64,000 bases of DNA from Mobula hypostoma (lineage: Eukaryota): assembly GCF_963921235.1 (NCBI RefSeq), contig NC_086097.1, positions 72,914,001 to 72,978,000 on the forward strand, in the 5' to 3' direction. The notes beneath the pieces are model-generated. The model made no database searches. It was given only the letters and a program-made list of their open reading frames with translations, and was not told the origin of the DNA. Position 1 is the first letter of the stretch, and each line of letters begins with the position of its first letter. Of this stretch, positions 1 through 64,000 are shown piece by piece. Position numbers and translations under genes: made by a program.

Positions 1-820
1 AAAATGGCAGATGGAATTTTATACAGACAAGGGCAAGGTGTTGCACTTCAGTAGGTCCAACCAGGGTAGGTCTTACACAGTGAATAGTAGGGCACTGAGG
101 AGTGTGTCAGAATAGAGAGATCTGAGAATCCAGATTCATAATTCCTTGAAAGCGTCATGGGTGGATAGGGTCATAAAGAGAGCTTTTGGCGTATTGGCCT
201 TCATAAATCAATGTATTGAGTACAGGAGTTGAGATGTTATGTTGAAATTGTATAAGACGTTGTTGAGGCCTAATTTGGAGTATTGTGTGCAGTTCTGGTC
301 ACCTACCTGCAGGAACGATGTCAATAAGTTTGAAAGACTGCAGAGAAAGTTTACGAGGATGTTGCCGGGACTTGAAGCCCTGAGTTATAGGAAAAGATTG
401 AATAGATTAGGACGCTATTCCCTAAATCAAAGAAGACTGACTGGGGTGGGGGGTGAGATTTGATAGAGGTATACAAAATTAGGAGGGGTATAGGTAAGGT
501 AAATGCAAGCAGGCTTGTTCCACTCATGTTGAGTAAGAGAGAGGAACTGGAGGTCATAGGTTAAGGGTGAAAGCTGAAATGTTTAAGGGAACATGAGGGG
601 GAGCATCTTCACTCAGAGGATGGTACAAGTGTGGAATGAGCTACCAGAGCAAGTGGTAGATGTAAGGTCAATTTCAGCATTTAAGAGAAATTTCGATAGG
701 TAAATAGGGAGGGGTATGGGGAGTACGGTCCGGGCGCAGGTTGTTGGGAATAAGCAGGTTAATTCATTATGGGCTAGATAGGTCAAAGGGCCTTTCTGAG
801 TGTTGTTGTGATCTGTGACT
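1..820 (+). mobile_element. CR1 LINE, decayed 3' fragment (end of ORF2 plus 3' UTR)
   Basis: KWQMEF at the window start and ORF 239..463 LYKTLLRPNLEYCVQFWSP...QRKFTRMLPGL match the CR1 ORF2 C-terminus in the better copies here; CR1-type 3' end near 780-820. Confidence 0.9.
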
Positions 821-824
821 GTAA

Positions 825-1670
825 CATCAACTTCTCACTTAAAGTCAGCAACAAAGACTGTGGGAGAAAGAAGCTGGAAGTCCATGAGCCAGTGCTCATT
901 GGGGGATTGGGATTAGAGAGGCTCAGTAACTTTAAATTCCTTGGCATTATGGTATCAGAGGAGTTATCCTCAAACCAGCACGTAAGCATCATCATAAGGA
1001 AGGCATGACAGCACCTCTGCCTTCTTAGAAGTTTGCGTAGAGATCAAATAAAACATTAACAGACTTCTACATTTGCACAATGGAGAGTATTCTGTCTGGT
1101 TGCATCGTTGGAAACACCAATGCCCAGGACCAGAAAAGCCTACAAAAAAAGTATTGGATACAGGGCTGTATCAGTCACAGGAAAATCCCTTTGCAATATT
1201 GAAGCTATTTACAAGGAGCACTGCCATAAGAAAGCATTATCCATCATCAAAGACCCCTATCATCCAGGCCATCATCCTTCTCGCTATTAACATCACAAAG
1301 GAGGTACATGAGCCTTAGGTTCCAATGACCAAGTTCAGAAACAGTTATTATCCTTCAACTATCAGGTTCCTGAACCAGCATAGATAACCTCACTCACCTT
1401 AATGATGAACTGACCCCACAACCTAGAGACTCACCTTCAAGGATTTTATAACTCATGTTTTTAGTATTATTTAGTTACTTTTTTCTTTACTATTTGCACA
1501 ATTTGTCTTCTTTTGCACATTGGTTGTTTGTTAATCTTCGTTATTTATAGTTTTTCATTAAGTCTAATGTATTTCTTTATTTTCCTCTAAATGCCTGCAA
1601 AGAAATGAACCTCAAGGTAGGTAGTATATGGTGACATATACATACTTTGATAATAAATTTACTTTAATCT
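825..1670 (+). mobile_element. Rex1/Babar-clade LINE, 5'-truncated and decayed
   Basis: ERLSNFKFLGIMVSEELS and KALSIIKDPYHPGH motifs; 3' UTR ends ...tatatggtgacatatacatactttgataataaatttacttt, shared with the copy at 46471-46963. Confidence 0.8.
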
Positions 1671-3938
1671 CTAAATATCGAAACAACTATCAAAAGAGAA
1701 GAACTGGAATGCAAGAAATGATTTTTAAAAGGGGAGGGGCAAAGGGAAAGTTTGAAGTAAAATCTTTATCTTCCAAATATTCAACAGGAATTAACAAATT
1801 AGTAGATGAGACATTTCAATTATAGGCAGCACATTTAGATCATTGCAAAAATACTTTCAGACTGCTGATTGAGGTTGAATCAAATATATAACCCTTAAAT
1901 GTCACCATGACAGACAAATTCTAGTCAACTTGCTGTCATGAATTTAGTTCTTATCTGCCATTCAACGACAACTTCAATGTGTTTAGCAATTTTTAATATG
2001 GAGCTGGGTATCTTTTCCTTTCAGCCAATGACAGGAAAGTGCATTTCAGGTAGCACACTTTGGAAGCTCACTTACAAACCTACATTAGCTCTCACTCGAA
2101 ATTGCTGAAATGGTGAGCTTTGCTGTTACGTTGGTATAAGTCTGTAACTTTTTATAATATTGTCTGACTTAACTCCAGTAAGGTTGTTGGGAAAAACAAT
2201 CTCAGCAGAAGATCTCTAAACAAGTGTCTATCAGCTTAAACCCAATGACCCACAATGTATATTACTATTTATTTTCAGACAGATGCACATTTGTTTCCAT
2301 TCCATCTCCAAAGAGTGGAAGATGTTAATGTGTGAATTCTTTTAGAGGGGCGACAAATACACACCGGATATTGTGTGGTGTTGACAGAGAGCGATCTCAT
2401 AGTCCAGTGGTAAGGAATTCCAAAGGAGTTGGAGCCCATGCTCCATGGTAAAGATTTGACACCCTCATGTGCATGGACACATATACACAATCTCAGCTTT
2501 TCCCTTACACTCTCCCACAAAATCCTGTCCACAATCTATTGTCTACTCTCCCTTGCCTTCTTCAGTGACCCCTGCCCTGTCCCCTACTCTTTTCATCAGC
2601 CTCTCTTCCTTTCATCACATTTCCCTTTCATTCACCCCAGTCTCTTGACCACACTCTCCCCAGCCCTGCTCTCTAGCTGTCAACCACTCAGTCTTTCCCA
2701 GGATGAGGCTGCCCCTTCGTATCTTTGTTCTTACTCTGCAGGGCCATGCATCCCCCCACACCCACAGTTTTCAGCCACACCAGTCCAAGGATACATTCCC
2801 CACACCTCCCTCATTTGGTGAAAAATTTCACCCACTCAGCTAGAAGCCTTCTCATTTACCTGCATTCTATTTTATCCTTCTCCAACCTGTAATGCCATCC
2901 TCCATATTTTTTGAATCATCAAACTACATTGAAATTACAAATAAACTACACACATTGAGAATTCTCTGATCTCCTTTTTTCTCCTGCTTATAATGAGATT
3001 ACCTCCCAATTAGAACTCTATATTGGCTGGCCCCGATGTTCTCATGCTTAATCATTTCGCTAATTTTTTAAACTCCAGTGTTCAGAAGCTTCAAACTCAG
3101 TGTAAGCATGTGAAAGGGCATGCATGGCCACACAGAGAAGACTACCAATCTGATCACAAATTGTAGCCAGGAACATGAACTGGGCGGATCATCAGTTCTA
3201 AGTTATTTCAATATGCTCCTGTCCCAACTGTAAACAGGAATATCAGAATTGCCTTTAACCACCCAAGTGTGACAACTGCAGAGCAGCTTCAAACCTCAAG
3301 CTCTCATATGTGGTAAGTAGCTGTCTAAAGAAAATGACTGATTTCATGAAATGACATTGATATTGCAGTCATGTCAGGTTTTCAAGGGATTGTAAAATGA
3401 TTTTTTTTTCTCCTCACAAACAGCTGACTGTTCTATGCAAAATCCAAATCCTAATTAAACTACTTCACATCTTTGCTGGTATTTCTCTGATTTCATACAC
3501 TATCGTTTATTAACAAGACAGATCCTCAGGATGATATGCAGAAAAGAGAATCTCACCCATTTCATCTTCCAATGCCTGAGCATTTCAAGTTATTTCCAAA
3601 TCGGTTCAATACATGGTTGCTCAGTCACTGAGACACAGGTTATTTGCAATCAGAAAACTGCAAACACGGAAATTGTTTGGCTGCACCTTCCTTTGTTGAT
3701 GTTTACCTTCTACTTAAGCAGTGGTCCCAATCCCACATACCTGCTCATTTCCCACCTCTCTTTATTGGTCTTTGATTTAGCTGATTGTTTAAGTGTTGGT
3801 CTCTAATTTTATTAGTGCTTTCCATAGCCTCACAACAGTCTGTGTAAAAAGATTTCTCCAGCCCTGTATTTCCTTGCATTTATTTTTATACCCTGATGCC
3901 CAATTTGAACCATTTCCCCCAAACAGCAGGCAGTACCT

Positions 3939-4623
3939 TCTTCTTCTTCTTCTTCTTCTTCTTCTTCTTCTGTTGTTTTATGGCGGTTGGCAAACCAGCT
4001 TTAAGGTGCATTACCGCCACCTGCTAGACTGGAGTGTGGATCATTTATAAACAGGAGGAGGGAAAAGAATTGCATTCCCTAAATTCTACATAATAAACCA
4101 GAGTCTTTCAGATATTTCATGATATAGGTCTGTATTTCTCTTGACATCCCACTTAAAATGTCTTCTATACCCGTAGCAGTTTTTTTTGTTTATCTTAAGT
4201 GCTCTCCTTGGTACTTCTTACATTTTATCAATGCATGTTCAACTGTTTCTGGTTGATTTACAGTATTCACACAACCCAGTTGGATGTTTCCCTATTTTAT
4301 GTAATATGTAATTAAGACCTGTGTGTCCAATTCTTAAACGACTGATGATCACTTCTTTCTATGTCCACTTGATATTCTTTTGTATCTGACTTGCCTCTGT
4401 ATTTTGTACAGTTGTCTCCCTGTTTCACTCTCATCCCTGTGTTTCTGCCACGTCTCCTCAATACGTGTTTTTATAATGCTTTTGACTTCCGCTTTGCTTA
4501 GAGGGATCTGGACCTCTATTATAGACAATTTGAGTGATTGTTTAGCTATACTGTCCACCTTTTCATTACCCTCCGCTCCACAATGAGTAGGAACCCAAAG
4601 AAAGCTTACTTCTACCCCATATA
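3939..4623 (-). mobile_element. Nimb/I-clade LINE 3' fragment (RNase H end, Cys-rich region, (AAG)n tail)
   Basis: Minus strand reads FLWVPTHCGAEGNEKVDSIAK (RNase H C-terminus) and IISRLRIGHTGL; (CTT)n at about 3937-3970 is the (AAG)n tail; 11-bp TSD aggcag(t/c)acct at 3928-3938 and 4624-4634. Confidence 0.85.
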
Positions 4624-4690
4624 AGGCAGCACCTGAGGTCAAAACTGAACCCAGGGCCCTGGAGCTAAGGCTGCAGTGCACCAAACCCTG
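4624..4690 (-). mobile_element. tRNA-derived SINE head remnant (target of the Nimb insertion)
   Basis: Minus strand gcagccttagctccagggccctgggttcagttttgacctcaggtgctgcc resembles a B-box-containing V-SINE/HE1-type head. Confidence 0.45.
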
Positions 4691-4869
4691 GGCTATATTT
4701 TCTTTAACACTCAACCATTTTTCAAAAATTCTCCAAACGAAGAGTTTCCCTGTTAAACTTCTCCACATTTTCACCTCTCTCACTTTTCTGAAGACATTTT
4801 TGAAACCTTTTTTTCAAGCAACTTCTCTTAAAATATCCCTATTTGGCTTATTGCAAAATTCTCAAGAAG

Positions 4870-4966
4870 CAATATACTACAGATGCTGGAAATCTGAAAT
4901 TAAACAGAAAATATTCAAAATATTCAGCAGGTCATGCAGCATCTGTGGAGAGAGAGGTAATGTTTC
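4870..4966 (-). mobile_element. Penelope-like terminal repeat (pLTR) fragment
   Basis: acagatgctggaaatctg...agcaggtcatgcagcatctg is the reverse complement of the repeat at 56840-56955 and 62030-62167; ends at GAAAC of the hammerhead core. Confidence 0.7.
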
Positions 4967-5689
4967 TCCTTCACATTCATGATTTCTGTCTGTCCCCTCT
5001 AATAATATAAAGAATTTTGTTTTAATTGCCCTTTAATTAAACTCACTGCCCTACATTTCCTTGCAATATAAGGATAAAAAATATCACTGAACTTTGGAAT
5101 TAGCTGTGATCCCTTCCTCAAGTCTATTCTCAGCTTATTTTCTCATTGGGTACACTGGATCAATTACTCTTCAGTTTCCTCTGAAGAGGCATTGTCGTGT
5201 CACAGTCTAACACGAAGCTCCTTGTGATTATTTCACAAGCAGCTCCATTACCTCCAGTTATTTTCTTGCACTACTTCATTCTTTACCTGGTTTGAGAAAT
5301 GTAATTCTTTTCCTCCAGATCTTTCACCTTACTTTGCCTGATTTTGCTGGTCAAGCCGTCTTGACAGTTGTGCTCCAATCTCTTCAAGACACCGTGCACA
5401 TGCTTACTTATTTCTGCTACTTTCACAGGCATAATGAGCTTGTGAAATCAGAGAAAATTGCCATAATTAAAAATGAATTAATTTATTAATTAATGTACCC
5501 AGAGAGCATGGTGAGAAGCAATGATGTGGGGTATATGTTTAAATCATATGAGTTTCTAACACTTCAATTGTACTATAAGTCCTTCATGTAATCAGAAATC
5601 ATGACTTTGCTGTATCGTAAAAAATGTTGCAAGTTCATAAATCCTACTATGGACAACTTCTTAGGTTATTGTGGAAATTGGGACATAAA

Positions 5690-6065
5690 TGGCAATTTAT
5701 GAGATATTCCTTAAAGTCTTCCAAGGTTTAATCATATCTGTACAGGTTAAAATGATTTTTTTTAAGAGCAGAAATAGAGTAACTGTCTCCACTATCAGTG
5801 GCAGTAATCAGAGGACACAGATTTATGGAAATTGGCAAACTAATAAAAAAGGAGAAAATGAGCAATGTTCTTTCTTGGTGAATCATTATGTTTTGAATGC
5901 TTTGTCTGAAAGACTGGTGGAAGGAGAATCAGTGGCGATTTTCAATGTGCAAATTAAGTAAAGTAAAAACTGAGGAGCGTTAGGGAAGTTGCAGGGAAAT
6001 GCGATAATTAATCATCCTTTAAACTGTGTGAGCAATGAGCTAAATCTCCTCCACTTCCCTGTGAT
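5690..6065 (+). mobile_element. Highly decayed CR1 3' fragment
   Basis: agaggacacagattta and gaatgctttgtctgaaagactggtggaagga resemble the RGH..F..WNALP..VVEA region of CR1. Confidence 0.55.
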
Positions 6066-7254
6066 TTGCTCCAGATTAGATTACAAAGTTCCAAAGCACA
6101 ATTCTTTGAACCGCACTAAAGATCAACTGAGTTAACAAAAGTGAAGTTAGTATTTAAGTTGGTTTGCATGCTACTTTATCTACAGTCCCTTGGCAATGTT
6201 TTATAAAGGTTTGTGCCCTTCCTGAGTAACCAGAATTTCTGGAAAATCCTCAGTTGTTGAGATTCGAACAAAATAGGTGTCCATCTTAAATTGATGGAGA
6301 TCTGACCCAATAAGAGATGCTTTGGAAGATATTCTATTTTGGTAGACTCATTAAAATTACTTGTGACCAGGATTTTGGTGCAGGACAGTTAAACGTATCT
6401 AAACTATTTGATCTATTCTTAAAGGCTTCTCACTGAAAAAGAGGAACTCTGAGAATGCTCAAGGTTGATGTGTTGGATGGCAGGATGAACAGCCAACTAA
6501 TTATGCTTAGAGTTGTCGCTATCTTTACAATATACATTCAACTTTCCTTCATTTTTTATAAATCTTGCATGTTGTGTTCTGATTGATGGATTATGTTTGT
6601 TAACAATTTTTAATGTCAAATACTCCAAAACTATTGTGCAAGCTAAAAAAAAAGTCAGTTCTTTGTCAGTCAATGCTTTGTTCAATAATAGCTGCCAGAA
6701 TCTGTCAGCCAGAGATTAGAGAGTATTATAAATATTTCAGCAGTCCAAAGGTTAAATCTTTTCCGTTGTAATTGGAAATAATATAAGATGAGCCTTTATT
6801 AAAACTGCTGCACCACTGTAGCAAAGAACTTATCACAATGACAACAAAAAGGAGTGAAATATAAACCTGTTCTTCCACACTGAAGTTAGTAAATTGAAAC
6901 GGTGACTGATGTGGGATGCTATTGTTCCACAGAGTATTTGCAGATCATGTAATAATCGAAAAGATCAAACTTATTCTTAAAGAGAGGTAGTTAAACAATC
7001 CCATTGAAGAATGTACAATATATTTTGTTTCTAGAATGAGGAGGTTCACAGAATCATAAGATGGTAATAGCAGTTAAAGACAATCTGATCCTTTGAATAC
7101 ATGCCAGTTGTCTGCAGCTAATCCCCTCCTCTGTCCTTTCTCTGTAGACTCCGTGAGTTGTTCTTTCACGTATGGCAATGTAATCATTAAGTTGAAAATG
7201 AAAATTTAGGACTGGGTCTAAGGTAATGGCAATTATTCTTCAGGGAAGAAGCCT

Positions 7255-7418
7255 CAAATAGTAATGTTTAGGAGGCATTTAGACAGACATTTGAGCAGAT
7301 GGGTAATGGAAGGATAGAGAACATGTGTAGGCAGATGAGAATAGTATGGATTGACATCATGGTTGGACAGACATCATAGGCCAATGGGCCTGTTCTTGTG
7401 TCTGTTCTATGTTCTATG
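7255..7418 (+). mobile_element. CR1/HE1-type 3' end
   Basis: ...gggcctgttcttgtgtctgttctatgttctatg tail of TTCTATG repeats as in the other CR1 copies. Confidence 0.7.
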
Positions 7419-10160
7419 GAAGACATAAAAACCTTAAGAGAAATACTAGATAAACATGGTGAGAACGAAAAACTAATGGGAGTTAGCATGATCAAACAAA
7501 TAGCACCTGTGAAGTTGGTGAGACTAGAAGCTGATAAATGACAAGGGCTAGGTGATCTGCCTCTTAGGTGGCGACAGGGATAATAGATAAAGTGGTTACT
7601 CAAGTCTGGTGCCTTCAAATCCGGAGACAGAACGGCTCTCAGAGCATCCAGAATAAACCTCATCTTAGGCACCAAGAGGGCAAAGATCGCCCGCACAAAA
7701 AGTTCAGGAACACTTGTCCAATAACTATCCCTGGTGTATGTGGCTGGGCATCTAGGGTATTACTGATGAAGCAAGGAGAAAGCAGCTTTGACTGCATCCC
7801 TCTCTTATGCTTTAAACAACTACTATGCATGCTTCGAAGAATGCAACACAATGCCAGCCAATAAAGCTACCTCCCCCCACCACCCCAGGTGAGCAGCCAC
7901 CGTCTGTAACGGCAGCAGACATGAGAAGGACTCTGCAGAGTCTGTAAGGCAGCTGGGCCAGACAATCTCCCAAGATGAGTATTTAGGGAGTGTGCACATT
8001 GGCTCACTTTGTCTTCACGGACATCTTCAACACTTCACTCATCCAGGCTGCTGTCCCTACAAGCTTCAAATAAGCCACCTTCATCCCTGTACCAAAGAAC
8101 TCTACACCTTCAGAACTAAATGACTATAGCCCAGTGGCGCTGGTGCCAATCATCATAAGGTGCTTTGAGTGGCTGGTAATAGCCAGGTCAAAAACTCCAT
8201 TCCTGCCATGTTGGACATTCACCAATACACTTACCTACAGAACCACACTACAGCGGATTCTACAGCATCTGCATGCACCAGGTCCCGACACACCCAGAAA
8301 ACAAGGACACACATCAGAATGTTGTTTCTGGATTTCAGTTTGACATTCAACACTATTGTCCAACAAGCCTTGGTGAACAAATTCCTGCTCCTCAGTCTAA
8401 ATCTGCACTGTGCATCTGGGCGTTGGACTTCCTGGTGAACAGACCTCAGATAGCCAGTATGCACAACCACTCCTCCCTCCCCATCATCCTCAACATGGTT
8501 GCTCCCCCAGGGCTGTGTGCTGAGCCTATTGCTATGCACTCTGCTCACACTTGACTACAAGGCCAAACCCCCTAGTAATCACATTGTCAACAGTAGTGAG
8601 GCTCATCATCAACAACAATAAAACAGCCTGCAGAGAGGAGGTGGAAGAGTTTGAGGCCTCATGCCAGGCAAACAAACTCTTCCTTAATGTCAACAAGACA
8701 AAAGAGATGGTTATCAACACAACTCAGATCCCTTTTTACATCAGTGGCACCGCAGTGGAAACTGCCAGCAATTTCAAACTCCTAGGAGTGTACATCACAC
8801 ACAACCTTTCATGGTCCCAGAACACATCCTACATAGTTAAGAAAGCTCACCTTCACCTCTACTTTCTGAGGAGGCTGAAAAGGGCTGTACTTTACACATC
8901 CATACTCATGTTATTCTACAGATACACAATAGAAAGCATCCCAACATGCTGCATCACTGCTAGGTATGGAAACTGCATTGTGGCAGAAAGGAAGTCTCCA
9001 AAATGGGTAGTCAAGACTACCCAACGCATCACTGGCACCAGCCTACCTACCATCGAGGACATACATACAGAAAGGTGCTGGTAAAGGGCCAGTAACATGA
9101 TGAAGTATCCCACCCACCCTGCTCATGGATTGTTTGTCACGTAGCATTATGCCAGGACCACCAGACTCAAAAACAATTACTTTCACAAGCAGTAAGGCTG
9201 ATCAATACCTCCACTCACTAACCCACCCCTCCACATCCAGAACCACCATTACTTTATTATTTCCTGTCAGTCACCTTATGTGCAGACACTCCTGTGCTAA
9301 GCATCACTTATGGACATACAATCAATCTATGTCTATATGTTATCTTATATTTAGTTTGTTGTTTCATTATTATTATTGTGTTCTTTGCCTTGTGTGTTTT
9401 TTAGTGCTGCATTGGATCTGAATTATTTTATTCTCCTTTACGCTGTGTACAGGAAATGAGATTAAACAGTCTTGAATCTTGTCTTTCAAAGTTTAGCAGA
9501 TTCTTAGATAGTGTCTGCAGTTTGGAGGGTGGCAAATATTTGAGAAAGAAGGGAGAGAGAAAAAGGGAAAATATTGATTTGTTTCCCTATTATTAATAGT
9601 ATGGGAAATGTTTGAATCTATATTGAAGTACATATGAACAGAACAACTCAAAAAAAAAAAGATTTAGCAGATTCAACATAGATTTTTGAGAAGGGAATCA
9701 AGTTGAAACACTCCTTCTTTGAGGATGTGACCAATAGAAAAGACAGGAGGTTGTCAATGCGCAGTTTAAATGTTCTAAAGGCCTTGAATAAGATCTCACA
9801 CAAGAGTTTCACAACCAGGTTGCACCACTTGGGATTGAAGCTAATACATTGGCAAGGATTGAGAACTGGGTAAGCATAGAGCGGGAAGAAGTGGGTCTTT
9901 CCAAGATTGTCCTTAACTGTTCACGATCCACATGTCCAATATGTCTAAGCAAAATATCATATTCCCAGTTTTGCTGATGATATTAATATAAGATGAGATT
10001 GTGAGTATGAAAGAGAATGAGTGGAGACTTCAGAGGGTTATAGGCAAGCTAAGTGAATGAAACATGGCATACAATATGGAAAAGAACTGAGATCATCCAC
10101 AGCTGTCAACAAAAGAGAAATGCAGAGAGTTTTCTTTAAGTGATGCTAGATTGGGAAATA
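7419..10160 (+). mobile_element. Old CR1 RT fragment split by a Rex1 insertion (7419-7569 and about 9484-10160)
   Basis: Decayed ADK..G..DL before the insertion; W.VAN, FEDVT and FADD-like remnants after it. Confidence 0.6.
7570..9483 (+). mobile_element. Rex1/Babar-clade LINE, about 1.9 kb, 5'-truncated RT pseudogene
   Basis: AFKSGD, PVALVPIIIRCFE, RMLFLDFSLTFNTI, LNVNKTKEMVI...FKLLGVYIT...HLYFLRRLK; tail cttgaatcttg. Confidence 0.88.
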
Positions 10161-10164
10161 TGGA

Positions 10165-11750
10165 ATTGAATAGGTTAAAGGGAGTGGAATTTTTGAGGTG
10201 TGTCCAGAAGAGCTCTTTCAGTACAGAATGCAGACAGATCAATAAGGGAAGGAGTATTGCTAGACCTTATCTTGAGGAAAGTAACTGATCACGTGGAGAG
10301 AGTGTCAGCGGAGATTATTTTCGAGACAATAACCTTAACTTTTACATTTTAAAGTAGCTATTGAAAAGGCTAGAGAAAGAGCAGTAATTAAGATCTTGAG
10401 ACCAGTTTCATTAATTTAAGGGATGTATTACACAAGGCGCATATCCTTGCAGGTAAGTCTACATCTGCACAGTGGGAAGCGTACAAAGGAGAAATAGCAA
10501 AGGTTCAAGGCCAACATGTTCCTGAAAGAGTAAAAGTCTTTACCCTTTCATAGGGGTACATGTATGAGGATCCCTGGATATCAACAGATATTGAAGGATA
10601 GATAAAGAAAACAAAAAGGAAGCTCACTGATAGGTATAGGGAACAAATGTCAGGGAGGACTGTCAAGCATATTAAAAGTTTAAGTCCCTCCCTGCAAAGG
10701 AAATTAGGATGGGTAACAAGGGTCAAAAGAAATCACAATCAAGTTTAAAGTAAATCTGAAGGTTTTCTATAAGTAATCAGGCAAAACAAAACATTTAAAA
10801 GAATAACCAGGGAGAAAGCGGACCCATTAGGAAACCATAATCAATTTATGCCTAGAACCAGAAGGCATAGCTGAGGTCCTAAATTAATACTTTTCATTGG
10901 TATTCTCAATGAAAACAGATTTTGGAGTTGGAGAATTCAGTGAGGGGGTAGGTGATGGTCCAGTGCAGGTCTAAATAAATAAAGAGGAGGTACTGAAACC
11001 TTGGCAGGATGAAATATAAGTAAATTCCCAGTGCTGGCTAAGATTTATCTCAGGCTGCTATGGGAGGCAAGGAAAGAGATTGTTGATGCTCTGGCTGAAA
11101 TTGTTAAATCCTTGCAGGACGTGTCTGAGTTCCCGCATGACTGATTTCATTGAATTCTCCAACTGCAAAGTTTGTTTCCATTGTGACTGGAGGGCAGAAA
11201 ACATGGGTCCCCTTTGTAAGAAAAGCATCAGGGAAATACCTGTTATCTATAGATCTGTAAGCTTAATATCAGTGGCAGAGAAGATGCTGGGAAAAAATTC
11301 TGAGAGAGAGAATTGATGATCAGTTGGAAAGGCGAAAGTTGAATCAAAGACAACCAATGTGGCTTTGTCAAGGGCAGATTCTGTCTGAGGGATTTAAATT
11401 CTTTGAAGAAGGAACAAAATATATTGATGAGGGAAGGACAATAGTTGTGATTTACATGGATTTTAGTAATGCCTTTGACAAGGTTCCACATGGGAGACTG
11501 TTTCAAAAGATCAGGGCACATGGGATCCAAAGCAAGTTGGCAAAATGAATCAAAAATTGGCTTGGTAATCGGAGACAGAGGGTGAAGGCCAAGGGTTGTT
11601 GATGCATTTTGATGCCTAGGTTTAAGGATTCATCAGGAACCCCTACAGTTTGTAATATATATGAATGAAACGAGTGTGAATGTGAGAGGCAAGATAAGTA
11701 AGTTCACAGATGACACAAAGTTTTGCAGAGTAGTTGCTGATGTGAAAAGT
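10165..11750 (+). mobile_element. Old CR1 ORF2 fragment (endonuclease end to RT)
   Basis: ORF 11324..11548 IYMDFSNAFDKVPHGRL and 11661.. ISKFTDDTK; many stops and frameshifts. Confidence 0.85.
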
Positions 11751-11894
11751 ACTCTTGTGTTACCGAGTGTCGGTGCAGGAGCAAGGAGTGCTGGAGGTCG
11801 ACGGACGACTGGAGATCAGAGGATCGGAGAATCAGCCGTTGTAGGTAGGCCGAGGAAGATCGGGACTACCTAGGCATTACCTGAGGAGGAAGGT

Positions 11895-11950
11895 AAAACT
11901 GCGCAGGTGCAGGTGACGTCAGCAGCGAGCGCGGAGTTTAAAAAAAGAGC
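11895..11950 (+). promoter_or_regulatory. Candidate internal promoter of the CR1 5' UTR
   Basis: Perfect CRE palindrome TGACGTCA at 11914-11921, TGCGCA just upstream and an A/T box tttaaaaaaa at 11937-11946, in a CpG-retaining stretch. Confidence 0.4.
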
Positions 11951-12131
11951 CCCACTTTCAGGTGCGGGCAGCGGAGTGCGCGGGAGCAGAGTGCTGGGCT
12001 TTGGCTCAGTGGGCTTCGGTGTAAGGGGGTCTTCGGTGAGAGGTAATCAGTCAACCTGAGTACGTGCTGAGGAAAAAAGGTAAGGTCGGTAGGTACTTCT
12101 TCATTTATTCTGATTAATCTGGGATCAGGTA

Positions 12132-13073
12132 ATGGGGGAGATAGTTAGAGCAGTGGTGTGCTCCGTATGCAGTATGTGGGAGGTCAGGGTCAACGCAGTT
12201 GTCCCTGATAACTACACCTGCAGAAGGTGCATCCAGCTGCAGCTCCTATCAGAGCGAGTTATGGAATTGGAGCTGGAGCTGGATGAACTACGGATCATTC
12301 GGGAGGCAGAGACAGAGATAGATAAGAGTTATCGGGAGGTAGTCACACCGAAAAGACAGGAGGTAGGCAACTGGGTGACTGTCGGGAGATGGAGGGGGAG
12401 CAGGCAGAGAGAGCAGAGCACCCCTGTGGCCATTCCCATCAACAATAAGTATACCGTTTTGGACACTGTTGGTGGGGTTGACCTACCAGGAACAAGTTGC
12501 AGTGGTCCTGTCTCTGGCACTGAGGTTGGACCCTCGACTCAGAAGGGGAGGAGGGAAGAGAGGACAGCGGTAGTGATAGGAGATTCTATAGTCAGGGGGG
12601 CAGATAGGAGATTTTGTGGGGGAGATCGGGAGTCTCGGATGGTACGTTGCCTCTCTGGTGCCGGGGTCCGGGACATCTCAGATCGGGTGCAGGTTATTCT
12701 CGAGAGGGAGGGCAAGAATCCAGATGTTGTGGTCCATGTAGCGACCAATGACGTGGGTAGGAAGAGTGAGGGGGTCCTGTGTAGTGAGTTCAGGGAGTTA
12801 GGTGTGAAGTTGAAGGGCAGGACCTCCAGGGTAACAATCTCAGGATTGCTACCTGTGCCACGTGCAAGTGAGGCGAGGAACAGAAGAATTATACAGGTCA
12901 ATACGTGGCTGAGAGGATGGTGCAGGAGGGAGGGCTTCAGGTTTTTAGATAATTGGGCTTTGTTCCAGGGAAGGTGGGATCTGTTCCGACGGGACGATTT
13001 ACACTTGAACTGGAGGGGTACTAACGTTCTTGCAGGAAAGTTTGCTAGTGCTGCTTGGGGGGGTTTAAACTAA
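12132..13073 (+). CDS. CR1 ORF1p: Cys zinc finger, leucine zipper and SGNH/GDSL esterase (intact, 313 aa)
   Basis: CSVC...CRRC, heptad LSERVMELELELDEL, GDSIVRG, VHVATND and DDLHLN blocks; ATG to TAA uninterrupted. Confidence 0.93.
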   Translation: MGEIVRAVVCSVCSMWEVRVNAVVPDNYTCRRCIQLQLLSERVMELELELDELRIIREAETEIDKSYREVVTPKRQEVGNWVTVGRWRGSRQREQSTPVAIPINNKYTVLDTVGGVDLPGTSCSGPVSGTEVGPSTQKGRREERTAVVIGDSIVRGADRRFCGGDRESRMVRCLSGAGVRDISDRVQVILEREGKNPDVVVHVATNDVGRKSEGVLCSEFRELGVKLKGRTSRVTISGLLPVPRASEARNRRIIQVNTWLRGWCRREGFRFLDNWALFQGRWDLFRRDDLHLNWRGTNVLAGKFASAAWGGLN

Positions 13074-14550
13074 ATTTGCAGGGGGCAGGGATCCCGAATG
13101 TGAGAGAGGATAGCGAGAAGAAGTATAAAGGACAGGTGGGAACTACATGGTTCCGGAATATTAAGTGTGAAGTAGAGAAAGGTGAGGCGGAGAGAGTGAT
13201 AAGGAGGATACATGTGCAGAGGGATGGTCTGACGGAGCATGGAGTTAAATGTGCAGAAAGAGTAAGTAAATTTAAGAAGGACAACAAAATTCAAGGGGCG
13301 TACAGCCCGGTGAGAGTTCGGGGAGCTGGGTTATGCACAATAGGCAGCGATTTAAACAGAGAGAGGAGAAATGGGTTAAAAATTCTATATCTGAATGCAG
13401 GAAGCGTCAGAAATAAGGCGGATGAGCTTGAAGCTCAGGTGCGAATGGGTAACTATGATGTTGTTGGGATAATGGAGACATGGCTGCAGGAGGATCAGAC
13501 CTGGGAATTGAATGTACAAGGGTATACGTGCTATCGAAGGGACAGAAATGTGGGCAGAGGGGGTGGGTTGGCCCTGTTGGTGAGGAGTGAGATTCAGTCC
13601 CTTGCAAGGGGGGACATGGAATCAGGAGAAGTAGAATCAGTGTGGATAGAACTGAGGAACAGTAAGGGCAAAAAGACCCTAATAGGTGTTATCTACAGGC
13701 CCCCAAACAGTAGCATGGATATTGGGTGCAAGTTGAATAGGGAGTTAACAATGGCATGTGGCAAAGGAAATGTGGCAGTAGTTATGGGGGATTTCAACAT
13801 GCAGGTGAACTGGGAAAATCAGGTTGGTACTGAACCCCAGGATAGGGAGTTTGTAGAGTGCCTACAGGATGCATTTTTGGATTTTTGGAGCAGCTTGTAC
13901 GAGAGCCGACCAGGGATAAGGCTATTCTGGATTTAGTGTTGTGCAATGAACAGGATTTGATAAGTGATCTTGAAGTAAAGGAGCTATTAGGAGGTAGTGA
14001 CAATAATATGATAAGTTTTTATCTGCAAGTTGAGAGGGATAAGGGCAGATCAGAAGTGTCAGTATTGCAGTTGAACAAAGGAGACTATGGAGCCATGAGG
14101 GAGGAGCTGGCCAAAGTTGACTGGTCAGATATCCTAGCAGAAAAGACAGTGGAAAAGCAATGGCAGGTATTCTTGGGAATAATGCAGAAGGTACAAAATC
14201 AGTTCATCCCCCGGAGAAGGAAGGATTCAAAGGGGGGAAAGTGGCCACAGTGGTTGACAAGGGAAGTCAGAGATAGCATAGCATTAAAAAAGAAGTATAA
14301 CAGAGCTAAGGTGAGTGGGAAGACGGATGATTGGGAAATTTTTAAGGAGCAACAGAACTTAACTAAAAAGGCAATACGGGGAGAAAAAATGAGGTATGAA
14401 CGCGAGCTAGCTAGAAATATAAAGGAGGATAATAAAAGTTTTTTTAGGTATGTGAAGAGAAAGAAGATAGTTAAGAACAATGTTGGGCCCTTGAAGAATG
14501 AATTGGGAGAAATTGTTATGGGAAACAGAGAAATGGCAGACGAATTTAAT

Positions 14551-14951
14551 TTTCCACTAATGCCCCACCTCCACCTCGTACCCCATCTGTTACTTATTTT
14601 TATACACACATTCTTTCTCTCACTCTCCTTTTTCTCCCTCTGTCCCTCTGAATATACCCCTTGCCCATCCTCTGGGTTCCCCTCCTTGTCTTTCTTCCCG
14701 GACCTCCTGTCCCATGATCCTCTCGTATCCCTTTTGCCTATCACCTGTCCAGCTCTTGGCTCCATCCCTCCCCCTTCTGTCTTCTCCTATCATTTTGGAT
14801 CTCCCCCTCCCCCTCCAACTTTCAAATCCCTTACTCACTCTTCCTTCAGTTAGTCCTGATGAAGGGTCTCGGCCTGAAACGTCGACTGCACCTCTTCCTA
14901 GATATGCTGCCTGGCCTGCTGCATTCACCAGCAACTTTTATGTGTGTTGTT
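14551..14951 (+). mobile_element. Penelope-like element 3' fragment/pLTR inserted in CR1 ORF2
   Basis: 13-bp TSD aga(c/t)gaatttaat at 14538-14550 and 14952-14964; pyrimidine-rich body ending in a hammerhead core and gctgcctggcctgctg. Confidence 0.85.
14851..14888 (+). ncRNA. Minimal type I hammerhead ribozyme motif
   Basis: uAGUC-CUGAUGA-A-GGGU(CUCG)GCCU-GAAA-CG-UC/GACUg: both catalytic boxes intact, stem I AGUC/GACU, helix III reduced to palindromic ACGU; predicted cleavage after C14883. Confidence 0.75.
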
Positions 14952-16779
14952 AGATGAATTTAATAAGTACTTTGGATCTGTCTTCACTAGGGAAGACACA
15001 AGCAATCTCCCAGATGTATGGATGGGCCAAGGACATAGGGTAACAGTGGAAATGAAACAGATTGACATTAGGAAGGAAACGGTGATGAGTAGACTGATGG
15101 GACTGAAGGCTAACAAATCCCCAGGACCAGATGGTCTGCATCCTAGGGTACTAAAGGAGGTGGCTCTGGAAATTGTGGATGCATTGGTGATCATTTTCCA
15201 ATGTTCCTTAGATTCAGGATCAGTTCCTGAGGATTGGCGAATGGCTAATGTTATCCCACTTTTTAAGAAAGGAGGGAGGGAGAAAACAGAGAACTATCAC
15301 CCTGTTAGCCTAACATCAGTAGTGGGGAAGATGCTAGAGTCCATTATTAAAGATGAAATAGCGGCATATCTTGATAGCAGTGATAGGATTGGGCCGAGCC
15401 AGCATGGATTTACCAAGGGAAAATCATGCTTGACTAATCTATCAGAGTTTTTCGAGGATGTAACCAGGAAGATAGACATGGGAGATCCAATGGATGTGGT
15501 GTACCTTGACTTTCAGAAGGCATTCGATAAGGTACCACATAAGAGATTGGTGGGTAAAATCAGAGCTCATGGCATTGCGGGGAGGATATTGACATGGACA
15601 GAAAACTGGCTGGCAGATAGAAAGCAAAGGGTAGCAGTGAATGGGTGTTTCTCGGAATGGCAGGTGGTGACTAGTGGGGTGCCACAGGGCTCGGTATTGG
15701 GACCACAGCTGTTTACGATTTAAGTCAATGATTTAGAGGACGGCATTGTGAATAACATCAGCAAGTTTGCTGATGATTCTAAGCTGGGTGGCAGTGTGAC
15801 ATGTGATGAGGATGTTAGGAGAATTCAAGGTGACTTGGATAGGCTGGGTGAGTGGGCAAAAACTTGGCAGATGGCGTTTAATGTGAATAAATGTGAGGTT
15901 ATTCACTTTGGGAGCAAGAACAGGAAGGCAGATTATTATCTGAACGGTGTGGAGTTAGGTAAGGGAGAAATACAAAGAGATCTAGGAGTACTTGTTCATC
16001 AGTCTCTGAAGGTGAATGAGCAAGTGCAGCAGGCAATGAAGAAGGCTAATGGAATGTTGGCCTTTATTACAAAGGGAATTGAGTACAAGAGCAAGGAAAT
16101 CCTTTTGCATTTGTACAGGGCCCTGGTGAGACCACACCTGGAGTATTGTGTGCAGTTTTGGTCTCCAGGGTTAAGGAAGGACATCCTGGCTGTGGAGGAG
16201 GTGCAGCGTAGGTTCACTAGGTTAATTCCTGGGATGTCCGGACTGTCTTACGCAGAGAGGTTAGAGAGACTGAGCTTGTACACGCTGGAATTAAGGAGAT
16301 TGAGGGGGAATCTGATTGAGACATATAAGATTACTAAGGGATTGGACAAGATAGAGGTAGGAAATATATTCCAGATGCTGGGAGAGTCCAGTACCAGAGG
16401 GCATGGTTTAAGAATAAGGGGTAGGCCATTTAGGACAGAGTTGAGGAGTAACTTCTTCTCCCAGAGAGTTGTGGAGGTGTGGAACGCGCTGCCTCAGAAG
16501 GCAGTTGAGGCCAATTCTCTGGATGCTTTCAAGAAGGAGCTAGATAGGTATTTTATAGATAGAGGAATCAAGGGTTATGGGGACAAGGCAGGAACCGGGT
16601 ATTGATAGTAGATGATCAGCCATGATCTCAGAATGGCGGTGCAGGCTCGAAGGGCCGAATGGTCTACTTCTGCACCTATTATCTATTGTCTATTGTCTAA
16701 ATATTAATTGAATGGGGTAGCGACAGATTTAAAAAGTATCAGGGGCTTTGGGACTTTCTGATCTTTCTCGAGATCACTT

Positions 16780-18480
16780 GGGTTATTAAGCAATTGCCAA
16801 GGGCCAATAAAAAGAAGTTAGGTTTAATTGGAGCAGCCACTGTTGTAGTGGATAGAGTTAGAGTAGGGAAATGAGGCTTTGGCAAGAAGAGACTGAGGCT
16901 GGGTTGAGGTTTCTGTCAAATTTCTGATTCTTTCATTTTTAGCACGTAGCTAAAGTACTGAGATTGGAATCCAGAGCAGTGGTGTGTTCCTCTTGAGAGA
17001 TGTGATTGGCCTGGGGAAATTCCATTCTCCCTGATTGCTACATCTACAAGAAATGCACTTGAGTGCAGCTCCTTACTGACCATGTTAGGGAGCTGGAGCT
17101 GGATGACCTACAGATCATTTGGGAGAATGTGGAGTTGATAGACAGGAGTACAAAGACGCAGTCACAACTTACATTGCAGGAGGCAGGTAGCTCAGTGACT
17201 GTCCGGAGAAGGAAAGGAAATAAACAGAAAGTGCAGAGTAACCTAGGGACCATTCCCCTCAATAAGAAGTATACCACTTTGGATAGTGTTGGGGAGAACA
17301 ACGTAAAAGGGGAAAGCCTCAGCGACTAGGTCTCAGGCACTGAGTCTGTCTCCTGTTGCTCAGAATTGAAGAGGGAAGAAGAGGAGAGTGGTGGTGATAG
17401 GGAATTCAGCATAGTTTGTAGAACAAACAGGAGAACCTATGGACGTGAAAGACATTTCTGGATGGTATGTTGCCTTCCACGTGCTGGGGTCAGGGTCATT
17501 TCAGATCAGGTCCACAACATTCTTAAGAGGGTGAGGGAACAGACATAGATTGGCACCAATGATATAGGTAGGAAAAAAGATAAGGTACTAAGGAGCACAT
17601 ATTGGGACCTAGGTAGGAAGCTGAAAAGTAGGATACCAAGGGTCACCATCTCTGGGTTGCTGCTTGTATCATATGCCAGTGAGCATAAGTAGAGCTACCA
17701 GGACTTGATGTTTCAATCCCTATGGTAAGTCGGCACTCTCAATGTTGGCAGTGGGCTTGGAGTGGTGACAAGGAGGGTAGATACATCATCGGGGTCATCA
17801 GGTGGGCACCCTCCTTCTTTGATGTTTCGTTGATAAGCCCACGACATCTCCAGAGGGCTCAACGGTGCTACCTGGCATCCCAGATACACCCCCCTCAGTT
17901 CCATACCCTCCTGTCTTCATCTTGCAGCCCAGTTGTTGTCTTTCCTTTTAATCCAAATCCAGTTGCTGCTTTCTTCTGCTGCGTTTGACAAGGACTTGAT
18001 TGCTTGTTGGAGGGAGTGACCCCTCACCCCCATCTTCTTCAATAGACTGGTTGTAGATGTAGCAACGAATCCCCTGCATCCCACTTCTACAGGGAAAGAA
18101 TAGGATGATATGGCAGATGAACGTGCAAAATTGAAAAATTGCTGCAGGGAGCAGGTATCAGATTTGTGGATCAATAGAATCTCACCTGGGGAACGGATGA
18201 CCTGTACAAAAGGGATGTGTTGCACCTGAAATCAAGGGGAACCAATATCCTTGCAGTTAGATTGGCTGGAACTGTTAGGGAGGGTTTCAATCAGTTTGGC
18301 AGGGGAATGTGAATCAGGGTAATAGGTTAAAGGTTGGGGCAGCTAGTGTACAGGTAGATGCAACATGTAGAGATTGTGAGGAAGGAGAGGCAGTGGATAA
18401 AGCATAATTACAATCAGTTGGTTGGGTTGAAATGTGTCTACTCTAATGCAAAGGTTTCAGGGACATGTGTTGGCCAGACA
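16780..18480 (+). mobile_element. Old CR1 5' half (decayed ORF1 to start of endonuclease), interrupted by HERO
   Basis: QLLTDHVRELELDDLQII, IPLNKKYTTLDSVG and WMVCCLPRAGVR are homologous to ORF1 at 12132. Confidence 0.85.
17690..18096 (-). mobile_element. HERO-like (restriction-like endonuclease) non-LTR retrotransposon 3' fragment
   Basis: FPVEVGCRGFVATSTTSLLKKMGVRG...LSNAAEESSNWIWIKRKD ending in a stop at 17917, then about 230 nt of 3' UTR; the host CR1 rejoins as gagcataag|aataggatg. Confidence 0.8.
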
Positions 18481-19748
18481 ATTCCCTACAGTTTCGTAGA
18501 TTTGCTCTTGAACATCTAACATGCCATTTACTTTATCATGTTTTGTCACTGTCAAAGGCAGCTCCATAGAGGTAGTAGTAAAGTATGTAAACACAGCCTG
18601 TTTCTGGCCAAAGAGGTTTAGAAAAGCATTGTATGTGGTGAGATTTCACTGCCATTTGAAAATTAAAGAATAACCTCATGCTTTGTGCTCCTACACACTC
18701 AGCCTTAAGTGAATTATATCTCTTCTGGACAAAAAAGCACGGTTCAAAGGCTACCGTTATTCTGCATTTTGGCAGCCACCACTGTTTCTCCTTTTTCAGT
18801 ACACATGGTATAATGATAAAGACAGCTTCTCAATGTGATAAACTGTAATTCATAACAACGTAACTCCAAATATAATATGTGGAATTAAATCGCAAAATCA
18901 CAAAATTTGAATTTTGTCCTGTATTTTTATATTGAAATGAGCTGTTTGCAGCAGTCCAGGTATAATCAATCTGATGTTTCATGAAAATTTCCTTAACTTC
19001 TCTATGTTTTTACTTTTCCCCTCTGTATATGAGTTTCTAGTTTAGATTTATCCTGCTCTTATTGACCTTCATGGTTCTTTTATGATTGGTGCATCTGTAT
19101 TATGTCTTATGCTCCTCTACCCCAATTAGACATATTACTCAAGAATTACAGGGCTGTTTTAAATCATCCACACCCTGCATCAACACGTTGATGTCATGTG
19201 GAGGCGTGCGTGCTTCAGGAGCTCCAAAAGGCGATGACGACTTAGGGCCACCCATGTTGGAACAGCTGTGGACGAGATGCCAGACGAAGATTGATCCAGC
19301 TCTGGCTCCTGAACAGACTCTTGTCTGCCCCTCCTGGGCCAAGCCATACGAAACAACAAAAAATTACCCACATGCATACCCATCTATATTAAAGTAAATT
19401 TGTCAGTGTGGCTTTCTTTTATTTGGAAGTTGAAACCTCTCAGACTTTAGCGTTCCCTAATTATTCTCTGGAATGTCAACCCAGATTATGTTTCCAAGTC
19501 TTCATTCAATCTACAACCACCCAACTCAGAAGTGCAGTGTGACCATTGAATTATGGTGAAATAAAAAGATTGGATATGGCAGACTTCACATAAACCATTC
19601 GCTGGGCTCAGTTCCCACTGCAGATTAGAAATTACACTCCATGTATAATCAAACACTGTTGTCTTCTTCCATAAGTGTAAGTGCAAGCAAGTGGAAATAA
19701 AATGAAAAGCAGCAAAAGGGTAATAAAATCAGGAAAGGGTAATAAAAA

Positions 19749-22700
19749 CCGGTTTTCTGCTCTGGGTGTCAGATGTAGGATATCGGGGAGACTTCCAGCC
19801 TCCCTGATAGCCACATCTGCACCAGGTGCATTGAGCTGCAGCTCCTTAGAGACCGAGTTAGGGAACTGGAGCTGCAGCTCGATGACCTTCAGCTTGTTAG
19901 GGACAGTGAGGAGGTGATAGATAGGAGCTACAAGCAGGTGGTCACAATGAGGCCACAGAAGACAGATAAGTGGGTGACTGGCAGGAGAGGGAAAGGAGAG
20001 TGTCAGGTAGTGGAGAGCTTCCCTATGGCCAACCCCCTTAACTATAAGTACTCCATATTGAGTACTGTTGGGGGGGGGGACCTACTTGGGGGAAGCAACA
20101 GTGGCTGTGCCTCTGGCACTGAATCTGTTCCTGTGGCTCAGAAGAGTAGGGAAAGGAAAAGGATGGCAGCAATAATAGGGGACTCTGTAGTTAGGGGGAC
20201 AGATAGGCCATTCTGTAGGCACGAAAAAGAAACACAGATGGTAGTTTGCCTCCCAAATGCCAGGGTTTCTGATGTTTTTGAATATGTCCACAATATCTTT
20301 AAATGGGAAGGTCAGTAGCCAGAGGTCATGGTAGATATTGGTACCAATGACATAGGTAGAAAAAGGGAGGAGGCCCTGAAAACAGAATATAGAGAGTTAG
20401 AAAGGATGCTGAGAAGCAGAACCTCGAGGGTAGTAATCTCAGGATTGCTGCCTGTGCCATGCCACAGTGAGGATAGGAATAGAATGAGGTAGATGATAAA
20501 TACATGGCTGAAGAACTGGAGCAGGGGGCAGGGATTCAGATTCCTAGATCATTGGGACTTCTTCTGGGACAGGTGAAACCTGTACGAAAAGGACTGGTTG
20601 AACTTGAATCCGAGGGGGACCAATATCCTGGCGGGGAGGTTTGCTAATGCTATTGGGGAGGGTTTAAACAAGATTTGCAGGGGGGTGAAAACCAAAGTGA
20701 TGAGGCAGAGGATGGGGCAGTTGGCGCACAAGTACAGACAGCTTGTAGGATAGGCTGATGATAGAGCAAAGACGCACTCAGCCAGATGGTTTGAAGATGT
20801 GTCTATTTTAATGCAGGGAGTACCATAAACAAGGTGGATGAACTTCGAGTGTGGATCAATACCTGGAACTATGCCGTTGTGGCCATTACAGACACTTGGA
20901 TGTCTCAGGGGCAGGAAGGGTTGCTGAGTGCGCCAGGCTTTAGATGTTTCAAGAAGGACAGGGAGGGAGGCAAAAGAAGTGGGGGTGTGGCATTGCTAAT
21001 TAGGGATAGTGTCACGGCTGCAGAAAGGAAGGAAGTCAGGGAGGGATTATCTATTGAGCCAGTATGGGTGGAGGTCAGAAACAGGAAGGGGGCAATAACT
21101 CCACTGGGTGCTTTTTATAGACACCCCTCCCAGTAATAACAGAGACATTGAGGAGCAGTTAGGGGGCAGATTCTGTAAAGGTGCAATAATAATAACTGTT
21201 GTTGAGATGGGTGATTTTAACTTTCCTAATATTGATTGGTATCTCCTTAGCGCAAGGGATTTAGGTCGGGTGGAGTTTGTTAGGTGTGTTCAGGAAGGTT
21301 TCCTGATGCAATATATAGATAAACCAACTAGAGGAGAGGCTGTACTTGATCTGGTATTGGGAGATGAACCTGGTCAGGTGTCAGATCTCTTGGTGGGAGA
21401 GCATTTTGGAGGTAGTGACCACACCTCTATCTCCTTCACCATTGTGCTGGAGAGGATAGAAGCAGACAATTTGGTAAAACATTTAATTGGGGTAGTGGGA
21501 AATATGATGCTATTAGGCAGGAACTTGGGAGCATAAATTGGGAGCAGATGTTCTCAGGGAAATGCACATCAGAAATGTGGCAAATGTTCAGGAAACATTT
21601 GCATGGCTTTCTGCATAGGTATCTTCCATTGAGCAGAGAAAGGATGATAGGGTAAAAGAACTGTGGTGCACAAAGGATGTAGAAAATTTAGTTAAGAAGA
21701 AAAGAAAAAACTTACGAAAGGTTCAAGAAACTAGGTACTGATAGAGCTCTAGAAAATTACAGGTTTGCCAGGAAGGACCTTAAGAATGAAATTAGGAAAG
21801 CTAGAAGGGGGCATGAGAAGGCCTTGGTGAGGTTTTCTACAAGTATGTGAAGAGCAAGAGGATAAACTGTGTGAGAATAGGACCAATCAGCAGCAAGAGT
21901 GGAAACACGTGCATGGTGCCGGAGGAGGTAGCGGAGGTACTTAATGAATACTTTGGTTCAATATTCAGGGAAAAGGACCTTGGTGATTCTAGGGATGACT
22001 TACAGCAGATTGAAATGCTTGAGCATATAGGCATTAATAAAGAGGATGTACTGGAGCTTTTGAAAAGCATTAAGTTAGATAAGTCACTGAGACCGGATGA
22101 GACATACCCCAGGCTACTGTGGAAAGTGAGGGAAGAGATTGCTGAGCGTCTGGTGATGATATTTGCATCATCAATAGGGACGGGAGAAATACTGGAGGAT
22201 TAGAGTGTTGAAAATGTTGCTTCGTTATTCAAGAAAGGGAGTAGAGATAACCCAGGAAATGAGGAACCAGTGACTCTTACTTCAGTGGTGGGCAGTTTGT
22301 TGAGAGGCGTGGATTTTTGAGCATTTGGAGAGACATAATCTGGTTAGAGTTAGACAGGGATGCGTTGCCTCACCGGAATTGTTTACTATCCATAGTGAAA
22401 TGATTCTCAGAGAAATAGAAGACCTAGATGGGATAAAAATTGGAGGTGTTAACATCAACAATACAAGATATACAGATGATACCACCCTAATAGCAAGTGC
22501 TGCAGAAGATTACAAGTCCTCCTAGACAAAGTAGTACAAACAAGTGCAGATTTTGGTCCAACCGTCAACTGTAAAAGAATCCAAATATATGGTAATATCA
22601 AAACAGCAGAATACTCCCAACTGCCAATTGTACATCGGTAACCAAGAGATTGAACAAAAGACCAGCTTTAATTACCTTGGTAGCTTTGTATCACAAGATG

Positions 22701-24550
22701 CTAGAAGTAAAGTAGAAATAAAAGAAGAATTGCCATTGCCAAAACCAACTTCCAAAAATTAAACCCATTTTTACCAACAGACACATTTCTATGACAACAA
22801 GTCTTAGGCTACTAAAATGTTACATCTGGTCAATCCTGCTGTATGCTTCCAAAACATGGACTATAACACCAGAACTCCAAAGAAACTTAGAAGCAACAGA
22901 AATGTGGTTTCTTAGAAGAATGCTGAAAATATCATATCGAGACAGAGTAACTAATGAGAGAGTACTCCAACGTGCCCATACAAAAAGATCTTTAATGAGA
23001 ACATTAAATAAGAGGAAACTTAAATTTCTGGGCCACATCATCAGAAAGGGAGAAATAGAATGCCTTACATTACAAGGCCGTATGCCTGAGAAACGCAGAA
23101 GAGGAAGGCAAAGAAGAAAATATATGGACACGGTGAAAGAACTAACAGATCTAAGTGTGCGAGATATCACTGACGCTGCATGGGATTGTTCGATGTAGAA
23201 AGCCATGATCACCCAAGCGTGTAACGCACAAGGAACATGAAGAAGAAGAATCTGATTAGGGATAGTCAGCATGGCTTTGTCAAGAGCAGGTTGTGCCTTA
23301 CGAGCCTGATTCAATTCTTTGAGGATGTAACAAACACATTGATGAAGGTAGAGCAGTGGATGTAGTGTATATGGATTTCAGTAAAGCATTTGACAAGATT
23401 CCCCATGCAAGGCTCCTTCAGAAAGTAAGGAAGCATGGGATCCAAGGAGACCTTGCTTTGTTGATCCAGAATTGGCTTGCCCACAGAAGGCAAAGAGTGG
23501 TTGTAGACGGTTCGTATTCTGCATGGAGAACAGTGACCAGTGGTGTTCCAAAGGGATCTGTTCTGGGATCCCTCCTCTTTGTGATTTTTATAAATGACCT
23601 GGATGAAGAAGTAGAAGGGAGGGTGAGTAAGTTTGCTGATGACACTGAGGCCGGAGGTGTTGTGGATATTCTGGAGGGGTGCCAGAGGTTACAGCGGGAT
23701 ATCGATAGGGTGCAGAATTGGGCTGAGAAGTGGCAGATGGAGTTCAACCCAGATAAATGTGAAGTGGTTTATTTTGGAAGGTCAAATTTGAAGACAGAAT
23801 ATGGTATTAATGGTAAGACTATTGGCAGTGTGGAGGATCACAGAGATCTTGGTGTCCGTGTCCATAGGACACTCAAAGCTGCTGTGCAGGTTGACACTGT
23901 TGTTAAGAAGGCGTGTGGTGTGTAGACATTCATCAATTGTGGTATAGAGTTCAAGAGCCGTGAGGTAATGTTGCAGTTATATAAGATCTTGGTCTGACCC
24001 TACTTGGAGTACTGTGTACAGTTCTGGTCAGCCCACTACCGGAAGGATGTGGATACTAAGAAAGATTGCAGAGGAGATTTACAAGGATGTTGCCTAGATT
24101 GGGGAGCATGCTTTATGAGAAAAGGTTGAGTGAACTTGGCCTTTTCTCCTTGGAGTGACACAGGATGAGAGGTGATTTGTTAGAGGTATATAAGATGATG
24201 AGAGGCATTGATCATGTGGATAGTCAGAGGCTTTTTCCCAGGGCTGAAATGGCTAAAATGAGGGGGAATAGTTTTAAGGTGCTTGGAAGCAGGTACAGAG
24301 GGGATGTCAGGGGTAAGTTTTTCACACAGTGAGTGGTGGGTGTCTGGAATGCACTGCCAGCAATGGTGGTAGAAGTGGATACAATAGGGTCTTTTAAGTG
24401 ACTCTTAGGTAGGTACATGGAGCTTAGAAAAGTAGAGGGCTATGCGGTAGGGAAAATTGAGGCAGTGTCTAGAGTAGGTTACATGGCCGACACAACATTG
24501 TGGGCTGAAAGGCCTGTAATGTGCTGTAGTTTTCTAAGTTCTATGTTCTA
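19749..24550 (+). mobile_element. CR1 LINE, nearly complete but decayed, with nested RTE
   Basis: ORF1 remnants (GDSVVRG), APE (MGDFNFP, GGSDH), RT (MDFSKAFDKIPH, FADD) and tail ttctatgttcta. Confidence 0.93.
22348..23248 (+). mobile_element. RTE-clade LINE, 5'-truncated (about 0.9 kb)
   Basis: VRQGCVASPELF...NINNTRYTDDTTLIA, CYIWSILLYASKTW, LKFLGHIIRK, RRRGRQR; (AAG)n tail; 11-bp TSD aatctg(g/a)ttag at 22337-22347 and 23249-23259. Confidence 0.9.
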
Positions 24551-25229
24551 AAATATTGGAAGTGTAGCGTCAATCAAACGGTATAAGTAAAATGAAAGGG
24601 TAGGTTATGGTGTGAGTCACATATTACTATCTTCACTGAAATATTACTACACTGGACTTTTTGACACATGTAATGACTAATAACATGAAAGTTAGAATGG
24701 TGATCACTAATAGATTAAGGCAGACATCTTGTTAAAGTTCAGAATTCTAATGGCATGTACAACTATGTGGTTTTGTTTGTGGCAATAATTTATTTCTACC
24801 TGTTTAACTCAGAACATGATAAATTATGCTGCTGGCATTCTGTTCAAAATGTGATTGTTTTTGTTAAAAAATAAGTATCACAATAGCAATATAACAATTA
24901 CCTTTCACATGTGAGATTTAAATTTAATCCTATATGATCATTTTCTGTTTACAGGCTGTCAGGCTGATGCATGGGTTTTGTTTTATCTGACAGCAAAGCT
25001 AGAATTAGTGGTGAAGGAACACAGTAACAGCCAATAAGTCATCGCGTAATCTCCAGTATGCTATCAATAACAAAACCATGGTAAAGACGAGCTCTGAAAG
25101 TTACTTGAACATCCAAACATCATCATAATTACATACAACGTTAATTGAAAAAACTGAGGGTCAGAATTAAAGCAACAAATTACGTTTTGAAACATTTTGA
25201 AGATGACATGGAAACCAATGTGCCTTGCA

Positions 25230-25600
25230 AAGAATTGATTAGAAGTAAGTGAACCAAAGGAGCAAATTTTAGGAGAGGTTTTCCAAAGCCTGGTGAAGCA
25301 CATGGATTTTCAGAGCCCTTACAGGAGAAAGTAAAAGGGCTTAGAATGGAAATTTCACAACAGCGGCTGAAGTAGTTGTATTTGCAGTCAGTTGGAGAGA
25401 TATGAAAGGAAGAGCAAGAAGAGTGGGGAGTTTGGGGAAACCTGGTGTGGAGGTCTTGTAGAGAAGGTTCAGAGCGCGCACAAGTGATGTAAGCATGAAG
25501 TTGAGAAAGGTAAATCTAAGATTAAGGTGAATTGTGAGCCCAGACAAATCAGCATGAACAAGTGATTGGTGACCAGAATGTATGGAAGAACCACCCGGCA
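25230..25600 (-). mobile_element. Decayed L2-like LINE fragment (similar material at about 26390-26760)
   Basis: Minus translation HSGHQSLVHADLSGLTIHLNLRF resembles the L2 HITPVLADLHWL..R..F motif. Confidence 0.4.
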
Positions 25601-25609
25601 CGGAGTAAC

Positions 25610-25702
25610 TTGTACGAAATGATACAGGAATTCAGAAGGTCAGGCAGCATCCAGTAGAGGAATAAATACTTGACATTTCAGGCTGAGACCCTTCTTCAGA
25701 AC
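25610..25702 (-). mobile_element. Penelope-like pLTR fragment with hammerhead core
   Basis: Minus strand ctgaaga-agggtctcagcct-gaaa-tg-tc...gatgctgcctgacc. Confidence 0.7.
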
Positions 25703-38697: not shown

Positions 38698-38715
38698 CAT
38701 TACTGTGCAAAAGTC

Positions 38716-38761
<46 letters not shown>

Positions 38762-38796
38762 CGCGCACACGCGCCTAAGACTATTGCACAGTACTG
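38698..38796. mobile_element. Tc1/mariner MITE made of TIRs around a (TA)n(GT)n(GC)n microsatellite
   Basis: TA-cattactgtgcaaaagtct ... agactattgcacagtactg-TA; TA TSD. Confidence 0.85.
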
Positions 38797-40300
38797 TATG
38801 TCACTTTTTTTAAGTATCTGATTTCATTTTTTGTACCCAGGGTCACCCCACACTTCCTGCCTACCTGCCTGTGGTTTTGATAGGATGTATGTCCTCGGAT
38901 GTTTAGCTCCCAGCTGTGATCTTCCTTATGCCAACAACGTCATACCTGCCAGTTTCTAGCTGTGCTTATAAGCTCGTCAACCTTATTTTGTATGCTGCAT
39001 GCATTCAAAAATAACACCTTCAGTCCTGTATTCACCATCCTTCTTCTCATTTTTTTTCTCCATGTTGCCTGATGTTAAATTCTTATCTATTTAATTTTTT
39101 TTGTCTTACTCTTTGCTCTGGAGACTTCAGTAACTTCTTCTGTACTCTCCTTCCCTTTTACTTACCAAGCTGATGCACCAGTGCTCCCTACTATTTAGTC
39201 TCTAATTTGCTCAAGCAGTCTCACCCCCATCCCCCTCCATCAAATACCATGTACCATAGCCCTCTCTTGTTTTTTCTTTCAGTTCTCTACAATTCTTTCA
39301 GTACTGACTGCTCACTCATTACCACAGCTAGAAGCAGTTTATGGTTGCCAGTCACTTTCGCCCATCCCAGCAGCCTGTGTCCACAGCCTGTGGCTTAACC
39401 CAGAACTTGTGAGACTTCCAGTGAACACAGGAGAACATGCAGCTACTGGGCTAACGCCAGATATCTCAGTGTCCTAATGCCCTATGAATGGGTTGGCGGG
39501 TCAGGCAGACAATGTCTAAGACTGGGAAGTACAGACTAATTGAATCCTGAGTGAAACGGTGTGCAAATATTACAGTCCAATCGACCAAGGTCCATTACGG
39601 AACACTTGTGATCACCCTGTCTGGTCATTAGTAGACGCCATGCTACACTGGTACTTACTAAATACACTGCTTACATAGCCAATGAATGTGAATCAGATAG
39701 TAATATCTCATGTTTCATTCTAAATCTATGCTAGCTTTTTAAATTGAAGAATCAATGAGATGCTGAAATCAAGGAATAGGATTATTCCCATATGCATCAA
39801 TATCCCAGGCTATTTAACTAAATTCCTTTTCCCACCCACTAGTTGTTGTTTCAGTCTGGGGATGGACATTGAAAAACTGCAACAAGCAATTGAACGTATC
39901 TGACCACGTTAATGGTCACATGGATATTGTGCATAATGCCATATAATTTGATTTAGGTCTGGCAGACAGAGTTTGATTGATGGGATGCTTGCGATAACAT
40001 CAGGACTTTTGCAGGGAAAAATTAGCCCAAAGTGAACTTACAGTTTTTAAGTGGTTGCATCTATAAATAGCTGTGGTTTAGCAGTAAACAAAATGGAAGA
40101 TGCCCTTGTGAAACAGCATATGTACCCTTGCATTTCTAAACACTGAAGTGGGTTTCTGCAGAGAATCTACATTGCTTTCTTGGATAGCCAGATGCTACAA
40201 ATTCTTTACATATGTGACATGCATGGCATCATAGATATGAATGTCGTGAATTGTGGGCCTAAATGCGGATGCATATATTAAGGTATGCTATTTCAATAAT

Positions 40301-41811
40301 AGAAACATAGAAACATAGAAAACTTACAGCACAGTACAGGCCTTTCAGCCCACAAAGCTGTGCCAAACATGTCCTTACCTTAGAACTACCTAGGCTTACC
40401 CATGGCCCTCTATTTTTCGAAGCTCCATGTACCTACCCAGGAGGCTCTTAAAAGACCCTATCGTTTCCGCCTCCACCACCACTTCTAGCAGCCCATTCCA
40501 CGCACTCACCACTATCTGCGTAAAAAAACTTACCCTGACATCTCCTCTGTACCTACTTCCAAGCACATTAAAACTATGCCCTCTCATGCTAGCCATTTCA
40601 GCCCTGGGGAAAAGCCTCTGACTATCCACATGATCAATGCCTCTCATTATCTTGTACACCTCAATCAGGTCACTTCTCATCCTCCGTCACTCCAAGGAGA
40701 AAAGGCCGAGTTCACTCAACCTATTCTCAAAAGGCATGCTCTCCAATCCAGGCAACATCCTTGTAAATCTCCTCTGCACCCTTTTTATGGTTTCCACGTC
40801 CTTCCTACTGTGAGGCGAGCAGAAATGAGCACAGTACTCCAAGTGGGGTCTGACCAGGGTCCTATATAGCTGCAACATTACCTCTTGGCTCTTAAGCTCA
40901 ATCCCACGACTGATGAAGGCACCATATGCCTTCTTAACCACAGAGTCAACCTGTGTAGCAGCTTTGAGTGTCCTATGGACTCGGACCCCAAGATCCCTCT
41001 GATCCTTCACATTGCCAAGAGTCTTACCATTAATACTATATTCTGCCATCATATTTGACCTACCAAAATGAACCACCTCACACTTATCTGGGTTGAACTC
41101 CATCTGCCACCTCTCAGCCCAGTTTTGCATCCTATCAATGTCCAGCTGTAACCTCTGACAGCCCTCCACACTATCCACAACACCTCCAACCTTTGTGTCA
41201 TCAGCAAATTTACTAACCCATCCCTCCACTTCCTCATCCAGGTCATTTATAAAAATCCATGAAGAGTAGTGGTCCCAGAACAGATCCCTGAGGCACACCA
41301 GTGGTCAGCGACCTCCATGCAGAATATGACCCATCTACAACCACTCTTTGCCTTCTGTGGGCAAGCCAATTCTGGATCCACAAAGCAATGTCCCCTTGGA
41401 TCCCATACCTCCTTACTTTCTCAATAAGCCTTACATGGGGTACCTTATCAAATGTCTTGCTGAAATCCGTATACACTACACCTATGGCTCTACCTTCATC
41501 AATGTGTTTAGGCACATCCTCAAAAAATTCAGTCAGGCTCATAAGGCACAACCTGCCTTTGACAAAGCTATACTGACTATTCCTAATGATATTATGCCTC
41601 TCCAAACGTTCATAAATCCTGCCTCTCAGGATCTTCTTCATCAACTTACCAACCACTGAGGTAAGAATCACTGGTCTATAATGTCCTGGGCTATATCTAC
41701 TCCCTTTTTTGAATAAGGGTACAACATCCGCAACCCTCCAATCCTCCGGAACTTCTCCCGTCCTCATTGATAATGCAAAGATCATCGCCAGAGGCTCAGC
41801 ATTCTCTTCCC
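40301..41811 (-). mobile_element. CR1 LINE, 5'-truncated RT plus 3' UTR
   Basis: Minus ORFs 41243..41833, 40687..41298 (FADDTK, RPHLEYC) and 40396..40680; tail agaaacatagaaacatag. Confidence 0.95.
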
Positions 41812-42199
41812 TGCTGGAAAAACCTTCCATCATGATCAGAATTTTAAAGGCAGTAATCTCATCATGAGCTCCTGCTGTAAGTACCAGGCCTGATTCAGTT
41901 CAGCTTTTTCATGATGTGCACTCAGATGTGGGAGCGGATAAAATACAGGAGAAAGGATTGTTAAGTCTTCAGACATGGTCTCCATTAAATGTAATCCTAT
42001 TAAAATCAGTTTAATTAATGACACACCATTTAACTTGCACTCAACCTCCCAATAACAGTCTGCACTTTTAGCCATATTGTTTTTCAGCATGCATCTTATA
42101 GAGCTGTTCGAATAGTGAAATCAGAATATACTATACACTGTTATGTGTCCAGTGACCTCTGTCATAGGTGCATGTGGAGAACAATGATATAACTTTCCA

Positions 42200-42900
42200 G
42201 GGTATTGTTGGAGATCTATATTTGTCCAGTCAAGTAAAGTTGTAATTGCTGGAAAGGCTTTGGAATGCCAGGAAGGAAGTCACTTGGCTTGGATAACCCA
42301 GCTACTGAGCTATCTGTTTGGCCTTGAATTTACAATCTGCTTCATTTATGTTTCTGGTTAATGGCAAACATCTGGATGAGGATGATAGGAGACTTGGAAA
42401 TGGTATTGCCATTGAACGCCAAGGGAAACATGATTTAACTCTTGCTGGAAAAGTCATTGTGTGGCAGATATTATAATTGCCACTTATCTACCATTGTCTG
42501 AATAATATTGAAGTTTCGTTGAAAACAGGTGCCATCGGCATGGCTTTCTGAGGTGTAAATGAATGGGAATGTACATTGCTCAAACATCTCTACTTCTCAC
42601 CTCATGGTGGAGGGAAGGTCATTGGTGAAGCAGCTAAAGATTATTAGGTCTAGGAGGCTGCCTAAGGAACTCCTGCAGTGATGTCCTAGGACAGAGGTGA
42701 TTAAACTTCAGCAGCTTCAACCATCTTCCTTTACGATGCTCCAGTTCTTGGAATGTATTTCCTCCTGATGTCTTTGAACTTCAGATTTACTGAGCTTCCT
42801 TCATGCAACACATAATGAATTAAACTTCATAGCTAATTTCTGCCTTGATGTCACTTATCTCTGAAAACCAGAGCTTTTTCTCATATTTAAATCAAATCTA
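42200..42900 (-). mobile_element. Ancient CR1-clade LINE fragment (second lineage)
   Basis: Decayed gtcattgtgtggcaga...ccacttatc and gagggaaggtcattggtgaagcagctaaagat blocks; recognised by pattern only. Confidence 0.45.
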
Positions 42901-43359
42901 TAATTTGTTCTGAAGCTCAATGACAGGGTGAAACCCAGACTGACTTGAATAGACTGTCCACTGCAAGTGATTAATGAAAGTCCCATCATTGCCCCAAACT
43001 TAAAATATTTTGTTGGCCCTGGTGTCCCAATTGGATGTACTGAGTATTAGTTGTCCCTAAGCTAATGTAGCTGAACAAGTTCCACACTCAAAACTCTGCT
43101 GAAATTCAAACTCAAAAAAATTTTTCAAGTGAACCTAAAATACATGCTTTAAATAATATTTTTGTTTAAATAAAAAGAGATAAAATCAAATTAACATACT
43201 TAAAATAATTTTAAACAATTAAAAATATTGACCAAAACAGAATTTAAAAATAAATCAGTATTTACTTTTCCACAGCTCTGCGATTTTCCCATTGAACTGA
43301 ATATAGTTGTAGATGCTGTGCCAGGTCTAACTTAGCTGAGAGTCTAACAGCAGATTCCT

Positions 43360-43695
43360 CAGTGTCAATGTTGAGGAATATCAATAGCTTCTCTGCTTCC
43401 AACCCCATTGTCTCTACCAGTCAGAAGGACAAGGACAGCAACAGCAAGAGAAAACCACCACTTGGAAATTTCCCTCCAAAGCACACACCAGACTGGCTTG
43501 GAAATATATCGCAGTTCATTCACTATCACTGTCAAAATCCCAGAACCCTCTCTGTAACAGCATTGCAGGTATACCCACACCTCAAGGACTTGGGTGATTC
43601 AGGAAGGCAGCTCACCAGCACATCCTCAGGGTCAACTAGAAAATGGCAATGAACTGCTGGCTCAGTCAGTGAAACCCACATCCCTTCAATGAATA
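43360..43695 (+). mobile_element. Ancient CR1-clade LINE 3' end (second lineage)
   Basis: cacaccagactggcttggaaatatatcgc...gaaggcagctcaccagcacatcctc...cccacatcccttcaatgaat. Confidence 0.55.
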
Positions 43696-45267
43696 TACAT
43701 CTCTATTTGACCCCACGCAGAGTTCAGCAGCTGAGAAATGATTGGCAAATCTTGGCCCGTCAGTTCAGGACTTCTGTGTTCACACAGGAACCTGGAAGTC
43801 TGCCAGGACCTACACTGAGAAACATGAATTACTAGTGAAACCCAGCAAAATACAGCTTAATATTTGTGTGTTTGCATGTTGCTAGGCTGACTATAACCTA
43901 CATATATTAATAATCGGGTTCAACTTCTATGCTATATTTTAGTTAATACAAAATCATACTTTCCAAATATTCAGCCCTTATTTCTGCTGGCAATTAATTT
44001 TTATATGGCTATGTTTTATTTTGAATGCAGATCTCCAATGTGATTATCTTTCCCAAGGTGTTATTGAAGATGTGAACAAATATCCAAAAAGACAATATGG
44101 TTACTCCCGTCAGTTAATCACAGATAATCTGCCAATTATTATGGCTGTAGCAATATCTGACTGAGGAACTCCTGGAATCTTCAGAAGGATGATCCTATTT
44201 TACTTGTGCCAGAAAAATGAAATGGAACCTAATTATGGCCAGTACCTAATAGAGCTGACAATATCTGTACCCTTAACAAGCAAAGTCATGCAGGTGTTCC
44301 TACCTCAATTCACCAGACTGGTACCTTGATATAGGAACCAGAAAAGGGACATATTAAAGATGGAAATTCAGAGGAAGTCAGCAAGATAAATTCAGATCAG
44401 GGGGCCAAGATAACCGAAAACAGAAAACAGAAAAGAAAGAGGGCAGGACTACAGAACATGAAAGTTGCTATTAAGGCAATCTCTTTTGAACAATTGCTCC
44501 CTGGAGAATTATCTCTTCTGTGAAATAGGGACTTTGGGACATTGCTTTTTCATCTTTGTTATTTGTTTGGCTCACTACACGTTCTATAGAAATTTGCAAT
44601 TTGATTTTATGGCTTTGTGAGCAAGGGATCTGTATAAATTAATGTACAGAGTAGGGCACTGAACTGTAGTGGTCCACACAGGAAAGGAGACAGGCAACAT
44701 TCATCAGGCAAATGTTGATGCTCTAGCAAAAATAACAGGCACTTCAGGTTCAGAAGTTTCAAGTATCTGAAAGGCCCATTAAAGATGAACTAAAAATGAG
44801 AAAATTATAAAACCCACATCAGGTCTGTCAATACCATCAACAAGAAAGATTGAAGCTTCAATTAAAAGCTGTTCCTGAATCGATGTATATTTTTAGCATT
44901 TCTTGATATCAAGTCCCACATCATTTGCTTTTTAGTCTTCAGAGATATGAAAATCTTACAGACATTGAAATGTTCACAAACTTAAACATACACATTGTGC
45001 AGCTCAATGTAAAGTACGTTTGCAGTGTTCACGATACTGCTTGCTTAACAGGTACTTTCAAAGTTTAGGCTTGAATCATTATTTTAAAAATGTATTCACA
45101 TCTACTTTTAAAGGAATTCAATATTTTTGGGGCTTTTTACAGCAAGAATATTGTGTAAAAGGATGAGGTCCATGTCCACTCAATGACAGTACATTGCTTA
45201 CGTTGGCCAAGACAAGAACAGCACTCTCTGTGGAGGAATAGAGAATAGCTGGCAGGTACCTCTGGAT

Positions 45268-46330
45268 TTCAAGTTCAAGTTCTAGCTTATTGTCATTTGA
45301 TTGTACATATATACAACCAAATGAAATAGTGTCCCTCCAGATCACAGTCCACCTACAAAATATACCTCATACGCAGCACATAAACCAAAATATTACCAGA
45401 AGTTAATAAAATATAATTCAAAATGCATGTAGTGCACAGCACAGCTGAAGAGTAAACAGCTCGCTGCCCTCGTGATGAGAACACAATGGTGGCAGGGTAT
45501 TCATTAGTCTCACAGGCTGAGGGAAGAAGCTGTTACCCATTCTGCTAGTTCTAGTCCTGATGCTTCTGAACCTCCTGCCTGATGGTAGTGGGTCAAAGCG
45601 ATTATGGGATAGGTGGTAGCGATCCTCAACAATGCTTAGGTTCCATCCTCTGCAACACTTCCGGTAAATGTTACAAATAAGGAGGAGAAAGATCCTGATG
45701 ATCCTCTCGGCAGTTTTTACTGTCTGCTGTAGACGTTTGTGGTCCGATGCCTTGCAGATTCAGTCCCACACCTTGAAATAGCCAGCTTGGACACTATTGA
45801 TGGTGCTCCTGTTGTAAGTTGTTAGAATGAGGGTGGACAGCCTTACACTCCAATCTCCCCAGGAAGTATGGAAGCGTTTGTGCCTTCTGGACTGGTGAGG
45901 AGGTTTGGTGGGTCTAGGAGAGGATATTCATGAAGAGCACACCAAAAAACGTGGTGTTCTTCACGGCAGAGCCATTGACGTGTAATGGAGAGTGTTGACC
46001 TGTGCCTTCCTAAAGTCCACAATCATCTCTTTTGTCTTGTCCATGCTGAGACTCAAGTTATTGTTCTTGCGTCATTTGACAAGCATCTCTACCTCCTCTC
46101 TGTATGCCGACCCATCACTGTTGCTGATGAGGCCTACAGCTGTAGTATCATCAGCAAACAAGATTATGCAGTTTGAGCTGGATCTGACAGTGTAGTTATG
46201 TAGTATGAACAACAGCAGGTTCAGCACACAGCCCTGGGGGCACCAGTGCTCAGTGTGATGAAGCTTGAAATGTTGTTGCCAACTCGGACTGACCGGGGTC
46301 TTTATGTAAAGTCATCCAAGATCCAGTTAC
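45268..46330 (-). mobile_element. Rex1/Babar-clade LINE, 5'-truncated and decayed
   Basis: ttcaagttcaag tail; minus strand reads FADDTTAVGLISN and LSMDKTKEMIVDFRK. Confidence 0.85.
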
Positions 46331-46470
46331 AGTTCAATGTTTAACTGCAAAATCATAAAGTTCAAAGATTGGTATCAGATTATGAAGATGATTGTTAATA
46401 GCCTCAACATTATTCAAGTTTCAAACCTTGGGCTAATGTGTGGTATTTGCTTATCGTGTACCTTATTGGG

Positions 46471-46963
46471 TCACAGGAAAGCAGCATCCATCATCAAGAA
46501 CCCCCACCATCCTGGCCATGCTCTCTTCTCGCTGCTGCCATCAGGAGGAAGGTACAGGAGCCTCAGGACCCACTCCACCAGGTTCAGGAACAATTATTAA
46601 CTCTCAACTATCGGGTCATTGAACCAGAGGGGATAACTTCACTCAACATCACTTACCCCATCACTGAATTGTTCCCACAACTTATGGACTCACTTTCACG
46701 GACTTTTCATCTCATGTTCTCAATTTTTATTGCTTATTTATTATTACTATTATTATCATCATCAATTTTATCACTCTTCTGTCTATTTGTATTTGCACAG
46801 GTTGTTGTCTTTTGCACACTGGTTGTTTGTCTATCCTGTTGGTCTTTATTGGTTCCATTGTGTTTCTTGTATTTACTGTGAATGCCCACAAGAAAATGAA
46901 TCTCAGGGTTGACGTATATGGTGACATATATGCACTTTGATAATAAATTTACTTTGAACTTTG
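46471..46963 (+). mobile_element. Rex1/Babar 3' fragment (same family as 825-1670)
   Basis: RKAASIIKNPHHPGHALFSLLPSGGRYRSLRTHSTRFRN; tail actttgaactttg. Confidence 0.88.
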
Positions 46964-48934
46964 CATTAAATATTAAAACAATATTACTGTACTTTGTCCA
47001 ATAGTTTACTTCTTACTAAGTATTAATAATGTACATTTGCGGCTTTTTATCTTGATACAACTGATTTAGGCAAGAGCCATACCTAAGCACTAATTGATAA
47101 TGGGGATATTCATCAAAGTCCATCACTTTTAGAGATATCAAAGTTAAGAAATCAATCGTGTTTTCTTTGAAATCAATAATAATCCAGTGCAAGAGATTTG
47201 TATTCCAAGCACATTAGAATGTGATGACATTGCTCTCGTGAAAGATCCGTTTGGCAGATACTGTGAGGGTGAATGCCAACGCATTCTTCCACATACATCT
47301 TCTAATGGCCCACTCAAGAATAATGTTATCCATCATTTAATGCAATTTATGCTGTGATACTTGCAGCTCTTTAGTAAAATAGAAGGTGGGTGGATTAAAC
47401 ATACAGTGTAAAAATTCAACACAGTTTTTGAGTATAATTAAATACAAATGATATGCTTTTGAGATATATTGACTTTTATGCAGATTAACTCACATGTTGT
47501 ACTATTGCGGATTTATTTAGTTCAGAAAATACTATACCCAACCATATGGAAACGATCATCTTTCATATCAGTGGGTTGTACATATTAATACTTAATCGAT
47601 ATCAGAATTTCTTCACTTTTCTAATATTACCTTCTCATAAACTCTACACTTAGTACCTTTAATGTATTGGACTCTAAGAGTATTTATCTCAGTGGGCACA
47701 AATGTTCTTTTAGAACCTGCAACATTTTTTTATTGTGAGCTTCTGTTTCCAGTTTTATGAAAAGGGCTTCGTATTCTACGGTTTCTATGGAGACCAAGGC
47801 AGTGCAAGCAATAAACGTTATTCAATAGCTGTCAACCTATATGCAGGGGCTTTAATCACTGAATCTCACAAGAGGAAACATCTGTTCAGCAATACTTTGA
47901 CACTTTACATATTTAATGTAACCTCCTTAATAAACAGTCTTCTCTTTGCATTCCTTTAATGTTTTCACCTCCTCAGAGATTACTTAATTGGAAATACAGT
48001 GGAGCAGAGCAGTTGTCAATAACTTAATGGGCCAGGCCTTCTTGAGCTTTACCAGTGGTTTGGATTGGAACTGCCAGTGGTCAGTCAATTAAACTGCTGT
48101 TATACTGGACCTGCATGCATATGTTTTCGAATGCACAGGTCCAGGACTGGTGCAACAACAGATGTGCTGCATCGATCCCCCCTCTCTGTCACTGGACTTC
48201 ACATGAAGCCCAGCCATTTGTCTCATCTTTCTCGGATTTCTCGGCATTATGCTAGAAGTTATCTTCATGACCTTACACAGAATCCAATATTCTTTTCTTA
48301 CCTATGGGTATTCAAGGCAATTAGGTTAGGAGGCAATGCATTAAAGTTTATTGAATTGTTTAGCTTTAATTTAATTTTTTAACAACTTTGGTGTTTTGTA
48401 ATTTACAATATTTTTATTATTGTCAATTATTTTGAAGTATTAACTTCATACTTAATCATGTTCAGATGTCCCTGAATCCCAGAGACGTTTAAAATTTATT
48501 AAGATCTGTGGCAACCTACACAGTTAGTAAAGTTCTGACCTGAGCTGTCTTGTAGTGTGGGTGTCTGAGGCCTTCCAAGGCGTAGGTGCCATTTGCAATT
48601 CACTGCTGGACTCCAGAATGCAGAGAGAACATGTGGTGTAGGGGAGTGTGAATGGATGCAGCCAATTCTAAGCAGAAGGATATCTCTCAATACTTCTAGT
48701 AACAATGGATCCAATATCTCATCAGAATGCATCGTCTGCCTCTCCGAAGTTGGAGAAGTCAGCCATCGTTTTATGAGAGCAATTTATTTTCTCGTATTTT
48801 CAGATCGCTGAGGGAGTACATTCAGTTCGACTAGCCAATGGTTGTTTTTGGTGCAATCCTATCAAAACTTTTCCTACTAATGTCCCATATAAGCTGTTCT
48901 CTGCGTTATTCTCATCAAATGCACCCTATTCTCC

Positions 48935-49120
48935 TGTCATCCATCTACACGATGGACAATTTACAGTAACCAATTAGCCAGAGAATCCTTTGAATGCAGA
49001 AGGAATTTTAAGAACTGGGGAGAAGGTTACAAGGAGAATGGGCAAACTTCACACAAGCAGCACAGGAAGTCAGGATCAAACGGGAGAATTGTGAAGCAGC
49101 ATCACTACTTTCTGAGTTAA
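48935..49120 (-). mobile_element. Decayed V-SINE/HE1-type tRNA SINE
   Basis: ggacaatttacagtaaccaatta...ggagaatgggcaaacttcacacaagcagcac...gtcaggatcaaac; shares ggacaatttaca...caatta with 63850-64000. Confidence 0.55.
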
Positions 49121-51258
49121 TGTGTCACTTTATCACTGAACACTAACTGAAACATGCAAATTAAAACTTCAAACTTTACAGAGCCTCAAGACCCATGGCA
49201 GGACTGTACAGGAAGACCCACTGCGTCTTCAGTTGTTCTTCTCCAACCAGACTTCCTCTGGATTCCATCTTGCTTCCTTTTGTTCAATCCCTTCCCACTT
49301 ACTTCCATGGCTCCTCTGACACTCTTTGTCACCTAGACAGCTTATATTTACAATCCCCAATTCCTCCAGCAAGAAGTTAAACTTCTGGAGGAACTCAAAG
49401 AATCAAGTAACAACAGTGGAAGCAAAGAAATGGTCTACACTTCCAGTCTGAACTCTGCAATAGGACCCATATCCACTACCAATAAATCTTCCCAGCCCTT
49501 TCAGTATTCTGCAAGGATGCTTCGGTTTCAGGGTCTCTGGTCCACTATCCTACTTTCCCGTCTCACAACACTTTTCCATGAGCCACAGAAGATGCAACAC
49601 CTGCACTTTCACCTTTTCCCTTCCCATCGTCCTGTAACCCAAACAGTCCTTTCAGCTGAAGCAGAGATTTGTGAATGTTTCTTTCAATCATTCTACTGAA
49701 TTCAATGCTCTGCAAGGTGTTTTTCATTTGCATTAGAGAAACCAAACACAAATTGGATGACCACTTCATATCATTCGGATCATTCGGGAGACAGAGGCAG
49801 TAATAGATCGGAGTTTCAGGGAGACAGTCACCCCTAAAAGTCAGGAGACTGGTAACTGGTTGACTGTCAGGAGGGGGATGGGGAATAGACAGAATGAGCA
49901 GAGCACCCCTATGGCCGTTTCCATCAATAATAAGTATACCGTTTTGGATACTATTGGTGGCGACGACTTACCAGGGACAAGTTGCAGCGGTCACGTCTCT
50001 GGCACCAAGACTGGACCCTCAGCTCAGAAAGGAAGGAGGGAAAAGAGGAGAGCAGTAGTGATAGGGGATTCGATAATTATGGGGACAGATAAGAAGTTCT
50101 GTGAGAGAGATCGAGAACCCCAGATGGTCTGTTGCCTCCCTGGTGCCAGGGTCCGCGATATTTCGGTATTCTCGGAGAGAGGGTGAGCAGCCAGATGTCG
50201 TGGTCCATGTGGGGACCAATGACATAGATAGGAGTAGGGATGAGGTCCTGAAGAAGGAATATAGGGAGCTAGGGAAGAAGTTAAAAAGCAGGACCTCAAG
50301 GGTGGTAATCTCGGGATTGCTGCCTGTGCCACAAGACAGAGAGGGTAGGAGCAGGAAGTTATGGCAGATGAATGCATGGCTGAAGAGTTGGTGCAGGGGG
50401 CAGGGGTTCAGATTTCTGGATCATTGGGATCTCTTCTGGGGAAGGTCTGACCTGTACAAAAAGGATGGGCTGCACCTGAACTGGAAAAGGACCAATATCC
50501 TGGCGGGCAGGTTTGCTAGAGCTGTTGGGGAGGGTTTAAACTAGTTTGGCAGGGGGGTGGGAATCAGAATGTGAGTGCAGAGATTAAGGTAGAAGGACAA
50601 GGGCATGATGCTGTGTGTTCTGAGTTGGTGAGGAAGGACAGGCAGGGGACAAAACATAAAGGTAGCCAGTTAGAGGGGTTGAAATGTGTCTATTTCAACG
50701 CTAGGAGTATTAGGAATAAAGGGGATGAACTTAGAGCATGGATCAGTACGTGGAACTACGATATTGTAGCCGCTACTGAAACTTGGCTGGAGGAAGGGCA
50801 GGATTGGCTGATGCAGGTACCGGAGTTTAGGTGTTTTAAAAGGAATAGGATGGGAGGTAGAAAAACGGGGAGGTAGCATTACTGGTCAGGGGTAGTATCG
50901 TGGCTATAGAAAAGGAGGACGCTGCAGAGGGAGTGACCACTGAGTCGGTGTGGGTGGAAGTCAGAAATAGGAAGGGATCAATCACTGTGCTGGGAGTAGT
51001 CTATAGGCCCCCAAATAGCCCTCGGGACACCAAGGAACAGATAAGCAGGCAGATTTTAGAATGGTGTGGGAAATACAGGGTTGTAGTTATGGGTAATTTC
51101 AACTTCCCTCATATTGAGCGGCACCTCCTGACTGCAAAGGGGATAGATGGGGCCGAATTTGTCAGGAGTGTTCAAGAAGGATTCCTAATACAGTATATGG
51201 ACTGGCCGACAAGAGGAGAGGCCATACTGGATCTACTTCTGGGTAATGAACCTAGTCA

Positions 51259-51980
51259 TGTCATGGTCCGGATCAGGGTCCCTTTAAATTTACTTTGTTT
51301 ATGTTACGATCCGGACCGTTGACTCCCTGTTTCCCTTTGGTACCCTGTTTTCCCGTGTTCCTCGGGCTTGGTGATTGGAGGCAATTTACTCTCGGCTGAA
51401 ACGGCAGTTTATAGTCTCCGGCTTTCTGCCGTTCGGGGCAAGAGCATTTGCAAAGTCACCAAAGGTACTGCGAGCCAATGTCATCTGGCCGGAGCAAGTC
51501 TAGTCTTCCCCCGAAGTGAGTACCCATAAGTCGTCTTTCCTCACCAGAGTAACTCTGTCAAGTTACCTCGCCAAAGCAAGCCTGTAAAGTTTCCTCACCG
51601 AGGTGGGTCCATCAGTTAACCCGCCGGAGGGAATCAAGAGCCACTGTCTAATGTTCCCGGATGAGTCTAGAGCTCGCCACTACCTGGCGGCTCCCAGTAC
51701 CACATTCTGGCCCTGGTGGCTCCCAGTACCACATCCTGGCCTGGCGGCTCCCAGTACCACGTCCTGGCCCTGGCAGCTCCCAAGTCTCTAGTCACTTCCT
51801 GGCCCTGGAGGTCCGTGATTCCGAGTCCTAGCCCAAACACTTAGTCCCAGCCTGCTAGCCTCAAGACCAAGACTCCAAGCTTGTCTTCAAGCCTCAAGAC
51901 CAAGACCCCAGCCTGCTAACCTCTCAAGATGTGTCTTGCATTTGGGTCCACCCTTGCTCCCAATGCCCCCCATTGTGACA
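51259..51980 (+). mobile_element. Solo LTR (722 bp, Gypsy-like)
   Basis: TGTCAT...GTGACA inverted termini; TSD agtca (51254-51258) / ggtca (51981-51985); the host CR1 rejoins as GNEP.QV; orientation inferred. Confidence 0.88.
51686..51782. repeat. Minisatellite of about 29 bp, about 3.3 copies, inside the solo LTR
   Basis: gg(c/t)ggctcccagtaccac(a/g)t(t/c)ctggcc(c)t repeated. Confidence 0.9.
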
Positions 51981-54900
51981 GGTCAGGTGGCAGACCCCTT
52001 GGTGGGAGAGCATTTTGATGAGAGAGACCACAACTCCCTTAGCTTCAGCATAGCTATGGAAAGGTTAAAAACAGACAAAATGGGAAAGTGCTTAACTGGG
52101 GAAGGGCTAACTATGAAGGGATGAAGCAGGAACTAGTGAGAGTAAATTGGAAACAGATGTTCAAAGGTGAAAGTACAGAAGTAATGTGAAGGAAGTTCAG
52201 GGACCACTTGTGCTGGGTTCAGGATAGGTTTGTCCCACTGAGACAAGGAAAAAATAGTAGGAAAAGGGAACCGTGGCTGCCGAAACATGTGAGGCAACTC
52301 CTCAAGAGGAAGAAGGAAGCATATGTTCGAAATAAGAAGCAGGAAGCAGGAGGGGCTCATGAGAAATATAGGGTAGCCAGGAAGGAGCTTAAGAAAGGAC
52401 TTAGGAGAGCTTGATGGGGGCATGAGAAGGCCTTGGCATGTAGGCTTAAGAAGAACCCCAAGGTGTTCTATGCATATGTGAAGAACAGAAGGATGACAAG
52501 AATGTAGGTGGGGCCGCTAAAGGATAAAGAAGGCAACATGTGCCTGGTGGCAGAGGAGGTTGGGGGGGTTCTAAATGAATACTTTGCTTCAGTACTCACA
52601 CGTGAAAAGGACCTTGATCAGGGTGAGGCTGAAATAGATCAGGCCTGTGTGCTGGACAATGTGGAGATTAAGGAAGAAGAAGTGTTGGAACTTCTTAAAA
52701 ACATCAAGATTGATAAGTCCTCAGGACTGGACGTGATATACCCCGGTTGCTGTAAAAAGTGAGGGAAGAAATCGCTGGAGCAGTAGCTATGATCTTTGAA
52801 TCCTCTTTGGCTGCGGGGGAGGTGCCGGAGGATTGGAGAATGGCAAATGTGGTTCCCTTGTTTAAAAAAGGTAATAGGGAGAATCCTGGGAACTACAGAT
52901 CGGTGAGTCTTACATCGGTAGTCCGCAAACTATTGGAAAGGATTCTTAAGGATAGGATCTATGAGCATTTGGAGAAGTACAGTCTACTCAAGGATAGTCA
53001 ACATGGCTTTGTGAAGGGAAGGTCATGTCTCACGAGCCTAATTGAGTTTTTTGAAGAGGTAACAAAAGGAATTGATGAGGGTAGGGTGGTAGATGTGGTC
53101 TACATGGATTTCAGCAAGGCATTTGACAAGATCCCTCATGAGAGACTCATCCAGAAAGTCATGAGGCATGGGATCAGTGGAACCTTGGCTGTTTGGATAA
53201 AAAATTGGCTTACAGGAAGAAAGCAGAGGGTAGTAGTGGAAGGAAAGTATTCTGCCTGGAGGTCGGTGACTAGTGGAGTGTCGCAAGTATCTGTCCTGGG
53301 ACCCCTGCTCTTTGTGATTTTAATAAATGACCTGGATGAAGAGGCGGAAGGGTGGGTGAGTAAGTTTGCAGATGACGCGAAGATTGGAGGAGTTGTGGAT
53401 GGAGCTGTAGGTTGTCGAAGGTTACAAAAGGATTTAGACAGGATGCAGAGTTGGGCAGAAAAGTGGCAGATGGAGTTCAATCCGGATAAGCGTGAGGTGA
53501 TGTATTTTGGAAGGACAAACCAGAAGACTGAGTACAGGGTTAATGGTCAGTTACTTAAGAGTGTGGATGAACAGAGGGACCTTGGGGTTCAAATCCATAT
53601 ATCCCTCAAGGTCGCTGCACAGGTTGATAGGATAGTTAAGAAGGCCTAGGGGATGCTAGGCTTCATTAATAGGGGGATTGAGTTCAAGAGTAGAGAGGTC
53701 ATGTTACAACTCTACAAATCTCTGGTGAGACCACACTTAGAGTATTGTGTTCAGTTCTGGTCATCTCATTATAGGAAGGATGTGGAAGCTATGGAGAGGG
53801 TGCAGAGGAGACTTACCAGGATGTTGCCTGGATTGGAAACTAAGTCTTGTGAGGCAAGGTTAGCAGAGCTGGGACTTTTCTCTTTGGAGCATAGAAGGAT
53901 GAGAGGGGACTTGATAGAGGTCTACAAGATTATGAGAGGCATAGATAGGGTGGGTGGCCAGTACCTGTTTCTCAGGGAACGAATAGCAAACACCAGAGGG
54001 CGTATGTACAAAGTTAAGGGAGGGAAGTTTAGGAGAGACATCAGGGGTAAGTTTTTTTGCACAGAGGGTTGTGGGTGCCTGGAATGACTTGCCAGGGATG
54101 GTGGTGGAGGCTAAAACATTAGGGGTATTTAAGAGCCTCCTGGACAGGCACATGGATGAAAGAAAAATAGAGGGTTAAGGGGTAGTGTGGGTTTAGTACT
54201 TTTTTTAAGGAATATATGGGTCAGTACAACATCGAGGGCTGAAGGGCCTGTACTGTGCTGTAGAATTCTAGTGTCTAGGGTCTAGCACTTTGGTTGAGTC
54301 TAAAGGGGAAACCAGTCGTCTGTCATGATCATTTTCCATCCTGCTCACACTTTCTCTTTGTCTGTGGCCTCTTGCAAGGCCTTTGTAAGTGAATGGAATG
54401 GCAATTCATCTTCTGTCTGCGTTGTTTGCAGCTCTCCTGCCTTAATATCAAATTCAACAACTTCATACATTTGTGTTTTCTGTCTTGTGTTAGACCTTGC
54501 CAGTTCTGCAGTGAGTGTACCTACTTGTGATGATGACTCAGTCTTTCTCTATTTTGGTTTCAGGTCTAAGCAACATCTCAGACCTGCATTTCACATCCTT
54601 ACAGTCCCTTTGGTTTATTTTGTACATCTCTCCAACTGCCTTCATTAATCTTTTACCAGAACATTTCCAGAAACTACAGAATTGCCTTGGCAACACCGGC
54701 CTCTCGAACTCAGAGAGATTCTCTTTGTTCCATCTATCCATCCATCCATCTCCTTCTTTGCAACATAAAACAAACTTGCCTTTTCATGTTTCCAGTTCTG
54801 ATGAAGGTCCTTTCACCAGAAATATTAACTCTGTGTCTCCTTTTACAAATGCTGCCTGACATGCTGATTTTTTCCCCCAGCGTTCTTTATTTATTTTCCA

Positions 54901-54999
54901 ACAAATGCGTTGTGAGGCTTGGACTTACCCATAGAGGCTGTCACACTTGGTTTTAGGGTTGGGAACTTAGCATTTGTGGTAATACAGACATCTATTGTC

Positions 55000-55379
55000 A
55001 ACACATTGTGAAGCGGGGACACCTCCTTTTCCCTTATTAGGGAGAGAGAGAGAGCCTGTGGTATGTTGAATTACCGGGTGAACAAGTAGTCTTTGGGGTA
55101 CTGCAAGTCTGTGACTTTATTGATGCTTTGCTGCACACTTGAGTGCTCGCTGGAGGGTGCGGATGCTTTTTTGCTGGTGGGGGAGGGTAGTCATTGCTTT
55201 GCTGCTGCTTACGCATGGGACGGGGAGTCAAGCAGCTTTGGGGTTCTAACATTTAGCTGTCATTCATTCTTTGCGGCACTCCTCTGTTTTCATGGATGTT
55301 TGCAAAGAAAAAGAATTTCATGATGCTTGTTGTGTATATTTCTTTGACATTAAATGTACCTATTGATTGACCTATTGAC
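55000..55379 (+). mobile_element. Non-autonomous retroposon with a Rex1-like 3' tail
   Basis: 3' end tgcaaagaaaaagaatttca...tgacattaaatgtacctattgattgacctattga parallels the Rex1 tails at 1590-1670 and 46880-46963; body non-coding. Confidence 0.45.
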
Positions 55380-55790
55380 ATGGCTTTCATGGCACAATCA
55401 GACCTATGCACAGAGATCATACTTTTCAGATACTTACTTTTAAAAATCTTCACAGGGCCACATCAATGAAATCCCTGAATCAGGTCAGAAATCAACACTG
55501 CTAAAGTTGTTGCTGCTGGTCACAGATGAAAAACTTGCAATGATTTTTTCAGTAATAAAAGGCTGTTTATTAACATTTTTGTACAAACTGAGCATAAAGA
55601 TATGGAACTGTTGTTAAAAAGATTAAATTCAAAAGTACTTTTCTCACATAGTAACCATGAACTCCAGATGAAAAGTGCAGAACTCCAACTAACTGAAGAA
55701 ATTATGATTTTTTGCGGAATTAAGTGATTGATATTGCAATAATTGTTAACTGTTATATTGAGACCTAAGGAATACTTGACACCAAGAATC

Positions 55791-56110
55791 ACCTTGTTGT
55801 GGTGGAGAGTCTTATGAGTTTCTGAGATGCTGAGAGCTTAGCCATGGATGTAAGGTCAAGGCCGAGGTTCCAGACAAAGAGCAATCCAACCAGGACCTCA
55901 ACAGCTCAGCTTGTGAAAGATGATGACATATCACAATGACAGTGAAGGTAGAAGAAGGCTGCATCAGTGAAGGGTCCCCAGTCAACTCAAAACCCATGCC
56001 ACTAGCCCCTGACACTGATCTGTCAAGGACTATTGGGTGGCTGCCTGTGCATCAGCCTTCCCACATTAAATAGTCACACAAAAGTGTCCATTAAGGGAGA
56101 AACCCCTTGG
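55791..56110 (+). mobile_element. RTE (Expander/Rex3-like) 5' UTR-derived non-autonomous element
   Basis: accttgttgtggtggag...gagagct...aggtcaagg...ccagacaaagagc resembles RTE 5' ends; similar start on the minus strand at 58668. Confidence 0.5.
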
Positions 56111-56124
56111 GAGTACCAATCCGC

Positions 56125-58010
56125 CAAATCTCTAACCATGCCAGTAAATTTCCTGTAATACCATGGGCTCTTAAATTGGTAAGTAGCCTCATTTGTGGCA
56201 ACTTGTCAAAGGCCTGAAAATCCAAAATATACAACATCCACTGCATCCCCTTTACCTATCATACTTGTAATCTCCTAAAGGAATTCTAACAAGTATGTCA
56301 GGCAAGATTTTCCCTTAAAGAATCCAAGCTGACTTTGTCTTATCTTGTCCTGTGTCACCAAGTACTCCATAACCTCATCTTTAACAATTGACTCCAACAT
56401 ATTCCCAGCCACTGAGGACAGGCTAACTGGTTTATAATTTCCTTTCTACTGCCTTCCTCATTTCTTAAAGAGTGGAATGACACTTGCAATTTTCCATTCC
56501 ACTAACACCATGCCAGAGTCCAATGATTATTGAAAGATCGCTGCTAATGGCTCCACAATCTCTACCACTACACCTTTCAGAACCCTGGGGTGCAGTTCAT
56601 CTGGTCTAGGTGACTTATGTACCCTTAGGTCTTTCAACTTTTTGAGCACTTTCTCCCTTGTAATAGTAACTGCACTCAGTTCTCTTCGCTCACACCCTTC
56701 AACATCTCGCACACTGCTAGTGTCTTCCACAGTGAAGACTGATGCAAAATGCTCATTTAATTTATCTACCAACTCCTTGTCCCCCATTATTATTTCTCCA
56801 GCCTCATTTTCTAGCAATCCTATATCCTCTCACATCTCTGCCCGAAACGTCAACTGTACCTCTTCCTAGAGATGCTGCCTGGCCTGATGCATTCACCAGC
56901 AACTTTTATGTGTGTTGCTTGAAATTCCAGCATCTGCAGATTTCCTCGTGTTTGCATCCTCTCACATCTCTCTTTAATTTTTTAACATACTTGAAAAAGC
57001 TTTTACTATCCACTTCAATATTGTTTGCTAGCTTGCTTCTCTTCCCTCCTAATGATTCTTTTAGTTGCTCTCTGCAGGTTTTTAAAAGCTTCCTAATCTT
57101 CTATCTTCCTGCTAATTTTTGCTTTGTTGTATGCCTTCTCTTTTGCTTTTACATTAGCTTTGACTTCCTTTGTCAGCATTGGTTGTACTACTTTGCCATT
57201 TGAGTAGTTCTTTGTTTTTGGAATACATCTATCCTGCAACTTCCTCATTTTTTCCCAGAAACTCACGCCATTGCTGCTTTGCTGTCATCCCTGCCAACAT
57301 CTCTTTCCAATTTACTTCGGCCAATTCCTCTTTCATAGCACTGTAATTTCCTTTACTCCATTGAAATACTGTTATGTCAGACTTTACTTTCTCCCTATCA
57401 AGTTTCAAGTTGAACTTAATCATATTGTGATCACTGCCTCCTGAGGGTCCTTTTACCACCTTAGGTTTCCTATTCGTCTCCAGTTCATTACGTAACACCC
57501 AATCGAGTATAGCTGATCCCCTAGTAAGCTCAACAACAAACTGCTCTAAAAAGCTATCTCTTAGGCATTCAACAAACTTACCTTCTTGAGATCCAATACA
57601 ACCCTGATTTTCCCAATCGACCTGCATGTTAAAATCTCCTATGACTATCATAACATTGCCATTTTGACATGCCTTTTCTATTTCCCGTTGTAATCTATGG
57701 TCCACATCCCAGCTACATTTGGGAGGCCTGTATATAAATGCCATCAGGGTCCTTTTACCCTTGCAGTTTTTTAACTCAGCCCACTAGGATTCAACATCTT
57801 CCAGTTCTATGTACCATCTTTCAACTGATTTGATGCCATTCTTTACCAACAGTGCCACACCACTCCCTCTGCCTACCTCCCTATCCCTCTGATGCAATGT
57901 GTAAGCTTGGACTTTCAGCTGTCAGCTACAACCTTTCTTCAGCCACAACATCATACCTGATAATTTGTAAAAGTGCAACAAGACCATCCAGCTTATTTCT
58001 TATTCTCCAT
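56125..58010 (-). mobile_element. CR1 internal fragment (APE to RT start)
   Basis: Minus ORFs 57229..57744 (YRPP, GDFN, GGSDHN) and 56527..56817 (FASVFT, SPRPDELHPRVLK). Confidence 0.92.
56840..56955 (+). mobile_element. 116-bp Penelope-like pLTR insertion starting inside the hammerhead
   Basis: Perfect 16-bp TSD atcctctcacatctct at 56824-56839 and 56956-56971; nearly identical to 14872-14949. Confidence 0.9.
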
Positions 58011-58299
58011 ACAGACAACCCAAAAGGCCATTGAATGACCTTTTGGGATCTCTGCTTTTCACTGCATACAACTGACTTCCCAGATAATTTGTTCATCAAA
58101 CCTTATTCCACCATTTGGCTTTCCCATCACTCCTCTCAGTCAGCCCAGTTAACTGACTATACTGCTTGTCTCTCTGTCAGTTAAAATGCACAAGAATACA
58201 TTGTATGCTTGCCATTAATTGCCTGCTGCAAAAAAAAATTAAGTTATTTAGAAATATGATTGTTTCTTGTCACTCTCATTCTTACTTACTGCCCCTTAC

Positions 58300-58668
58300 A
58301 CCACCAGTATCTAGGGCAGAAATGAAGGCTCCCAGCTGTGGCAGTGTTCAGGACTTCCTTCATCATGTCAGTATCTTCCTCTTAGTTTTCACTACTGTTA
58401 GTCATGCAAGTCACAGGTGGAGTCTCAGGACTACCATCGCACTCAGATGTAGAAGGCTTCCTCATTTCTGTAACAATTTAGTTCTACCAGTCAGGGTTGT
58501 TAGCCATAAGCTAAAGTCCCGAACCTGGAGGACCAGTGAACCAATCTTATCATAGCCTCTACCCTTTGAACTGTTTGGCATTGGTGCTACTAGCTTATAG
58601 CCCTGACTCCAGCCAACATAGCTCTCCAGGTTATTGAGGCACACAAGTATCCAGACCACAACAAGGTT
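58300..58668 (-). mobile_element. RTE 5' UTR-derived non-autonomous element
   Basis: Minus strand accttgttgtggtctgg...tgtgtgcctcaataacc...gagagctatgttggctggag...aagggtagaggc...ctggtcctccaggtt is a typical RTE 5' UTR pattern. Confidence 0.55.
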
Positions 58669-61600
58669 TGTGGTCCTCTCGGAGGTAACTCTCATTCATT
58701 GGAACTTTATTGAGGTTGGTTTCCGTTGAACCATCACCAAGATTGGAATTATTGAAACCTACAAGAGGAATCCACACAAAAGAAGAAATGATCAAGAGCG
58801 AAAAAGTATCCAATAGAGTTATCGAAGGATGTTTGCTGACTCCTACATTATTGTTGAATCTTGATTATTTCTGAGATGATTAGAGAGTATAGAATACCAT
58901 GTATCCAATAGAATACGTCAAGTGTCCATCAACCTTACACAATGAAAAATCTGTACTTGAGTTTTAGACAGTAGGTTGCATTAGTTATTGCGGGCTACAC
59001 TTCAGTCATCTGTCATCACTGGTATGCCAACAGCTGTAGTTGGAAAATCCCAGCAACACATATGATATGTTAATAGGAGCTGCCACATACTTCAGTATCA
59101 AAACACTGAAATGGTTATCCTAAATATGCGTAATTTTTTTCAGCTCTAAATAAATGTCTATTTAATTATTTTTTCGAAGTAGGATGAAGACCAACAGGAC
59201 TCCTCTGAGACGAAGCCACATATTGGTGTGCCTCATCTTCTCTTGGGAGGGCACAGGAAAATTCATCACTGCTCATGTATCTATTCCATAGCTATCCAGT
59301 GCATTGAAATCTAGTTTTTTTTTCTATTGGAAATGCATAAAAAGCAATTGTTTATTCTATTTGTTTTTTCTTCAAATTTTCCAAAGAAGTGCCTTTCGTC
59401 TTAAAGTTCAATCCATTATATAATTCTCCCAACTTTTGTATGGTCATTAAATAAAACTGCATTAAGTTATAATGAATGCAAAGTCAGCTTCTGCTTTGTG
59501 ATTAGTCACGTCATGCATCTTATTTCCAACTATGATCTTCCTGGTCCATAATCCCAAGTCATTATCAATCTCTCCATTACCACGTAGAAGTGGATGTTCT
59601 TTGTAAGTGTACTTAAGTAATGAAAGCTCATTCATCACAAGAAGTGTTAGCAAAAGGACATTGATATTTTTCTTGCCTGATGCACCCTTTCCAACAAGTA
59701 CTATCAGATACCAGTCAGAGATTAGAGACCTTGCTGATATCCCTTCTCTCTCTTAGTCCTAAGGTGAGGTGGTCAAAATAATGGACTGCTTAAGCCTTCT
59801 CTGAATCATTCAATCCCCGTCTCCCTGTCTTGATTTAATTTCTCAGAATTAATAAAATGAGCAGCAAAAGAGGGCATTTATGAATCCTGGGAAATGTTAC
59901 AAAGTATATTTGTACCAAAGCTCCTGGAGAATTACAACCCACTAATCTAAGCTGAAACAAGAGGAAGTCACAACATAGAAATATTCAGTATGTAAGTTGC
60001 CTTGGTTATCTTCCTCTTCCCTTTCTTTGCATGGCATATAGATCATAACAGATCAATAGGAATAGACAGCTACCTTACTTATTCAATTGAGTTTATATGG
60101 TGATCCAGAATCTTTCATGTCCATATTATCTAGTTCTGGATCATATATTTTATCAGGAGTTATACCATTTCACTGAAATCCATGCTGGGATTTGAGTCTG
60201 TGAGGATTCTAGTTCTGCCATACATTCAAAGCAAATCATCAATAAGCCCAATAACACAGACAGAAAGAGAATCAATTATCTCATGATCAAATTAGATATC
60301 CATTGTTCTTCCTCTAAAGTTAAAGGTGCACTGCTCATTAAATGTTATTACCTCATTAGACCACTCAATTCACCATAACCTGCTAGCACCAATCTCTTCA
60401 GAGATATGTGGCTCATAAAATAAGAACACATCCATTCATCACAACCTGGAAATATTACAATAAATCTGCTCTGTCTAAATAACATGAAGGCATTGCACAA
60501 TAGTTGCCTTCTGAAATAAATGGAATAAAAATCATATGGGCTTAGCAAAGAGCAAAGGATCTGTTCCTCCACCTATAGGGAGGAGGTAGGATGGCTAATA
60601 AGCAGTCATCAGTATTCTAGTAATTCCAGTTGGTTTCTCATGTCATGGGGAATGAACTTCACTCTGGAAAGCTTTTATGTTAGTCAGTGTGACTGATTGG
60701 CCTTAATCCCAGTAACTTGCCTCCCCACCCACAAATCTACAGCTTCATTTGTGGCCAATTCCCTATAAGTAGTAAAATCAAATTGTCAGCAAATTAATTA
60801 AAAGATAAATCTGCTGGGGAGCAATTTCCTATGAGTCATGATATTACATACATCAATTCCTATGATATTTACCCTCTTTGTGAAGCACAATAAATGCGGA
60901 TATCATTTATATCCACGTGAAAAGCTTGCACTTAATTACTTAACCAGCCTAACATCTCTTTAGACGCAGTTTGAATCTTAATGCAGGCTAGTTCTATTGT
61001 GTCTTTGGAATATGATAAAAAATATTACTTTGAAGGAATTTAACTCTCGCAGGAACCATAGAATTCCTGGTAATCGAATTCCCTCGATGAGAGCAGCAAC
61101 TAGTAGATATCCTGGCCTAGCCAAATGCTGGCCATACAGTGAGGCCCTCAGATACACTCAGAACCAAAAACCCATCCACCACAGCATGTTTCTGTAGCTG
61201 AAGGGATATCATCTGTATCTTCTGTCTAGGGCAGTTGGTACTGGGTGTGTGGGTGAAACCAGCAGGTGGAGTTTGAAGGTAGCTTGTAAGCGTCTGAGTG
61301 ATAGCGGAGAACAATTAGTTTGGGAGTTGGTACTTTAGGTAAGGCTGTGGGAGTGGGGTTTGATGTTAATGAAGTGCTGAGAATATGAGAGATAGCTGGT
61401 GGTGAAGGTTTGACTGGCAGTTGATCTTTGATTCAGGATTTGTAATTTTCAAAGTAGAAATCACAAACCTCAGGTAGATTGTTTGTTATTTAAAAAGTGG
61501 GGTGCCAAAACTGATCAGACAAGGAAGAGTAGTCCCAGTTAGCCAATGGAGGTATAGGAGAAAAGGGACATAGGAAGGAGGGATTTGAGGGATATGGGGA

Positions 61601-62029
61601 CTGCAGGATGGAGAGCCCAGAATTTGAGTGAATGTGCAAGAGAGGAGTCCAGAGAGCTTGTGGGAAGCATAGAAGAGAACATTCCAGGGAACACAGGAGA
61701 GAAATGATGTGTGGAACCTGGTGTGAATGCAGCAGGGAGGTATTGGAGGTGGGGGTGGTGGTGGGGGGGGGCGTTCCCTGTTGGAACATGGGGTAGGAGC
61801 ATAGGAGAGAATTCCCTAGGGAAAGTCAATGGGAAAGATGGCTTAGGAAGGCTCAGGTAAGTCATGGGTGTAGCCAACAGAAATGCACCTGCAACCTCCA
61901 CCCTGACTATTCTAAACCCACCCTTGCTTGTACTGTGTTGCAGTGAAATATACACAGAGTTTGTAAACCACTGTGTTGGACTGACAGCTGGTGTTCCTCA
62001 GGGAAGATGAAGTAAGACCAGTGATAGAG

Positions 62030-62167
62030 GAGGCCCTGCTGAAGGGTCTCAGCCCGAATTGTCAACTGTTTAAATTTTTCCATAGATCCTGCCTGGCCGG
62101 CTGAGTTCCTCCTGCATTTTGTGTATGTTGCTTGGATTTCCAGCATCTGCAGACTTTCTGTTGTTAG
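62030..62167 (+). mobile_element. Penelope-like pLTR fragment with mutated hammerhead
   Basis: ctgctga-agggtctcagccc-gaat-tg-tc...cctgcctggcc...ttccagcatctgcaga. Confidence 0.8.
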
Positions 62168-62378
62168 AACAGATGTGGGTGCTGTAGGTTAGGCAAGAAA
62201 CTTGGGTTGTTATGGTGTAGGGTGGCTAAGACCATGAACGTTGTGAAGTCAGCTGGATAATTAGTGTTTGGGATCAGAAAATAGTTGGAAAGATCAACAG
62301 TTTTTTTTATTTTTGAGCAGGTAAGTTGAGGGAATGGAACAGCCAGCATTGTATGGGGAAGAAGATCAAGAATGAAAG

Positions 62379-62507
62379 CAGACATCCACCTCTCCCGGAA
62401 GTTCCAAGAATCTCCCACATATTGATAGTGGCTTCCTGATGCCCGCAAATTATACACAATATCCCGGAAATCGATTTTTTTGAGAGCAAGTGAGCGAGAG
62501 AGAAGTG

Positions 62508-62550
<43 letters not shown>

Positions 62551-63234
62551 TGTGACAGACGTAGCGAGAGAGTGACAGAGAGAGCATCCTGATTGGTCTC
62601 TCTTTGTGCTAAGTAGACCTATCAATTTTCTCTGTGGGTGGGCTTTACAGTCGACCTCTCTCTCTCTTTCATTGTCCATCAGTTCAGTTTAGTGTCCTGC
62701 AGCGCCATGGCAGAGTGTTCCAAAAAAAAACATAAAACGTACTTCACCCCAGAACACACTAAAGTGTACCCCTGCCTAATAGGGGTCAAAAATAATGACA
62801 GTGTTACTCGCTGCACTGTTTGCAACAGTGACTTTTCTATTGCCCATGGTGGGTTAAATGACTGTAAAAGACATGTTGACGTGAGTCCTGGATTATGTCT
62901 CAACTAACCTTGAAGGACTGGTGCCAAACTACAAAAGTTTGCCAGTTGATGAGTTCTGGGGGAAGCTGTCCAAAGTAAAATCTGTGAGCACAGGGCAGTT
63001 GAGATTAAAAGAGCTCTGCCAGTTGATGAAGCTGCTTTTGGTGCTGTCAAATTCTAATTGTGATGTAGAAAGGGCATTCAGCATGGTGCCTCACGTTAAA
63101 ACAGATTTCAGAAGTCAGCTGTCTCAGAAAACACTTGTGAATCTGATGTCTTGCAAAATTAACAAATTCATTGACACAGACTGCTATGAGGTTGAGACCT
63201 CCCTGAAATGAGTTTTTGCAGGGTGGGATGACTG
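62379..63234 (+). mobile_element. Internally deleted hAT transposon (856 bp) with a 6-bp TSD
   Basis: TIRs cagacatccacc / ggtgggatgactg; tgaaag on both flanks; zinc finger CTVCNSDFSIAHGGLNDCKRH (ATG 62707) followed by the hAT dimerisation domain FW...SNSNCDVERAFS..KTDFRSQL. Confidence 0.88.
62510..62547. repeat. (GA)n microsatellite in the hAT 5' region
   Basis: Direct inspection. Confidence 0.95.
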
Positions 63235-63559
63235 TGAAAGGGAAGGATTTATGGATTCTGGGCCTTGATGTTGGGGTCAAGGGAAGTACCTCAGGTCAAT
63301 AATGGGGGCAAGTGGAGATTGTTGGGAAGTCTCATAAGCTGTACTTTAGACAATTGAAGCACGGAGGTAATATTCTAATAAAGTATTATGTGCTTCATCG
63401 AAGGTTATTATGGAATGTAAAAATTTACAGAGTAAGTGTTGTGTTAGTAGGGATAGATAATCACAGGGAATAGAGATTAAACATAAATGGCTCTTTTTCT
63501 GTCTGGCAGTGTATGCCACAGGGAAGAAGAAGGTGCATCTGCTGAATTTTCTGTTGACA

Positions 63560-63845
63560 AATTGATGCGAATGAAAAGAGCACATAAGGGGACTACACTA
63601 GTGGATAAAGATGTGCCAGACTGAACATAGTGTGGGGAAATGTAAACTGGTCTAGTGCTGCTTGAAAAGAATAAAGAATTTTATCTAAATGGCAAGAGAC
63701 CATGGAGCTCTGAGGTGCAGAGGGATCTGGGTGTTCTTAGGCAATATTCAGAAAAGTCACATACACAGGTACTGCACGTAATTAGGAAAGCAAACAGAAT
63801 ATTATTGTTGAGTGAGTTGAATGCAAAGGTAAACATGTTATGGTT
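63560..63845 (+). mobile_element. Decayed CR1 RT fragment
   Basis: FYLNG...EVQRDLGVL...IRKANRIL. Confidence 0.75.
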
Positions 63846-63849
63846 TGGT

Positions 63850-64000
63850 TATTTATTTAGAGATCCAGCACAGAACAGGCCTACCTGACCCAACAAGTCA
63901 GGACGTCCAGCAACCTACCTATTAACACCAGCTTAATCAGAGGACAATTTACAATGAGCAATTAACCTACTAATTGGAAGGTCTTTGGACTGTGGGAGGT
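63850..64000 (-). mobile_element. V-SINE/HE1-type SINE 3' part (runs off the window)
   Basis: atttatttagaga...gaacaggcc...ggacaatttacaatg..caattaacctac...gtctttggactgtgggag. Confidence 0.65.

Follow-up and report, generated by a model that had tools for sequence, protein, structure and literature searches.

We found that the junction between the two open reading frames (ORFs) of CR1-type LINEs is best read as a programmed -1 ribosomal frameshift site, which would probably give rise to an ORF1-ORF2 fusion protein. The analysis started from a 64,000-nucleotide stretch of genomic DNA (the window) and was extended to related copies in the same and in foreign genomes. ORF1 of these elements ends in the slippery heptamer U_UUA_AAC directly before its stop codon, the codons of the heptamer are fixed across lineages, and the -1 frame runs open through a linker of variable length into the endonuclease. 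Distant relatives exchange the heptamer for other heptamers, and one group (group B) has no usable AUG for a separate ORF2. The fusion had been suggested in a first-pass annotation of the window; it gains support from the sequence checks described here, and is weakened by ATG codons in some linkers and by the failure to find a 3' structure. The production of ORF2p in bicistronic LINEs has been described as unclear (PMC3708506, PMC1965478), and bird genomes have CR1 as their main repeat (PMC11835228).

Junctions in the window

The features of the junction at 13064 and of the other junctions in the window are listed in Table 1. As first annotated, ORF1 of the group-A copy (open from 12114 to 13073) ends in the codons GGT TTA AAC TAA, with the heptamer in phase. 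ORF1 matches the Pfam family Lipase_GDSL_2 (PF13472, E 3.6e-11) and the PDB entry 4c1b, "ORF1-encoded protein" (E 1.8e-23), which we take to be ORF1 of zebrafish ZfL2-1. The claim that the -1 frame continues without a stop into the endonuclease also stood (13049-13936, with the motif LNAGSV at codon 111), whereas the absence of an earlier Met was true of this copy and not of most of its relatives, 18 of 19 group-A copies with a linker of modal length having a Met at codon 19. An SGNH esterase in ORF1 together with an APE endonuclease and reverse transcriptase (RT) in ORF2 is the esterase-CR1 architecture, and an RVT_1 domain was detected by Pfam in the neighbouring group-B copy. No LTR is present, and the short 3' UTR ends in a short tandem repeat, which is a CR1-type feature; the tails of three other copies (L290, L292, and L296) carry the same kind of repeat. 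From the architecture, the tail, and the likeness of ORF1 to reptile and bird proteins, we provisionally label these elements CR1.

Table 1. Features of the ORF1/ORF2 junctions in the window.
Feature	Position	Strand	Description
ORF1 of LINE copy (group A)	12132..13073	+	N-terminal Cys motif, C-terminal SGNH/GDSL esterase, end ...GGLN-stop
Slippery heptamer U_UUA_AAC (TTTAAAC)	13064..13070	+	X_XXY_YYZ in the frame of ORF1: third base of the Gly codon plus the Leu and Asn codons
ORF1 stop	13071..13073	+	adjoins heptamer; its TA completes the Leu codon CTA of the -1 frame
G5 run	13081..13085	+	starts 10 nt past heptamer; candidate stimulatory element, without predicted structure
-1 frame linker	13070..13393	+	about 108 codons, from predicted shift site to endonuclease Asn
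APE-type endonuclease, -1 frame	13394..13936	+	PF03372 (Exo_endo_phos), E 5.3e-12; frame change near end breaks the copy
Remaining ORF2 pieces of 13064 copy	13846..16605	+	frame change, inserted fragment, premature stop at 15721-15723
Short 3' UTR with 7-nt tandem repeat tail at end	16606..16700	+	read from the sequence
Fifth junction, decayed (TTTCAAT)	18285..18291	+	absent from the first-pass annotation
Heptamer of decayed copy	20663..20669	+	judged decayed because the ORF1 stop is lost (AAG) and the -1 frame holds three stops
Group-B junction	33875..33898	+	ACT codon, heptamer, TAG, G7 run (G6 in most relatives)
Group-D junction	50535..50557	+	heptamer, TAG, G6 run; -1 frame open to endonuclease Asn

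Three further TTTAAAC heptamers, at 20663, 33875, and 50535, each lie at the end of an ORF1 in its phase and are followed by a G-run after 10 nt, in agreement with the first-pass annotation. It had also stated that the frames at 33875 would connect only if the G7 run were G6, and the extra G indeed proved to be specific to that copy: of 58 group-B copies, 53 have GGG as codon 7 of the -1 frame, and 41 have an in-phase linker of 258 nt. At 50535, the -1 frame is open for 54 codons as described, while its lack of an ATG is again peculiar to the copy (Met at codon 27 in 10 of 14 group-D copies). The bare TTTAAAC motif occurs 23 times on both strands of the window as compared to 12.8 ± 3.5 in shuffled sequences, with one of 100 shuffles reaching 23. 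The count alone is weak evidence, and the case stands on position, phase, and codon fixation.

Codon fixation across lineages

Nine lineage groups were compared, with 195 copies in total, of which 174 are from the same genome and 21 are foreign; 28 foreign pattern matches had been obtained, and L233 and L252 were dropped as unrelated bacterial genes. The groups are related by descent and do not represent independent observations. The heptamer is intact in 140 of the 174 same-genome copies and in 16 of the 21 foreign ones. TTA, AAC, and TAR (TAA or TAG directly 3' of the heptamer) are the most frequent codons in all nine groups, and the preceding codon is NNT, so that TTA AAC and the T before it, whose fixation had been proposed as a check, are fixed in nine of nine groups. 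This NNT codon reads GGT, ACT, AGT, GCT, TTT, or TAT, which encode six amino acids and always have T in the third position, and GGT is common to five of the nine groups; TGT and GAT take its place in further lineages. By comparison, codons vary in 33 of the 34 control columns, which cover conserved residues. ORFs in the window use TTA for 22 of 169 Leu codons and AAC for 21 of 67 Asn codons, and AAC is retained at the junction though AAT would be silent in the peptides of both frames.

The synonymous identity, given as the identity of control-column codons, is approximately 45-70% among the same-genome groups and 5/24 to 11/21 (21-52%) between these and the foreign groups, which are separated by a tree distance of approximately 1.7 substitutions per site. 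Group C, an old group, is noisy, with 12 of 24 copies in phase and 18 of 31 heptamers intact, and a frame-breaking loss of 16 nt is common to 9 of 32 E-type copies. Only 16 junctions were recovered from 864 kb of randomly sampled sequence. Twenty loci of the same genome found with an L2-type esterase query were taken as a junction-blind sample because the query has no close relative there (best 42-43%), and 14 of their 21 junctions are intact.

Phase, stops, and start codons of the -1 frame

The commonest lengths from the heptamer to the endonuclease Asn are 330, 258, 201, 162, 216, 162, 147, and 132 nt, with 117 nt in L236, and all are multiples of three. The most frequent length gives the -1 phase in every group (in the two smallest groups, in one of two copies each), and the -1 phase is found in 127 of the 177 copies with a located endonuclease motif. 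The linker had been called unalignable between copies, which is borne out between groups, where the sequences cannot be aligned and the lengths range from 117 to 330 nt. Stop codons in the -1 frame, another of the proposed checks, are depleted: the counts in the -1, 0, and +1 frames are 2, 225, and 191 in 2109 codons of group A, 5, 236, and 378 in 3567 codons of group B, 1, 71, and 82 in 770 codons of group D, and 5, 57, and 114 in 876 codons of group E.

The open -1 frame begins only 2-5 codons upstream of the heptamer and is ATG-free there in all 17 copies examined. In L290 and L292, two natural group-B copies, it is open for 1006 codons and its first Met, at codon 207, lies at the GDFN motif inside the endonuclease; in L296, it is open for 1039 codons. 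Linkers of modal length are free of Met in 37 of 41 group-B copies and 8 of 9 group-X1 copies, while an in-frame linker ATG occurs in 11 of 12 group-E copies as well as in most copies of groups A and D (see above), at unrelated positions (codons 19, 27, and 39 in A, D, and E, respectively). A conserved ORF2 ATG, which had been named as a point against frameshifting, is thus not present. An AUG that overlaps or adjoins the ORF1 stop, as in SART1, was likewise not found, since the nearest is at codon 19, 27, or 39, or there is none before codons 207-216. The commonest -1 frame peptide is FKL-x-x-[QLR]-G in all nine groups. A search for fused ORF1-ORF2 products among longer proteins gave five matches, none of them with an endonuclease or RT domain, which is no test of frameshifting because a frameshift is not something that gene callers would predict.

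Distant relatives

In some more distant elements, the heptamer is exchanged for another. L257 has G_GGA_AAC at the same place, and L259 has G_GGU_UUU followed by U_UUU_UUA, with a -1 frame that is Met-free into the endonuclease; L246 has no canonical heptamer in phase, and L258 has only an imperfect one. Shifting is described as most likely at the heptamers U_UUA_AAC, G_GGA_AAC, A_AAA_AAC, and G_GGU_UUU (PMC5009743). At the protein level, an LN end located 25-39 residues from DGxHL was observed in 42 of 89 distant short-tailed ORF1s, and the residue before LN cannot be encoded by NNT in only 1 of these 42, as compared to 16% at nearby positions (p 0.006). The other 47 tails have no LN end and many match no heptamer; nine distant tails end in QGN and two in SKN, and an FLGRV end also occurs. 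Named ORF1s that end in LN are from rays, sharks, a teleost, a frog, turtles, lizards, and a snake, the amniote support consisting of protein sequences. Searches for relatives in viral contigs (one bacterial match) and in plasmids found none.

The G-run and the search for a stimulator

The G-run is located at +10 (+9 in group C) and places GGG at -1 codon 7 in nine of nine groups, while GGG makes up 12 of the 32 Gly codons elsewhere in the linkers. It is only a G4 in one further lineage, and its spacing differs in L259. The run constitutes a short conserved element approximately 10-11 nt 3' of the shift site, as in the PRRSV-type signal discussed below. The canonical second element of a frameshift signal is a structure 5-9 nt downstream (PMC3542737). 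No stem-loop or pseudoknot was predicted at this distance, by a folding method that is blind to pseudoknots and in a region without C-rich partners, and local folding 3' of the heptamer in 14 natural copies gave z values of -0.56 to +1.49 with no shared fold. On these predictions, we would not class the junction as a canonical bipartite signal of heptamer and 3' structure. A two-tier G-quadruplex was predicted in two of the 14 copies only, one from group B and one from group E, the latter at another place. An Rfam search of the window gave no match.

Two other candidates were rejected. Long-range pairing of the G-block, with its best partner in Cys-Leu-Pro-Gly codons approximately 400 nt upstream, shows no covariation and fails in group X2, and transcriptional slippage would require a G7 run upstream of the heptamer that is limited to groups A and A2.

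Alternative explanations

Translation of a separate ORF2 by termination-reinitiation or internal initiation, as in L1, AUG-independent where no AUG exists and with TTTAAACTAR..G5 as the reinitiation signal, is in our view unlikely. AUG reinitiation is available to groups A, D, and E because the linker contains an in-frame ATG in most of their copies, and the lack of an AUG does not by itself require a fusion, since L1 was described to retrotranspose with its ORF2 ATG changed to another sense codon (PMC1965478). SART1 presents stop-start coupling (PMC3708506), and here the stop adjoins the motif and the search for a structure of the frameshift type was negative. However, the linker ATGs are at unrelated positions and are lacking in B and X1, there is no stop-start overlap in the ORF2 frame, and reinitiation predicts neither that the -1 frame of every group is open from the heptamer onward nor that the heptamer is swapped for G_GGA_AAC or U_UUU_UUA. 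We consider it very unlikely that the motif is kept without any shift, for double coding (LN in ORF1 and FKL..G in ORF2), as an RNA packaging or RT signal, or as a protein-binding site. Selection on the FKL peptide, which would by itself fix T TTA AAY, presupposes translation of a -1 frame that has no upstream start, and it leaves the retention of AAC unexplained; LN is not needed by the esterase, because relatives end in QGN, SKN, or FLGRV.

It is also extremely unlikely that the motif is a branch point ahead of a 3' splice site (...TTTGCAG|G), with the spliced RNA bringing an upstream AUG into the ORF2 frame. In groups A, A2, D, E, X1, and X2, CAG|G is indeed preceded by a short run rich in U, but groups B and F have TTG at the acceptor place. 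Among 30 group-A copies retrieved with only the linker, the alignment continues across the junction into ORF1 in 28 and stops at other positions in 2, with no copy joined at the putative acceptor, on which basis splicing was rejected for group A. In contigs of four runs, whose type was guessed, no GT..AG joint was present among the 15 joints listed of 61, a sample that carries no information on splicing. Chance or shared ancestry, with groups too close for synonymous change, has next to no weight: the groups are related and five of nine share the preceding codon, yet the control-column test, together with the synonymous identities and the tree distance given above, largely refutes it.

Proposed mechanism and implications

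Programmed frameshifting would proceed as follows. A minority of ribosomes would slip back one base at the heptamer and produce an ORF1-linker-endonuclease-RT fusion, while most would terminate at the stop and release ORF1p, presumably with a high ratio of ORF1p to fusion, as for gag and gag-pol. The slip would be a tandem movement of tRNA-Leu and tRNA-Asn from UUA AAC to UUU AAA, with ...L-N-L... as the expected junction peptide. For group B, the predicted transframe peptide is ...EVTLNLEWLGGG... and the fusion would have 1315 aa (311 + 1004). The stimulator is the least certain part. Given frameshifting, the chances are roughly even that it consists of the adjacent stop and the G-run, the latter as a contact site for a protein or the ribosome; these would most likely cause the pause, because the predictions show neither a local stem nor a pseudoknot. 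Alternatively, the stimulator could be a two-tier G-quadruplex or a long-range pairing that escaped detection.

If the fusion is real, CR1-type LINEs use a gag-pol strategy, slippage would explain how they express their second gene, and their RT protein carries an N-terminal esterase and a linker of 40-110 residues. ORF2 annotations that start at the first ATG would then be wrong, and those of group B would miss most of the endonuclease. We further propose, tentatively and with somewhat less than even confidence, that a large branch of animal LINEs, in hosts ranging from vertebrates to distant lineages, may make RT as an ORF1-ORF2 fusion through a structure-free signal of approximately 25 nt, in which the heptamer, the adjacent stop, and a G5 run at +10 would be read by a protein or the ribosome. 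Few frameshift signals in animal genomes would then be as old or as abundant as this one, and the missing pseudoknot hints at a possibly new kind of stimulator. No report of a CR1 ORF1-ORF2 frameshift was found in the open literature, a search outside which key older papers fall.

Comparison with known systems

Chicken and turtle CR1 and zebrafish ZfL2-1 likewise have an esterase ORF1, an APE-RT ORF2, and a short-repeat 3' tail, and reptile ORF1s end in LN. A -1 shift between ORF1 and ORF2 has reportedly been proposed for Dictyostelium TRE5-A; this proposal was not found in the papers searched by keyword. The accessible portions of the CR1 literature describe two separate ORFs and a 95 kDa ORF2p, and mention no frameshift. 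The same bicistronic arrangement of ORF1 and APE-RT ORF2 is present in L1 (AUG-tolerant reinitiation), SART1 (UAAUG coupling), Zorro3 (ATG needed), and 2A-bearing elements, which are described to make a separate ORF2p (PMC1965478, PMC3708506). In contrast to those LINEs, the elements described here have no conserved ATG and no stop-start overlap, and a slippery heptamer lies where their -1 frame overlaps ORF1. The gag of Drosophila HeT-A is reported to need a frameshift (PMC5009743), but this shift takes place inside gag and does not fuse it to an RT.

In arrangement, the junction resembles those of retroviral gag-pol and coronavirus ORF1a/1b (U_UUA_AAC in IBV), where an in-phase X_XXY_YYZ also ends an abundant 5' ORF and the polymerase is in the -1 frame (PMC5009743, PMC3542737). 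Unlike these signals, the one proposed here is in a non-LTR host, has the stop directly after the heptamer and an unstructured G-run 10 nt downstream instead of a predicted stem-loop or pseudoknot, and is known from sequence. In PRRSV, the nsp2 frameshift is stimulated by nsp1beta and poly(C)-binding protein at CCCANCUCC, approximately 11 nt 3' of the shift site (PMC5009743). The likeness to PRRSV is in the spacing of a short unstructured element only, which is C-rich there and G-rich here, where a protein reader would be hypothetical.

Architecture of the junction

The first-pass annotation had placed an in-phase slippery heptamer at the end of ORF1 with ORF2 in the -1 frame, and this arrangement was recovered in the window (table), as were the three further heptamers that it named, each at an ORF1 end. 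The ORF1 ends GGT TTA AAC TAA, and its closest named relatives come from rays. The LINE is provisionally labelled CR1 from its architecture and tail; an RVT_1 match (Pfam) lies in the copy neighbouring the window's copy of lineage group A. The count of TTTAAAC in the window, 23 against 12.8 +/- 3.5, is by itself weakly above chance. A preceding GGT codon (groups A, A2, D, and E) gives tandem heptamers, an in-phase G_GGU_UUA overlapping U_UUA_AAC. A fragment inserted in ORF2 has near-identical flanks and contains CTGATGA...GAAA, which resembles the hammerhead core of Penelope-like elements; Rfam returned no hammerhead match.

Features of the LINE in the window
Feature	Position	Strand	Match or property
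LINE ORF1	12132-13073	+	Pfam Lipase_GDSL_2, PDB 4c1b
ORF2, -1 frame	from 13049	+	Pfam Exo_endo_phos
Tandem heptamers	13061-13070		G_GGU_UUA, U_UUA_AAC
Heptamer TTTAAAC (U_UUA_AAC)	13064-13070	+	X_XXY_YYZ phase
G5 run	13081-13085	+	
Flank of fragment	14538-14550		13 nt
Fragment in ORF2	14551-14951		400 bp
CTGATGA...GAAA	about 14856-14879		inside the fragment
Flank of fragment	14952-14964		13 nt

Sampling of copies

Copies in the genome searched for relatives (G000) were found by ORF1 queries, some with and others without the terminal LN, and in 800 kb of unselected stretches besides the window; a terminal LN in the query may skew which residues are recovered, though not which synonymous codons encode them. 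Foreign loci (13 from genome_contigs, 15 from metagenomes) were identified by a pattern 60-90 nt upstream of the junction, so this search is blind to the junction itself; viral contigs held no locus with that pattern. Two of the 28 proved to be bacterial genes and were excluded, L246 was left out of clustering because it lies too close to a contig end, and nine loci that repeated a place already sampled or were presumed duplicates were dropped. The ORF1 core was used to cluster 210 junctions, of which 195 fall into nine groups (G000: A 30, A2 2, B 58, F 3, C 31, D 25, E 25; foreign: X1 19, X2 2) and 15 are singletons outside the group counts. ORF1 is kept in many copies, with about 68,000 first-look candidates for its C-terminus in G000 (3.48 Gb) and 16 junctions in the 864 kb sampled, neither figure being a copy number. 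Loci L232 and L234-L244, animal-type LINEs on contigs filed as bacterial genome or MAG records, are probably host DNA.

Codon fixation at the heptamer

Among grouped copies, 140 of 174 in G000 and 16 of 21 foreign ones retain an intact heptamer. It is also intact at 14 of 21 junctions of a separate, junction-blind G000 sample, and the 9-nt motif persists in 18 of 30 copies of a linker-selected group-A sample, about the remainder expected after 4% post-insertion decay. In a column-by-column count, all nine groups have TTA, AAC, and TAR as their commonest codons, preceded by GGT in five groups and otherwise by ACT, AGT, GCT, TTT, or TAT, while the codon varies in 33 of the 34 control columns where the residue is conserved and only 3 of 48 Leu control cells read TTA. 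At the control columns, G000 groups are roughly 45-70% identical to one another and 21-52% identical to the foreign groups, which lie about 1.7 amino-acid changes per site away from them. Because the groups are related, no single p-value is given for this fixation.

The -1 frame and its start codons

The linker, from the heptamer to the endonuclease Asn, varies in length, its commonest values being 330, 258, 201, 162, 216, 162, 147, and 132 nt (one of two copies each for A2 and X2), with 117 nt in L236 and 192 and 162 nt in further lineages. Stops are depleted in the -1 frame of modal-length copies, with -1/0/+1 counts of 2/225/191 in A, 5/236/378 in B, 1/71/82 in D, 5/57/114 in E, 3/21/36 in X1, and 7/19/29 in C. 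Of the 177 copies in which the motif was located, 127 keep the -1 phase, including 12 of 24 in the old group C and 13 of 25 in E, and a 27-nt deletion found repeatedly (5 B copies) is in frame. The shortfall in E is partly due to an identical 16-nt loss between two 9-nt direct repeats (9 of 32 copies, among them L264, L278, L280, L282, L314, and L320), which arose by either recurrent slippage or lineage spread in trans; the frame is broken downstream of the linker ATG, so that both routes to ORF2 are closed. At all 17 located junctions (20 fetched) the -1 frame closes 2-5 codons upstream of the heptamer, without an ATG. Judged from these patterns, the -1 frame is coding all the way back to the heptamer.

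The linker had also been described as ATG-less, which holds for the window's A and D copies, where the Met is lost, and for 37 of 41 B and 8 of 9 X1 linkers, but not for most A, D, and E copies, which have a Met at codons 19, 27, and 39. These positions are unrelated to one another, as would be expected by chance for linkers that are 50-110 codons long. In the natural copies L290 and L292, whose ORF1 encodes 311 aa and whose -1 frame stays open for 1006 codons, the first Met is codon 207, inside the endonuclease GDFN motif, and AUG initiation would lose most of that domain. AUG-independent reinitiation on ORF2 could accommodate such linkers, and loss of the ORF2 ATG is tolerated in L1 (PMC1965478); however, it does not predict in-phase slippery heptamers, and we regard it as improbable. 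Double coding fails as a cause of the motif, as the -1 frame lacks an upstream start and AAC is kept over AAT, and splicing across the junction fails in group B and in 30 group-A copies. Codon fixation, the open -1 frame, and the exchange of heptamers among relatives argue instead for programmed -1 frameshifting, as first proposed, which we consider likely.

Exchange of heptamers in distant relatives

Among distant ORF1 proteins whose tail does not exceed 40 residues, 42 of 89 end in LN, 25-39 residues from DGxHL, and the residue before LN is one whose codons cannot end in T in 1 of 42, against 16% nearby (p 0.006). The last residues are QGN in nine others and SKN in two, endings that would be compatible with G_GGA_AAC and A_AAA_AAC; many further tails match no heptamer. 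At the DNA level, L257 reads CAG GGA AAC, a G_GGA_AAC-type site, and L259 reads GGT TTT TTA, with a -1 frame that stays open, without a Met, into the endonuclease; L259 also has tandem heptamers, G_GGU_UUU then U_UUU_UUA. L258 combines an imperfect site with a -1 frame that is open and lacks a Met, and L246 has no canonical heptamer in phase at its junction.

LN-ending named ORF1s include those of a teleost, a frog, turtles, lizards, and a snake, the amniote evidence being protein only. P0102, close to the turtle ORF1 P0244, changes frame after DGxHL and continues KSFKLGNLGRR, with the same FKL-x-x-L-G as the -1 frame of these LINEs, which points indirectly to the DNA motif in amniotes. A 'DGLHP' sister group of esterases (P0055, P0123, P0125, P0150, P0181, P0196, P0198) terminates in I, L, K, V, or Q; NNA codons exist for all five residues, and such a codon followed by TGA would create an AUGA stop-start overlap. 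This protein-level hint suggests that coupling may replace frameshifting there.

Stimulator and comparison with known systems

At -1 codon 7, GGG is the commonest codon in all nine groups; at other linker positions, 12 of 32 Gly codons are GGG. The codon lies within a G-run that is separated from the heptamer by 10 nt (9 nt in group C) and is only G4 in one further lineage. Folding of the region 3' of the junction gave no excess structure, and no distant pairing partner with covariation was found. We tentatively consider a structure-free stimulator, somewhat short of an even chance, and favour a pause from the adjacent stop codon together with a factor that would bind the G-run. A full-text literature search did not turn up any description of frameshifting at the ORF1/ORF2 junction of CR1, although a proposal in the 1997 chicken/turtle CR1 papers or Repbase notes is possible. 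The literature covered, in part, included PMC11835228, PMC3708506, PMC4255032, PMC2734521, PMC5633606, PMC5006619, PMC3159450, and PMC5391098; CR1 is not mentioned in the first 300,000 of the 449,034 characters of PMC5009743.

Canonical signals have a structure 5-9 nt downstream of the heptamer (PMC3542737, in part), a feature that the junction lacks in our folding analysis. The part of PMC5009743 covered describes synthetic G-quadruplexes able to stimulate frameshifting and a protein-bound element in PRRSV, whose spacing from the shift site resembles that of the G-run here. The junction would work similarly to gag-pol, but we do not class it as a canonical heptamer-plus-structure signal.
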